IMG/VR virus record: IMGVR_UViG_3300037258_001185
Span: 1-64,000 of that record
DNA length: 64,000 nt
Strand: one strand, 5' to 3'
Origin: a virus
Both the position numbers and the translations under genes were made by a program. The notes beneath the pieces were generated by a model. The model made no database searches. It was given only the letters and a program-made list of their open reading frames with translations, and was not told the origin of the DNA. Positions 1-64,000 of this stretch are shown here, piece after piece. Position 1 is the stretch's first letter; every line of letters starts with the position of its first letter.

Positions 1-162
1 TCAGGCATTGGGCTTCGCGCCCGCGGCTGCGAGAGCCGCGCGCAGATCCCGACGCACCCGAAAATGCTCCGGGTCATCGAGCTTATCGGCAAGCGCATAG
101 AGCGCCGACGCGATCGCGACCAGCAGGCCGTCCCGCTGCTCTTTGGTCAGGCGCTCAGGCAT
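1..162 (-). CDS. small hypothetical protein
   Basis: ATG at 162 overlaps the end of the dCMP deaminase gene; reads MPERLTKEQRDGLL... to TGA at 1-3; not in the supplied ORF track. Confidence 0.5.
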   Translation of the reverse strand: MPERLTKEQRDGLLVAIASALYALADKLDDPEHFRVRRDLRAALAAAGAKPNA

Positions 163-643
163 CCTCGATCTCCCGATACCGGATGCCGGCTTCTTCGAGC
201 AGGTCGCGCGCGGCCATCAGGTCGGCGTGCCAGCGGCTCGGTGCGGTGCGCATCGGCCAGGACACCACCTCCTCAATGCCGGCCTGCATGACCTCCACGG
301 TACACCGCACGCACGGCGGGCCGCCCCAGACGGCGCCGCTCGGGTCCGTCGCGGCCACATAGATCGCACAGCCCCTCAGGCGAACGCCCGACCTGGCGGC
401 GGCCAAGACCGCATTCATTTCGGCGTGCACGATCAGCCGCAGCTTGGTCTCGCGATCGCCGAGCCGTTCCGGCGTGTCGGCGATGCCGCGCGGAAAGCCG
501 TTGAACCCGGCCGACAGAACCTCGCCGTCGGGCCCGACGATGACCGCGCCGACCTTCGTCGACGGGTCTTTCGACATACGCGCGTGCTCAAGGGCGAGCC
601 GCAGGAAGTGGCGATCCCAGCGCTCAGACATCACACCAGGCAT
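155..643 (-). CDS. dCMP deaminase family protein
   Basis: SKDPSTKVGAVIV, GFNGFPRG, HAE and PCxxC zinc motifs. Confidence 0.9.
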   Translation of the reverse strand: MPGVMSERWDRHFLRLALEHARMSKDPSTKVGAVIVGPDGEVLSAGFNGFPRGIADTPERLGDRETKLRLIVHAEMNAVLAAARSGVRLRGCAIYVAATDPSGAVWGGPPCVRCTVEVMQAGIEEVVSWPMRTAPSRWHADLMAARDLLEEAGIRYREIEDA

Positions 644-1155
644 TAGGCCGCCTCCTCGATGCGAACGTGATGGTGGTCGCCCGTGCCGTCACCATTGACG
701 ATCCAGCGGCGACCGCGGTTGATCTGCATCTTGGCGTCGACCCGCTCGCCGAGCGCCGTCCCCAATGCCTCGCAGAGACCGCGTAGGAACAAGAAGGCGC
801 GCGACACCAGCGCGCCGGCGTAGACGACGTCCGGGCCGCCTGGGCGCCCGATCTCGAGCAACAGGTCGGCGACGGTTCGGTTGGCATGAAACGTGGCCTT
901 GAGCACCGGCATGGAGCTCACGGGCGTATCGCTGACGAAGCGGGAAGCGGTGCCCAGCGTCGCCGCCACGCGACACAAGATGATCGCGACATCGGCCGCT
1001 TCCTCTCCAATGCGCTCCGTCGGCTCCCCCGAGGTGACGGCGCGCACAAGCTCGGCCATCTCGGTGTTTGCGCGGCCGGCCAGCCGGAGCAGTGACGCGG
1101 CCGGTCCGAAGGTCTCCTCCGCCCAATCGACGATCGAGGCTGGTGTCTCAGGCAT
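643..1155 (-). CDS. MazG-like / DUF550-type nucleotide pyrophosphohydrolase
   Basis: WAEETFG, ExxEL, EEAADV and KMQINRGRRW pattern; TAATG coupling to the next gene. Confidence 0.7.
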   Translation of the reverse strand: MPETPASIVDWAEETFGPAASLLRLAGRANTEMAELVRAVTSGEPTERIGEEAADVAIILCRVAATLGTASRFVSDTPVSSMPVLKATFHANRTVADLLLEIGRPGGPDVVYAGALVSRAFLFLRGLCEALGTALGERVDAKMQINRGRRWIVNGDGTGDHHHVRIEEAA

Positions 1156-1495
1156 GTTCGATTTCCCCCGGATTGGCGAGTTCATGAAGCACGTCGGCGT
1201 GGCACGGCCGGCCGATCGGGCACCAGCAGGCGAGGTCGTGGTCGCGCAATTCAGCAAGAAAGGCGGCAAGGCGTTCTGGCGACCAGGCGCTCAACCAGTC
1301 TCGGTACGCTTCAACCGCTTCCTTTGCGGTCTCGACCCTGAGGACGTTGTGAGTGCATTCCCCAGCCGACCGGCAGCCGCAGGCGACCAGGCCGACCCGA
1401 TACGGGTTTCCGCCGCGACTCGGGCGTCCGACATAGATCGCCCCCTCGGGCATGCGCCAGCCGGCCGCGCGCTTGCGCTGAATGCGCACCGGCAT
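1148..1495 (-). CDS. DUF4326 family protein
   Basis: RIQRKR..GWRMPEGAIYVGRPS..GNPY and DLACWC..PCHADVL. Confidence 0.85.
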   Translation of the reverse strand: MPVRIQRKRAAGWRMPEGAIYVGRPSRGGNPYRVGLVACGCRSAGECTHNVLRVETAKEAVEAYRDWLSAWSPERLAAFLAELRDHDLACWCPIGRPCHADVLHELANPGEIEHA

Positions 1496-1671
1496 CAGAT
1501 CAGACCCTTTTCCTTGGCGAGCCATTCCGGCATCGCGAAGGTGCCGTCCGCCGGGTCGTGCTCAACCAGCGCCTTCGGCAGCCACACCTCTTGCGTGCCG
1601 TCGAAAATCAGCATGCCGCGGTCAGTCTCCCGCCGCAGCTCGCCCGCGATGTCGACCAGGTCGCTGCGCAT
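1495..1671 (-). CDS. small phage hypothetical protein (58 aa)
   Basis: MRSDLVDIAGELRRETDRGMLIFDGTQEVWLPK...MPEWLAKEKGLI; TGATG overlaps at both ends. Confidence 0.7.
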   Translation of the reverse strand: MRSDLVDIAGELRRETDRGMLIFDGTQEVWLPKALVEHDPADGTFAMPEWLAKEKGLI

Positions 1672-2159
1672 CAGACGGCCGCCAGAACGAACCGCCGGCC
1701 GGCGGCGTCGAGGCGATAGGCGATCTCGCCCGACCAGTCGTAGTAGGCGAGCGCATATTCGCCCGGCTTGTAATCCATCTGCTCGACAAGCTGCTCGACG
1801 CTGTCGGACATGGCGTCTGGGTCATGGTCGGCGCAAACATGAGTGGCGTCGCTGGGCATGTCGCGGCTCGTGCGATATTCGAGCGCGCCATCAACGGTGA
1901 GGATCGCGTTACCGTATTCGGTCAGCCGCAAAAACTTGACGATCTCGCCGTCGGCCAGGGCGCGCGCGTCCTCTTCATCCACAAACTCGCCGGCCAGCGC
2001 CGGCAGCCCGTTCGGCAGGGTGATCAGCCAGCCGTCCGGCATCGCGCGAGGCGTCGGCGACACCTCGTCGCAGTAGATGGCCGGCACATAGCCCTTGACG
2101 GTGCCACCGGCCGGTTCGTCGACGCCCGGCAGAAGGCTGAGCTGGACTGCGTCACTCAT
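1671..2159 (-). CDS. hypothetical protein
   Basis: acidic ORF coupled to both neighbours. Confidence 0.65.
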   Translation of the reverse strand: MSDAVQLSLLPGVDEPAGGTVKGYVPAIYCDEVSPTPRAMPDGWLITLPNGLPALAGEFVDEEDARALADGEIVKFLRLTEYGNAILTVDGALEYRTSRDMPSDATHVCADHDPDAMSDSVEQLVEQMDYKPGEYALAYYDWSGEIAYRLDAAGRRFVLAAV

Positions 2160-2989
2160 TTCGAGCTCCTTCGCGCTTTCGGGAGATCAGGCGCCGCGGC
2201 CGGTTCGGGGATCGCCAATTCGCCGATCGCCTCGGCCACCCTGTCGTGCATCGCACGAAGCTGCTCGTGGAGTTGCCGAAGGCCGCCATACGAGCCAGCC
2301 ACCCCGGCCTTCATCACCACCTGGACGGCGTCAATCAGGGCGGCATCACGCCAGAAATGATCAGGCTGCTCGCCGATCGCTTCGACCAGTCCGCGCCAGT
2401 GCTGGGCCGCCAGCGTGTCACCCTCACGGCGGTTCTCGACGGCCTGGCGGACACGTTCCTCGAATTGCTTGTCCTGTACCTGCCGACGCGCCTGGAACAC
2501 GGCGTCGACCTCGTCCTGATCCAGCGGCCGGCCGGCGGCGCGCAGCATCGCCGCAAGGAACGGCCGGCCCACTGGCTCAGCCGGAGTCTTCTCCGCTCGC
2601 TTGGCGACGGCCGTTTTGCCTGCGCCATCGACCACGATCATGCCCCAAGCAGGGGGCAACTCCCCGACCGGCACGACGCCGGCCGGGGCCGCGATCCAGA
2701 AATAGTCGCAGAACCGGGCAATCTGTTCGGCCTTGGACGGGTTCGCCTTCTCGCGGCGCCAGTCGTAGAGGTTGACCTTGATCTCGATGCCGTGCAGCGA
2801 CAGGCCGCGGCTCGGCCATAAATCCATAGCCACAGCATCGAGGTGACGGTGCGCCTGTGTTCCCGTCGAGTGCGCCACCTCGAAGGCGATGGCGCACTCC
2901 GGCGCCGGGAAATGCCGGCGCAGCGCGGCCCGGACGTCGGGCGCCTTCATCACCTTCGGCGCGGCCGGCCGTTCGAGCAGGTCGCTCAT
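2156..2989 (-). CDS. MmcB-like PD-(D/E)XK nuclease
   Basis: LDAVAM...GIEIKV..DWRRE...K......CDYFWIAAP. Confidence 0.7.
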   Translation of the reverse strand: MSDLLERPAAPKVMKAPDVRAALRRHFPAPECAIAFEVAHSTGTQAHRHLDAVAMDLWPSRGLSLHGIEIKVNLYDWRREKANPSKAEQIARFCDYFWIAAPAGVVPVGELPPAWGMIVVDGAGKTAVAKRAEKTPAEPVGRPFLAAMLRAAGRPLDQDEVDAVFQARRQVQDKQFEERVRQAVENRREGDTLAAQHWRGLVEAIGEQPDHFWRDAALIDAVQVVMKAGVAGSYGGLRQLHEQLRAMHDRVAEAIGELAIPEPAAAPDLPKARRSSK

Positions 2990-3375
2990 GCGGCGATCCG
3001 TTCAGGATAAAGGAGACCCTGCAGGTGCGCGGGCAGCCGCTCGAACGACTCGCGCATCTTGCCGTCCGGCGACCGGCTGACGAGCCCCGCAGCGATGCGC
3101 CACAGGTCGATGTGGTATTTGCGGCCGAAGGTCAGGACGCCGCGGTGCTGCTCGACATGATGATCGCGGCAGAGCGGAATGCCATACGCGGCGTGCGGCT
3201 TGTCGCTCTTGCCCGAATTGGCCGCCGTCCGCTGATGGGCGAACTCGACCGGCCCGCACCAGCATCCCGGAACGCAACAGCCCTGACTGCGCACGAACGC
3301 CTCGTGCACCGGGAACACCGTCCGCTCGATCTCGCGGACGCCCATGCGCTGCCGCTTTGGCGTCGCGCGCGGCAT
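2986..3375 (-). CDS. DUF968-like putative HNH-type nuclease
   Basis: FVRSQGCCV, AH, K.....IPLCRDHH.EQH; start inferred at ATG 3375. Confidence 0.7.
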   Translation of the reverse strand: MPRATPKRQRMGVREIERTVFPVHEAFVRSQGCCVPGCWCGPVEFAHQRTAANSGKSDKPHAAYGIPLCRDHHVEQHRGVLTFGRKYHIDLWRIAAGLVSRSPDGKMRESFERLPAHLQGLLYPERIAA

Positions 3376-3920
3376 CACGAGATCCCCGCGGCGCGGGCGG
3401 CGCGCCAGTCGGCGGCGCAGATCCACCTGAACGGCTTCAGTCCGTAGGACAGGTAGAGCGGGTGCCCCGGCTGGCCGGCGGCCGTGAGCTTCAGCGCATA
3501 GAGGTCGTGCCCGAGGTCGGCCAGCAGGCCCACCACCTCTTGCCACCGCGGGCGCGCGTGGCCGTTGAGCAGGCCGTGGCTGCCCCAGCCGCACAGGACC
3601 ATCCCGGCGTCCGCGCACATGCGCACCAGGTAGCCGTCGGCGTCCGGGCCGAGCGGATCGTCGACGCGCAACAGCCCTGCCGGGTCGGTCGACCGCAGGG
3701 TGAAGATGTTGCCGACGCGGAGGCCGCCGAAGCCCATCTGCTCGGCGCGCATCCGACAGCGGTAAACCGTCGGGTCGTCCTGCACGGCGTCGGCGGTCGA
3801 CGGGTTGAGCAGCACTACGACGAGCGGCGGCGCGTCCGACCAGCGCCGCCATAGCAGGCCGCGGTAGCGCCCGCAGGGCGAGAACTCGGCGCCGGAGTCG
3901 AGAAACAGGTCCACGCTCAT
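3375..3920 (-). CDS. DUF1643 family protein
   Basis: FSPCGRYR..L.RRW, LNPSTAD..DDPT, GWG, P.HPLY. Confidence 0.85.
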   Translation of the reverse strand: MSVDLFLDSGAEFSPCGRYRGLLWRRWSDAPPLVVVLLNPSTADAVQDDPTVYRCRMRAEQMGFGGLRVGNIFTLRSTDPAGLLRVDDPLGPDADGYLVRMCADAGMVLCGWGSHGLLNGHARPRWQEVVGLLADLGHDLYALKLTAAGQPGHPLYLSYGLKPFRWICAADWRAARAAGIS

Positions 3921-4660
3921 GCGCCAGCCTCGTCATCTGGCTCGTCAACCAGCGCCCTCGCTTCCGCGATGACGGCGCTGTCGCAGTCATCGACGAACAA
4001 CCCGGTTTTCACGCCGGCGCAGGAGGCGTGGGCCAGGATTTCCTCGCCATCGATGCACCCGGCGCTCACCCGCTCGTCACCGGGGCGCATGAACTCGCCA
4101 CAAAGTTCGCAGCGCTCGAACCATTCCCCGCGATTGGCTTGGTCGAGCGCAGCGAGGGTCGGCCGGATCACTTCGATGCGGATACGTGCGGCTTCACGCG
4201 CGGCCTTGGCGTTACGCCGCTGCTCGAAGCCACGATGCAACCAGATCGCCATCTGCAACCGGGCCGCGGCATCGCGCCGCCAGAACGCAACTTCCTCCGC
4301 TGCGGCGCGCGCCGCCGGCCGCTGAGAAATGTCGATCAGCAACTCACCCAACAGGGCGTCCAGACGGGACACCTCCGCTTCGGCGGCGCGCCGCCGCTCG
4401 ACCTCGCGGTTGTTGGCTTCGAGCAATACGGTAGTCCGTGCCGCCCATGACGGGCTTCCGGCGCCCTCGAAAACCGCTTCTTGCAGGCCGTCTGCGGCAA
4501 GCCAAAGCTGGCCGATCAGATGCGCGACGCCGGCACGGCCGGCCGCATGGGCGTCGAACGCCCCCAGGATTGTCGCCTTAGCGACCGCGATCGCGTCCTG
4601 CTCGTGTGAGCGTCTTTCGGGGCTGTGCGCAGCGGTATCCCGTGTCGGCGTATCGCTCAT
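3917..4660 (-). CDS. hypothetical protein (coiled coil, C-terminal CxxC)
   Basis: ATGA overlap with the upstream gene; LLEANNREVERRR. Confidence 0.6.
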   Translation of the reverse strand: MSDTPTRDTAAHSPERRSHEQDAIAVAKATILGAFDAHAAGRAGVAHLIGQLWLAADGLQEAVFEGAGSPSWAARTTVLLEANNREVERRRAAEAEVSRLDALLGELLIDISQRPAARAAAEEVAFWRRDAAARLQMAIWLHRGFEQRRNAKAAREAARIRIEVIRPTLAALDQANRGEWFERCELCGEFMRPGDERVSAGCIDGEEILAHASCAGVKTGLFVDDCDSAVIAEARALVDEPDDEAGA

Positions 4661-5715
4661 GCCGGGAACTCCGAATGCTCGCGTCCGTCGAGCAGATGGC
4701 CGGCGGCGCGCCTGCCGACGCGCGCGAAAATGCCGGGCCATTCGCAACTGCCGGCAGCAACGTCGCCAAGATCATCGGCGTGCCGCCACGCGCGATCGTC
4801 AAAATCAAGGTGGGCCGGAAACTGGTCTTCTGTCAGCCACTCGCCCATTTGTTTGAAGAAGAACGGGACGCCGGCTGCGGCACACTGGTCGCGTAGCGCG
4901 CGCGCCCAGGCCGGATGCATCGGCCGCGCGCCAGGGCCGCTTTCGCCGCCGGCGATGACCCAATCGAGGCTGGGCCGGCGCCGCCAGAACCAATCATAGG
5001 CGCCATCAATGAGGGCGCAGCCTGGTATCTCGTCGAGTCGCATCCGACGCCAGAACGATCCATCAAGATCGAATGGCCCGAGCAGCGGCTCGACTGAGAG
5101 GCCGTGGACCGGCAACGGGACGGCAAGCAGTTCGGGGATGCGCTCATCGGCGCGGCGCTGATCTTCGACGCTGGTCATCGCCCAGCAGCGCGCGAAGACG
5201 GCGTCGAAATCCGCCACAACCGGTTCGAAATTCGGCCTGCCGAGGATCGGATGGTCGAACATCAGCCACCGGCCGCTGTCGCGCAGCTCGGTGAAATAGT
5301 CCCGCATGACGGCGGGCCGCTTGGTCAGGAATTGCCCGATATGCGGCGAGTAGATGATCGCCGCGACGGCGCGGTCGATGTCCGCCCGCGGCCGGTCTTC
5401 ATGGAACAGGTCCGCCATGTCGCCGACAAAGATCATCGACGGCTTGCCGGGACCGAGCCGTGGGTTCTTGGCGCCACGCCAGCGGACCGGCCAGGACCAG
5501 ACATCGGCGTCATCGGCGGCGCGGGTGAGGTGACCGTTGAAGACCGGGCCGGCGTTGGACGGCGTCGTCGTGCCCGCGTAGAGCGGCAGATGCTTCAGCC
5601 GCCGGCCGGCAAGCCCTTGCGCGTAGCAGTTCGTGCAGCCGGGTGACTTGATCGAGCAACCACCGACAGGGTTCCAGGTCGCGTCCGTCCACTCGATCGC
5701 GGTGATGGCGCCCAT
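4657..5715 (-). CDS. phage Gp37/Gp68 (DUF5131) family protein
   Basis: IEWTDATWNPVGGC...SPGC.NCYA, MADLFHE, LTKRP, DWVIAGGESG, VPFFFKQ.G. Confidence 0.9.
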   Translation of the reverse strand: MGAITAIEWTDATWNPVGGCSIKSPGCTNCYAQGLAGRRLKHLPLYAGTTTPSNAGPVFNGHLTRAADDADVWSWPVRWRGAKNPRLGPGKPSMIFVGDMADLFHEDRPRADIDRAVAAIIYSPHIGQFLTKRPAVMRDYFTELRDSGRWLMFDHPILGRPNFEPVVADFDAVFARCWAMTSVEDQRRADERIPELLAVPLPVHGLSVEPLLGPFDLDGSFWRRMRLDEIPGCALIDGAYDWFWRRRPSLDWVIAGGESGPGARPMHPAWARALRDQCAAAGVPFFFKQMGEWLTEDQFPAHLDFDDRAWRHADDLGDVAAGSCEWPGIFARVGRRAAGHLLDGREHSEFPA

Positions 5716-6002
5716 CAGCATTTCCTCCACACGCGGCATTGACGCCCCGTCGGCGCGGCGGCCGTCTGTCCTGTCGGGACTGCCTTGCCGTCGGCCTTCA
5801 ACTCCGGCAGCCGCCGCGCGACCTGGACGTGGTTGAGGCCGGTCCGGCTGGCGATCTGGTAGATGGTCGCCTCGCCGTCGGCCAGGGCGCCGAGGATCGC
5901 CCCGCAATGGGCCTCGGCACTGCTGAGCTGAGCCGCAGCCGCGTGCGACGTCTCAGGATCGGAGCGCCGCGCGCGATGCTCGGCTGCTGAATACAGGTCC
6001 AC
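5715..6002 (-). CDS. winged helix-turn-helix protein
   Basis: ARRSDPETSH.AA, then TIYQIASRTGLNHVQVARRLPEL; start uncertain. Confidence 0.7.
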   Translation of the reverse strand: MDLYSAAEHRARRSDPETSHAAAAQLSSAEAHCGAILGALADGEATIYQIASRTGLNHVQVARRLPELKADGKAVPTGQTAAAPTGRQCRVWRKC

Positions 6003-6004
6003 CT

Positions 6005-6556
6005 TCAGGCAGCTTTCGCTTCCGCGGCGGCCGGCGTGCACTGTTCATAGGGGATGAGTACGCCGCCGTTCTGGTCGGGGTTTCGGCGCAGGTATTCGTC
6101 CGTCTGCACGACATAGGACGCTATGGCGCCGGCGATGCTGGTGATCGGCCCGCTACCGGCCGGCGTGTCGACGACCTCGCCGATCGTCAGATGCGGCCTG
6201 ACACCGTTGGCTTCCGCCCACAACTTGACGAATGCCCTCTCGGCGCCGAGCAGCGTGCTTGGCAGTCCGGCGAGGATGTCGACGAGGTGCTCGTCGGGCT
6301 GCCAGCGGTGGTCCCGCTCCAGCTTCCGGCACGCGCGATAGCCGTCCGTCTCGCCGACGACGCTCAGGAGATCCGCGACGATCTGATCGCGCGGCGTGCC
6401 GCCATATTCATCGCCGAGCCATTCGGCCACCTCAGGCAGGATTGCCGCGACCGCGGCGACCCGCACGCGGTCGTCGCGGTCGGTCGGCCGCGGCGGCGGG
6501 TTCGGCTGCTCGGGGAAGGCGAGCGGCAATAGGGCATCGGTGCGCTGATTTTCCAT
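6005..6556 (-). CDS. hypothetical protein
   Basis: GGAG RBS before the ATG; in operon. Confidence 0.65.
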   Translation of the reverse strand: MENQRTDALLPLAFPEQPNPPPRPTDRDDRVRVAAVAAILPEVAEWLGDEYGGTPRDQIVADLLSVVGETDGYRACRKLERDHRWQPDEHLVDILAGLPSTLLGAERAFVKLWAEANGVRPHLTIGEVVDTPAGSGPITSIAGAIASYVVQTDEYLRRNPDQNGGVLIPYEQCTPAAAEAKAA

Positions 6557-6559
6557 GTG

Positions 6560-7147
6560 CTACTCCAATTGCGGCGCCACGCGCCGCATGTTCGGGCCGT
6601 CCGACGGGCCGCTGAAATGGACGGTCACCGATGCGGCCTCACGGGCCGCGCGCATTGCGCGAAGGCGCGCCGTAACCCCGTCTGGACCCTCAGGGCCATA
6701 GCGCCCTGTGCTATCGAGCAGCACGGCCCGCGGGTTGCGCCCGAGGCGCAGCCCGAACATCAGCGTGTCCCACGCCTCGCGGTGGTCGGAGCGAAAGAAC
6801 GGAAGGGGCGCGGCCCATATCGCAAAATCGTGCTGCGGACCGCGCAGCGCGGCGGGATCGTCGACGCTATAGATCTCGGAGACGGCGCCGGTCGGCCAAG
6901 AAAGGCGCGCGCGCGGCCAGTCCACCGCGGGGAGCGAAGGTGAGAAATGCCACATGAAGGCCAGATCGCCCGTCACACGATCAGCGGTGGTCACCAGGGC
7001 GATGCGTTTGCGCTCGTCGGCGATGGCCGCAAGCATGAGATCGTGAAGCGCAAGCCGACGCGGGCGCGCGACCCGCACAATGTCGATCTGGAGGCCGACA
7101 TTGTTCTCGGCGAGCCAAGAGGCGACACGGGAGGTTGGATCGGTCAT
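6560..7147 (-). CDS. degenerate paralog of the terminase large subunit ATPase domain (Walker A/B lost)
   Basis: shares KRIALV, RL.WP.GA, LRGPQHDFA and EAWD.LMFGLRLGR.PR with TerL at 49486-50922. Confidence 0.8.
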   Translation of the reverse strand: MTDPTSRVASWLAENNVGLQIDIVRVARPRRLALHDLMLAAIADERKRIALVTTADRVTGDLAFMWHFSPSLPAVDWPRARLSWPTGAVSEIYSVDDPAALRGPQHDFAIWAAPLPFFRSDHREAWDTLMFGLRLGRNPRAVLLDSTGRYGPEGPDGVTARLRAMRAAREAASVTVHFSGPSDGPNMRRVAPQLE

Positions 7148-8454
7148 CCGGCGTCTCCTTGCGGATTGCGATGATCCCCGAGAGCGGCGGCAGGATTACG
7201 ATGGCCTTGCGGCACTCCGGGGCTGGCCGCCACGCTCGGGGATGGGGTCAGAAGGGCATCGGCACCGGTACAATGGCCTTGCGGCAGGAACTCCTTGGCC
7301 TTTGCTCTCCTGGTGGGCTTGGCGCGGACGCCGGTCATCACGGACATGGCGGTGTCCGCGCCGATCAGGGCCGAAGCGGAGTCGGCATAGGCAGTCGGGC
7401 CTTTCGGCAACCTTCGGACGGCGTTCTCCGCTTCGGTTTGGTTCGGGGCGCCGGCGGCAACGGTCGCATGGCCTTGCGGCATCAACCAATCGGCCTCCGG
7501 CGCCCCGATCTCTTGTGCCGCGACCTCGGCGTGCCAGACACGCCACAGGTCGCGCAATACGCGCTTGGCCATGAGGCGCCGGGCGGCCATGTCGGCGTGC
7601 GCCGGCGTCCATTTGTCGGGGTTCTTCTTGCCGCCGAGCTCGGCCGGCAGGTCCGCCGTGGCGGCGACGCGCAGCGTGTACCGCGCCTTCGCCCGCCCAT
7701 AGACCTCGCCATAGGGGCCGATCGCGTGCGCCTCGGCAACAATGCCGAACGGCTCGGCGAGTTCCCTCAACTCCTCTATCTTCTTGACTTGCTTCAGGTC
7801 GATGTCGCGGCGCTGGATTTCCGCAGCGGCGGCCGGGTCATCCTCCAGCGCCTTACGGTAAGCGCCGACCTCACTGCACCATTGCTGCCTCAGCATGGCA
7901 TCATAGATGCCGACATAGATGGCGGAACGCCGCCACTTGTGCATCTGGCGTACCGCCGTCTCGTTCTCTCCCGCGCCCGCGAACCCCAGACCGAGCCGCT
8001 TCCACATTTTCGAATGGGAGGGGAAATCGGACAGACCCCGGTCCTGCGCGCCGTGGCAATGCGCCACGATCACGGCAAACGTCAGATCGCCAAACCCATT
8101 GACGGACCTGACCCAGGCGTAGGCCGGCAACTGCGGCGCCAGCCGCTCCATTTGCCGCTCGATCTTTTTCCTCTCCTTTTCGAACAGGGCGACCGCCACC
8201 AATGCGGCCATGACCGCGCCGCGCCAGGCCCCGGCCGTGTTCTCGGCGCCCTCGGCATCTGCCTTGACCGCAGCGACGATCTGACGGGCGCGTGCCGCGA
8301 TCTTCTCGCTTTCGGCTTTCGACAGGTCGCTGCGCCACCCGAGGGCGCTGCGAAGTTGTCCTCCCATGCGATTTGAAATCGCCGTCGTTTGACTGACGAG
8401 GCCGGCCCTGACCCGATTGAGTCCGGCCAAGGCCTGCACCGCGTCGCTCAGCAT
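7144..8454 (-). CDS. IS110-related Nop-domain RNA-binding protein, TasA-like (no RuvC or HNH domain)
   Basis: coiled coil, then WVRSVNGFG...AVIVA...LSDFPSHSKMWKRLGL, Y..VY...KARY and HA...ARR.MAKR.LRDLWRVW; no N-terminal DEDD domain; guide-like units inside and upstream. Confidence 0.75.
   Translation of the reverse strand: MLSDAVQALAGLNRVRAGLVSQTTAISNRMGGQLRSALGWRSDLSKAESEKIAARARQIVAAVKADAEGAENTAGAWRGAVMAALVAVALFEKERKKIERQMERLAPQLPAYAWVRSVNGFGDLTFAVIVAHCHGAQDRGLSDFPSHSKMWKRLGLGFAGAGENETAVRQMHKWRRSAIYVGIYDAMLRQQWCSEVGAYRKALEDDPAAAAEIQRRDIDLKQVKKIEELRELAEPFGIVAEAHAIGPYGEVYGRAKARYTLRVAATADLPAELGGKKNPDKWTPAHADMAARRLMAKRVLRDLWRVWHAEVAAQEIGAPEADWLMPQGHATVAAGAPNQTEAENAVRRLPKGPTAYADSASALIGADTAMSVMTGVRAKPTRRAKAKEFLPQGHCTGADALLTPSPSVAASPGVPQGHRNPAAALGDHRNPQGDAG
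7174..7508 (-). ncRNA. TIGR-like stem-loop guide array 1 (4 dual-spacer units and 1 single-spacer unit)
   Basis: units at 7174-7243, 7249-7312, 7371-7436 and 7443-7508, each stem + CCN-9nt-TGCC(GNRA)GGCCN-9nt-TG + stem; half unit at 7321-7362. Confidence 0.8.
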
Positions 8455-16993: not shown

Positions 16994-17431
16994 GTGCCGA
17001 GAGCACCGAAACGAAGCAGAACTGCGAAGATGCGCAATGTGATTGCAGTCCGTGCCGGCGCGGCCCTTGACCGGCTTTACCCTGGGCCGCACAGGGACAA
17101 GCTGATCGCCCGGGACTTCGGGGTGTCCGTGCGCATGGCGCAGTACCTACGCACCGGGCAGCATTGGACGATCGACCACCTCGCGCAAGCGAGCGCGTTA
17201 CTCGGCGCTGCCTTCGACCGGGCACTTTATTCCCCCGCCCAGGATCAGCAGCACTTTGACGAAATGGGCGATATTTCGAGCCGGCTTGGCCGGCTGGAGG
17301 CATGGCGTGGGGACATGGCTGGCCGGGCTGAGGCGGGATTGGCACCGCCGGAACGCGTTGCTGTTGACGGCAGCGGCCGAGCGGCGGGCGGCGCAGATGG
17401 GACGCCTGATTGCGAGGGCGCGCCGCCATGA
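16994..17431 (+). CDS. putative HTH protein (CII-like position)
   Basis: KLIARDFGVSVRMAQYLRTG. Confidence 0.55.
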   Translation: MPRAPKRSRTAKMRNVIAVRAGAALDRLYPGPHRDKLIARDFGVSVRMAQYLRTGQHWTIDHLAQASALLGAAFDRALYSPAQDQQHFDEMGDISSRLGRLEAWRGDMAGRAEAGLAPPERVAVDGSGRAAGGADGTPDCEGAPP

Positions 17432-17520
17432 GCGTCTAGCTGGCGCGCTGCACCAACAGTTTTGCCGTGCCCGGCCGAGCCGGAACGACGCGTGGGACGC
17501 CCACATCATAGGGGGACGCG

Positions 17521-17799
17521 ATGCCTGACGTTGGAGGGATTGCCGGCGAGCGCCTGAAATCCTTCATCGAGCGCGTCGAGCGGCTCGAGGAGGAGAAGCG
17601 GGCGCTTGCGGCCGACATCAAGGAGGTGTTTGCCGAGGCCAAGGGCACCGGCTTTGACACCAAGGTCATGCGCCAGATCATCAAGCTGCGGCGCATGGAC
17701 AAGGACGATCTCGACGAGCAGGAAACGCTGATCGACATCTACAAACGCGCCCTCGGCATGCTGCCCGGCGAAGATCACGCCGAGGTCGATCCTCCATAA
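17521..17799 (+). CDS. GapR/DUF2312 (UPF0335) family DNA-binding protein
   Basis: LKSFIERVERLEEEK.AL..DIKEVFAEAKG.GFD.KVMRQIIKLR. Confidence 0.92.
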   Translation: MPDVGGIAGERLKSFIERVERLEEEKRALAADIKEVFAEAKGTGFDTKVMRQIIKLRRMDKDDLDEQETLIDIYKRALGMLPGEDHAEVDPP

Positions 17800-17839
17800 A
17801 AAGCGCAGAACACGCACTTTTTTGTTTCGGAGGTAATGA

Positions 17840-18376
17840 ATGATTTTGGCGTCCCTCAACCGCCTCTACGATCTTCTCGTCGAAGCCGCGGTGGCCGGAA
17901 AGCCTTGCCCGACGAATGACGAGCTGTCCTGCGAGATCGGCGGCCGCCGGGCCGAGCGCCTCATCGCCATGCTCGAAGAGGACGGCAAGATATCCCGCGT
18001 GATGGACGGCCAATATCGGGTCGTAACGATCCTGTCGGGCCCATTCGCCGGCGCGGCGACCGGCGCACCGGCGCAAGAGGTTCGGACCTGTGCGATCTGC
18101 GGATGCGCGCTCTACCGGCGACCGCATGGCAAATTCTCGCAAACCTGCGTCAGTCCAAGTTGCAGAAAGGAACTCTGGCGCCGCACCTTTGGCTGCCCCG
18201 AAAGGACGACGGAATTCCATTGGCCGACAACGCAGCCCGACGCCTTGCCGCAAAACTGCTTCGCAGCCCATAACCTGAAATTTCGACCGATGCCCGGGGT
18301 CATCTCCCGACCGGAATCCATGACGCTCGGCGGCGTGTCCGCGGCATGGGCCGTGCGAGGCGGCGTCGATGGGTAA
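17840..18376 (+). CDS. wHTH plus zinc-finger hypothetical protein
   Basis: PCPTNDEL..., CAICG and C...C motifs; GGAGG RBS. Confidence 0.55.
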   Translation: MILASLNRLYDLLVEAAVAGKPCPTNDELSCEIGGRRAERLIAMLEEDGKISRVMDGQYRVVTILSGPFAGAATGAPAQEVRTCAICGCALYRRPHGKFSQTCVSPSCRKELWRRTFGCPERTTEFHWPTTQPDALPQNCFAAHNLKFRPMPGVISRPESMTLGGVSAAWAVRGGVDG

Positions 18377-18779
18377 GCGTCATTGGTCGCAGGTGACGCG
18401 CCGGCTGCCGAAGGCACTCAGGACGACATCGGACGGCATCACCTTCGACAGCGCCGGCGAGAAATCCCGCTGGCACCAACTGCAATTGCTGGAGCGCGGC
18501 GGCCAGATCGCCGCGCTGCGCCGGCAGGTGAAGTTCCCGTTGATCCTGGCAAACGGGCGCCCGATCAAGATCCGCAGCGCCGGATTTCCGAACGGCCGGG
18601 CGTGCAACTACCGCGCGGACTTCGCCTATACCGTCACCGGCACCGGCGAACGCGTCGTCGAGGAGCACAAAGGACACGACGACCCGGTTGCCCGCCTGCG
18701 ACGCGCGGTCGTCGAGGCGCTCTACAATATCGAGATCACGCTGACCGGACCGGCGGCCCGACGGCGGCGCGCGCCGTGA
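18369..18779 (+). CDS. DUF1064 family endonuclease-like protein
   Basis: DGITFDS..E..R...L.LL...G.I..L.RQV.F.L, Y.ADF.Y, VVE..KG. Confidence 0.85.
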   Translation: MGKRHWSQVTRRLPKALRTTSDGITFDSAGEKSRWHQLQLLERGGQIAALRRQVKFPLILANGRPIKIRSAGFPNGRACNYRADFAYTVTGTGERVVEEHKGHDDPVARLRRAVVEALYNIEITLTGPAARRRRAP

Positions 18780-19837
18780 CGGTAACAATCCTCATCGGCG
18801 ACGCGCTGCGGCATCTGCGGCAACTGCCGGGTGACAGCGTCCATTGCCTCTGCACGTCGCCGCCATACTGGCGGCAGCGCGATTATGGCGTCCCCGATCA
18901 GCTCGGGCTTGAAGGGACTCCTGAGGGCTATGTCGCAAAGTTGACCGAGGTCTTCCGCGAGGCGAGGCGGGTGCTGCGCCCGGACGGCGTCTGCTGGATC
19001 AACATCGGCGACAAATGGGCAGCAAGCGGTCAAGGGGGAGGCGCCCAAAGCAAGGAGCACGCATACGGATCGGTTCCCGACGCCGCCAAATCACGAGAGT
19101 GGCGCAAGCCGCCGCACGGCTACAAAGATAAGGATCTGCTCGGACTTCCTTGGATGCTCGCCTTTGCGCTCCGGGCCGACGGATGGTGGCTCCGGCAATG
19201 CAATATTTGGGCGAAGCCGAACGGGATGCCCGAGTCGACGCGGGACCGCACGACAACCGCCCATGAATATGTGCTGCACCTGACGAAATCGGCCGAGTAT
19301 TGGTACGACAGCGCCGCAACCCGCTTGCCCGCAGTTCCCGAGAGCGTCGGCCGCCTCGAACGCGCGATGCGCGCCAGCCTCGATGCCGGCGCTTTCGTGA
19401 TCAGCGGCAGCGGATATGAACCGCCTGGGCAGCCCCCGCACCAGGGAGCGCGCCGCACCGATAAGCAGCGCGGGCACACCAGACGGCACGCCGGGTTCAA
19501 CGACCGCTGGGACGCGATGTCCCGCGCCGAACAGCAAGGAAAGGGCTCGCAGCTTCGTTCCGTCTGGTGGTTGCCAACCGCCAACTTCGCGGAGGGCCAT
19601 TTCGCGGTCATGCCGGAAGAGTTGGCGGCGATTTGCGTGCTCGCGGGGTGTCCGGCCGGCGGCACGGTTCTCGATCCATTTGCGGGCGCCGGCACCACCC
19701 TGATGGTAGCCGACCACCTCGGGCGCGATGCCATTGGCATCGAATTGAACCCGGCGTTCGCCGCCATGGCGGAGAGGCGCGTCAAAGAGCCTGGCCTGAT
19801 GCTCGATGCGGCACCGACGGCGGAGCGCGCTGCGTGA
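18776..19837 (+). CDS. N4/N6 DNA methyltransferase (beta class)
   Basis: TSPPY, LRPDG..WINIGD, IW.KPN.MPES, H.A.MP, VLDPFAGAGTT. Confidence 0.92.
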   Translation: MTVTILIGDALRHLRQLPGDSVHCLCTSPPYWRQRDYGVPDQLGLEGTPEGYVAKLTEVFREARRVLRPDGVCWINIGDKWAASGQGGGAQSKEHAYGSVPDAAKSREWRKPPHGYKDKDLLGLPWMLAFALRADGWWLRQCNIWAKPNGMPESTRDRTTTAHEYVLHLTKSAEYWYDSAATRLPAVPESVGRLERAMRASLDAGAFVISGSGYEPPGQPPHQGARRTDKQRGHTRRHAGFNDRWDAMSRAEQQGKGSQLRSVWWLPTANFAEGHFAVMPEELAAICVLAGCPAGGTVLDPFAGAGTTLMVADHLGRDAIGIELNPAFAAMAERRVKEPGLMLDAAPTAERAA

Positions 19838-21666
19838 CGGTTCGGGTGGAACACGACGACATGATGCAGGCGATCCCGCGTCTCGTCGCGGCGGGCGCGG
19901 TCTGCGACGCGTGCGTTTGTGACCCGCCATACCACCTCACGGCAACGCAGAAACGCTTTGGGGCGGCCAACAGCGCACCCGCGCAATACGGCCGTGACGG
20001 CGCCATGTCGCGCCTGTCCGGCGGTTTCATGGGCCAGCAATGGGACGGCGGCGACATCGCTTTCCGGCCCGAGACCTGGGCGACGGTCGCGACGATCCTG
20101 CGGCCTGGCGCCTTCCTCGTCGCGTTCGGTGGCACGCGGACCTATCACCGCCTCGCCTGCGCGATCGAGGACGGCGGCTTCGTGATCCAGGACTGCATTA
20201 TGTGGTTGTTCGCGACCGGGTTCCCGAAGCGCCGCGACATGCTCAAGCCCGCTTACGAGCCGATCGTGCTCGCCTACAAGCCGGGCGGCACGCGGACGAT
20301 GCAGGTCGATGAATGTCGAGTCGAGGGTGTGGTGCCCTCGACCACGCAGGGACAAGCTATTTCGGCGGGCGTCATCTACGGCAATGATCAACGCACGCTC
20401 CGACAATTAAATGGGCATAACGCCGGCCGCTGGCCCTCCAATGTCGCCACGGACGGCAGCGACGAAGTGCTCGCGGCGTTCCCGCAGAGCGCCGGGCAGC
20501 AGGGCGACGTGCGCGGCAGCGAGCCGAGCGCCACGGGCGATAACGGCATCTACGGCCATTTTGACCGCGTGCCATTCAACAAGCGTGTCGGCGAGGCGTC
20601 TGCAGAGCGGCGTTACACCGATGCCGGTTCCTCTGACTCCGCGATGCTGCCCGGCGCGCGGCGCGGTGACGCTGGCTCCGCCGCTCGATTCTTCTTTTCG
20701 GCACAGCCAGCCCCGGCCCCATGCGATCTTTGCGGGTGGCCGCGTGACGGATTTACAGGGACAATGGCCGAATGCAATGCACCTGTATCCAGCGCGGCCA
20801 GCACTTCATCGCAACCGGCCATAAATCCGAAGCCGCCCGCTTCTGTTCCAGGCGATGTTCCGGGCTATTTACTGCTCGGCGACGGGGACACGAGCCGAGC
20901 GTCGAGCGCCCCTGCGAGCAATGCGGGAAGCCATTCATCGCCCCACCATCCGACCACGCCAAGTTCTGCTCCGTTGCCTGCCGAGGTTTGGCCGCTGTCA
21001 AAGATCGTCCAAAATGTGGAGTCTGCGGCGCATCTGTGCGGCTCATGCGCAACCGCTATTGCTCAAAGTCTTGCAGCGTCAAGGCTCGGCCTCGCCCCGG
21101 AGTTACCACCCTTTCCGGCGTCTATATCCGAAACATCAAGGCAAATCCTGACCCGCAGCCTTGTGCTATATGTGGCGGGCCGGGAAAGCACAGACACCAT
21201 CCTGACTACGCCGAGCTTGAGCGAATTGTTTGGCTCTGTGTTCCATGCCATCGCCGAGAACATCAACTCGGAAAGAAACGTGGGAAAGGTGAATATCGGG
21301 TCCGGCCAGAAACGATTCCATTTCTCAAGTAAGGCCCAAAAATCTGATCGTTGGGGCAGCCGCCACCCGACAATTAAACCGGTCGAGTTGATGAAGTGGC
21401 TGGTGAAATTGGTTTGCCCCGAAAATGGGACGCTGCTTGATCCGTTTGCCGGCAGCGGCACGACGGGCGTGGCCGCCCTTGCCACCGGCCGCAATGCGAT
21501 CCTGATCGAACAGCAGGCCGCTTACGTCGCCGACATTCACGCGCGCCTCGACCACTACCGCGGCGAGGGGCGCCATTCCCTCGCCGTCAAGAACAGGTCG
21601 CGCGGCGCCCAGCCGGCGGAAGACGGCGACCTGTTCTCATGCGCAACCAAAGAGGATGCCGCATGA
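19834..21666 (+). CDS. N6/N4 DNA methyltransferase with about 200 aa internal insertion
   Basis: DPPY, GFPK, KPA.EPI, GRWPSN, HPTIKP..LM.WL, LDPFAGSGTT. Confidence 0.85.
   Translation: MTVRVEHDDMMQAIPRLVAAGAVCDACVCDPPYHLTATQKRFGAANSAPAQYGRDGAMSRLSGGFMGQQWDGGDIAFRPETWATVATILRPGAFLVAFGGTRTYHRLACAIEDGGFVIQDCIMWLFATGFPKRRDMLKPAYEPIVLAYKPGGTRTMQVDECRVEGVVPSTTQGQAISAGVIYGNDQRTLRQLNGHNAGRWPSNVATDGSDEVLAAFPQSAGQQGDVRGSEPSATGDNGIYGHFDRVPFNKRVGEASAERRYTDAGSSDSAMLPGARRGDAGSAARFFFSAQPAPAPCDLCGWPRDGFTGTMAECNAPVSSAASTSSQPAINPKPPASVPGDVPGYLLLGDGDTSRASSAPASNAGSHSSPHHPTTPSSAPLPAEVWPLSKIVQNVESAAHLCGSCATAIAQSLAASRLGLAPELPPFPASISETSRQILTRSLVLYVAGRESTDTILTTPSLSELFGSVFHAIAENINSERNVGKVNIGSGQKRFHFSSKAQKSDRWGSRHPTIKPVELMKWLVKLVCPENGTLLDPFAGSGTTGVAALATGRNAILIEQQAAYVADIHARLDHYRGEGRHSLAVKNRSRGAQPAEDGDLFSCATKEDAA
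20772..21332 (+). CDS. zinc-finger HNH endonuclease nested out of frame in the methyltransferase
   Basis: repeated CxxC / (F/Y)CS..C units and C..C...RHHPDY.....WLC..CH...H. Confidence 0.75.
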   Translation: MQCTCIQRGQHFIATGHKSEAARFCSRRCSGLFTARRRGHEPSVERPCEQCGKPFIAPPSDHAKFCSVACRGLAAVKDRPKCGVCGASVRLMRNRYCSKSCSVKARPRPGVTTLSGVYIRNIKANPDPQPCAICGGPGKHRHHPDYAELERIVWLCVPCHRREHQLGKKRGKGEYRVRPETIPFLK

Positions 21667-22131
21667 GCGCCGTCGCATTGCCCACCTACCTGCGGCAACG
21701 GCTCGCCATCGAATTGCCGCCATATCTACAAGGCCCTCTCGACAGGTTCCTTTTGGATTTGGCGCAGCAGGCCTTTGAAAACGGGAGGAAAGCGGGGGAG
21801 AAAGAAGCCTTCGAGCGTCTGACGGGGCACCGCGACCTGAAGCCGACGATCGGTGCCATCCAGCGCATCGTGGCTGAGGATTTCGCGCTGCCGCTAATCG
21901 ACATGACGTCGGACCGACAGTCGCGGAACGTCGCGCGCCCGAGGCAAGTTGCCATCTTCCTGTGCCGCCAATACACTGATTTCAGCCTGAAGGTCATCGG
22001 CAAACACTTCGGCGGAAGAGACCATACGACTGTCAGTCACGCCATTTCCACCGTTAACAGACTGGCGAAATCCGATCTGCAATTTGCCGATAGGATCGCG
22101 CGGATACGGTCCGCCGTGGAGTCTGCCTTTA

Positions 22132-22139
<8 letters not shown>
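21663..22139 (+). CDS. DnaA C-terminal (domain IV-like) HTH protein
   Basis: IQRIVA..F, RPRQVAIFLC...T..SL..IG..FGGRDHTTV.HA. Confidence 0.85.
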
Positions 22140-23127
<988 letters not shown>

Positions 23128-23566
23128 GGGCTGGGAAATCCAGGTCGGGCTGTATCACCGCCTGCTGAACGATATTCCGCGCGACCTTCTCGCCGAAGGC
23201 ATGTACCTGGCGCTGCGCGACGGCAAGTGGTTTCCCAAGCCGGCGGAAATTCGCGAGCCGATCAGAAGCGTCCTCGCGCGCCGGCAACTCACCGCGAAAC
23301 GCCTTGATCTGGCGCTCAGCCGCGCTCGCCGGGAGAGCAGGAGTCAACCCACGCGGCGGCCGAGCGAGGAGGAGAAGCGCGAGGTGGAAGCGATCATCGC
23401 GACGCTGTGCGCCAGATCGCCGCGCCACGAACGGCCGCGCGAATCCGAGCGGATGACAGGCGCCGAGCGCGAGCGTGTTGCCGCGGAGACCAAGAGTTTT
23501 CGTTTGCCGGGAGCGGATGATCCCGGCGTCAAAAAATGGCTGCGGGCCATGGGAGAGGAGTGAGCA

Positions 23567-24064
23567 ATGGCGGGTTCGATCAACAAGGTTATCCTGCTCG
23601 GCAACGTCGGTAAGGATCCGGAAATCAGGTCGACACAGGACGGACGCCGTATCGCGAACTTCTCGATCGCGACATCGGAGACGTGGAAAGACCGCGCCTC
23701 CGGCGAGCGCAAGGAGCGCACGACCTGGCACAACATCGTGGTGTTCAACGAACATCTCGTGCCGATCGTCGAGCAGTACGTCAAGAAGGGGTCGAAGCTC
23801 TACGTCGAGGGCGCGATGCAGACCCGCAAGTGGACCGACAACCAGGGCCAGGACCGCTACACGACCGAGGTCGTTCTGGCGCAATACCGCGGCGAGATCG
23901 CGCTGCTCGGCGACAGCCACAGCAACCGCCCGCCCGCCGCCGGCAGCGCGGACGACTATGGTCAGGAATCCGCTCGTCCGGGTTACAGCGCCAGGCACGG
24001 CCTCGGCGCCGGCGTTCCACAGAGCGGGTCCGGAAGCGATCTCGACGACGACATCCCATTTTGA
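23567..24064 (+). CDS. ssb: single-stranded DNA-binding protein
   Basis: NKVILLGNVGKDPE, IATSETWKD, acidic DDDIPF tail. Confidence 0.97.
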   Translation: MAGSINKVILLGNVGKDPEIRSTQDGRRIANFSIATSETWKDRASGERKERTTWHNIVVFNEHLVPIVEQYVKKGSKLYVEGAMQTRKWTDNQGQDRYTTEVVLAQYRGEIALLGDSHSNRPPAAGSADDYGQESARPGYSARHGLGAGVPQSGSGSDLDDDIPF

Positions 24065-24243
24065 AGCTGATCATCTGCAACGGGCGCGAACTCGAGGTGC
24101 GAGACCTGGGTCCACCGCTTTTGCGGCTTCGCGCCGGAGCCGTGCCCATCAAGATCAACGGTCACTTGGTTGTCGAAGACGACGAGGCGCGCCGCCAGAT
24201 AGCGGCGCTGCTGGCGACGGGCCTGTATCAGCGCGAGTGACCG

Positions 24244-24492
24244 ATGCTGGCCGATGACACGATGATCGACGCGGCGCTTTGCCGGGCGGCGCGCGGGCTG
24301 CTCGACTGGTCACAGGATCAGCTCGCCGAGGCGGCGCAGGTCTCCCGCGGCACGATCCTCAGCTTCGAGCGCGGCCTGTCGTTGCCGTGGCGGGTCAATA
24401 GGCTGGCGATCGAAGCTGCATTCGCCGCGGCGGGGATACGATTCGTTAAATCCGCAGACGGAGCAGGGTGCATCCTGGCCGGCCGTCCTTAA
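24244..24492 (+). CDS. XRE family HTH regulator
   Basis: CRAARGLLDWSQDQLAEAAQVSRGTILSFERG. Confidence 0.9.
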   Translation: MLADDTMIDAALCRAARGLLDWSQDQLAEAAQVSRGTILSFERGLSLPWRVNRLAIEAAFAAAGIRFVKSADGAGCILAGRP

Positions 24493-24650
24493 AAGAAGCG
24501 CAAAATGCGCACCTTGTACCTTGGATTTGGCAAAAGGTGCGCCGCCGATGAAGTTAAGGCGATTTTTGTTTCATAGTATTCCCAAGCAATAAACAATGTG
24601 CCAGCGGTCCGCCGGGGGGCGGAACGCCTTGACATGCGGCGCGGGGGCGC

Positions 24651-25628
24651 ATGAGGAAGAAACGCGGGAGACCGGCGGCGATCGACCGTCCGCATTATTC
24701 CAGCGGACGCGTCGAGAACCCGGCACATCAGGATATCGCCTCGCCATTTGCCGCAGCGCGCCGCGTCGCGCTCGCCGACCCGCGAGCCGCCGGCACCGCG
24801 GTAAACAAAGCGGAGGCCGCCGCCGGCGCCGCCGGCAAGGCATTCGGTCCGGAAGACGCAGCTCGCGCCATCGCGGGTATCGCGGTCGATGCCGACCGCG
24901 CGAGCACCGCCATCGGCCGCTACTTCCTGTGGTCGTTGCATCACGGCACCAAACACCGCCTGACCGAAGCGCAATACCTGGCCGGCTGCCGATACGCCAG
25001 CCAGCACGGCATGGCCTGGGCGGGCTTGCATGATGACCTCAAACGGGTCAGCGGCGACGTCCTGAGGGACATCGTGGTGCCGCGGCGACACCCGCCTGCG
25101 GCTCTCGGCAACCACGTCGCGACCACGCCGGCGACAGACCTTAACCCCCGGCCGAAACCCAGCCCGGACGAGCTGATCGAGTATCGGCAGCGGCAGTGGC
25201 ATCGGTACATCGCGGCCAGGGAAACGCTGCTCCAGATCGGCTTGGCCGTGACCCTGGCCGTCGAGGATCTCGTCATCGAGGGACACGATCCATGGTGGCT
25301 CAGTCCGTCGTCCTGCCGTCTTGGGGAGACCGAGGCGCGGCACCGCGCGGCCGAGGTGTTTCATCAGCGCTCGATGCTGGTCGACGGCCTGACGGCGCTG
25401 GCCCAACTCTTCGGCACCGATAAAGAGGTCGCCAGCAGAGAGGGCGGCGATCCATCGGGCGCATCCGACACGCCGCGCGCTCCGCCCCCTCAGGCGACGC
25501 GACGAGCGCAGGCCAGGCTGCCGATCATTCTCACCAGGGACGACGCAAACCTTAGCGCCGGCGCCATCGTGGCATCGGTGAACCGCCTGAAGCAGCAGCG
25601 CAATAGCGTGGGGGGTTGCGATGGATAA
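24651..25628 (+). CDS. hypothetical protein, possible late-gene regulator (DUF6456-like)
   Basis: LTEAQY.AG.RY and L.DGL.ALA..FG; position after replication genes. Confidence 0.45.
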   Translation: MRKKRGRPAAIDRPHYSSGRVENPAHQDIASPFAAARRVALADPRAAGTAVNKAEAAAGAAGKAFGPEDAARAIAGIAVDADRASTAIGRYFLWSLHHGTKHRLTEAQYLAGCRYASQHGMAWAGLHDDLKRVSGDVLRDIVVPRRHPPAALGNHVATTPATDLNPRPKPSPDELIEYRQRQWHRYIAARETLLQIGLAVTLAVEDLVIEGHDPWWLSPSSCRLGETEARHRAAEVFHQRSMLVDGLTALAQLFGTDKEVASREGGDPSGASDTPRAPPPQATRRAQARLPIILTRDDANLSAGAIVASVNRLKQQRNSVGGCDG

Positions 25629-25830
25629 CTTGAACAGGGCCGGGGCTACCGAGTTGGCCGGTCGCATTTGCGATTACTGGATCAGCAACGGCTTTGCCGG
25701 CATCAGCGCCATTGTCGTGCCGATCGGAAACGTCGGCGGCGAACAAGTGTATGGCGTCCGCAGCAACATCGGCGGCAGCGGCTTCCCGCCGCGCCGGACG
25801 ACCGCGACCAGCACGCGGGAGGCGGCATGA
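25621..25830 (+). CDS. hypothetical protein
   Basis: LA.RI..YW...G, VYGVRSN..G.P. Confidence 0.6.
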   Translation: MDNLNRAGATELAGRICDYWISNGFAGISAIVVPIGNVGGEQVYGVRSNIGGSGFPPRRTTATSTREAA

Positions 25831-26105
25831 GAAACTTCATCGAGCTGGACGGCGTGAGCGCCATCGAGCGGGATATTCTGATTGCCTCGCGATGGGCGGC
25901 AGCGATGGCCATGAAGGCGATCTCCGCCTCGGCGGTCTGGGGCGCCGATTTTAACGCGGACACCCACCGGGGGCGCCCCTCGCCGGCAATCGTGCGCATC
26001 AACGCTCCGGGTTACCCCAAGGTTGTCCGCGACCGCCTCGGGCGCGAGTTCGTGGTTCACCGCGGCGTCGACCGCGCCACGTTCCGGGGGATGCAGTCCA
26101 GATGA
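25827..26105 (+). CDS. hypothetical protein
   Basis: ATGA-coupled on both sides. Confidence 0.5.
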   Translation: MRNFIELDGVSAIERDILIASRWAAAMAMKAISASAVWGADFNADTHRGRPSPAIVRINAPGYPKVVRDRLGREFVVHRGVDRATFRGMQSR

Positions 26106-26695
26106 TACTGGCAGCAGATCATCCAGCCGCCAGCACGGCCCGCATCCATGGCAACGGCTTCCTGCAGATCGACCTGCTGGACGGATCGCGGCTGCATCTT
26201 TGGGATGACCGGCTGCCGAGGCAGGCGGTCAACTCGGCGATCCACAACCACCGCTTCGGCTTCATCAGCGAGGTGCTGCGCGGCACGATCATCAATACCG
26301 AGCTCGCGTGGGTGCCGGCCGCTTCCAACGGCGATGGTCGCGCGACGCACGCGCTCTACCGGACCGAGCGCCGTGCCGGCACCGAGGACACGCACCTCGT
26401 CGACACCGGCCACCGCGGCACCTTCGTCGCGACCAAATCCCATATCGTGCACGCCGGCAATCGCTACCGGTTCCCGGCGGCTCGTTTCCACACGACGCAC
26501 CACCTCGGCCTGACGGTAACGCGGCTGCACAAGCGCCACATCGACGAGACAGTGGCGGTGATCGCGGCCCTGCGTCTCGGCGAGCAGCCCGACAACGAGT
26601 TCAATCGCGACACAGCCCCGATCCCCGGATGGGTGTGGAGCGTCGTGGCGCCCTACCTGACTGCCGCGCCAGCCGAACTGCCGGTGGCTGCCTGA
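26102..26695 (+). CDS. cupin-like putative metalloprotein
   Basis: H.NGF.Q, RLHLW, IHNHRFGF.S.VL.G, FH. Confidence 0.6.
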   Translation: MILAADHPAASTARIHGNGFLQIDLLDGSRLHLWDDRLPRQAVNSAIHNHRFGFISEVLRGTIINTELAWVPAASNGDGRATHALYRTERRAGTEDTHLVDTGHRGTFVATKSHIVHAGNRYRFPAARFHTTHHLGLTVTRLHKRHIDETVAVIAALRLGEQPDNEFNRDTAPIPGWVWSVVAPYLTAAPAELPVAA

Positions 26696-26733
26696 TGGAC
26701 GCGCACGTCCGGCCCAACTGACGGAGAACGTAG

Positions 26734-26934
26734 ATGCCGACAATCGGATTCCTACCGCTGCTTGGTCTGCTGTTCATCGGCCTCAAGCTCGGGGGCGTGA
26801 TCGCCTGGTCGTGGTTCTGGGTAACGCTGCCGCTCTGGGCCGGCCTCTTCGTCGCGCTTGCGATATTTGGCGTCATCGCGGTCATCACCACACTCGCCGG
26901 CATATCGATCAAGGCCACGACACACCGCCGATAA
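26734..26934 (+). CDS. small membrane protein
   Basis: LFIGLKL.GVI.WSW.WV..PLW. Confidence 0.75.
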   Translation: MPTIGFLPLLGLLFIGLKLGGVIAWSWFWVTLPLWAGLFVALAIFGVIAVITTLAGISIKATTHRR

Positions 26935-27040
26935 TAGCGGCCCGGCGCCCTCCCTTCGGGGCACTGAAAGAGGTCTGAGAATGGTAGTTATCGTCGCTCA
27001 CGCAGGCGTTTCCTGGGGCCGGTTCTGACCGGCGATAACC

Positions 27041-28012
27041 ATGGAAACCCGATCCCACGAAATGCCCGAAAACGCCAACCTTCCTGCGCGCCTCGGCGAC
27101 CTGCCGGCCATCGGCCAAAGGGCGGCCGATTTTGCGCGCTCGGCGAGGTCGCCGGCGACGCTGCGCGCATACGAGTGGGATTGGGCCGATTTCGTCGCGT
27201 GGTGCGATGCGCTTGACCTCGCTTCCCTGCCGGCCGAACCGACGACAGTCGGGGCCTACCTCTCTGACCGTGCAGGGAAATTGAAGGTCGCGACGCTCGA
27301 ACGGCGGCGCGCCGCGATCGCGTTTTATCATCGGCGCGCCGGGCATGGGTTCGATAATGAGCATTTGGCCATCGCCAGCGTCATGTCCGGCATCCGCCGA
27401 ACGCTCGGATCTCGCCAGGACGGCAAGGCGGCGATTCTGACCGAGGATCTGCGCGCAATGGTGCGAACCCTGCCGGACACGCTGCGCGGCGTGCGCGACC
27501 GCGCCGTCCTGCTGATCGGCTTCGGCGGCGCCTTCCGACGCTCCGAACTGGTCGCCCTCGATCGCGAGGATTGCCAGATCAGCTCCGGTGGCATCGTCAT
27601 CACCGTACGGAAATCGAAAACCGACCAGGAGGGCCGCGGCCGCGAGGTTGGCATTCCGCGCTCGAAGCGCACTTGCCCGGTCGCCGCGCTTGAGCACTGG
27701 CTGCGGATGGCTGGGATCGAGGACGGCCCGGTGTTCTGCGCTGTCGTGCACAACACCAAGCCCGGCGCCAGGCTGGCTGGCAAAGCCGTCGCCGACATCG
27801 TAAAGGCCGCCGCCAAGGCCGCCGGATACGACCCGGCGAAATACGGCGCCCATTCACTGCGCAGCGGCTTTGCCACATCGGCGGCCCGGGCCGGCGCCGA
27901 TATCGCGCACATCATGCAGCAGACCGGCCACAAGAGCGTCGACGTCGCGCGCCGCTATGTCCGTCGCGGCAACCTGTTTGAAAACCCGGCGTCCAAGGCG
28001 GTGCGACTGTGA
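27041..28012 (+). CDS. Cre-like tyrosine recombinase
   Basis: RDRA.LL.GF.GAFRRSEL, KSKTDQ.G, HSLR.GF.T, TGHKS, RY. Confidence 0.92.
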   Translation: METRSHEMPENANLPARLGDLPAIGQRAADFARSARSPATLRAYEWDWADFVAWCDALDLASLPAEPTTVGAYLSDRAGKLKVATLERRRAAIAFYHRRAGHGFDNEHLAIASVMSGIRRTLGSRQDGKAAILTEDLRAMVRTLPDTLRGVRDRAVLLIGFGGAFRRSELVALDREDCQISSGGIVITVRKSKTDQEGRGREVGIPRSKRTCPVAALEHWLRMAGIEDGPVFCAVVHNTKPGARLAGKAVADIVKAAAKAAGYDPAKYGAHSLRSGFATSAARAGADIAHIMQQTGHKSVDVARRYVRRGNLFENPASKAVRL

Positions 28013-28206
28013 GTTTGGTTATCGCCGAGCTGCTGCAGATCGCACTTCAGGGCGCGATCATCCTGCTCATGGCGCAGGGTTATTGGCTGTTCCTGGCAGC
28101 CCATCTGCCGCTCGCCGCGCTTGCCGGCTACTGCGGAACCACCGCGACGCTGATTGCCGCCAATCTCCACGTAGCGCTGACACGGGGGAAGGGACATGCC
28201 AACTAA
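28009..28206 (+). CDS. small membrane protein
   Basis: two hydrophobic stretches; coupled to neighbours. Confidence 0.5.
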   Translation: MSLVIAELLQIALQGAIILLMAQGYWLFLAAHLPLAALAGYCGTTATLIAANLHVALTRGKGHAN

Positions 28207-29578
28207 GCCGCGATCGCCGGACAGAATTGCCGCCATCACCGCCGCGGTCGAGGATTGCCTGCGGGAGGGCTTCACGCCGCCCGGCCAATTCGGCGGGCGC
28301 GGCTCAGCCATTCGGGAGGCCGCACGTCGCCTGGACGTCAACCCGACGACGCTTCTCGGCACGGTTCGGGGCGAGGAAGAAAAATTCCGCTGCAACAAGC
28401 CGGCCCGCGTGCCGGACTGGAGCCTGTACGCGCCGCCGGACGAGAGCTCGCGGGTAGTCGGCGCCAGCGGTCACACGCTGAAGGGCGTCTCGATCCTGAC
28501 CGACGCCAAGGGCGTCGAGATGGGGCGCTGGACAAAAACCGCGCGGGCCGGCCGCGATGATGCGGACGTCCAGCACCTCCCTGACCCCAAGACGATCAGC
28601 AAGATCAGCACGCTCAAGGACCAGGACGGCAAGGTCACCCAGCAATGGGTAACGGAGAAGCCGGCAGATGCCGAGCGGGAGGCGCTGTGGTTTGCTGCGG
28701 CTGCGGCGCTGGCCGCGGCGTTGCCGCCGGCGCCTCCGATAGCCGGGCCCGCGAACCAGCCGAGCGCTGACCTGCTCGCGCTCTATCCGGTCGGTGACCA
28801 CCACAATGGCCTCTATGCCTGGTGGCGAGAAACTGGCGCATCCTACGACCTCGATATCGCCGAGAAGCTGCTGGCGCGGGCGACCGACGAATTGATCGCG
28901 TTGCTGCCACCCTGCGAGACATCGCTGATCGCGCTGCTGGGCGATTATTTCCACTACGACAGCCTGGAGCCGGTGACGCCGACGAGCCGCAACATGCTCG
29001 ACAGCGACGGCCGCTACGCCAAGATGATCGACGTCGGCATGCGCAGCGTGCGCCGGATGATCGAGCGCGCTGCCGAGCGCCACAGCCGCGTCCATGTCAT
29101 CGTCGAAACCGGCAATCACGACCTGTCGAGTTCGATCTTTCTCGCGCTGGCGCTCCACCAGATTTACCGCGACAACCCGCGGATCACCATCGACACGTCG
29201 CCGGCGCATTTCCACTACTTCGAGTGGGGCAAGGTGCTGATCGCCACGCATCACGGCCACGGCGTCAAGATGCAAAACCTGCCGCTGATCATGGCCGCCG
29301 ATCGACGTGAGGCGTGGGGCCGAACCAAATACGGCTACTGGCTGACCGGCCACGTCCACCATGCCGAGACGCAATCGGCAGTCGTCAACAAGGATTTTGC
29401 CAACGTTTCGGTCGAGAGCTTCCGTGTCCTCGCCCCGGTCGACGCCTGGGCAGCCCAGAAAGGCTACCGCTCGATCCGGGACATGAAAGCCATCGTGATG
29501 CACCGTGAGTTCGGCGAGGTCGCGAGATTTTCGGTGAAACCAGAAATGTTTGATACGGGGATGGAGTTGGCCGCATGA
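28196..29578 (+). CDS. HTH plus calcineurin-like metallophosphoesterase
   Basis: GDHH.G, GD..H.D, GNHD, HHGH, GH.HH. Confidence 0.85.
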   Translation: MPTKPRSPDRIAAITAAVEDCLREGFTPPGQFGGRGSAIREAARRLDVNPTTLLGTVRGEEEKFRCNKPARVPDWSLYAPPDESSRVVGASGHTLKGVSILTDAKGVEMGRWTKTARAGRDDADVQHLPDPKTISKISTLKDQDGKVTQQWVTEKPADAEREALWFAAAAALAAALPPAPPIAGPANQPSADLLALYPVGDHHNGLYAWWRETGASYDLDIAEKLLARATDELIALLPPCETSLIALLGDYFHYDSLEPVTPTSRNMLDSDGRYAKMIDVGMRSVRRMIERAAERHSRVHVIVETGNHDLSSSIFLALALHQIYRDNPRITIDTSPAHFHYFEWGKVLIATHHGHGVKMQNLPLIMAADRREAWGRTKYGYWLTGHVHHAETQSAVVNKDFANVSVESFRVLAPVDAWAAQKGYRSIRDMKAIVMHREFGEVARFSVKPEMFDTGMELAA

Positions 29579-29946
29579 GCTATTGGTACATCGGTTCTCC
29601 ATACGCCAAATACCCCGGCGGCCCCGACGCGGCCTTCGATGAAATCTGCCGCGTCATGGGCGAGTTCGCGAAAGCCGGAGTGCCGGCATTTTCGCCAATC
29701 GCGCATTGCCATCCGATCGCCAAGGCGGCCGGCCTCGATCCGCTCGACTACAGAATCTGGCTGCCGTTTATGGAGCCGATTATGACCGGCGCCAAAGGCC
29801 TCGTCGTCGTCAAGATGGCGACCTGGGAAGACAGCTACGGCCTGAAGCAGGAGATCATCAGCTTCGACTCGGCCCGCAAGCAGATCCGCTATCTCGACCC
29901 GGACATGCTGTTCCTCGACAATGTGCCCCTGCGGAGGGTGGCGTGA
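29575..29946 (+). CDS. DUF1937 family (nucleoside deoxyribosyltransferase-like) protein
   Basis: YIGSPY, FSPIAHCH, W..S.G...EI. Confidence 0.8.
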   Translation: MSYWYIGSPYAKYPGGPDAAFDEICRVMGEFAKAGVPAFSPIAHCHPIAKAAGLDPLDYRIWLPFMEPIMTGAKGLVVVKMATWEDSYGLKQEIISFDSARKQIRYLDPDMLFLDNVPLRRVA

Positions 29947-30659
29947 TGGCGGATTCACGGACATGGGCCGCTGCTGGCGAAGAGGTATGCGCGACGGCCG
30001 CGGCGCCCGGCGAGCCGCAGATGAACCCCAAGGATCGCGTCGCCAAGGGCAAGGTGCCGCTGAGCCTGATCCCGCCGTCGGCGCTGGTCTACTGCGCGAT
30101 GGCGCTCCGCTCCGGGGCCTACGAGTCGCCGCGGGCTGATGGCGGCATTGGGTACGATCCGTATAACTGGCGCGCCATCGCGATCCAGTACATGACCTAT
30201 CTCGATGCCGACCTGCGGCACAGCGCTCGGCTGATCGATCGCGAGGATTTTGATCCGGTCAGCGCCGTGCACGCGCTCGGTCACAAGATGGCCTGCTGCG
30301 CCATTCTGATCGATGCCATCGAGGGCGGATGGCTGATCGACGACCGGCCGCTACGCGGTCCGGCGCCGGCATTGCTCGACCGGATGAAGACGTTCATCGC
30401 GGAACGGACGGCGGCGGCCGAGCAAACGGCCACGCCACCGGCCGATCTCTCGATGGTCGAGCCGGAAGCGCGCCGGCTCAGGCCGACCGACAGCGCAGGT
30501 GATCGCCGCGGGCTCGACGAACAGGGCGAACCGATCGGCAATGTGCGGGAGCCGCGCGACAGCATGATCCAGGATTTGCTCAGCAAAAGCGCGGCCGCCT
30601 TCACTGCCATGCCGCCGGAGCAACGCCGCACGCGCCGGATATGGCACCACCAGGTCTGA
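29946..30659 (+). CDS. dATP/dGTP diphosphohydrolase (DUF5664-like) domain protein
   Basis: NPKD....KVPLSLIPP, YNWR, Y.DA..RH, D.D..S..H.L.H...C..IL.DA..DDR. Confidence 0.8.
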   Translation: MADSRTWAAAGEEVCATAAAPGEPQMNPKDRVAKGKVPLSLIPPSALVYCAMALRSGAYESPRADGGIGYDPYNWRAIAIQYMTYLDADLRHSARLIDREDFDPVSAVHALGHKMACCAILIDAIEGGWLIDDRPLRGPAPALLDRMKTFIAERTAAAEQTATPPADLSMVEPEARRLRPTDSAGDRRGLDEQGEPIGNVREPRDSMIQDLLSKSAAAFTAMPPEQRRTRRIWHHQV

Positions 30660-30663
30660 TGCC

Positions 30664-30855
30664 ATGACCGATCCGACCGTCATCCTGGATCCTCATGCCG
30701 TCTGGATGCTGATCGTCTGCAGCGGCCTGGCTCTGTTTTTCTCGATCGTGCAGCTCGCAATCGATGTCCGCCGGCCGCCGCCGCCACCGTTGCCGCCGCG
30801 CGACAAGCGTGACGATCCGGACCCGGCCAACTACCCGATCTTCCCGATTTTCTGA
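30664..30855 (+). CDS. small membrane protein
   Basis: one TM helix followed by a Pro-rich tail. Confidence 0.5.
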   Translation: MTDPTVILDPHAVWMLIVCSGLALFFSIVQLAIDVRRPPPPPLPPRDKRDDPDPANYPIFPIF

Positions 30856-30861
30856 GGGCAT

Positions 30862-31062
30862 ATGACCGAGGACGATCTCGCTGAAGCAACAGGCCTCGTG
30901 AGCCGCTTCTATCGGGCGAAGAAACACGGAGCGCCGCACGAGACGCTGTTTGCGATCCAGCGCCGGCTATTGGTGCTGAACGTGACGCTGAACACGCCCG
31001 TCGAGGCGCCCGATCCGCACGCGCCGCCTGGCGGATCAGTCCTCGCCCAGAAAGCAGCCTAA
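30862..31062 (+). CDS. hypothetical protein
   Basis: GAGG RBS, in operon. Confidence 0.5.
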   Translation: MTEDDLAEATGLVSRFYRAKKHGAPHETLFAIQRRLLVLNVTLNTPVEAPDPHAPPGGSVLAQKAA

Positions 31063-31077
31063 GAGGAGAACTGGCTC

Positions 31078-31362
31078 ATGGCAGACAACAGGCACGACGC
31101 CGCGACCGAGTATGCCGAGACGCAATCTGCGATCGCCGCGGCGCTGACGGAAGACGCGGTCTCCCGGCTGCGCGCCAGCAACCTCGACGCCCCGACGGAA
31201 TGGCCGCTCCGGTTGGCGTGGTGGGGCGCCCCCATCGGCTTGATGATCGAAACCGAACAAGGGACGTACTGCCTTTCGCCCGACGACCCGATCAAGCCAG
31301 CGGACGCCCTGCGCCGGCTGTTCCATCCGGGATTTGCCTCGCCGCATGGCGGCTGGTGCTGA
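31078..31362 (+). CDS. hypothetical protein
   Basis: GAGGAG RBS. Confidence 0.55.
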   Translation: MADNRHDAATEYAETQSAIAAALTEDAVSRLRASNLDAPTEWPLRLAWWGAPIGLMIETEQGTYCLSPDDPIKPADALRRLFHPGFASPHGGWC

Positions 31363-31374
31363 AGGAGGACCACG

Positions 31375-31839
31375 ATGGCATCCAAGTTCAACATCTTCAA
31401 CAAGGGCGACATCGTGGTGGTGTCATACGCGGAACGGCAGCCGCATCTGTTTCGGTACGTCAAAGGCTTTGTCGCCGATGACGGCGAGATACTGCATCGG
31501 GTCGACTCGATCGAGACGGATTTTGGCGCGCACCAGGCCATCGTCCCGGATGAGCATATCGAACTCGCTGGCGAACTCCGGTTCTTTGCCGTCGATCATT
31601 GGGTCTACGAGCTGGAGAACGACACCATTCGCCAAGCCGCCAATTTCGATACGAGCGAGGCCGCCGGTCGTTGCGCGCAGTTGATGCAGGCCGGTCTCGA
31701 TGCGGCGCAATCCGAGCTACGGCCGAGCGCGGGAAAGCTGTTCTTGGCGCTCGAACACGGGAACGCCGAGCATCGCGCATGGCTGCGCACCGCGATCAAC
31801 GCCATTTTCGCCGGCGAGCCCGTCCCGCTGCCGGCTTAA
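31375..31839 (+). CDS. hypothetical protein
   Basis: AGGAGG RBS. Confidence 0.65.
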   Translation: MASKFNIFNKGDIVVVSYAERQPHLFRYVKGFVADDGEILHRVDSIETDFGAHQAIVPDEHIELAGELRFFAVDHWVYELENDTIRQAANFDTSEAAGRCAQLMQAGLDAAQSELRPSAGKLFLALEHGNAEHRAWLRTAINAIFAGEPVPLPA

Positions 31840-31971
31840 GCAGCCGCCAGCAGGTCTGCCTGGACGGCCGACGAGCGCAGCGCCTGCTCCATCTGCGCGA
31901 GGTGCTTCTGGATCAGCGCCAGCTTGTCGGCGTAGGTTATGGCGCGGCTCGGATCAATGCGCGCCTTTTAT

Positions 31972-32193
31972 TTATGGAACCACGCGGGTAACCCTAGCGT
32001 CCATCGGGACGATCTTGTCTGAGCGGACGCTTCGCATCGCGAGGTCGATCGCCCGAGCCCAATCGCCGGCCATGACCTTGATGACGGAGATTTGCCGCTT
32101 TTCGCCGTCGGTCCAGTGGATCTTGACGTCGAACGGCCGCGCCGGCGGCAACGCGATGGGCGTCTCGATGGTCTCCGGGCGGCGCGCGCTCAT
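31972..32193 (-). CDS. hypothetical protein
   Basis: last gene of a coupled leftward cassette. Confidence 0.5.
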   Translation of the reverse strand: MSARRPETIETPIALPPARPFDVKIHWTDGEKRQISVIKVMAGDWARAIDLAMRSVRSDKIVPMDARVTRVVP

Positions 32194-32423
32194 AAGGTCG
32201 CCCCCGCCCAATCGATCTGGGATTCGGTGTGAGGCGGTATCTCCAGATCAGCCTCGTCGATCAGCTCGCCCTCGATCTCTTCTTCGCCGGTGGCGCGGCA
32301 GATCGGGCACGGCTCCCAATAGCCGAGCGGCGAGCCATCGTGCCGATCATAGCCTCCGGTCAGCACGCCCCAGCCGCGCTCCCCGTCACAGGTGCGGCAT
32401 TCGATGATGAGCGGGCGGCACAT
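32190..32423 (-). CDS. small zinc-finger protein
   Basis: CRTCDG...CPIC..TG. Confidence 0.55.
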   Translation of the reverse strand: MCRPLIIECRTCDGERGWGVLTGGYDRHDGSPLGYWEPCPICRATGEEEIEGELIDEADLEIPPHTESQIDWAGATL

Positions 32424-32635
32424 CACCGGGGCGCCGCGATGCGAACGATGCGGCAGGTGATCGGTCGGCCGAGCTTCGCGGCACCGTCACAAAGATGGCG
32501 CTTGGCTGTCTCGGCCTCTTCGCGCGACAGCGGCTTGCAATACGCCACCGTGTCATGCACGCGAAGGTCCATGCCGATATACTGGAACGGCCCGGATTTA
32601 CCTTTCTCGCGCACCGCTACCGTGTAATCCATCAC
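32423..32635 (-). CDS. hypothetical protein
   Basis: coupled in cassette. Confidence 0.5.
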   Translation of the reverse strand: MMDYTVAVREKGKSGPFQYIGMDLRVHDTVAYCKPLSREEAETAKRHLCDGAAKLGRPITCRIVRIAAPR

Positions 32636-32850
32636 TCGCCCTCCAGTTCGGCGCTGCTGTCGAAGATTTCGAAGCCGTGATCCAACGGTGGGACGCCAGG
32701 GTCGATCAGTTCCCGCAGGGCGCGCTCGACGGTCGTGATGCCATCGCCCATCCCGGGATCCTGCTCATTGGCGTATCGCTGTGCCGCAGCAATCACTTTC
32801 TTCGGGTCATGCACCTCGACGACGACCGTCACGACGTAACGGGACATCAT
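32632..32850 (-). CDS. hypothetical protein
   Basis: GGAGG RBS, ATGA overlap. Confidence 0.55.
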   Translation of the reverse strand: MMSRYVVTVVVEVHDPKKVIAAAQRYANEQDPGMGDGITTVERALRELIDPGVPPLDHGFEIFDSSAELEGE

Positions 32851-33296
32851 TCGCCCTCCACGATGTAGCGCTGGGCACGGCCAGCGTCGGTGATCTCGAA
32901 ACAATCGGCGTTCGGCTGATCGCAGCGGCGCAGCAGGCCCAAGCCTGCCAGGTTGGCGCAGTCGGCGTCCGTGGCGTCGCCGGGCGGCAGCCAACCGCCG
33001 GGGCCGCCGCGCCCGTAGTAGCCGACGATCAGGTGATCGCGGTAGGTGATCTCTGGACCCTCCGGATGGAGGGCCCGGTAAGCCTCAGCGGTGGCGCGGG
33101 CATCTTCCCACCGTCCCCGGGACCGCTCATCGAGCTGTTCGTTATTCCAGGACTTCCCGCACCCATCGCAGGTACAGGAAATGAATGGGCCGAGCGTCGG
33201 ATGGAGGGTGTCGCATTGCAATCGTCCGCAGCCGGGGCACTGCCACTCTTCGACGGAAAATTCCGTCCCGTCCTTCGTGGTGATCTGTTCAGCCAC
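32847..33296 (-). CDS. zinc-ribbon hypothetical protein
   Basis: CPGCG and CDGCG; GGAGG RBS before GTG. Confidence 0.55.
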   Translation of the reverse strand: MAEQITTKDGTEFSVEEWQCPGCGRLQCDTLHPTLGPFISCTCDGCGKSWNNEQLDERSRGRWEDARATAEAYRALHPEGPEITYRDHLIVGYYGRGGPGGWLPPGDATDADCANLAGLGLLRRCDQPNADCFEITDAGRAQRYIVEGE

Positions 33297-33307
33297 CTCG
33301 CCCTCCC

Positions 33308-33838
33308 TTATGCGGCCGCGATGATTTCGGCGAGGCGCCGGCCGTCCGAGACACCATCCCAATGCGGGAGGGCGCCCTCGTTCCACAGCACACAATGCTG
33401 TTCGGGCGTCAGCGCCTTCCAGGCGCGCTCGGCCTTCGCCTCGAAAACGGGCGAGATTTCGCGGCTGAGGCTCGGCATCGAGCCGTGGAAATGCACCAGC
33501 TTGGCGTCCGGGTCCGGCCGGTCGACCTTATGCGCCGGGACCGACCCCATCGAGCCTACGGTGCCGCTGGTTCCGGCATAGACGACCGAGCCGTCCGGCA
33601 GCAGCCAGGAATTTGTCGAGTAGCGCATGTCGATCATGCCGTCGAAGCTGTCGCCGCTATAGGGGTCCACGAGATCGCGAACCGCCCTCTTCGGCGGCCC
33701 GTCGGTCCATTTGACCTCCAGGTGCGAGCCCATGCTGTAGGACTCGGTGCGCACCGAGAACTTGACGCCGGGGAAGGCGCGCTTCAGCGCGGCGCGCACC
33801 ATCTTGGCGGCATCCTTAGTCTGGATGTATTCGAACAT
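33308..33838 (-). CDS. LPD29 (large polyvalent protein-associated domain 29)-like protein
   Basis: AK.VRAALKRAFPGVKFSVR...YS.G......WTDGP, FDGM.D. Confidence 0.8.
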   Translation of the reverse strand: MFEYIQTKDAAKMVRAALKRAFPGVKFSVRTESYSMGSHLEVKWTDGPPKRAVRDLVDPYSGDSFDGMIDMRYSTNSWLLPDGSVVYAGTSGTVGSMGSVPAHKVDRPDPDAKLVHFHGSMPSLSREISPVFEAKAERAWKALTPEQHCVLWNEGALPHWDGVSDGRRLAEIIAAA

Positions 33839-33866
33839 CGGAAACTCCGTGGAAGGATCAAGCAGT

Positions 33867-33931
33867 CTCAACGGCTTGATAATACCACAACCACGGTATC
33901 GGTCAACATAAAAGCGCGTAATGTGCGCTTT
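33867..33931 (-). promoter_or_regulatory. repeated leftward promoter/operator, copy 1
   Basis: AAAAGCGCGTAATGTGCGCTTT, TTGACC, extended -10 TGGTATTAT, GTTGAG leader. Confidence 0.75.
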
Positions 33932-34310
33932 ATTTCTTGTCTGCCGGCAGTATCCTTGGCGTGCGAGGCGGCGCAGGCCGATAGGTGGGGACGGCGCCGG
34001 CGGCGTCTTCGAGCGAGACGACGATACGACTATAGGCGGCCCGCAATTCCTGATCCGACAGGCGGGTCGCTCCCATTTCCACGTCGAGCCCTTTGACCGC
34101 GAGCTCGAGTTGGCGCGGGACTGTGATCAGGACGTTGCTGCCACGGGTCTTGCCGCGCTCGGCGTATTGGTAAGTGCGGCGCGCGACGCCCAAGAGGGCG
34201 GCGGCAGCGCGCTGAATCAAGCCGCGCGACCGGCGCCACGCCCGCAGCTCGGCCGGCGTCATCTTGCCCTGGATCGGGTCAATCTCAAGGAGCGAGCGGT
34301 TTTCCATCAA
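33930..34310 (-). CDS. XRE HTH regulator
   Basis: MTPAELRAWR...GL.Q..AA.LLGVARRTYQY.ERG. Confidence 0.8.
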   Translation of the reverse strand: MMENRSLLEIDPIQGKMTPAELRAWRRSRGLIQRAAAALLGVARRTYQYAERGKTRGSNVLITVPRQLELAVKGLDVEMGATRLSDQELRAAYSRIVVSLEDAAGAVPTYRPAPPRTPRILPADKK

Positions 34311-34753
34311 CCATCGGGCACCGCGGCGCGCAATGCGCGCTCCGCCATCCGAAATTTCACGAGGCGCAACTCCGCGTCAAGCCCCTTCGTCGCGAGCTCG
34401 ATCAGACGCGGCACCTTTGGCACCCTCATGCGGCAGCGGGTATTGCCGTTCTCGGCGTGAACCAGGGTTCGCTTCGATATGCCGAGCAACTTGCTGGCGG
34501 CGTCTTGGGTAAAGCCATGGCTCTTACGCCAGAGGACCAGGTCGTCCGGCTTCATGCTGCTCGGGACGGCATGAACCACCTGCGGCGGCCGGCCCCTGAC
34601 CTGGATGCCGGCTCTCTTCGCCAGCGCGCTCGCGGTGGAGGGGTGGATGCCAAGATCGGAGGCGATGGCGGTGAGGGTGCGCCTGGCGTCGACGCCGGTC
34701 CGGATGGCTTCGATCTTCGCGTCCCGTATTGCGTCAGTTTCCTTGGGCATCAT
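34307..34753 (-). CDS. double-HTH regulator, paralog of the adjacent XRE gene
   Basis: TLTAIASDLGI and WRK..GFTQ..A.KLLGISKRT...ENG; shares VPR..ELA.KGLD.E with 33930-34310. Confidence 0.7.
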   Translation of the reverse strand: MMPKETDAIRDAKIEAIRTGVDARRTLTAIASDLGIHPSTASALAKRAGIQVRGRPPQVVHAVPSSMKPDDLVLWRKSHGFTQDAASKLLGISKRTLVHAENGNTRCRMRVPKVPRLIELATKGLDAELRLVKFRMAERALRAAVPDG

Positions 34754-35526
34754 GCCTTCGCCACCTCCCAGAGACCCGGTCCGCGACGGCAGAATGCGGC
34801 ACTCAATTGCAGGGTCTGCCGGATCTTCGCCTTGTAGTGGCGATTGCGGGCCGCCTTCGGGTGCGTGGCGACGGCGCGATACAGGTCCGCAAGCGGCACT
34901 GGACCATCGCTCCCCTCGAGCAGTTTCTCGACGATCTCGCGCCACGACGGCAACTCGATCACGGCGCCGAGGAAGGATCTCGGGATGCGGAGCGGCACGA
35001 ATTGACCGGCGAGCAGGCAGCACGCCAGGATGTCAGCATCGGACTTGCCATAGGCGATCAACACCGAGGGGGCGCCGCTATTGTGCGGCGCCCGACTGCC
35101 GTCCGGAAAATGGAAGTTGATCCGGCCTCGCAGGAATAGCATGGCGGCGGCGCGCTCCCAGGCATGGGAAAAGAACGCCTCCGTCTCGGTGCGCGCGAAG
35201 ATGAACGCGGTCCCCTGGTTATGCTGCCCCATGCGGCCGAGCCATCGGCCGATTTCGGCCGCGCTGTATGGCGGGTTCAGCCAGACACGGCCGAACCACG
35301 GCAGCATCAGGCCATTGTCGCGTCTCGTGTAGTGCCGCTGCGCGGTCGACCACGGCCGGCTCTCCGGGCTGCACGGGTCCAGGTCGAACGACTCGGCGCC
35401 ACCCAGCGCGCCAATGATCTCGGGGGGCGTCAGCCACTCCACCGTGCCGGCTGCGGGGCTGTGATGAGAGCCCATGCCGTGAGCGATCGACGCCGCGTTG
35501 CCCGCGAACAGGTTTCCTTGGCCCAT
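34750..35526 (-). CDS. phage Dam-like N6-adenine methyltransferase
   Basis: EWLTP, FDLDPC, GL...W.GRVWLNPPY, ARTET..F, FLRGR..F. Confidence 0.9.
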   Translation of the reverse strand: MGQGNLFAGNAASIAHGMGSHHSPAAGTVEWLTPPEIIGALGGAESFDLDPCSPESRPWSTAQRHYTRRDNGLMLPWFGRVWLNPPYSAAEIGRWLGRMGQHNQGTAFIFARTETEAFFSHAWERAAAMLFLRGRINFHFPDGSRAPHNSGAPSVLIAYGKSDADILACCLLAGQFVPLRIPRSFLGAVIELPSWREIVEKLLEGSDGPVPLADLYRAVATHPKAARNRHYKAKIRQTLQLSAAFCRRGPGLWEVAKA

Positions 35527-35529
35527 CGC

Positions 35530-37824
35530 TCAATTCCCCATGATGGCGGTGACGAGGGCGCAGGCCGTATTGACGGGCACCGCGTTGCCGATCTGCTTGG
35601 TGATCTCGGTCTTCGTCCCGACGAACTCGTATTCGATCTCTCCTTCGCTGAAGCCCATCGCCCTGGCCAACTCCTTCGGATCGAGCATGCGGAAGCGGAT
35701 GTCATAGCGGCGCTCGCCGGCGGCGCCCTCGACCAGTTGCACGCGGCCGGCGGCGCAGATCGTCGGCGCCGGGTCGTCGATGCTGTGCACGCGCGGCGCC
35801 TGCCCTGGCCGCTCGCCAAAGGCGGCGGCGATGAAGGCCAGCTCGCCGCGCGGCGCGGCGGTGATCGTCGGCAGCGGATCATCTGGCGAGCGGACGCGGC
35901 CCTTGTCGCCGCCGTGCGTGACCGGCATGACCAGCGCGAACTCGCCGCCCTTGGCCGTCGTCATGGTCGGCAGCGGGTCGTCGATCGCGCGCGGGCCCGG
36001 GCCGCCGGTGCTGTTCGTGACCGGGACGACGAGGCCGAAGCGTGCCTTGGTCGTGACGGTCGGCAACGGCGTCTCGGTCGAGCCGCAGGTCTCGCCCGAG
36101 CCCGAGCCGTAATAAGGGGCGATGAGGGCGTGGGCGCCGCCGTGGCCGCCCGTAGTGATCGTTGGGACCGGCTGATCAACGCTGCGCGGCGCGCCGCAAG
36201 AGGCTTGCGAAAGCACGAACGGCTGGACCACGGCGATTTGCGATTTCGTGGTCAGCGCCGGGACTGGATCGCCGATCGCCGATGGCACATTGCCATCGCG
36301 CATTGCCGAGACGAACGGCTCGACGATGCCGAACTTCCCTCCTCCGGCGTGGATGGTCTGCAGCGGGTCGTCCAGGCTGCGGCACCGCCGGCTATCGGGA
36401 TCGCGCTCATGCGCTGGGTTGCCATGCGCCAAGGTCGCGATAAACGGCTCGACGACCAGCGGCTCGCAGAGAAACTGGCCGCCGCCGGTTGTCGTGGTGA
36501 TCCCGCCGACCGGATCATCGACGCTCTTCGGCGTGTTGTTGGTCCGGTTGCCGCAGACGAACGGATCGAGGCGCCATTCCTCGCCGCAGCGCGGGCATTC
36601 TGGCGACGACAAGCCTCCTGGCTCACTTCCGGCGTACCTATCGGTGAACATCTCGCCGCAGGCCTGACAACGCCATGCGGTCGTCGGCTCCACCATATAG
36701 CCGGCGCCGCGGCAGTCAGCCGTCGGCATCGGCTCGTCGAGCGGATGCGCACGGGTCGCGCCGTTGTCGCCATGCCGGTTCAGGATGAACGGCTCGACGA
36801 CGGCCGGCCGCGCGCACCCGGGGCGCCGCTCATTCGAGGCTCCCCCCGTGGTAATCGTCATCAACGGGTCTTCGACCGAGCGCGCCGCACCGCTGCTGCT
36901 GTTCGACAGCGTGAACGGCATGGGCACAGCCAGCGCGATATGCGTGCCGCCGGCGCAGATCGCCGGGACCGGCTCGTCGATGCTTTGCGCGTCCATGTGG
37001 TTACGCAGGATGACGAGGAACGGATCAGGCCACTTGAATTTGACGGCGCCGGCGTAGATCCGCGCCAGCGTCTTCGGGCTGAGCGGCCGCTTGCGGTCGA
37101 AGATCGACTTGCCGGAGAGCGACCAGTCGATGATTTCTCGGGCCGCACGCCATTTCTCGGTCGCATGGCCGAGCAGGTCGCCGACGGCGCCCTTGCGGCT
37201 GTGGGTCGGCGTCGGCCAGACGATGCGTTTGCCGTCCGACCGCGCCATCAGGAAGAAACGCTCGCGGGTCGTCGCGTCGCCAAAGTCGGCAGCGTTCAGG
37301 ACGCGCCACTCAACCTTGAACCCGGCGCCGCGCAGCGCGTTGACCCAGGCGAGGAAATACTCGCCCTCATGGCGCTTTGACGGCCGGCCAGTGCGCAGGT
37401 TGACCCTCCCCCAGCGCACAAATTCCGGGACGTTCTCGACGATCAGTCGCTTGATCCTGAGCTCGGTGCACCAGTGGATGATCGCCCACGGGTCCATGCG
37501 CTGCTGGTCGTTGATCGGCTTGCCGCCGCGGGCGCGCGAGTGATAGGTGCAGCTCGGGCTCGCCATCAGCAGGTCGAGCTTGCCCTCGGGGACCAGTTCG
37601 ATCGGCTTGGCGACATTGACGTCCTGGCAATAGTGACGCGCCTCCGGGTGATTGCGGCTGTGGGATTCAATGGCGAGCGGCCAATGGTTGACGGCACAAA
37701 GGTCCATCCGGTAGCCAAGGCCGAGCAGAGCCCGGCGCGCGCCGGTCGAACTGCCGCCAGCTCCGCAAAACAGATCGGCGACTAGCGCGGTGCGGGTCGG
37801 GGCCGGGAGCGTGTCATGCGGCAT
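35530..37824 (-). CDS. C5 cytosine DNA methyltransferase with repetitive variable region
   Basis: DLFCGAGG, SPSC, ENV, RERFF, QIGNAV; many P.PT.T repeats. Confidence 0.92.
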   Translation of the reverse strand: MPHDTLPAPTRTALVADLFCGAGGSSTGARRALLGLGYRMDLCAVNHWPLAIESHSRNHPEARHYCQDVNVAKPIELVPEGKLDLLMASPSCTYHSRARGGKPINDQQRMDPWAIIHWCTELRIKRLIVENVPEFVRWGRVNLRTGRPSKRHEGEYFLAWVNALRGAGFKVEWRVLNAADFGDATTRERFFLMARSDGKRIVWPTPTHSRKGAVGDLLGHATEKWRAAREIIDWSLSGKSIFDRKRPLSPKTLARIYAGAVKFKWPDPFLVILRNHMDAQSIDEPVPAICAGGTHIALAVPMPFTLSNSSSGAARSVEDPLMTITTGGASNERRPGCARPAVVEPFILNRHGDNGATRAHPLDEPMPTADCRGAGYMVEPTTAWRCQACGEMFTDRYAGSEPGGLSSPECPRCGEEWRLDPFVCGNRTNNTPKSVDDPVGGITTTTGGGQFLCEPLVVEPFIATLAHGNPAHERDPDSRRCRSLDDPLQTIHAGGGKFGIVEPFVSAMRDGNVPSAIGDPVPALTTKSQIAVVQPFVLSQASCGAPRSVDQPVPTITTGGHGGAHALIAPYYGSGSGETCGSTETPLPTVTTKARFGLVVPVTNSTGGPGPRAIDDPLPTMTTAKGGEFALVMPVTHGGDKGRVRSPDDPLPTITAAPRGELAFIAAAFGERPGQAPRVHSIDDPAPTICAAGRVQLVEGAAGERRYDIRFRMLDPKELARAMGFSEGEIEYEFVGTKTEITKQIGNAVPVNTACALVTAIMGN

Positions 37825-38404
37825 GATCGGCTCCCGTCTCCGGAGCGGCCAGCGGCCGGTTTAGCCGCTCACAGAGGGCTTCGGTCTCGCTGCTCGTCAG
37901 CGGCTCAAGCTGCTCTCCGCTTGTCGCGATGTTGCCGATATCGGCCATCGTTGGACCGGCAGGGGGAATCGTCACGACGCAGACCGGCCAGTCTACCGAG
38001 CCGCCGAAATCGCTCGCGATGGACTGAAACAGCCGCAGCCCCGCCAGGACTGCAGCCAACTCGCGATCATGCAGGACTGCAGCCCACTCGCGATCATGCA
38101 GCGCCAGCTCGTCACCGGCAAACTCGGCTGGGATTGGCAGCTTCGGCAGACCAGCGCTATAGAGCGCGTGCGCCGCCGGACTGCCGACGGCCGCAAACTT
38201 GTTATAGTCGGGCTGGTAATCTTCGGGGATCTCGACCGCCTCGGTGATCGCGGTCGCCCGGGCGTTGTCGTAATCGTTTTCGGCGAAATCCCAATTGTCG
38301 TTGTCGATCACGCCGCGGCACGCCGTCGCCAAATCCGGCGCCTCGACGACCTCGTGCTTGTAGACGGGCAGCAGGTATTGCGCCTCGATGACGAATTTGG
38401 GCAT
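37814..38404 (-). CDS. hypothetical protein
   Basis: GGAG RBS; RELAAVLAGLR..Q and IAT.G....PL...E...LCERLN. Confidence 0.65.
   Translation of the reverse strand: MPKFVIEAQYLLPVYKHEVVEAPDLATACRGVIDNDNWDFAENDYDNARATAITEAVEIPEDYQPDYNKFAAVGSPAAHALYSAGLPKLPIPAEFAGDELALHDREWAAVLHDRELAAVLAGLRLFQSIASDFGGSVDWPVCVVTIPPAGPTMADIGNIATSGEQLEPLTSSETEALCERLNRPLAAPETGADHAA
38045..38101. repeat. 27-bp tandem duplication (in frame)
   Basis: CAGGACTGCAGCCMACTCGCGATCATG twice; LHDREWAAV / LHDRELAAV. Confidence 0.85.
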
Positions 38405-38427
38405 GGCAGATTCTCCAAGGGAAAGGA

Positions 38428-38646
38428 TCAGGCGGCCGGCTTCAGCGCTCGCTCAATGATGTGCATTGCGTCGCCGTAGCGCCGCCACTCGGCGGCGGTC
38501 AGGACGACGTGATATTCGGCGGCATCGGGCACATCAAAATCGGCCTTTGCCTGCTCGGGATAGATTTGCCTATCGAGAGCGGCCTCGACATCGCCAAGCG
38601 CCTCAAAGGCCTCGGCCAGCGGGTTCGTCGGTGTAGTTTTGGGCAT
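38428..38646 (-). CDS. hypothetical protein
   Basis: GAGG RBS; first gene after promoter copy 2. Confidence 0.6.
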   Translation of the reverse strand: MPKTTPTNPLAEAFEALGDVEAALDRQIYPEQAKADFDVPDAAEYHVVLTAAEWRRYGDAMHIIERALKPAA

Positions 38647-38673
38647 CTTGGCCTCGGGAAGGGAAAAGCAAAA

Positions 38674-38739
38674 CTCAACAGCGCAACAATAACATATTGC
38701 GGGTTCCCGTCAACAAAAAGCGCACTATACGCGCTTTTT
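38674..38739 (-). promoter_or_regulatory. repeated leftward promoter/operator, copy 2
   Basis: AAAAAGCGCACTATACGCGCTTTTT, TTGACG, TGTTATTGT, GTTGAG. Confidence 0.75.
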
Positions 38740-39262
38740 GTTGCTGGCTCTGCGGCCTTGCCAGGGCGCTCGGCCCGTGGCATAAGGAGCGACTCCTTGG
38801 AAGGGAGTCGGCGCCTTAAGCAAGCGCCATCGGGCTCCCCGGCTCGGCTCAACACGGGACCGGGGCCTCGGCGGGCCGAGGATTGGCAGAGACGGGCGCG
38901 TTCGCGCGACGCCCCAAGCCTTCCTCGGCCCCGCCCGATCATCTCCGAATAAAGTTGAGGCGATTTCTCTTCGCGTTCCGGGAATCATCCCGGACACTGT
39001 GAAAATTCTCAATCGAGAACTCCGAGTGGGCAGGGGAGGACGCCATGCGCGCGATCTGATTCCTGAGCCGGCGGCAACCGATGAATCCGGGCGCTCTCTG
39101 GATCGCCAAGGTGCGGTCCAAGATGTCAGGTGGAGGGCGCCGCCGGGGCAAGCGCTTGGTGCCTAATGCCAGCGCCTCGAACGCCGGATGGATTCCAGGC
39201 GTGACGGCCGCCAGAGGCGGCGCTCCATGCTACGTCGACTTCACGCCAGCGGAGTAAACGCG

Positions 39263-39592
39263 ATGGACAACCTGTTCGAAGGTGAGCCGGACGCCCGGCA
39301 GACTGACGCGCCGGTGACGGCGCCGCAGCATTCGCTGTTCCGCAAGCGCTACCGCAAGTTGACGGAACCCGAGGTCGCGCTGCAGGACGCCATCAAGGAC
39401 AAGGCCGATGAGCTCGCGGTGCTGATCGGCCTCCTCAATCCGGCCACCGCCAATCGGCTCGGCGTCCATTCCGTGACGACCGGATGCTCGCTTGCGATTG
39501 AGCTGGGCGACCGCGATCCCGCGAACGTGACGCTGGCCATTCGCCACCTTGAGGACGCCGTCTATCGCGCCGTCAAAGCACTGACTGCATAG
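39263..39592 (+). CDS. Acb2/Tad1-like helical hairpin protein (putative immune-signal sponge)
   Basis: YRKL...E......IK....EL...I and LA...LE.AV..AVK..T; GGAG RBS. Confidence 0.6.
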   Translation: MDNLFEGEPDARQTDAPVTAPQHSLFRKRYRKLTEPEVALQDAIKDKADELAVLIGLLNPATANRLGVHSVTTGCSLAIELGDRDPANVTLAIRHLEDAVYRAVKALTA

Positions 39593-39601
39593 GCGACGCC
39601 A

Positions 39602-40081
39602 ATGTCGGGGGCGCGAGCGTTCGCAGATGCCGAGCTGATCGAGCACCTGCCGCGCTTGCGCCGCTACGCGCTGGCGCTGACGAGAGACGGCGATCGAGCC
39701 GACGACCTGGTGCAGGACACGATCATGCGCGCGCTCGACAAGCATGAGCTATGGCGGCCCGGCAGCAGCCTGCGCGCATGGCTTTTCACGCTCTTACACA
39801 ACACCTACGTCAACCAGATCAGGGCCATCAAAAGGCGCCCCGAGACGGTCGAGTTGACCGAGACGAACGGCGGTTCCCGGCCGGCGGCGGCCGAAGGGCT
39901 GCTATTCGCGAACGATCTCGCCTCGATCATTTCGGGCCTCGATATCAGCACGCGCCGGCTGCTGGCGCTGATCTCCGACGGTCACTCCTACGAGGCGGTA
40001 GCCGGCATGCTCGACGTTCCGACCGGAACTGTCCGATCGCGCCTCTCTCGCGTCCGCGCCATGCTTTCGGGGGCCGCATGA
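39602..40081 (+). CDS. ECF sigma-70 factor
   Basis: LPRLRRYA.ALT.D...ADDLVQDT..RA, AWLFT...N, SYE.VA.ML..P.GTVRSRLSR. Confidence 0.9.
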   Translation: MSGARAFADAELIEHLPRLRRYALALTRDGDRADDLVQDTIMRALDKHELWRPGSSLRAWLFTLLHNTYVNQIRAIKRRPETVELTETNGGSRPAAAEGLLFANDLASIISGLDISTRRLLALISDGHSYEAVAGMLDVPTGTVRSRLSRVRAMLSGAA

Positions 40082-40857
40082 ATCTTGGTGACAAGCCTGA
40101 GTTGCGGTGGCTCCCCGTCGACTGCCTGTCGGTCGACAACCGCTATCAGCGAACGCTCAACACCCGCGCCGGCAGGAAGCTCGTCGCCGAGATCGTCGCG
40201 AATTTCGCATGGTCCGCCTTCCAGGCGATCCTCGCGACGCCAGCCGGAGCCGGTTGGCTGATCGTTGATGGACAGCATCGCGTTGAGGCGGCTCGCCAGT
40301 TGGGTATCGCGGAGGTGCCGGCCGTTGTCGTCACCTCGGTCAGCGTCGTCGAGCAGGCCCTGGCCTTCGTGACCGCAAACAAACAGCGCGTCGCCGTCAA
40401 CAACTACGCGCTGCATCACGCGGCCGTGGTCGGCGGCGATCCGCTTGCGACCGAGGTCGACCGGGTGTGCCGCGAGGCCGGCGTCTCGGTGCCCCGCTAT
40501 CCCATACCGGAGATCAACCTTGTGCCGGGCCAGACGCTCGCGCTCAGCACAATCACCAGCCTCGTCAAAAATGACGCGGCGCTTGCGACTCTAACGCTGC
40601 GCTGTCTCGCCGAAGCCTACCGCCGCACTAAGGGAGCGCTCCGCGCGCCGACGATCGCCGCCGCGGCTCTGGTGCTGGAAAGGCGCCCAAAGCCAGACCG
40701 GCCGGCCTCGGCCGGCATCATCACCAGTTTTCTCAGCCAGCGCACCTCAGCCGATCTGGCTATCGAGGCCCTGAAGCATCGCGGTAAGTACGGGGGCACG
40801 ATGAAGGAAGCCATCGCCGGCATGCTGCGCCGCCGCGTCGAGGCGCCGCGCCGGTGA
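40078..40857 (+). CDS. ParB/Srx N-terminal domain protein (DUF6551-like)
   Basis: L.VD..YQR, F.W, IVDGQHR..AA, A.AF...N..R. Confidence 0.8.
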   Translation: MNLGDKPELRWLPVDCLSVDNRYQRTLNTRAGRKLVAEIVANFAWSAFQAILATPAGAGWLIVDGQHRVEAARQLGIAEVPAVVVTSVSVVEQALAFVTANKQRVAVNNYALHHAAVVGGDPLATEVDRVCREAGVSVPRYPIPEINLVPGQTLALSTITSLVKNDAALATLTLRCLAEAYRRTKGALRAPTIAAAALVLERRPKPDRPASAGIITSFLSQRTSADLAIEALKHRGKYGGTMKEAIAGMLRRRVEAPRR

Positions 40858-41138
40858 GCGCCTTCATCGTCGCCACCGCGGCCGACAAGCTGCGCGCCTT
40901 CGACGACCTCGATCCCGCACTGCGCGAACTGATCGATTACGGACCCTTCAATCCGGACAGCGTCTTCATCATGCGCCAGATGCAGAGCGACCTTGGCGTG
41001 GCCGAAACGGCGCGTCGGATGCGCGCGCAGATCGCCGAGACGCCGGAGACCTGGGCCGCGAACACCGCGCACGCCTGGAAACCCGAGCGAGGCAGTCCGC
41101 TCGCCGGCAGGGCGCCCAATCGGAGGAACGCCGCATGA
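40854..41138 (+). CDS. hypothetical protein
   Basis: AFD.L.P.LR; coupled. Confidence 0.5.
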   Translation: MSAFIVATAADKLRAFDDLDPALRELIDYGPFNPDSVFIMRQMQSDLGVAETARRMRAQIAETPETWAANTAHAWKPERGSPLAGRAPNRRNAA

Positions 41139-41626
41139 GCACGGGCCTTTGGGGATTCCCGGCCAGCGGTCAGAAGGGTCGCTGGACCGCTCTCGTCGAG
41201 CCGATGGTGTCGCGCGCGACACGCTTCCACACCCTGAAACGCTCCCACGCGAGCGACGGAACGGCTGTCATGCGCCGCGTCGGCGAGGGACCGACCGCGC
41301 AAAACGTCATAGAGGCGGTGCGCGAATACGAGATCCGCTTCGAGCTCGTCCAAATCGAGGAAGGGGGGCCCTTAAGCGAGCCGACGATCGTCGGGAGGTC
41401 GCACGATGGCCTCAGCCTCAACGGCACCGACGACGTACGCGATTTCCTCCAGGCGATCGTCGACTGCGCCGCTCAGATGGGGATCGAGGCAACCGAGGCG
41501 GCCAAGCTCGACCTGACCGGCGAACTCGACGCCACCCTCAACCACCTCGACGACATGCGCCGCCTCGCCATGGGCGATAAATACGCCGGCCAGGTGCGGA
41601 AAACGCCTAAGGAACGCCGAGGATGA
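41135..41626 (+). CDS. hypothetical protein
   Basis: FLQAIVD.A..MG, EL.A...HL.DMRRLA. Confidence 0.55.
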   Translation: MSTGLWGFPASGQKGRWTALVEPMVSRATRFHTLKRSHASDGTAVMRRVGEGPTAQNVIEAVREYEIRFELVQIEEGGPLSEPTIVGRSHDGLSLNGTDDVRDFLQAIVDCAAQMGIEATEAAKLDLTGELDATLNHLDDMRRLAMGDKYAGQVRKTPKERRG

Positions 41627-42123
41627 CGGCAAAAGGTCTCCCTGCGCAGCTCGCCGACATCGACGGCGAGGCGGAACCCGATCCTGACATCGGGGGCGCG
41701 ACGGTGACCCACGACCCCATGCAGAGCCGCCAGACCGGAATGAGCGACCTGCTCGACGCCACCCTCAACTGCTCTCAGATCGTCATACTCGACGGCGAGA
41801 CCGACAGGGGGGCGCACAAGGAATGATCGCGGAATTGCTGCACTACGCCGTCGGCTTTGTCCTGATGATGGCAGCCGCAAAGTGCACCGCGATCGCCTGG
41901 TGGCTGACGACACCAATCGGCCGCGCTCGCTGGGACAAGGTGTATCAGGCCGAAGTGGAGAGACGGCGCGTCAACAAGCTGATCCGCGAAAGCCTCAGGC
42001 GATGACGGCCGCGCGGCGGCGACGTTGCGTCCATAAAACACGCGCGTGAGTTTGGTTCAGGAGTTGGCGCGGGCTGGCCGCGTCTTGATGCCGATCGGGG
42101 GATTGGCGAAGGGGAGAGGCGTT

Positions 42124-42396
42124 ATGGGATTGCGTGACATGGTGGCGGCGGCGTCGGGCTGGCTGCATGCGCGGCGCGACACGGCCGTCCACAACAAGCT
42201 CGGCTTCATGGCGAGTTTGTTCGACCCGATGAAGGAAATGCTGGCCGAGCACATGGCGGCGGCCGAGGCTCGGAAGCGCGAACACGAGGCGGCGGCGGCG
42301 GTGCACACGGCGCAGGCGCAGGCGCACCAGACGGCGATCGACCAGTCGGCGATGCTGGCCGCGAACGTCGAGAAGCTGTTCACCCAGCCGCTCTGA
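42124..42396 (+). CDS. hypothetical coiled-coil protein
   Basis: GAGG RBS. Confidence 0.5.
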   Translation: MGLRDMVAAASGWLHARRDTAVHNKLGFMASLFDPMKEMLAEHMAAAEARKREHEAAAAVHTAQAQAHQTAIDQSAMLAANVEKLFTQPL

Positions 42397-42570
42397 GAGG
42401 GCAACGCCGATGGCCTGGTTTCTCCTGGCGATTTTGGTCCTCCGTGGCTTCGGGCTGCTGGTCGAAGGCGTCGGGAAAAACCTGGTCGCCGAGCGCGCCG
42501 CGGCTTTGATTGGCGCGGCATGCTTCGGCGCCTGCGCCGGATGGCTCTACTTCGCAAGCGGGCTGTTCGC

Positions 42571-43176
42571 ATGAGGGGCGCCGACCTGATCGTGCCGCGC
42601 TCAACCACCGCGCTGATCCCCTACGTCGGGAACAGCCGGACGCACAGCCCGGAGCAGGTGCAGCAGATCGCGGGCTCGATCCGCGAATTCGGCTTCACCA
42701 ATCCGGTGCTGATCGACCAGGACAACGGCATCATCGCCGGGCACGGCCGCGTCCTGGCCGCTCAGTTGCTTGGCCTGTCTGAAGTGCCCTGCATCGTGCT
42801 CAGCCACCTCTCGCCGGCGCAGCGGCGCGCCTACGTCATCGCCGACAACAAGCTGGCGCTCAACGCCGGCTGGGACGAGAAAATGCTCGCCCTCGAGCTC
42901 GACGAGCTGAAGGCGGGCGGCTTCGACCTCGACCTCACCGGGTTCGGCGAGGTCGAGCGCGCCGATCTGGAGTTGCGGCTGAATGATCCTGCGCCGTCGG
43001 GCGGCAATGACGCGCCGCCCGACGCGGAGCCGATGGAGTTGCGCTGGGGCAATACCCGGCTGCCGATCACGGCGACCGAGAAACTGGCGCTGACCGGCCG
43101 GCTCGATCAGCACTTGAAGGATTTCGGCGCGCCCTACGGCTTCGTTCGGGAAGGGCTGGGGCTCGGCGCCGAATAG
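42571..43176 (+). CDS. ParB N-terminal (ParBc) domain protein, copy A
   Basis: LIPY..NSRTHS, SIREFGFTNPVLID, IIAGHGR, AYVIADN.L. Confidence 0.9.
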   Translation: MRGADLIVPRSTTALIPYVGNSRTHSPEQVQQIAGSIREFGFTNPVLIDQDNGIIAGHGRVLAAQLLGLSEVPCIVLSHLSPAQRRAYVIADNKLALNAGWDEKMLALELDELKAGGFDLDLTGFGEVERADLELRLNDPAPSGGNDAPPDAEPMELRWGNTRLPITATEKLALTGRLDQHLKDFGAPYGFVREGLGLGAE

Positions 43177-43179
43177 CGA

Positions 43180-43464
43180 TCAGGCCGGGCGCGGCCGGTG
43201 AGCCGCACGAACACGCTGCGCCATGGCGGCGGCGGCGTGGCACATCGGAGCGAACGCCGGCTCGCTGGCACGGGAGGCGGCCCAGCGTGCCATATCGGCG
43301 GCCAACGCGACTTCCCTGGCCGGCGTCATGTTGTCGTTCATCTGCTCCACGTCACGCCGCTGGCTCCAAACGCCAGACGCCTCAGTGCCCCTACCGAAGA
43401 ACACTTGGGGCCAAGCCTGCCTAAAACCTTGGCGACGCGGACGGTCGAACACGGCCTTTGCCAT
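43180..43464 (-). CDS. hypothetical protein
   Basis: GGAG RBS; first gene after promoter copy 3. Confidence 0.5.
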   Translation of the reverse strand: MAKAVFDRPRRQGFRQAWPQVFFGRGTEASGVWSQRRDVEQMNDNMTPAREVALAADMARWAASRASEPAFAPMCHAAAAMAQRVRAAHRPRPA

Positions 43465-43493
43465 CACCAATCTCCCCTCGAACCGCAAGCAAT

Positions 43494-43560
43494 CTCAACG
43501 CTGTGGATAATAACACAACCCGCTAATCGATCAACATAAAAGCGCGTTATACGCGCTTTT
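43494..43560 (-). promoter_or_regulatory. repeated leftward promoter/operator, copy 3
   Basis: AAAAGCGCGTTATACGCGCTTTT, TTGATC, TGTTATTAT, GTTGAG. Confidence 0.75.
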
Positions 43561-43735
43561 ATGTTGGCAGCTCCTTCAATCGACGGACGATCGCTTGCGC
43601 TGCGTAAAGGCCGCAGCCATAGGCTTCGAGGTAGGAGATGATCGGGCCGGCTGCATAGCCGGCGGCGAACATGCGCGCGGCCGTGGCGCGGCACCAATCG
43701 TCGGCCGGCGCGGTCCAGGGGATTGTTCGGCTCAT
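43559..43735 (-). CDS. hypothetical protein
   Basis: ATGA overlap, in cassette. Confidence 0.45.
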   Translation of the reverse strand: MSRTIPWTAPADDWCRATAARMFAAGYAAGPIISYLEAYGCGLYAAQAIVRRLKELPT

Positions 43736-43959
43736 CGATCCGCCCTCATCGCTACGCGGGTGACGTCGCCGCGGACACCGTCGTCGCGGCCATTGAGATA
43801 GGCATCGAGCCAATCTGCGCTGGCCGCCGGGTAGAGATCGCAAGCTTCGCGAGGGCTGACGAATTGCCGCGAAACATGACCGTCGAGCCAACCGCGCAGG
43901 CCAGGTTCGTCGCGGTGCGCGCGGCAGAACTTGGCCGCCGCCGAGATGGCGCCCTTCAT
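43732..43959 (-). CDS. hypothetical protein
   Basis: ATGA overlap, in cassette. Confidence 0.5.
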   Translation of the reverse strand: MKGAISAAAKFCRAHRDEPGLRGWLDGHVSRQFVSPREACDLYPAASADWLDAYLNGRDDGVRGDVTRVAMRADR

Positions 43960-44207
43960 TGCTCGCTGTCCTCGATCAGCGTGAGCAGGTCGGCGATCGC
44001 CTCCTCCTCGGTCGCACCGTAGCCGACCTGGCCGCGATTGCAGGAGTCCGGCGCGCCGTCATATCGGTCGTCATCGATCGCGGCATAGTCGAACGCGCGG
44101 GTCGGCAGGCAGCCGGCCTCGGTGGCCGAGACGCGGACATTGACGATCCTGGTTGATGCGTCGGGAAGTGCGCCGGTCGGGCCGGCCTGGACAGCGTAGA
44201 TGGTCAT
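43956..44207 (-). CDS. conserved phage hypothetical protein
   Basis: PTR.FDY.A.DDD.YDGA.D......G.GATE.EAIADL. Confidence 0.6.
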   Translation of the reverse strand: MTIYAVQAGPTGALPDASTRIVNVRVSATEAGCLPTRAFDYAAIDDDRYDGAPDSCNRGQVGYGATEEEAIADLLTLIEDSEQ

Positions 44208-44380
44208 TTCGGACTCCAATCAGACGGGAAGACCTCGGCGGCTGCAGCCCACGGGCTGACGCCCTCTAGCCGCAGCGCCTCGGCTGTCTTGCGGGTATTT
44301 GCGGTCATCCGCGCCGCCAGGGCCGCGCGGCAACGGTCGAGCGCCGCCCACCATTCATCGTGTGCCATCGCCGTTGCTCC

Positions 44381-44803
44381 TCAGACCGCCATGAAGCGGA
44401 TCTTGCGGCCCTGTGCGTCTTTCGCCGGCAGGTCGAGGTGCTTGGCGGCGATTACCGTGATCCAGTAGAAGCCGCCGCGATCGGCGCGGACGATCCACTT
44501 CTGCTGCTCGGCGTAGCGGATGACGCCAGGGCTGACGAACTGCAGCAGGTCTTCGCGCTCGACGACGTGGGTGCGCAGCAGCGCGGTCCGCAGGTCGTCA
44601 TTGGTCAACCGCTCGTGCGGCAGCGACCAGTCGCGGATCAGGTGGCCGTCGGCATCCTCGCTGTAGACCGGCTTGTCGGCGACGGCCCGCGCCATGGTCT
44701 TGGCGGCGCGGCTGGCCATCCCGCAGCGATCTTCGTAGGCGCGGCGCTTGTTCGCGACGGTCGGGAGCGACAGGGTCGAGCGAGTAGCGATTTTGCGGGG
44801 CAT
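44381..44803 (-). CDS. hypothetical protein
   Basis: GGAG RBS; first gene after promoter copy 4. Confidence 0.65.
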   Translation of the reverse strand: MPRKIATRSTLSLPTVANKRRAYEDRCGMASRAAKTMARAVADKPVYSEDADGHLIRDWSLPHERLTNDDLRTALLRTHVVEREDLLQFVSPGVIRYAEQQKWIVRADRGGFYWITVIAAKHLDLPAKDAQGRKIRFMAV

Positions 44804-44830
44804 CGTCGTCTCCGTGGAAAAGCAAACAAT

Positions 44831-44898
44831 CTCAACGCCGTGGATAATAACATATCCGGCAAACTCGTCAACAAAAAGCGCGCTATGCGCGCCTTTTT
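44831..44898 (-). promoter_or_regulatory. repeated leftward promoter/operator, copy 4
   Basis: AAAAAGCGCGCTATGCGCGCCTTTTT, TTGACG, TGTTATTAT, GTTGAG. Confidence 0.75.
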
Positions 44899-45591
44899 AT
44901 TAGGAAAAATGCGATGAATACGATGTCGCGGGCCGGTGACGGCCGCCTGAAATCCGGGGAGAGACGCTGATGGCCGCTAAGGGCACCTGCCCGGATTGCC
45001 GGGGCAGCGGGAGCCGCCCGCGGCCGCCTGGGCACGACGGCCGGTCGAATCCATTCCGGCAGCTATGCCAGCGCTGCCAGGGCGTTGGTATCGCGACCCT
45101 GACGGCGGATGAGCACGCTACCGATTTTCGCATGCGACAGACCGCCGGGACGACGATGGCCTCGCGTCGCGCGACATCTTCCACCAGCAGCGGCGATCGC
45201 AGCTTCCGGTCCGGTATCGAGGTCGCGGGCGACATTCGTCGGCGGCGCGATCAGATCAGAAATGAGGAAGGGCGCGGCGCTCCGTCTTGTGAACCAACGC
45301 CAGACCCGCCGGCGACAGGTTCTGTCACAGAGTCTGTCACAGCCCCAGCGACAAGCCGCGGTGACCTCGGTTGTCCCTATGGCTGTGTCGACGACTGCGC
45401 CGGCCTGTGCATGTGAGGAGAATGCCAATGGCCATGACAAAGCGCCGGTGGCATCCCCGGCGCCCGACGGAGTTGCTCGAGATCGAGGACGCCGACGAGC
45501 TGCCGGACGGCTCTGGCGTCGACGATCGCTCGACCTTCAACCTTGGCGACGGCACCCGCTGGATCGAGCCGCATTACGAGGAGGACGTCCA

Positions 45592-45792
45592 ATGAAGGCG
45601 GCTCGAATTCGGGCGATCATCACGGTGAATGATCAGTGGGGGCGGCCGCACACCGCAGGCGGCGAGGTCGTCATCGAGCAGGACAAGTCGCCGACGTTCA
45701 TCGGGCTGCTCGACGCCAGCGGCCAGCCGCTCTACCGCTTCCCCCAACAGAACCGGATCGGCTTCGATCTGGGATGGGACGACGACGGATGA
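45592..45792 (+). CDS. small hypothetical protein
   Basis: GGAGG RBS; GLLDASG.PLYR....IGF. Confidence 0.55.
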   Translation: MKAARIRAIITVNDQWGRPHTAGGEVVIEQDKSPTFIGLLDASGQPLYRFPQQNRIGFDLGWDDDG

Positions 45793-46136
45793 CGCGCGCC
45801 GCCGCTCATCGCAGCTTTGCGACCGAAAACTTCCATCCAAGCATCCGCAGCTCGTGCCTTTTCTGTACGGCTTTGCGGCACCAATGGTCGTCTGGAATGA
45901 CACAATGTTCCATCGCAAGATGGTAGATCAGAATCAGTCTTTCGACGTGCGTCGGGCGCACTGGATGCGCCACAACGGCCGCGATCACCAGCGCCAAAGC
46001 CAGGGTCGGTAGGATCATGCTGCGCCAGACGCCCGCCATCCCTTGCCGCCTTCGATCGTAAACGTCGCGCCATCATGCCTCCAGGCACAAGGCGCTGCAA
46101 GGTCGGGCGAGCAAACCCAGAAGTGGAAAGGGTAGA

Positions 46137-46736
46137 ATGAACATCCCAGACAGGATCGTTCAGCGGCCGACGGCGGCGCTGATTCCCTACGCCCGCAACA
46201 GCCGGACCCACAGCGAGCGCCAGGTCGCGCAGATCGCCGCCAGCATCCGGGAGTTCGGCTTTACCAACCCCGTGCTGATCGACGCCGAGGACGGCATCAT
46301 CGCCGGGCACGGCCGCGTCCTGGCGGCGCACACGCTCGGCGTGATCGAGGTGCCGTGCATCGTGCTGGCGCACCTGACTGAGCTGCAAAAGCGCGCCTAT
46401 GTGATCGCCGACAACCGCCTCGCCGAGAGCGCCGGCTGGGATGACGCGGCGCTGTCGGCGGAACTGGCGCGACTTGAGGAAGACGGCTTCAACCTCGGCC
46501 TGACCGGCTTCGATCCGATCGAGCTACGCGGCCTGATGGGCAGCAAGGATCTGCTCGACCCAACCGACGGCCGGGCCGAACACGGCGCCACCTTGCCGCG
46601 GCTGTTCATCGACGACCGCGCCGTCCTGATAACCTCGGAGGAACGCGACATGCTGCAGGATGCCTACGACCGGCACATGGAGACCTACGGCGTCACCGAC
46701 GGCTTTGTCGCGACGCTGCTGAGCAGCGGCCGATGA
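46137..46736 (+). CDS. ParB N-terminal (ParBc) domain protein, copy B
   Basis: near-identical core to 42571-43176. Confidence 0.9.
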   Translation: MNIPDRIVQRPTAALIPYARNSRTHSERQVAQIAASIREFGFTNPVLIDAEDGIIAGHGRVLAAHTLGVIEVPCIVLAHLTELQKRAYVIADNRLAESAGWDDAALSAELARLEEDGFNLGLTGFDPIELRGLMGSKDLLDPTDGRAEHGATLPRLFIDDRAVLITSEERDMLQDAYDRHMETYGVTDGFVATLLSSGR

Positions 46737-46943
46737 CCGCCGACTATCGCGGCCTGTCATACGAGCAGGCGTCTCGCGAAGGGCTGAGGCTGGTCCGACA
46801 GGCGGCCGAGACTGGCGCTTGGCACAAGATCCTCGAACCGCTCACCGCGCTGCGCGAAATCATGGCGCTCATGGTGCGTCGGCCGCCGTCACAGGAAGAC
46901 GACGGCGCTTGATGAGTTGCCCACATACCTGGCGAGGGTCGCG

Positions 46944-48356
46944 ATGATCTTCCACCTCAACTACCCGCTCGAAGGCCTGCGCGGCGCCGACTACAACCCG
47001 CGCCACATCGGCGAGACCGAGCTCGCCCGGCTGCGTCATTCGCTCGAACGCCTCAGCGTCTGCAAGCCGATCATCGTGCACGGCAAGACGATCGTCGCCG
47101 GCCACCAGCGCACGCGGTCGTTGCGGGCGCTCGGCCGGACGCACGCGCCGGCGATCGTCTTGGAGACGATCACGGCGACCGACGAAATCCGCTTCAACCA
47201 GCTCCACAACGGCACCGATTTTGACGCCGGTGACGAGAACTGCACGGTCGGGCCGGCTGGCTGCGAGCCGCTCCATTTCGAGGATGTGGCCTATCGCGCC
47301 ATCCAGGGCAACCTGCGCGGCCGGCTCGCGCCGGTACGGGGCGAAATCTGCCGCCTCGTCGAGCGCTACGGCAATTGGGGTGCCGCGACCGCGACGATGT
47401 CCGGCAAGGTCATCCATGCCGCGCAGTTCGCGCTGGCCTGCCGCCTGACCGGGCGGCCGTGCCGGGTCTACCGGATCCCCGACGAGATGGAGGAGGAGGC
47501 GGCAGCGCTGCTCGGCGCGAGCTACGGCAAGTTCTCCTACGAGCACCTGCCGCGCGCGACCTACATCCAGACCCGCGCCCAGATGTTCCGGCTACGGGAG
47601 AACGGGTCGCCGAAGCTCAACCTGTCGGCGCTCTACGAGACGCGCGTCAAGCCGGAATTGGCGCCCTCTGAGCGCATTCTCGATTTCGGCTGCGGCGAGG
47701 GCGATTACGTGCAGGCGCTATGCGCACGCGGCCACCCGATATTCGGGATCGAGTTCTTTTTCCGCGATGGCCAGAGCATCGACGCGACAACGGTGCATCG
47801 GATGATCGACGCCGCGACGGCCGACATGGAACGCAACGGCCTGTTCGATGTCGTCCTGGCCGACAGCGTGATGAACAGCATCGACTCGAAGCTGGCCGAG
47901 GCGGATGTCCTGACCTGCCTCAACGCGTTCTGCCGGCCGGGCGGCCGCATCTACTTCTCGGGCCGGCCGATGTATCGCGTCGAGAAGTCGCTGCGGGCGA
48001 CCTTGCGGGCCGATCAGCGGCGCGGCATCGAGTTCCTCGACGCCGACGGTTTCACCGGCCTCTACCGGGAAGGCAACTGGTTCTACCAGAAATTCCACTC
48101 CGACGAGGAGGCGCGCGCGCTTGGTGCCCGCTTCGTCGGCGAGCGGGCGAGCTTCAGCGGGGGCAAAAACTCCTGGCAGGTCGGCGGCGTCAAGACCATC
48201 GAGTTGCCGGCAGAGGAATGCCGCGCGTCGATCGCCCGCGAGTTCGACCTTATCTGGCCGGCAGGACGCCGCGTTGGCCGAGCGGATCAAATGCTCGCCG
48301 CATGGGATCGAGCCCGTAATATGCCACTCCGAACCGCCAATTCCGACAGGTCGTGA
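46944..48356 (+). CDS. ParB-domain / class I SAM-dependent methyltransferase fusion
   Basis: YNPR.I, IVAGHQR; ILDFGCGEG, FDVV..DSV.NS. Confidence 0.8.
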   Translation: MIFHLNYPLEGLRGADYNPRHIGETELARLRHSLERLSVCKPIIVHGKTIVAGHQRTRSLRALGRTHAPAIVLETITATDEIRFNQLHNGTDFDAGDENCTVGPAGCEPLHFEDVAYRAIQGNLRGRLAPVRGEICRLVERYGNWGAATATMSGKVIHAAQFALACRLTGRPCRVYRIPDEMEEEAAALLGASYGKFSYEHLPRATYIQTRAQMFRLRENGSPKLNLSALYETRVKPELAPSERILDFGCGEGDYVQALCARGHPIFGIEFFFRDGQSIDATTVHRMIDAATADMERNGLFDVVLADSVMNSIDSKLAEADVLTCLNAFCRPGGRIYFSGRPMYRVEKSLRATLRADQRRGIEFLDADGFTGLYREGNWFYQKFHSDEEARALGARFVGERASFSGGKNSWQVGGVKTIELPAEECRASIAREFDLIWPAGRRVGRADQMLAAWDRARNMPLRTANSDRS

Positions 48357-48807
48357 ATTCCTTGCCGCGGCTGTCGTAGCCGAGCGGCAGGTCGGGGATC
48401 TCGACGCGCCGCGCACCGGCGATGCGAAACACGGTCCCGGTGGAGGCGCGGACCTCGGCGACGCTGTGCGGGTCGGGGATCGCGACCAGGTGCAGGTTCT
48501 TCGACCAATCCCATGACTGATGCACGCCGCACAGGTAGATCGCGTCATAGGCGAGGCTGGATCGTCCCCACGGCCGGCTGGTGCCCGGGGCGCCGGGCGC
48601 AAGGCCCATCGGGGTGCCGGGAACGAGCTTTTTGGCGAGTGACGGCAGCGTCCAGCCGATGATGCAGGTCTGGCAATGACAGTGCGGATCGAAGCCATTT
48701 GCGAATTTGACCCATAGGGTTCGCCAGCCGGCGAGCGGGCCATCGGCGGTCAGGGTCGGGGTCGGGGTCGGTTCCGCGGGAGACGGAGCGGACGGCTCTT
48801 GCGACAT
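48250..48807 (-). CDS. hypothetical protein
   Basis: GAGG RBS; GFDP.C.CQ.C..G, YLCGV...W..NLH; overlaps the 3' end of the convergent gene. Confidence 0.55.
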   Translation of the reverse strand: MSQEPSAPSPAEPTPTPTLTADGPLAGWRTLWVKFANGFDPHCHCQTCIIGWTLPSLAKKLVPGTPMGLAPGAPGTSRPWGRSSLAYDAIYLCGVHQSWDWSKNLHLVAIPDPHSVAEVRASTGTVFRIAGARRVEIPDLPLGYDSRGKEFTTCRNWRFGVAYYGLDPMRRAFDPLGQRGVLPAR

Positions 48808-49124
48808 GATCATCCTCAGAGGGGACATTAGCCGCACAACATATCACAGTCAGTGGCAAGATGCCACAATCATCGCGCTCGATTCGTGGAGCCCATCAAG
48901 TGACCCCCTCTCATAGAGGCGCGCAACACGCGCTTTTCTGCGGATCAGGTGATTGGGCTGGCGTTTTTTGGTCAATTGGTTTACTGAGAAAATTCTCAAT
49001 CGATCAGTCCGCCTAGAGATTGGGCTGCCGGGAGCCCGGACGGTCGAGCTCTGATTGATCCCGCCGGCGGCATGAGCCGCTGGCCTGCCGCCGGTCCCGG
49101 CCGGCGGTTTTTCTGTTCAGGCCG

Positions 49125-49592
49125 ATGACCAAGAGACACGTACCGAGCGACCGGACGCGGGCGACGGTCGAGGCGCTTGCCGCCTACGGCATCCCCGAGG
49201 AACACATCGCGGCTGACATCGGCGTCTCGCCGCCGACGCTGCGCAAGCACTACCGCGCCGAACTCGATACCGCCGCGACCCGCGCCAACGCCAAGGTCGG
49301 CGAGTTTCTGTTCTCGATGGCCACCGGCCGCAACGGGCCGCTTGCTCGCGACAAGGATGGCTCGGTCATCCGCGACGCCAACGGCGTTCCAATCCGGGAG
49401 GCCGATTACCGCGCCTCGACGACAGCAGCGATCTTCTGGGCGAAGACTCGGATGCTTTGGCGCGAGGTCTCCGGTGTAAATCTGAGTGTCGAAGATGATT
49501 CGTCCGGCGCGCGAGAACTGCTCACTCGCGCAATCGATCGCCTCGCTCCCGCCGGAGGAGAGGAGACGGCTACTACGGCGCCTGAAGCCTGA
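49125..49592 (+). CDS. terminase small subunit
   Basis: V..LA.YG.P...IA..IGVS..TLRKHY..EL, AAIFW.K.R..W.E; precedes TerL. Confidence 0.8.
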   Translation: MTKRHVPSDRTRATVEALAAYGIPEEHIAADIGVSPPTLRKHYRAELDTAATRANAKVGEFLFSMATGRNGPLARDKDGSVIRDANGVPIREADYRASTTAAIFWAKTRMLWREVSGVNLSVEDDSSGARELLTRAIDRLAPAGGEETATTAPEA

Positions 49593-50922
49593 AGCCGTCA
49601 AGGAACTGCTCTACGATTGGAAGTTCTGGGCGCGGCCCAACCAGCTCGCGCCGCCGGGCGACTGGAGAACCTGGCTGGTGCTCGCGGGGCGCGGCTTCGG
49701 CAAGACCCGCACAGGCGCCGAGTTGGTCCGCGATCGCGTGGCGGCCGGCTATAAGCGCATCGCGCTCGTCGGCGCGACGGCGGCCGACACCCGCGACGTC
49801 ATGGTCGAGGGCGAGAGCGGTATCCTGGCGATTTCTCCGGCCAACAACCGGCCGCGCTACGTTTCAACGGTACGGCGCCTGATGTGGCCCAACGGGGCAA
49901 TCGCCACAACCTATTCGGCAGAAGAGCCGGAGCGCCTTCGCGGTCCGCAGCACGATTTCGCCTGGTGCGACGAGATTGCCGCGTGGCGATATCCGGAAGC
50001 GTGGGACATGCTGATGTTCGGGCTGCGCCTCGGGCGCGACCCGCGGTCCGTCGTGACGACAACGCCGAAGCCGATCAAGCTGGTGCGGGATCTGCTGGCC
50101 GACCCGACGACAAAAATCACTCGCGGTTCGACCTACGACAACCGCGGCAACCTGGCGCCGGCGTTCTTCACCCAGATCATCCGCAAATACGAAGGCACGC
50201 GCCTCGGGCGACAGGAAATCGAGGCCGAGTTGCTCGCCGACACGCCGGGCGCGCTGTGGACCATGAAGCGGATCGATGAGTTGCGCGTCAATCGTGGCGC
50301 CTATCCCGAGCTCACGCGGATCGTCGTCGCGATCGACCCGGCCGTTTCAACCGGCGAGGATTCGGACGAAACGGGCATCGTGGTGGCCGGCAAGAGCGCC
50401 GCCGGCCACGGCTATGTGCTGCATGACGGCTCCGGTCGGATGATGCCGACCGAGTGGGCGCGCGCGGCAATCAAGGCCTATCGGGACCATCACGCCGACC
50501 GTGTTGTCGCGGAGGTCAATCAAGGCGGCGATATGGTCGAGACGACCGTGCGCATGGTCGACCCCAATGTTTCCTATACCGCCGTCCACGCCAGCCGGGG
50601 AAAGGTCGTCCGGGCCGAGCCGGTCGCGGCGCTCTACGAGCAGGGCAGAATCCATCACGTCGGCGCGTTCCCGCAACTCGAAGATCAGATGTGCGCGTTC
50701 ACCAGCGATTTCGACAGGAAATCGTCGGGGTCGCCGGATCGCGTTGACGCGCTGGTCTGGGCATTCACCGAATTGCTGGTCGACCAGGCGGCGGGCGCTG
50801 GCGTCGCTGGCTTTACCCGCCGCCTTGCCGACGAGACCCGGGCTGCCGCCCAGAAACCGCTAGCGACAAAGGTTATTCCGGCCCGCGGCTCGAAGGAATG
50901 GCAAGAGCTGTACGGGGAGTGA
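49486..50922 (+). CDS. terminase large subunit
   Basis: Walker A AGRGFGKT, Walker B WCDE, TTTP, nuclease IDPA...DETGI and SPDRVDA; exact start uncertain. Confidence 0.95.
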   Translation: MSKMIRPARENCSLAQSIASLPPEERRRLLRRLKPEAVKELLYDWKFWARPNQLAPPGDWRTWLVLAGRGFGKTRTGAELVRDRVAAGYKRIALVGATAADTRDVMVEGESGILAISPANNRPRYVSTVRRLMWPNGAIATTYSAEEPERLRGPQHDFAWCDEIAAWRYPEAWDMLMFGLRLGRDPRSVVTTTPKPIKLVRDLLADPTTKITRGSTYDNRGNLAPAFFTQIIRKYEGTRLGRQEIEAELLADTPGALWTMKRIDELRVNRGAYPELTRIVVAIDPAVSTGEDSDETGIVVAGKSAAGHGYVLHDGSGRMMPTEWARAAIKAYRDHHADRVVAEVNQGGDMVETTVRMVDPNVSYTAVHASRGKVVRAEPVAALYEQGRIHHVGAFPQLEDQMCAFTSDFDRKSSGSPDRVDALVWAFTELLVDQAAGAGVAGFTRRLADETRAAAQKPLATKVIPARGSKEWQELYGE

Positions 50923-51020
50923 TGTACCGCCGCTCTCGCCGGCATATCCGGCGATCGGCATATGGCAGGGCGGACGCGCCCCGCCACCCATGACCGGAAG
51001 CTGACAGGGAGCGGCCCACA

Positions 51021-52520
51021 ATGCCACCTGCCGGCGCTCCGCGGACAACGCTAACCGAACTGGTATCGACCGTCACGGGATACCAGCAGCGGGTCGTGTT
51101 CGGACAGAGCGGCGTCTTCTCGCCGGGCTCGCCGATCAGTCCCGTCGTCAAAGAGCCGGTCCGCGCGATCGACTTTCGGGTCGGCGAGAACACGTTCTGG
51201 ACGCCTCGCTCCGGCGAGGCTTGGTCGTTCCAGCAATTGCGCAACCTGGTCGAGCCTGGCGGCTTTGACATTGCACGTCTCGCGATCGAGACCCGCAAGG
51301 ACCAGCTTGAACGGCTCGACTACACAGTTCGGCCAATCGACACGAAGAAGCGCAAGGACAAAGACGCGCGCGCCATCGCGCTGACGAAGATGATCCGGCG
51401 CCCGGACGGCGTTCGGGATTTTGCCACCTGGACCCGCCTGCTGCTCGAAGACCTGTTCGTCATCGACGCGCCGGCCGTCGAGGTGCGCCGCAACCGCGGC
51501 GGCAAGATCATCGGCTTTGACGTCGTCGACGGCGCGACCTTCAAGCTGCTGCTCGACGACACGGGCCGCACGCCCCAGCCGCCGGCGCCGGCCTACGAGC
51601 AGGTCATCAAGGGGCGCCCTTGGAACCTGCTGACGACCGACGACCTGATCTACCGTCCGCGCAACCAGCGCCCGCACAAGATTTACGGCCTCAGCCCGGT
51701 CGAGCAGATCCTGACGACGATCCATATCGGACTGTCGCGCCAGCTCAGCCAGCTCAACTATTTCACCGACGGCACGACACCGCCCGGCTTCCTCAATGCG
51801 CCGGAGGGCTGGTCGCCCGATCAGGTGAAGGAATACTACGACAACCTGATGGCCGTGCTGTCCGGTAACCTCGATGCCCGCCGTCGCATCTGGATGGCGC
51901 CGCACGGTGCGACCTACCAGTCGATCAAGGATGCGCCGCTCAAGGACGAGTTCGACGAGTGGATCGCGCGCGTCGTCTGTTACGCCTTCTCGCTGCCGCC
52001 GACGGCCTTCATCAAGCAGCTCAACCGCTCGTCGTCGGAGACCTCCGACGAAACCTCGCAGGAAGAGGGGCTTGAGCCGCTGAAGGGCTGGGTCAAGCGC
52101 TGGTGGGACGAAGTCATCCAGTTGCGGATGGGCTATGACGACCTCGAATTCGCCTGGGTCGACGACAGGCCGATCGATCCGCAGGTACAGGCCACCATCG
52201 ACAACCTGAACCTGCGCAACGGCCTGCTGTGCATTAACGACGTGCTGGATCACCACGGCTTCGACCCCATCGCCAACGGCAACCGCCACCTGATCTACAC
52301 CGCGAGCGGCGCGGTATTGCTCGACACGATCGTCGCCAGCGATGACCCGAGCAATCAATTGACGCCGCCGGCGCACCCCGGCGCGGTCGCCCATGATCCG
52401 GCGGCCGTCCTGCCCAATCCGACGGCCACGCCGCCGACCGACGGAGGCGCGAACGATGACTCCGAGGCGGCTGCACCTGATGGTAAGGGCCGAGGTACAC
52501 CGGCCGCCGACCAACCTTGA
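51021..52520 (+). CDS. portal protein
   Basis: YGLSPVEQ, YFT.G..P, R.VCYAFS.PP; follows TerL. Confidence 0.9.
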   Translation: MPPAGAPRTTLTELVSTVTGYQQRVVFGQSGVFSPGSPISPVVKEPVRAIDFRVGENTFWTPRSGEAWSFQQLRNLVEPGGFDIARLAIETRKDQLERLDYTVRPIDTKKRKDKDARAIALTKMIRRPDGVRDFATWTRLLLEDLFVIDAPAVEVRRNRGGKIIGFDVVDGATFKLLLDDTGRTPQPPAPAYEQVIKGRPWNLLTTDDLIYRPRNQRPHKIYGLSPVEQILTTIHIGLSRQLSQLNYFTDGTTPPGFLNAPEGWSPDQVKEYYDNLMAVLSGNLDARRRIWMAPHGATYQSIKDAPLKDEFDEWIARVVCYAFSLPPTAFIKQLNRSSSETSDETSQEEGLEPLKGWVKRWWDEVIQLRMGYDDLEFAWVDDRPIDPQVQATIDNLNLRNGLLCINDVLDHHGFDPIANGNRHLIYTASGAVLLDTIVASDDPSNQLTPPAHPGAVAHDPAAVLPNPTATPPTDGGANDDSEAAAPDGKGRGTPAADQP

Positions 52521-52854
52521 TGCGGCTAAGGCCTGGCTGCTCCGGCTGATTGACGCAGTCGGCATGACGCTGGCGACGGGCCCGGAGGCCAATCCGATCG
52601 CCTACTACTGCGACACGCCGGGCAACCGCGGCCTGACGGCCTCGGCGATCATCGAAACCAGCAACATCACGCTGCACACCTGGGATGAGGCGAGCCCCGG
52701 CGAATTGCAGCTCGACCTGTTCACCTGCGGCGATCTCGATACCGAGACGGCGCTTGGCTTTCTCGACGAGTTCGGCCCCGAGAGGGTCGACCACCTGCTC
52801 ATCAATCGCCGCGATGGCCTCGGGGTCGCGCGGCTTTGGAGTGACCGCCGATGA
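52456..52854 (+). CDS. S-adenosylmethionine decarboxylase-like (pyruvoyl) proenzyme
   Basis: GLTA...IETS.I..HTW.E.....Q.D.FTC. Confidence 0.8.
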   Translation: MTPRRLHLMVRAEVHRPPTNLDAAKAWLLRLIDAVGMTLATGPEANPIAYYCDTPGNRGLTASAIIETSNITLHTWDEASPGELQLDLFTCGDLDTETALGFLDEFGPERVDHLLINRRDGLGVARLWSDRR

Positions 52855-53516
52855 CCTTCACGATGATTGCCCCCGGCCCCTATCAGGTCTTCGAAACGCT
52901 CGGCGCGACCTACACGTCGGACACCCATGGGATCATCACCGGCGTCGCGCAGGCCGATGTCTCCGACATGATCAACATGGGCTGCCGGCAGCAGGTAGCG
53001 AGCACCCAGGCGGCGGGCGCCAACGGGCTGATGCCGGCGCCGCTCGCGCTGAGCCATTTCCGGAACGCGGACGGTTCGACCGTGGCCGCTGCCGCTGCCG
53101 CCGGCAAGTTCGGGTATTCGATCACGCTGGGCACCTCGTTCGGCCTGATCGGTGAGGCCGCGAACAACAACACCAAGACCGACGACGCGATCGTCGAGTT
53201 TGTGCTGCCGCCCTGGTATCTGGCCGGCCAGAACCTCACTGTCACGGTCAACGCCAAGCTGACCGGCGCCGGCACGCCGGGCACCAAGACGGCGCAGATC
53301 AAGGCATACCGGACCGCCAGCGACGGCACGCAGGGCGCCGACATTGGCCCGGGCGCGGCCTCCGCGATCACCGCGGCCGGCGCCGACATCGCCTTTACGG
53401 TGACCGGCACGACGCTCAACCCAGGCGACCGCTTGGTGTTCGAACTGGAAGCGGTGCTTCAGGAGACCGCCTCCTCGAACCTCGACGTGGTGATCGACTC
53501 GGTGCGGGTCAGCTAA
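52851..53516 (+). CDS. putative virion structural protein
   Basis: Ala/Thr/Gly-rich protein in the head module. Confidence 0.55.
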   Translation: MTFTMIAPGPYQVFETLGATYTSDTHGIITGVAQADVSDMINMGCRQQVASTQAAGANGLMPAPLALSHFRNADGSTVAAAAAAGKFGYSITLGTSFGLIGEAANNNTKTDDAIVEFVLPPWYLAGQNLTVTVNAKLTGAGTPGTKTAQIKAYRTASDGTQGADIGPGAASAITAAGADIAFTVTGTTLNPGDRLVFELEAVLQETASSNLDVVIDSVRVS

Positions 53517-53537
53517 GGCGCTAGGAGGGCCGCGCCC

Positions 53538-55619
53538 ATGCGCTTCTATGCCTCGATCGCCAAGGTTGATGCCGAGCAGCGCATGGTGTGGGGTTACGCC
53601 TCGACCGAAGCGGTTGACGGCGAGGGCGAGACGATCCTGCGCTCGGCCATCGAGGGCGCGCTCGACGACTACATGAAGTTCGCGAACATCCGCGAGATGC
53701 ACCAGCTCTCCGCGGTCGGCGTCGCGAAAGAGGCGGCCATCGACGACAAGGGCCTCTATCTCGGCGCGAAGATCGTTGATGACGACGCCTGGCAGAAAGT
53801 CATCGAGGGCGTCTACAAGGGATTTTCGATCGGCGGCAAGGCGCTCGCGCGCGATCCCGCCAACCGCAAGACCATCACTCAGCTCCGCCTTTTCGAAATC
53901 AGCTTGGTCGACCGGCCCTGCAACCCAGAGGCCGTGTTCGACTGCTGGAAAGCGGCCGATGCCGCGGCATCCATCACAGGAGACACGCCCTTGACCACCG
54001 AAACTCCGGCGGATGCCGCCGCGGTCGTCGCCGCGTTCATCGCGGGCGAAGAGATCCCCGTCGTCAAGGTCGCACCGGTCGACGGCAAGACCGTTGCATT
54101 GTCGGAGGGCGAGGTGCCGAACGTGGCGTCCGGCGCTTCCGGCGAGACGACCGTCGGCGCGCCGGTGGATGGCGCGGCAGTCGATCCGCCGACCGGCGAG
54201 GTTCCCGTTGTCACGCCCGTCGCGTCCGGCGAGGCCGTTGTCGAGACGCCGGTCGACGGCAGCCGGCCGGCCGCGATGATCCCGAGCGGCGACGGTTCGC
54301 CCGTCCAGGTGGTCAACCCTGAGGGCGAGGTTGTCGATATCGACGCCGCTCTCACCAAGCTCGACGAGGCCGGCGAGGACGACCCGATCGTCAAGCGCAA
54401 GTTCACCGCCGCGCAGCGCCGCGACGCCGCCAAGGCCGGGACGGCGATGAAGGACGGCTCGTTCCCGATCGAGAACAAGCAGGATCTCAAGGACTCGATC
54501 CAGGCGCTCGGCCGCGCCAAGGACCGCAACGCGACGATCGCGCATATCAAGCGCCGCGCCAAGGCGCTCAACCTTGAGGATGAGTTGCCGCCCTGGCTCG
54601 GCGGCCCGAAGCCCGATGCCAAGAAGACCGAGCGTCATGTGCCGGGCCAGGTCTGGACTTGCGGCGATCCCGCGCACCAGCACCTCGCCAAGGCCGAAGC
54701 CGTGGCCTGCCTCGACCAGCGCGACGCGATCGCCAAGGCGGCGGCGTCCGCGAAGCCGGCAGCCGATGCGGTGGCGCAGTTGCGCGATGTCGTCGGCGCG
54801 GCGTTGGCGGCCGCCGGCAAAGATCCGACCATCGCCACGGTCGCCGACACCACCACCGTCCGCAAGGGCCTCTACACCCTGAGCGACCTCGCCTGCATGG
54901 TGCTGCAGCTCCGCTCGATGGTGTGCAACGTCGATTACGAAGAGACCAGCGAAAAGGACAGCGACTCCCGGCTGCCGCAGTTGATGCGCGACGCGCTGGC
55001 CTCGCTCGTCACCGCCTTCCGGGCGATGTCCGATGAGGAGACCGCGGAGCTGCTGGAATCGGTCGCGACCAACACGGCCGAGCCCGACAACGCGGCGACA
55101 TTCCTCTACATGGCCGCCCATTCCGGCGATCTCTTCAAGGCCGGCGCGCGGCACAGCAAGGCCGACATGGCCACCATCCAGAAGTGCCACGACATGCTGT
55201 CCGACCTCGGCGCGCAGTGCGCGATGCCCGAGGATGACACCGACAAGGTCGCCAAGGTGCTCGGCGACAAGGACGCCGAGATCAACGAGTTGCGCAAGGT
55301 GCTCGACCAAGTCGAGCCGTTGACCAAGGCTGTCACCGAGCTGGGCACGACGATCGCCGACCTGCGCAAGACGGCCGAGACGCAGGCTGCGGAGATCGCG
55401 ATGCTGAAGGCGCAGCCGATGCCGGCCAAGACCGCAACGACCCAGCACGCGGTCGAAAAGGCATTCGACAACGGCGGCGGGCCGGCCACAACCGATGAAG
55501 ACATGCTGAAGCGCCTCGGCGAGATGTCCGAGGAGGAACGCACCATGCTGCTCATCAAGGCGGCGAAGACCAATCCGGTCGCGCCGCGCTTTGCCGGCGC
55601 CCGACCGGACGCTGGCTAA
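53538..55619 (+). CDS. XkdF-like prohead protease / scaffold fusion
   Basis: QRMVWGYAS.E.VD..GE, IREMH, VYKGFSIGG, EISLVDRP.NP; internal AM.DGSFPI domain; C-terminal coiled coil. Confidence 0.85.
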   Translation: MRFYASIAKVDAEQRMVWGYASTEAVDGEGETILRSAIEGALDDYMKFANIREMHQLSAVGVAKEAAIDDKGLYLGAKIVDDDAWQKVIEGVYKGFSIGGKALARDPANRKTITQLRLFEISLVDRPCNPEAVFDCWKAADAAASITGDTPLTTETPADAAAVVAAFIAGEEIPVVKVAPVDGKTVALSEGEVPNVASGASGETTVGAPVDGAAVDPPTGEVPVVTPVASGEAVVETPVDGSRPAAMIPSGDGSPVQVVNPEGEVVDIDAALTKLDEAGEDDPIVKRKFTAAQRRDAAKAGTAMKDGSFPIENKQDLKDSIQALGRAKDRNATIAHIKRRAKALNLEDELPPWLGGPKPDAKKTERHVPGQVWTCGDPAHQHLAKAEAVACLDQRDAIAKAAASAKPAADAVAQLRDVVGAALAAAGKDPTIATVADTTTVRKGLYTLSDLACMVLQLRSMVCNVDYEETSEKDSDSRLPQLMRDALASLVTAFRAMSDEETAELLESVATNTAEPDNAATFLYMAAHSGDLFKAGARHSKADMATIQKCHDMLSDLGAQCAMPEDDTDKVAKVLGDKDAEINELRKVLDQVEPLTKAVTELGTTIADLRKTAETQAAEIAMLKAQPMPAKTATTQHAVEKAFDNGGGPATTDEDMLKRLGEMSEEERTMLLIKAAKTNPVAPRFAGARPDAG

Positions 55620-55751
55620 ACCCTTTCGCCGGCGGTATCCCGCGACGCGGGAACGGCCGGCCAACGAACGGCCCCCGGGGGCCGCATCCGAATGCCCGGG
55701 ACTCACGTCATGCCGCCGCGAGGCGCCGCATCCCTTCGATGGAGCATATCG

Positions 55752-57239
55752 ATGACGCCCCAGGAAACCCTCGACGAACTGAAGAAGTCGCTCGGCGCGC
55801 CGAGCGATACTGTCGCCAAGACCATCTCGACCGGCACCGGCATCGTCGCCTACGACTTGCAGGCCCCGGCCAAGAACCTCTACCCGGTCGTGACCCCGAT
55901 CCGCAACGCGCTGCCGCGCGTCGGCGGCGGCACCGGCCTGATGACCAACTGGCGTCAGGTCAACGCCATCATCGGCTCTGGCTTCGATAACATGGGCTGG
56001 GTCAAGGAAGGCCAGCGCTCCGGCCAGATGAACTACAGCACGTCCAACAAGTCGGCGTCGTACATGACGATCGGCGAGGAAGACGCGGCGACCTACGAGG
56101 CGATCAGCGCCGGCCGGGGTTTCGAAGACATCCAGGCCCGCATGACCATGCGCCTGCTGCAGAAGATGATGCTGAAGGAAGAGGTCGCCCTGCTCGGCGG
56201 CAATTCCAGCATCGCTCTCGGCACGCCCGGCACGATCGCGCACTCGGCTTCGGGTTCGGGCGGCACGCTGCCCGGCTCGCCGACCACCTATTACGCCCAG
56301 GTCGTCGCGCTGACGCTCGAGGGCTACCTGAATTCGAGCCTGACGGGCGGCGTCGCCATCGCCAAGACGATCACCGGCGCCGACAGCAACACCTACACGC
56401 TGAACGGCGGCTCGTCCGCGGCGGCGGATGAGGTCAGCCAGGCGGTCACCCTCGGGCAGACGCTGTTCCTGTCGGTCCCGGCGATCCAGGGCGCGGTGGC
56501 CTATGCCTGGTTCGTCGGCGCCACGTCCGGCGCAACCAAGCTGGAGGTGATCACCACGATCAACAGCGCCGCGTTCTCGGCGCCGCTGCTCGGCACCGGG
56601 CAGGTGGTCACCGCGATCACCGGCGACCATTCGAACAACCCGGACCTGGCGTTCGACGGCCTGCTGACCGCCGCGCTCAATCCGGCGAATGCCGCCTACG
56701 TCAGCATCATGGCGACCGGCACCGCCGGCACCGGCACGGTGTTGACCTCCTCGGGGCGCGGCTCGGTCGTCGAGATCGACACGATGCTGGAGGCCATGTG
56801 GAACAACTTCGAGTTGTCCCCGACGGTTCTCTACATGAACGCGCAGGAGCTGCGGAACATCACCAGCAAGGTGCTGACCAACGACTCCGGTCCGCTGGTG
56901 CGGTACGAGGCGGGCCCCGACGGCGTGCGCGCCACGGCCGGCGGGTTCGTCGAGTTCTACTACAACCCGTTCGCGCTCGGCGGCGGCATCAAGATCCCAC
57001 TGAAGATCCACCCGCGCGTCCCGCCGGGCACGATCATCGGCTGGACCGAGAACCTGCCGATCCAGTACCAGTCGAACGAGGTGCCGAACGTCGCCGAGGT
57101 CAAGACCCGCGTCGACTATTACCAGGTCGACTGGCCGGTCGTGACCCGCCAGCGCGCCGTCGGCGTCTACGCCGAGGAAGTGCTGGCCGTCTACGCCCCG
57201 TTCGCGATGGGTGTCATCACCAACATCGCGAACGGCTAA
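55752..57239 (+). CDS. major capsid protein
   Basis: GGAG RBS; YDL..PAK.LYPV.TP.RN..PRV; follows the protease. Confidence 0.8.
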   Translation: MTPQETLDELKKSLGAPSDTVAKTISTGTGIVAYDLQAPAKNLYPVVTPIRNALPRVGGGTGLMTNWRQVNAIIGSGFDNMGWVKEGQRSGQMNYSTSNKSASYMTIGEEDAATYEAISAGRGFEDIQARMTMRLLQKMMLKEEVALLGGNSSIALGTPGTIAHSASGSGGTLPGSPTTYYAQVVALTLEGYLNSSLTGGVAIAKTITGADSNTYTLNGGSSAAADEVSQAVTLGQTLFLSVPAIQGAVAYAWFVGATSGATKLEVITTINSAAFSAPLLGTGQVVTAITGDHSNNPDLAFDGLLTAALNPANAAYVSIMATGTAGTGTVLTSSGRGSVVEIDTMLEAMWNNFELSPTVLYMNAQELRNITSKVLTNDSGPLVRYEAGPDGVRATAGGFVEFYYNPFALGGGIKIPLKIHPRVPPGTIIGWTENLPIQYQSNEVPNVAEVKTRVDYYQVDWPVVTRQRAVGVYAEEVLAVYAPFAMGVITNIANG

Positions 57240-57289
57240 GGCACCCGCGCCGGAGCGTGCTCCGACGCCCGACGCCGGGAGGAACGCCA

Positions 57290-57865
57290 ATGGCCGACAT
57301 GACCCTGGTCGTTCCTCCCGGCGCCCTCGGCTTCCCGATCAGCTACGGTACGCAAGCCTACCAGCCCTATCGGGAAGACCACACCAACCCCAGCGGCCGC
57401 TGGCTGATCGACATGCCGCCCGACGTGGCGCGCCATTTCATCGGCGTAGGAGGTTTCATCGTGGCAGACAGGATCGCGCCGTCGGCGGCGCGCGCGAAGA
57501 TTTCGATCATCCGCATGTTCCATCCCAAGGGCGGCAGCGCCGACGACTACCCGGTCGATCAGGACGGATTCTTGCTGGTGCCGAACGGCCCGGACGTGGC
57601 CGCCATGCGCTCGCACGGCTTCAAGATCGAGGGCGAGGAACCCGCGCCCGCGCCGCCGCCGCAGATGGTGCCGCTTGAAGATCACCAGCGCGCGGTCGAC
57701 CATATCAATGCGCTTGGCGAAACGATCCGTGAACGCGATCGCGACGCGAAGATGGCGCGCGACCAGCTCGACGCCAATCAGGGCGAGATCACTGAGTTGC
57801 GGGAGAAGCTCGCGGCGGCCGAAAAGGCCCTCGCCGAGGCAACGAAGCCTCCGCCGGCGGCGTAG
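57290..57865 (+). CDS. hypothetical protein
   Basis: GGAGGA RBS; C-terminal coiled coil. Confidence 0.6.
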   Translation: MADMTLVVPPGALGFPISYGTQAYQPYREDHTNPSGRWLIDMPPDVARHFIGVGGFIVADRIAPSAARAKISIIRMFHPKGGSADDYPVDQDGFLLVPNGPDVAAMRSHGFKIEGEEPAPAPPPQMVPLEDHQRAVDHINALGETIRERDRDAKMARDQLDANQGEITELREKLAAAEKALAEATKPPPAA

Positions 57866-57868
57866 CGA

Positions 57869-58717
57869 ATGCCCCTCAACCTGACCACGCTGGCAAATGC
57901 CGAGGCGTGGATCGGGGATTTGACGCCCGGCGACAGCGCGGCCACGGACGCGCTGATCAATCGCCTGATCACCGCCGCATCCGGCCTGATCCTGTCATTC
58001 GTGAACCGGCCGACCCTGCTGCCGCAGACCTACACGGAGACGCGCGACGGCACTGGCGGCCCGCGGCTGATGCTGCGGAACTGGCCGGTGACCGCGGTCG
58101 CGGCGGTGACGATCGGCGGCACGGCGATCCTGGCCGGTTCCTATTCCGGCCAGCCCACGACGAACGGCTGGGCCGGCTATTTCTTCTCGGGCTGGGACGG
58201 CATGCCGCCCGGCAGGCGCGTCAACCTCGAGCTCAACGGCCAGCGCTTCTGCCGCGGCATCCAGAACGTGTCGGTCACCTACACGGCCGGCTATCTGGTC
58301 GACAATGAAGCGGGCACGGTCGATGGCGCCGCGGATCCGGCCAATTCTGTAACGGTGCAGGCGCCCTACGGTTCGTGGGGCTCCGACCAGGGCGTCACCT
58401 ATGCCAACGGCACGCCGCTGGTCGCGGTGAAGGCGGCGCCCTCCGCCGGCCAGTACCAGCTCGACACGACGCCGGGCATCTACGTCTTCAACGCGGCCGA
58501 CGCTGGCGCGGACGTCCTGATCAGTTACGGCTTCGTCCCCGCGGTGATCGAGGAAGCGTGCGTTCAGATGGTCGCCGAGCGCTACAGCTACCGCGCCCGG
58601 GTCGGATCGCGCTCCAAGACCCTCGGAGGCCTGGAAACCATGTCCTACGACCGCAGCCCGATCCCGCCCGAGGTGACGGCGATGCTGCGGTCCTATTGCT
58701 CGGTCGCGCCGGTCTGA
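57869..58717 (+). CDS. head-tail adaptor (gp6-like)
   Basis: LTTLA....W, D.L..RLI.AAS, NV.V.YTAG, P..IE.AC. Confidence 0.75.
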   Translation: MPLNLTTLANAEAWIGDLTPGDSAATDALINRLITAASGLILSFVNRPTLLPQTYTETRDGTGGPRLMLRNWPVTAVAAVTIGGTAILAGSYSGQPTTNGWAGYFFSGWDGMPPGRRVNLELNGQRFCRGIQNVSVTYTAGYLVDNEAGTVDGAADPANSVTVQAPYGSWGSDQGVTYANGTPLVAVKAAPSAGQYQLDTTPGIYVFNAADAGADVLISYGFVPAVIEEACVQMVAERYSYRARVGSRSKTLGGLETMSYDRSPIPPEVTAMLRSYCSVAPV

Positions 58718-59226
58718 TGGTGCACGTCGAGATCAGCGTCACTGGCGACACCGAGGTCGCCGGCTATTTCGGCGCGCTCCCCGAAGAGTTGCGCCTGGCG
58801 ATCGCGAAGAAGGTCGCCGACTTCACCGGCCAGCTTTGGGACAAGATCGTCAACCAGAACCTGAACGGCGTCATCTTGCAGCGCCGCAGCGGCAAGCTGG
58901 CGGACTCGATCAAGTCCAAGGTCGACGACAAGGGCGACGTTATCACCGGCACGGTTTTTTCGGACGGCAGCGCGCCCTACGCCGCAATTCAGGAGTATGG
59001 CGGCAAGACATCGCCGCACGACATTGTTCCGGATAAGGCGAAGGCGCTGCATTTCCTGATGGGCGGCAAAGACACCTTTGCGACCATCGTGCACCACCCA
59101 GGCTCGACAATCCCGGCGCACGCGTTCATGCGCTCAGCTCTCGCTGACATGGTGCCGGTCATCGAAGAGGGTTTCCGGGAGGCGGTGGCCAGAGCCGTCG
59201 CGGACCGGCCCGTGCCGACGGAGTAA
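58717..59226 (+). CDS. neck / tail completion protein (HK97 gp10-like)
   Basis: RSG.L..SI, PYA.I.EYG, HPG..IP...FMR. Confidence 0.75.
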   Translation: MVHVEISVTGDTEVAGYFGALPEELRLAIAKKVADFTGQLWDKIVNQNLNGVILQRRSGKLADSIKSKVDDKGDVITGTVFSDGSAPYAAIQEYGGKTSPHDIVPDKAKALHFLMGGKDTFATIVHHPGSTIPAHAFMRSALADMVPVIEEGFREAVARAVADRPVPTE

Positions 59227-59230
59227 ACGC

Positions 59231-59692
59231 ATGGCCACCCGCGAAGATGTCCTGAACGCCCTGGTGACAAAACTCCAGGGCATGACCTTTGCGGCGCCGA
59301 TCAACGGCAAGACAACATGGGTCGGCACCGTAGGACGCCGCATCAAGCTGTGGGGCAACGTGCCGCCCGACCGCCGGCCGGCCGCCTTCCTGGTCGAGCG
59401 CGGCGAGCGCGACGAGCGCCGTCATCTGGGCACGCCGCCGCTGCGCACGCTGACGCCGCGACTGGTCGCCTACACCAGCGTCAAGGATCAAACGCAGATC
59501 GGCGGAACGCACCTCAACCTGATCCTCGAGTCGCTTGAAGCGGCGCTGACGCCGGACAATTGGGGCCGCGGCACGCTGACCCTGGCTGGCGAATCCTACT
59601 TCGTGCGGATCGAAGGCGAAATCTTCAAGGATGCTGGCGATCTCGACGGCGACGCGATGCTCGTCGTGCCGATCGCCATCCAGATGCCGTAA
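59231..59692 (+). CDS. putative tail terminator
   Basis: RE....AL, PA.F, TL.G; position before the tail tube. Confidence 0.65.
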   Translation: MATREDVLNALVTKLQGMTFAAPINGKTTWVGTVGRRIKLWGNVPPDRRPAAFLVERGERDERRHLGTPPLRTLTPRLVAYTSVKDQTQIGGTHLNLILESLEAALTPDNWGRGTLTLAGESYFVRIEGEIFKDAGDLDGDAMLVVPIAIQMP

Positions 59693-59708
59693 CCCGGAGA
59701 AGACCGAC

Positions 59709-59963
59709 ATGGATGATTTGCGGGCGCCCATCGAAGCAATTGCCGACGCAACGAACGAGGCCGCGCTCGGCGCGCCTGAAGCGCCTGCCGCCGCGCCAGC
59801 GACGCCTCCCGCGGTGCCGGCCATCAATCTGGAGATGCTGGTCGAGGATTGGTGGCGCGAGCATTTCCCCGGCTCAGCCGTCGGCCGCTTCACCGATGGG
59901 TGGAACGTCGCTCTGAAGGCGAAGGACGAACTGAAGAAGCGGCTTGTGGCCGCCCTCAGCTAA
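59709..59963 (+). CDS. hypothetical protein
   Basis: GGAG RBS; WW.EHF.GS. Confidence 0.6.
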   Translation: MDDLRAPIEAIADATNEAALGAPEAPAAAPATPPAVPAINLEMLVEDWWREHFPGSAVGRFTDGWNVALKAKDELKKRLVAALS

Positions 59964-60053
59964 CCGCAGACGCCCCTTCAAAACGCGCTTTGGGGCAAGC
60001 GCGCCCGCGACCGTCGGATGACAGGCCGCATTCCCTCTTGATGGAGCCCCAAC

Positions 60054-60803
60054 ATGCAAGTCGGGTTCAGTGCAGGCGCGGCCTTTGGCCAGCGCACCGA
60101 TGTCTCGGCCGTCAGCCCCGACCAGTTCGCCCTGCTTCAGAGCGTGAGCGTCGATTTCGACTTCAGCCTGAAGGAGCTGTACGGCGAATATCAGTTCCCG
60201 CCGGTCATCGCTCGCGGGCAGGCCAAGGTCAGCGGCAAGATCAGCTTCGCGCGGATCTTCGGCGCGATCTATGCCGACCTGTTCTTCGGCGAGACCGCGG
60301 CGATTGGCGCCGGGCTCGTCGCGATCGAGAACGAATTCGGCACGATCCCGGGCAGCTCGACCTATATCGTCACGGTTGCCAATTCGGCGACCTGGACGGA
60401 AGACCTCGGCGTCTACTACGCGGCGACCGGGAAGCGACTGGCTCAGGTCGCCTCCGGGCCGACGGCCGGCCAATACAGCGTCGCCGCCGGCGTCTATACC
60501 TTCGCTGCCGCCGACGCCAGCCTCGGGGTGAATATCAGCTACCTCTACAACGCGGCGTCGGGCCAGGTGAAATTCACGATCAACAATCACTTGATGGGCG
60601 TCACGCCGACCTGGAAGGGCGTCTTCTACAATCCGGGCGTGGTCATGGGCGCCGCCAACGGCCGGACCCTTGTTCTCAACCGCTGCGTGTCGAGCAAGCT
60701 GTCGATCCCCGACAAGATCGACGACTTCCAGATGAACGAGATGGATTTCTCGGCCTTCGCGGACGACAGCGGCGTCATCGGCACCTGGACCTCGGTGGAG
60801 TAG
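60054..60803 (+). CDS. major tail (tube) protein
   Basis: LQ.VSVD.....KELYG..QFP...ARG. Confidence 0.75.
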   Translation: MQVGFSAGAAFGQRTDVSAVSPDQFALLQSVSVDFDFSLKELYGEYQFPPVIARGQAKVSGKISFARIFGAIYADLFFGETAAIGAGLVAIENEFGTIPGSSTYIVTVANSATWTEDLGVYYAATGKRLAQVASGPTAGQYSVAAGVYTFAAADASLGVNISYLYNAASGQVKFTINNHLMGVTPTWKGVFYNPGVVMGAANGRTLVLNRCVSSKLSIPDKIDDFQMNEMDFSAFADDSGVIGTWTSVE

Positions 60804-60806
60804 AGC

Positions 60807-61088
60807 ATGGCAGACCTGATCACACTCGGCGACCGGACGTACGAATTCCGCAAGCTGAAGCTCGGCGAGTTGCGCGCGGTGCAGGCGGCGCTGCGCGCCG
60901 ACGCCGAGGACTCGATCGGCTATGCGGCTGGGATCATCGCGGCCGCGTTGCCGGATCACAACCTCACCCCAGAGGCGCTCGACGGCCTGGAGGCGCTGCG
61001 GTACGAGATCGATGACGCGGCGACAAAGCTTCTCAAGCTGACCGGGTTTCAGCGGTCGGGGGAAGTGGAGCCGCAGCCGGCAGCCTAG
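60807..61088 (+). CDS. tail assembly chaperone (G-like)
   Basis: between tube and tape measure genes; TCG GGG GAA near its end. Confidence 0.75.
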   Translation: MADLITLGDRTYEFRKLKLGELRAVQAALRADAEDSIGYAAGIIAAALPDHNLTPEALDGLEALRYEIDDAATKLLKLTGFQRSGEVEPQPAA

Positions 61089-61438
61089 CCGATATCTACT
61101 CGGCGCTGGCAACCGGCTGCGGCATGTCTCACCGTCAGATCGACGAGCTCTATCTCGACGAGGCGCAAGAGACCTTCGCCTATTGGGAGCGCAACCCGCC
61201 GACCTACCAGATGGTCAGCATCATCGCTCAGATGCTCGGCTGGAAGCGCCCTGTCGGAGAAGCGCCGCCGCTGCCGACGTTGACAGCCGCCGAGGCGGCG
61301 GCGATCGGCAAAGCCGCCGGGCTGCCGGGCCCGGTTGCCACCAGCTTCGAGGACATGAAGGCCCGCAACCTGGCGCGCATGGTCGAGATCGCCAAGCGCA
61401 ACGCGGCCAAGGGCCTCAGTACTGGATCCCCACCATGA
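61061..61438 (+). CDS. tail assembly chaperone frameshift extension (T-like)
   Basis: the -1 frame at GGGGGAA (61058-61064) is open and in phase with ORF 61124-61438. Confidence 0.65.
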   Translation, partial: GSGAAAGSLADIYSALATGCGMSHRQIDELYLDEAQETFAYWERNPPTYQMVSIIAQMLGWKRPVGEAPPLPTLTAAEAAAIGKAAGLPGPVATSFEDMKARNLARMVEIAKRNAAKGLSTGSPP

Positions 61439-61847
61439 CGCCGTCGCGGAAATAGACGTAGATCGCATCGGCGCCCCCGCCTCGGATCACGTAGGCGCAA
61501 TCGCTGTCGCTGCTGGGATAGATCCACTGCTGGACCGCCTGGCCCGAAACGACACTGATGTTGGTTTTGGCCGGACGCCCAAGCATCGAGTTCCGAACCT
61601 GATCTTCGGTCATCCCGTCGTGCGGGAGCTGCGACACGCATTGCTGGCGAGATGGCAGCACGGGCGCCGTCGCCGGACGCGCATGGAACACACCGCGCGC
61701 GCGCTCCCGGAGTTCGGCGCCCATGCGCTTCTCCGCAGCGATTAGCGCGTCAATCGACTGCGGCTCAGCCGACATAGTTGGCCGGGCCGCCAATAGCGCC
61801 AGCGCCAGCGCGCCGATCGTGACTCGCGTTCCCTGCCTCATGGGCAT
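61416..61847 (-). CDS. exported moron protein (SmpA/OmlA-like fold possible)
   Basis: signal-peptide-like N-terminus; GMT..QV....G.P, QWIY, YVYF.DG. Confidence 0.6.
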   Translation of the reverse strand: MPMRQGTRVTIGALALALLAARPTMSAEPQSIDALIAAEKRMGAELRERARGVFHARPATAPVLPSRQQCVSQLPHDGMTEDQVRNSMLGRPAKTNISVVSGQAVQQWIYPSSDSDCAYVIRGGGADAIYVYFRDGVMVGIQY

Positions 61848-61867
61848 CAATCGTATCAGGAGGTGCC

Positions 61868-64000
61868 ATGCCTGAGAACATCGGCGTCTCGATTGGTGCA
61901 GACAGTTCCAAGCTGCGCGCCGACCTGGCGATCGCCCAGGCGCAGGTGCGCGCGTTTGGCGCCGAGCTGCGCAAGGCGGCATCATCGTCGCTGTCCGGCG
62001 GCGATGTCAGCGGCCTGCAGAAGATGGCCGCGGCGACGCAGGCGGCCGAGCAGAACGTCAAGCGGCTCCGCTCCACGCTGAACAGCGGCGGTTCCTCGCC
62101 GTTCGGCAAGACGATCAAAGACATGAAGATGCTCGGCGAAGGGGTCGAGAAGGGCCTGACCGCGATCACCTCGATGCGCGGCGCCTTCCGCGAGCTGGGC
62201 GAGACGGTCGGTGTCGCCTTCGCGGCCGAAAAGATCATTGAATGGACCGCCGCGGCAGCCGAGGGCGCCGAGACGATCAAGAACCTTGCACTCGCCACCG
62301 GCATCTCGGCGCAGGAGTTTGCGCAGTTCTCGGCAGCGGAGAAGCTCGTCGGCGGCAATGCCGAGGCGGCGGCGCGGTCGATGATCACGCTGCGCCAGAA
62401 GATGCAACAGGCCGTCGAACAACCGGATTCGGGCGCAATGGACGCCTTCGGCCACCTCGGCCTATCGGTGACAGAGGTGAAGGCCGGGCTGACGGATCTC
62501 TTCCCTTTCATGCGGCGGTTGATCGCACTTTACGGAGAGTTCTCCGCAAGCCAGCAACACGCCGCGGATTTCGCTCAACTCTTCGGGTCGCGCGGCTTGG
62601 TCCAAATCGCCCGGCTGAGCGAGGGACTTGACGAGCTGATCAAGAAGGGCACGGACCTCGGGATGGTCCCTTCCCCGGAGATGCTCGACAACCTCGACAA
62701 GACTGCTGGCAAAATCCACGAGCTCGGCGGCGCATGGGAGGGGTTCAAGAACGAGGTCGCCAACAGCGGCGTATTCACGGCTCCGCTCGAAAACTTGACC
62801 GACCTTCTACAGAAGCTTCGCGGCGCAAGATCATGGCTGGCGGCCGCCCCTGGCCAGAAACAAATGTCGGTAGCCGACGTCGCCGCCTTCACTGGCCACG
62901 CTGCTGTTCCGGATATGGCCGTTGTGGGCGCCGGCAAGTCGGCGGCCTACGCGACGCTGCCGCCGCCAATCCCGGACTTGCCGTTCAGCATGCGCTCCGG
63001 TGTACGCACCGATGCCGGCCAGGAAACCGCCATCGCCGACATCATCGCCCATGCTGCGGCGACCCTGCCGCAAGGCTACCGGGTTGAGATGACCTCGGGA
63101 TATCGGCCGCAGGGGTCAAATTCGCCGGTCGGGAAAAACTCGCAGCACACGCTCGGGTTGGCCGGCGACTTCGCAATCATCGGCCCCAATGGCCAGATCC
63201 CGAACGAGGGTGCCGACACGACCGGCATGTACGGCAATCTATCCACCGCGGCGCAGGCCTACCAGAAGAGCACATACCCGCAGTTTTCACCCTATTGGCG
63301 ATGGGGCGGCCAATTCGGCGCCAACGGGGGACCGGCCGGTCCCGGCTCGCCCGCTGACCTGATGCACTTTGACCTGCGCGGCTATTCGGCAAGCGCACCG
63401 GCGGCGCAGCCGATGCCGAGCGACTACACCACCGGGGCCGCGAAGAAGCGCTATGACGCCGACATGGAAAAGCGCCAGTCGGCGGCCGAGGAAATCCACG
63501 ATCAACAGGCGTTGCTCGCGATCGCCAAGGAACGCGCCGATTTCGAGAAGAAGACGCCGGATCAACAACACACATTCTTGGCCCAGAAATACCCTTACGG
63601 CAGCGCCGAAAACACGGCGGGCGCCGCTGGCGCGAAGGCAGACACCGAGGTCCACAAGACCGAGGTCGCCGCGCAGCAATACGAGATCAGGACGCGGCTC
63701 GCTCAGCTCGACATGCAGCAGGACGAGGCGCGCCGCCGCAGCGACCTCGCTACGGTCGCCCAGATCGAGCAGCAGAAAACCGCCATCATCCAGGCGAACA
63801 GCTCGGCGACCGCGGCCGAGAAGATCCAGGCCGAGAGCCGGGTCCGCGCGGCGCAGTTGGAGACGGCGCAACAGGCCTTCAACCTGGCCGAGCAGGGGAC
63901 GGCGGCGCAGCAGCACGCCGACGCCGACATCGAGAAAGGCTTCGCGGCGCGCCAGAACGCGCTCGTCACGCGCGGCGCGATCACGCCGCAACAGGGCACC
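61868..64000 (+). CDS. tape measure protein with embedded M15-like peptidase domain (truncated by window end)
   Basis: GGAGG RBS; MPENIGVSIGAD, Ala-rich helical; in-frame TSGYR...SQH..G.A.D...WGG.F...D.MHFD at about 63070-63380. Confidence 0.8.
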   Translation, partial: MPENIGVSIGADSSKLRADLAIAQAQVRAFGAELRKAASSSLSGGDVSGLQKMAAATQAAEQNVKRLRSTLNSGGSSPFGKTIKDMKMLGEGVEKGLTAITSMRGAFRELGETVGVAFAAEKIIEWTAAAAEGAETIKNLALATGISAQEFAQFSAAEKLVGGNAEAAARSMITLRQKMQQAVEQPDSGAMDAFGHLGLSVTEVKAGLTDLFPFMRRLIALYGEFSASQQHAADFAQLFGSRGLVQIARLSEGLDELIKKGTDLGMVPSPEMLDNLDKTAGKIHELGGAWEGFKNEVANSGVFTAPLENLTDLLQKLRGARSWLAAAPGQKQMSVADVAAFTGHAAVPDMAVVGAGKSAAYATLPPPIPDLPFSMRSGVRTDAGQETAIADIIAHAAATLPQGYRVEMTSGYRPQGSNSPVGKNSQHTLGLAGDFAIIGPNGQIPNEGADTTGMYGNLSTAAQAYQKSTYPQFSPYWRWGGQFGANGGPAGPGSPADLMHFDLRGYSASAPAAQPMPSDYTTGAAKKRYDADMEKRQSAAEEIHDQQALLAIAKERADFEKKTPDQQHTFLAQKYPYGSAENTAGAAGAKADTEVHKTEVAAQQYEIRTRLAQLDMQQDEARRRSDLATVAQIEQQKTAIIQANSSATAAEKIQAESRVRAAQLETAQQAFNLAEQGTAAQQHADADIEKGFAARQNALVTRGAITPQQGT

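What the first reader, a model, noticed from the sequence alone, without database searches (positions are those of the whole stretch)
6560..7147. Apparently inactive copy of the terminase ATPase domain coupled to the Tas-like gene
Seen: this 195-aa early gene aligns with the phage's own TerL (RKRIALV/YKRIALV, RLSWPTGA/RLMWPNGA, LRGPQHDFA identical, EAWDTLMFGLRLGRNPR/EAWDMLMFGLRLGRDPR). Walker A (GRGFGKT) is absent, Walker B WCDE is replaced by IWAA, and there is no nuclease domain. It overlaps the Nop gene stop by ATGA. Known: Avs1/Avs2/Avs3 STAND receptors sense terminase large subunits. Inference: an early decoy against terminase-sensing immunity, a dominant-negative packaging inhibitor, or a partner of the RNA-guided complex.
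Basis: partly seen in the sequence, partly recalled or inferred. Interest (0 to 1): 0.78.

Follow-up and report, generated by a model that had tools for sequence, protein, structure and literature searches.

The report
Dead terminase-ATPase copy in soil prophage
A soil prophage carries, far from its real DNA-packaging enzyme, an intact small gene that is a copy of that enzyme's motor domain with every ATP-handling residue lost; one related phage keeps it too, so it probably acts by binding something, but its partner is unknown.

Summary
The minus-strand ORF 6560-7147 (195 aa) is homologous to the ATPase domain of the phage's own TerL (49486-50922): 45% identity over 119 residues, E 5e-19. The Q-motif, Walker A, Walker B, C-motif, a conserved arginine loop and the nuclease domain are all missing.

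It is not a decaying pseudogene. One true relative exists (P0064, 209 aa, soil-type metagenome contig L003). It sits in the same place in a related phage and shares the same derived replacements, D[FL]AIWA[AV]P and [LV]LD. The pair gives dN/dS of about 0.43 (bootstrap 0.22-0.69) and forms one branch in the tree (100/97). The model has a TerL ATPase fold (Z 11.2 to D6E TerL). Both keep the two arginine positions that act in trans in other TerLs.

The link to the Tas-like gene is adjacency only: L003 has no Tas gene and no array.

The function is untested. My reading is a non-catalytic TerL mimic. Whether it acts as an immune decoy or interferes with packaging is open.

The family is tiny (2 members). 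Earlier notes of this scan report dead TerL-ATPase paralogues in other phage lineages.

The parts
6560..7147 (-). Gene for the 195-aa dead TerL-ATPase-domain paralogue (P0001), stop codon included
   Evidence: ORF list and translation. Homology to TerL E 5e-19. Coding GC pattern 0.71/0.54/0.79. AF2 model and fold matches.
6719..7042 (-). Core that aligns to TerL residues 79-190 (P0001 aa 36-143): beta2 through the strand before the C-motif
   Evidence: BLAST alignments. AF2 pLDDT block means are 76-94 over aa 31-140, except 69 for aa 61-70.
6806..6823 (-). Codons for A-I-W-A-A-P (aa 109-114), replacing the Walker B strand A-W-C-D-E of TerL. Catalytic D162/E163 become A/P here and V/P in P0064.
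   Evidence: Column table. Pair alignment.
6842..6844 (-). Codon of R102 (in LRGPQHD), kept in both family members. It aligns with the arginine before the Walker B strand of T4 gp17 and lies at the alpha2-beta3 position of the P74-26 trans-arginine R139.
   Evidence: Passages of PMC5727402. The mapping to R139 is inferred, not shown.
6746..6748 (-). Codon of R134 (R-L-G), invariant in all 32 rows of alignment A2. It lies between alpha3 and beta4, where D6E TerL has its trans-arginine R158.
   Evidence: Passages of PMC5727402. The positional equivalence is inferred.
6713..6721 (-). Codons L-L-D (aa 143-145) at the TerL C-motif strand: TerL T191/T192 align to L144/D145, and T193 aligns to P152 after a 6-residue insertion. 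P0064 has V-L-D and P.
7155..7160 (-). Shine-Dalgarno-like AAGGAG, 7 nt upstream of the ATG
   Evidence: Read from the sequence.
6005..6556 (-). Downstream 183-aa gene (P0245), 3 nt after the stop. It is the only neighbour that also follows the family member in L003 (53% identity).
   Evidence: The family has at least 33 members without a TerL-like neighbour in the 3 loci examined.
7144..8454 (-). Upstream Tas-like (Nop-domain) ORF. Its tail (about 7144-7530) contains four TGCCGNRAGGC units at 7204, 7276, 7399 and 7471.
   Evidence: NF052498 E 8e-20, 71.7 bits (< cut-off 100). Motif scan. GC by codon position.
49486..50922 (+). The phage's real TerL (478 aa) with intact GRGFGKT, WCDE, TTTP and nuclease domain. 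It is the source family of the paralogue.

Best explanation
SHOWN: 6560-7147 (-) is a real gene kept by selection. It encodes a pseudo-enzyme: a stand-alone copy of the TerL ATPase domain (roughly TerL residues 55-215). The fold is kept, but every element that binds or hydrolyses ATP in cis is lost: the Q-motif, the Walker A P-loop, Walker B D-E and the C-motif. The R103 loop and the whole nuclease domain are also lost. It arose once, before this prophage and the phage on contig L003 diverged, and both have kept it in the same slot since.

INFERRED: It cannot power packaging or cut DNA, so it must work by binding. The TerL-conserved residues that both members keep include the LRG...D and RLG arginines. 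In other TerLs these positions reach in trans into a neighbour's ATP site. An arginine just upstream of the Walker B aspartate is also contacted by EcAvs2 in PhiV-1 terminase. I therefore read the protein as a TerL mimic, made from the leftward (early) operon before TerL itself, that competes with TerL for a TerL-recognising partner. My sub-odds for the partner are: a host sensor of TerL (decoy or inhibitor) about 0.25; the packaging motor of this or a competing phage (non-hydrolysing cap or regulator) about 0.2; something else about 0.1. The stated confidence is for 'functional, non-catalytic TerL mimic acting by binding', not for any one partner.
For: Homology and dead motifs:
- Searches show the homology.
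- of 83 TerL columns conserved at >=75%, P0001 keeps 37, P0064 keeps 29 and both keep 23.
- Lost in both: G68 R69 G70 K73 T74 (G72 is N in P0001 but G in P0064), R50/Q53, R103, E108, D162, E163, T191-193.
- Kept in both: R152, G153, Q155, W160, W173, D174, R181, G183, P186.

Shared derived states:
- D[FL]AIWA[AV]P, HREAWD, [LV]LD and the N-terminal MTDP occur in P0001 and P0064.
- The other 16 of the 17 hit sequences I read keep D-E at Walker B.

Single origin:
- P0001 and P0064 sit on one branch, 100/97.

Synteny with L003:
- RecT-like 82%, P0245 53%, DUF1643/HNH 52%, w643 49%.

Selection:
- NG86 dN 0.72, dS 1.63.
- Bootstrap omega 0.43 (0.22-0.69), with 0 of 292 replicates >= 1.
- DNA-level indels are 9, 24, 9, 36 and 42 nt, plus a compensating 2+4.
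- A random frame of this composition stays open for 195 codons with p = 0.009.

Fold:
- AF2 block means are 69-94 over aa 31-140.
- The top 16 VIA-align rows are all TerL ATPase domains; D6E gives Z 11.2, rmsd 4.2, 142 aligned.
- The Atlas model aligns to Terminase_6N clusters at TM 0.64-0.70 over aa 1-184.

Translation signals:
- Both genes have their own SD.

Precedent in print (PMC13601566, sections 6, 8, 9, 10 read):
- T4 vs.8, Ksap1 and Ksap2 resemble the terminase ATPase, and their function is unknown. The authors suggest they may be anti-defence proteins.
- EcAvs2 makes salt bridges to terminase Arg154, 7 residues before the Walker B D161.
Against: - Only two family members exist, so selection rests on one saturated pairwise comparison. 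A protein-guided alignment lowers dN.
- Omega of 0.43-0.54 is higher than for P0245 (0.31) and RecT (~0.2). The terminal branches are long (0.72 and 2.18, against a median of 0.53), which fits relaxed constraint as well as an arms race.
- There is no expression data.
- No partner is shown.
- The N-terminal 26 and C-terminal 48 residues are modelled poorly, and no P-loop strand is predicted, so stable folding alone is not certain.
- Avs2 and Avs3 read the ATP-bound active site, and binding normally activates them (PMC13601566). A mimic without an ATP site may not bind, or might trigger the sensor.
- P0064, but not P0001, starts with a Tat-signal-like peptide (PF10518, E 0.064, below cut-off). 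If real, it would put that homologue outside the cytoplasm and fit neither partner.
- Part of P0001's likeness to its own TerL (a 56-nt patch at 93% identity) could come from gene conversion and not from selection on that surface.
Confidence: 0.55

Rival explanations
1. Packaging interference or regulation. The protein docks onto TerL subunits through the retained trans face (R102, R134) but offers no ATP site of its own. It would then cap or stall the pentameric motor, either to delay this phage's own terminase or to block a co-infecting relative or satellite.
For: The pattern is selective: cis ATP-site residues are lost and both candidate trans-arginine positions are kept in both members (positions per PMC5727402 passages; T4 gp17 alignment). 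The DNA-side R103 loop is deleted in both. Identity to this TerL family is 45-52%.
Against: An early-made inhibitor of the phage's own motor would be self-harming. Nothing shows specificity for foreign TerLs. The own TerL is not resolved as the sister, and synonymous similarity to it is within the range of 33 other GC-rich TerLs (0.52 against a median of 0.44 and a maximum of 0.62). The protein lacks the nuclease domain and C-terminal arm that some TerLs use to dock on the portal (PMC5727402 abstract). Fast evolution is not expected of a partner of a conserved motor.
Confidence: 0.2
2. Decaying or neutral remnant: a fragment of a terminase gene captured in the early region that is merely still open.
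For: The family has only 2 members among about 15 billion proteins. There is no Pfam, PHROG or PADLOC hit. It is the most diverged of the shared genes (36-40% against 49-82%). GC-rich DNA gives many long chance ORFs.
Against: Both copies are intact, with a conserved start (MTDP) and an SD. The derived motifs are identical in both. Indels keep the frame. Omega is below 1 in all 292 valid bootstrap replicates over all 174 aligned codons, and in 299 of 300 over the core. The chance of an open frame is 0.009 and 0.007 per copy. The core fold is modelled confidently.
Confidence: 0.1
3. Accessory subunit of the neighbouring TIGR-Tas-like RNA-guided system.
For: It lies directly 3' of the Tas-like ORF and its four stem-loop units, with an ATGA overlap. 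The Tas-like protein matches NF052498.
Against: Co-occurrence is 1 of 2 loci. L003 has the dead-TerL gene but no Tas homologue (tblastn E<=1e-2) and no excess of the loop motif (2 one-mismatch matches against 1.9 expected). The TIGR-Tas paper's main text never mentions terminase and names only a ParB-like partner (passages; its supplement was not seen). A preprint on TasA repression has 0 occurrences of 'terminase'.
Confidence: 0.03
4. A two-gene module with the downstream P0245-family protein, with a role unrelated to TerL mimicry (for example in the recombination or replication region). For P0064 it could be an exported or envelope role, if the Tat-like signal is real.
For: P0245 homologues follow the gene in 2 of 2 loci, 3 nt apart or overlapping. 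In L003 the pair follows a terminator-like hairpin and a 150-nt spacer, like a separate unit. P0064's only Pfam match is TAT_signal.
Against: The two loci are related by descent, so the synteny is not independent evidence. The P0245 family (>=33 members) has other upstream genes in the 3 viral loci examined, and the A1 profile finds nothing in those 3 whole records. The Tat hit is below the cut-off and the signal is absent from P0001.
Confidence: 0.12

Closest known systems
Large terminase subunit (TerL) ATPase domain of the Terminase_6 / gp17-like class, here the phage's own TerL (49486-50922). Solved examples: D6E, Sf6 gp2, T4 gp17, P74-26.
   Same: Clear sequence homology (E 5e-19) and the same fold (Z 11.2 to D6E, about 7.1-7.7 to Sf6, T4 and P74-26). 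Many non-catalytic core residues and the two arginine positions are conserved.
   Different: There is no Q-motif, Walker A, Walker B D-E or C-motif. The R103 loop is deleted. There is no lid or nuclease domain. It is 195 aa instead of 478. It lies in the leftward early/recombination operon, 43 kb from the packaging genes. It gives no Pfam Terminase_6N hit even at E<=10.
T4 vs.8, and Ksap1 and Ksap2: small phage proteins that resemble the terminase ATPase and activate Avs2 (PMC13601566, PMC11564622)
   Same: They are stand-alone proteins that resemble the TerL ATPase, restricted to narrow phage taxa, encoded outside the packaging module, and of unknown function. The authors suggest they may be anti-defence proteins (discussion read).
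   Different: vs.8 keeps Walker A and B (section 8), whereas this protein has lost both. Activation or inhibition of any Avs is untested here.
Dead TerL-ATPase paralogues noted earlier in this scan in rumen phages, P1/D6-type phage-plasmids and jumbo phages. These are AI notes that I did not check.
   Same: The same theme: an intact, catalytically dead, nuclease-less copy of the TerL ATPase half beside a working TerL, of unknown function.
   Different: They are in other lineages and other TerL classes (PacB, gp17-type). Nothing links them by descent to this family. A sequence look-up of P0001 in the scan's index matched only this window. This family sits in a temperate soil phage next to a RecT/TIGR-Tas region.

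Membership tests
TerL ATPase domain (active large terminase) | Sequence homology to TerL N-terminal domain | tested here: met
   E 5e-19 to the own TerL. 979 library hits at E<=1e-3. The 58 other hits all carry PF03237, and the other 16 of the 17 hit sequences I read are TerL-like.
TerL ATPase domain (active large terminase) | Walker A P-loop (G-R-G-F-G-K-T in this class) | tested here: not met
   G68, R69, G70, G72, K73 and T74 have no counterpart in P0001. P0064 keeps only G72.
TerL ATPase domain (active large terminase) | Walker B aspartate and catalytic glutamate (D162, E163; invariant in 30 of 30 TerL rows) | tested here: not met
   They are A-P in P0001 and V-P in P0064.
TerL ATPase domain (active large terminase) | C-motif (T-T-T) and C-terminal RNaseH-like nuclease domain | tested here: not met
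   T191, T192 and T193 align to L, D and P in both members. The protein ends at 195 aa. No TIGR01630 or Terminase_6C hit.
TerL ATPase domain (active large terminase) | TerL ATPase fold | tested here: met
   VIA-align rows 1-16 are all TerL. D6E gives Z 11.2, rmsd 4.2, 142 aligned. Foldseek's best hit is P74-26 TerL, E 2.3e-3, prob 1.0. The model's mean pLDDT is only 67.5.
Pseudogene / gene remnant | Frameshifts, stops, loss of start, omega near 1 | tested here: not met
   The ORF is intact in both loci, with a conserved ATG-MTDP and an SD. Indels keep the frame. Omega is 0.43 (0.22-0.69). Caveat: n = 2 and dS is saturated.
TIGR-Tas accessory gene | Conserved co-occurrence with a tas gene and array | tested here: not met
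   1 of 2 loci. L003 lacks tas and the loop motif.
Avs2-activating TerL-ATPase look-alikes (vs.8 / Ksap class) | Stand-alone TerL-ATPase-like fold encoded outside the packaging module | tested here: met
Avs2-activating TerL-ATPase look-alikes (vs.8 / Ksap class) | Binds or activates an Avs2-type sensor | not testable with these tools
   This needs co-expression toxicity or binding assays.
Anti-defence decoy of TerL sensors | Suppresses TerL-triggered Avs/Upx activity | not testable with these tools
   No PADLOC hit. There is no assay available and no known family of this kind to compare with.
Tat-exported protein (P0064 only) | Twin-arginine signal peptide | tested here: inconclusive
   PF10518 matches aa 5-24 at E 0.064 and 13.7 bits, against a cut-off of 22.7. 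The sequence has T-R-R-S-L-F, an Ala-rich stretch and A-P-A. It is absent from P0001.

The most novel reading that the evidence does not exclude
The protein is an anti-defence factor built from the immune target itself. It would be an early-expressed, ATP-blind mimic of TerL's sensor-facing surface that occupies Avs- or Upx-type TerL sensors without letting them assemble (or soaks them up before TerL appears). Similar dead TerL-ATPase copies noted in several unrelated phage lineages would then represent convergent evolution of the same counter-measure.
Probability: 0.15. Interest if true: 0.85.

Novelty: new variant of a known kind. Interest (0 to 1): 0.5.

Why it matters
TerL is the most conserved protein of tailed phages. 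It is read by at least four bacterial sensor families: Avs1-3 and Upx. Phage proteins that look like its ATPase domain (vs.8, Ksap1, Ksap2) are known only as unexplained Avs2 triggers.

This gene is a copy in which every catalytic residue has been removed, yet the fold and the trans-acting face are kept under selection. It is a natural separation-of-function allele. It could show what, besides catalysis, the TerL ATPase surface is used for: immune evasion, motor regulation or inter-phage conflict. The question is directly testable with a 195-aa protein.

Against that, this family is tiny, has no cultured host and has no functional evidence.

Tried and rejected
- **Complex prediction.** TerL 40-235 (27-row alignment) with the P0001/P0064 alignment plus ATP and Mg gave 'no answer', score 0.01 against a mark of 0.32. 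Controls were not run. This is no evidence either way.
- **RNA evidence.** One DNA run (soil metagenome, possibly the source sample) holds the stretch. No RNA holder is listed, and read laying was not used.
- **More family members.**
  - Viral contigs with P0064: none.
  - Genome contigs with the pair alignment: 42 pattern matches, 0 confirmed.
  - Metagenome contigs: 87 pattern matches, 1 confirmed, which is L003.
  - Word-indexed search with the pair profile: only the two members, followed by TerL fragments from 63 bits down.
  - tblastn against 50,697 phage records: 21 records, one place each, all annotated as terminase or DNA-packaging protein.
  - blastn of 5900-8500 against phages: no match.
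- **Context through the partner gene.** P0245 alone or as a pair in viral contigs: 0 confirmed. The 30-row alignment gave 3 loci (two of them identical) with no TerL-like neighbour. Genome contigs with the 30-row alignment: 0 of 23 confirmed.
- **Own TerL as recent donor.** Rejected globally. Identical codons among identical residues are 24 of 46 (0.52), against a median of 0.44 and a maximum of 0.62 in 33 GC-rich TerLs out of 58 usable loci of the 80 fetched. The tree does not place the own TerL as sister. A local 56-nt patch (52 of 57 nt, against at most 47 in 51 other TerLs; 29 of the 80 fetched loci were dropped because my regular expressions did not find both segments) hints at gene conversion but is marginal.
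- **Codon-position identity from a DNA-only alignment** (0.50/0.51/0.46) was too saturated to be useful.
- **YN00 failed** (math domain error) for 5 of 6 gene pairs. The 'DUF1643' row of that call is a poor global alignment and was not used.
- **Sequence search of PDB.** The own TerL gave 0 hits at E<=1. The profile found only T4 gp17 at E 0.0021.
- **Literature.**
  - No paper holds 'truncated large terminase'.
  - 'Terminase paralog', 'terminase-like ATPase', 'inactive terminase', 'degenerate terminase' and 'terminase pseudogene' gave 0 occurrences in the 3 papers listed of the 4 that held any term; the listed hits were for 'second terminase' and looked unrelated by title.
  - One search was spoiled by the term 'vs.8'.
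  - Only open-access PMC and bioRxiv were searched.
  - Supplements are closed, so the vs.8 alignment (Suppl. Figs 15-16 of PMC13601566) and fig. S14 of PMC12045711 were not seen.
  - Hilbert et al. 2015 on P74-26 R139 was not read. I rely on its description in PMC5727402 (passages).
Full report
**What is there.** The finding's coordinates hold an ORF on the minus strand (6560..7147, ATG, 195 aa). Its codon-position GC (0.71/0.54/0.79) is that of the neighbouring genes of a long leftward operon. The window is the first 64 kb of an 84,251-bp IMG/VR provirus record, estimated 90% complete. The one sequencing run that holds it is a soil metagenome.

The leftward operon runs in this order:
- a RecT-like gene (9211-10347);
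- an unknown ORF (8448-9251);
- a Tas-like Nop-domain ORF (7144-8454; NF052498 E 8e-20, 71.7 bits, below the cut-off of 100; IS110 model 4e-11);
- the ORF in question;
- a 183-aa gene (6005-6556);
- a DUF5131 gene;
- a DUF1643/HNH fusion and others.

The phage's real TerL is at 49486-50922 (+). It has 478 aa with GRGFGKT, WCDE, TTTP and a nuclease domain.

- The product matches TerL residues 79-190 with 53 of 119 identical, E 5e-19. The next best hit in the window has E 0.76.
- The ATGA overlap with the upstream ORF is also real. However, the last ~130 codons of that ORF run through four TGCCGNRAGGC stem-loop units (7204, 7276, 7399, 7471). Eight of the ten exact matches in the window lie on the minus strand between 7204 and 9272.
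- Those codons have a weaker coding signature than the Nop part.
- The dead-TerL gene has its own AAGGAG 7 nt before the ATG.
- So the gene sits directly 3' of a sub-array, and true translational coupling to Tas is doubtful.

**Is it a gene or a wreck?** An exhaustive HMMER search of 1.84 billion representatives gave 979 hits at E<=1e-3, but only the query itself below 1e-30. I read 17 of the hit sequences. Sixteen are ordinary, mostly truncated TerLs with D-E at Walker B, and with GRGFGKT where the N-terminus is present. One, P0064 (209 aa), is different.
- It begins MTDP like the query.
- It has D-L-A-I-W-A-V-P where the query has D-F-A-I-W-A-A-P and TerL has D-x-A-W-C-D-E.
- It has HREAWD.
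- It has V-L-D where the query has L-L-D; TerL's T-T-T aligns to L, D and P in both members.
- The pair is 36% identical over 151 columns, E 3e-22, or 40% by MAFFT.

Each member is a singleton cluster. A profile of the two finds nothing else that is not TerL: the two members score 405 and 342 bits, and the next hit scores 63.

P0064 lies on a 5.5-kb metagenome contig (L003) that is syntenic with the window. It has a RecT-like C-terminus (82%), then the dead-TerL gene, then a homologue of the 183-aa gene (53%), then DUF1643 and HNH (52%) and a homologue of 643-1269 (49%).

Evidence for a single origin and for selection:
- In a tree of the core, the two group on one branch (100/97) apart from 30 TerLs.
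- NG86 gives dN 0.72 and dS 1.63. Bootstrap omega is 0.43 (0.22-0.69), with none of 292 replicates >= 1. For the core alone omega is 0.54 (0.30-0.85).
- For comparison, omega is 0.31 for the downstream gene and about 0.2 for RecT.
- dS is saturated, which inflates omega. The protein-guided alignment deflates dN.
- In a DNA-only alignment the gaps are 9, 24, 9, 36 and 42 nt, plus a compensating 2+4.
- A random frame of this base composition stays open for 195 codons with p = 0.009.

I conclude that the gene is old, arose once, and has been kept. Its constraint is looser than that on its neighbours.

**Anatomy.** I used a 32-row alignment (P0001, P0064 and 30 TerLs). Of 83 TerL columns conserved at >=75%, P0001 keeps 37, P0064 keeps 29 and both keep 23.

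Lost in both:
- R50 and Q53 of the N-terminal adenine (Q) motif; the proteins start at about TerL residue 55;
- G68, R69, G70, K73 and T74 of Walker A (G72 is lost in P0001 only);
- R103, inside a loop that is deleted, and E108;
- D162 and E163 of Walker B;
- T191-T193 of the C-motif.

The lid and nuclease domains are absent.

Kept in both: R91, G109, P123, W134, G137, S144, P148, R152-G153-x-Q155, A159, W160, W173-D174, R181-L-G183 and P186.

On the two arginines:
- R152 (P0001 R102) aligns with the arginine just before the Walker B strand of T4 gp17 (profile-to-PDB alignment).
- It places the confirmed trans-arginine R158 of D6E between alpha3 and beta4, which is where R181 (P0001 R134) lies. 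R134 is invariant in all 32 rows.
- These equivalences are inferred from position. They are not shown.

On the fold:
- The AF2 model has mean pLDDT 67.5. Block means are 76-94 over aa 31-140, except 69 for aa 61-70. They fall below about 50 for aa 1-30 and 151-195.
- The model has the strand-helix order of the domain but no strand for the P-loop.
- Its best solved matches are all TerL ATPase domains: D6E Z 11.2 (rmsd 4.2, 142 aligned), Sf6 7.7, T4 7.5, P74-26 7.1. Foldseek's best hit has E 2.3e-3.
- The ESM Atlas's own model aligns to Terminase_6N clusters at TM 0.64-0.70 over residues 1-184.

**Is it tied to the Tas-like gene?** No, as far as two loci can tell.
- In L003 the slot between RecT and the dead-TerL gene holds two ORFs with no homologue in the whole 84-kb record.
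- That slot also holds a terminator-like hairpin and a 150-nt spacer.
- L003 has no Tas homologue and no excess of the loop motif.
- The Tas-plus-array block therefore looks like a cassette in a variable slot.

The only conserved neighbour is the downstream 183-aa gene. That family has at least 33 members. In the three viral records I could fetch, other genes lie upstream of it, and the pair profile finds no match anywhere in those records. The synteny is therefore by descent and is not evidence of partnership.

**How it most likely works.**
Shown: it cannot bind or hydrolyse ATP in the TerL manner, cannot cut DNA, and is kept by selection with the fold intact.

Inferred: it acts by binding, as a TerL look-alike. 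Two partner classes fit.

(a) Host TerL sensors.
- PMC13601566 (sections 6, 8, 9, 10 read) shows that the ATPase domain alone activates EcAvs2.
- EcAvs2 contacts the terminase-bound ATP through a bridging ATP, and makes salt bridges to Arg154, just upstream of the Walker B D161.
- Upx is modelled as binding unfolded core strands of the ATPase, and in most cases does not need the catalytic aspartates.
- T4 vs.8 (Walker motifs intact), Ksap1 and Ksap2 are terminase-ATPase look-alikes of unknown function that the authors suggest may be anti-defence proteins.
- In favour of this reading: a leftward-operon (presumably early) position, fast evolution and a patchy distribution suit a conflict gene.
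- Against: this protein has no ATP site, and binding normally triggers these sensors.

(b) The packaging motor.
- Loss of the cis site with retention of both trans-arginine positions is what a non-firing cap of a TerL ring would look like.
- Against: early self-inhibition seems costly, and no specificity for foreign TerLs is evident.

I put 0.55 on 'functional non-catalytic TerL mimic'. Within that, I put about 0.25 on the sensor reading, 0.2 on the motor reading and 0.1 on other partners.

Rivals: an unrelated module with the downstream gene, 0.12; a neutral remnant, 0.1; a Tas accessory, 0.03.

**An unexplained point.** P0064's N-terminus reads like a twin-arginine signal: T-R-R-S-L-F, an Ala-rich hydrophobic stretch, then A-P-A. 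Its only Pfam match is TAT_signal, E 0.064, below the cut-off. P0001 has a 14-residue deletion there.

**Relation to the phage's own TerL.** Overall synonymous similarity is unremarkable: 24 of 46 identical codons among identical residues, against a median of 0.44 and a maximum of 0.62 in 33 GC-rich TerLs. So the copy is old. One 56-nt patch (window 6723-6778 against 49996-50051) is 93% identical. It is closer to the own TerL (52 of 57 nt) than to any of 51 other TerLs (at most 47). This is a marginal hint of gene conversion.

**Novelty.**
- I found no paper describing catalytically dead TerL-ATPase paralogues under the phrases searched. Only open-access text was searched, and supplements were closed.
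- The nearest published things are vs.8, Ksap1 and Ksap2.
- Earlier notes of this same scan report dead TerL-ATPase copies in rumen phages, P1/D6-type phage-plasmids and jumbo phages. I did not check them. None shares sequence words with this protein.
- This is therefore a new, very small family and a new variant of a recurring but functionally unexplained kind.
- It is worth a bench test. Its interest is limited by the absence of any functional evidence and by having only two members.

Noticed in passing
L003 1608-1710 (N-terminus of P0064): The only homologue of the dead-TerL protein starts with a twin-arginine-signal-like peptide: T-R-R-S-L-F, an Ala-rich hydrophobic stretch, then A-P-A. 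Its only Pfam hit is TAT_signal, E 0.064, below the cut-off. P0001 has a 14-residue deletion at that place.
   Followed up: partly
window 7204-7481 and 8760-9272, minus strand: Eight exact TGCCGNRAGGC units cluster here, out of ten exact matches in the window. Four lie inside the last ~130 codons of the Tas-like ORF, whose coding signature is weaker there. The annotated ORF probably reads through a stem-loop guide array.
   Followed up: partly
window 7150-9290 versus L003 356-1600: The slot between the RecT-like gene and the dead-TerL gene is variable. The window has a Tas-like gene, arrays and an unknown ORF there. L003 has two unrelated ORFs, a terminator-like hairpin (about 1440-1460) and a 150-nt spacer.
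   Followed up: partly
window 6723-6778 (-) versus 49996-50051 (+): A 56-nt patch is 93% identical between the dead copy and the phage's own terL. It is closer than to any of 51 other TerL genes compared. This may be a short gene-conversion tract, but the statistics are marginal.
   Followed up: partly
window 6005-6556 (-): This 183-aa protein belongs to an unannotated phage family of at least 33 members, with a conserved N-terminal P-L-x-x-P-x-Q-P-N-P-P-P-R-P motif. The ESM Atlas shows several clusters of 55-153 members, mostly viral. Its function is unknown.
   Followed up: partly
window 2986-3990 (-) versus L003 3144-3755 and 3752-4144: What is one 334-aa ORF in the window is two overlapping ORFs in L003. 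The window ORF's C-terminal part matches HNH endonuclease PHROGs; the DUF1643 label for the N-terminal part is my reading of the sequence, from no call.
   Followed up: no
window 4657-5907 (-): A 416-aa DUF5131 protein (PF07505, E 8e-69) with a ~65-residue N-terminal extension lies two genes downstream in the same operon.
   Followed up: no
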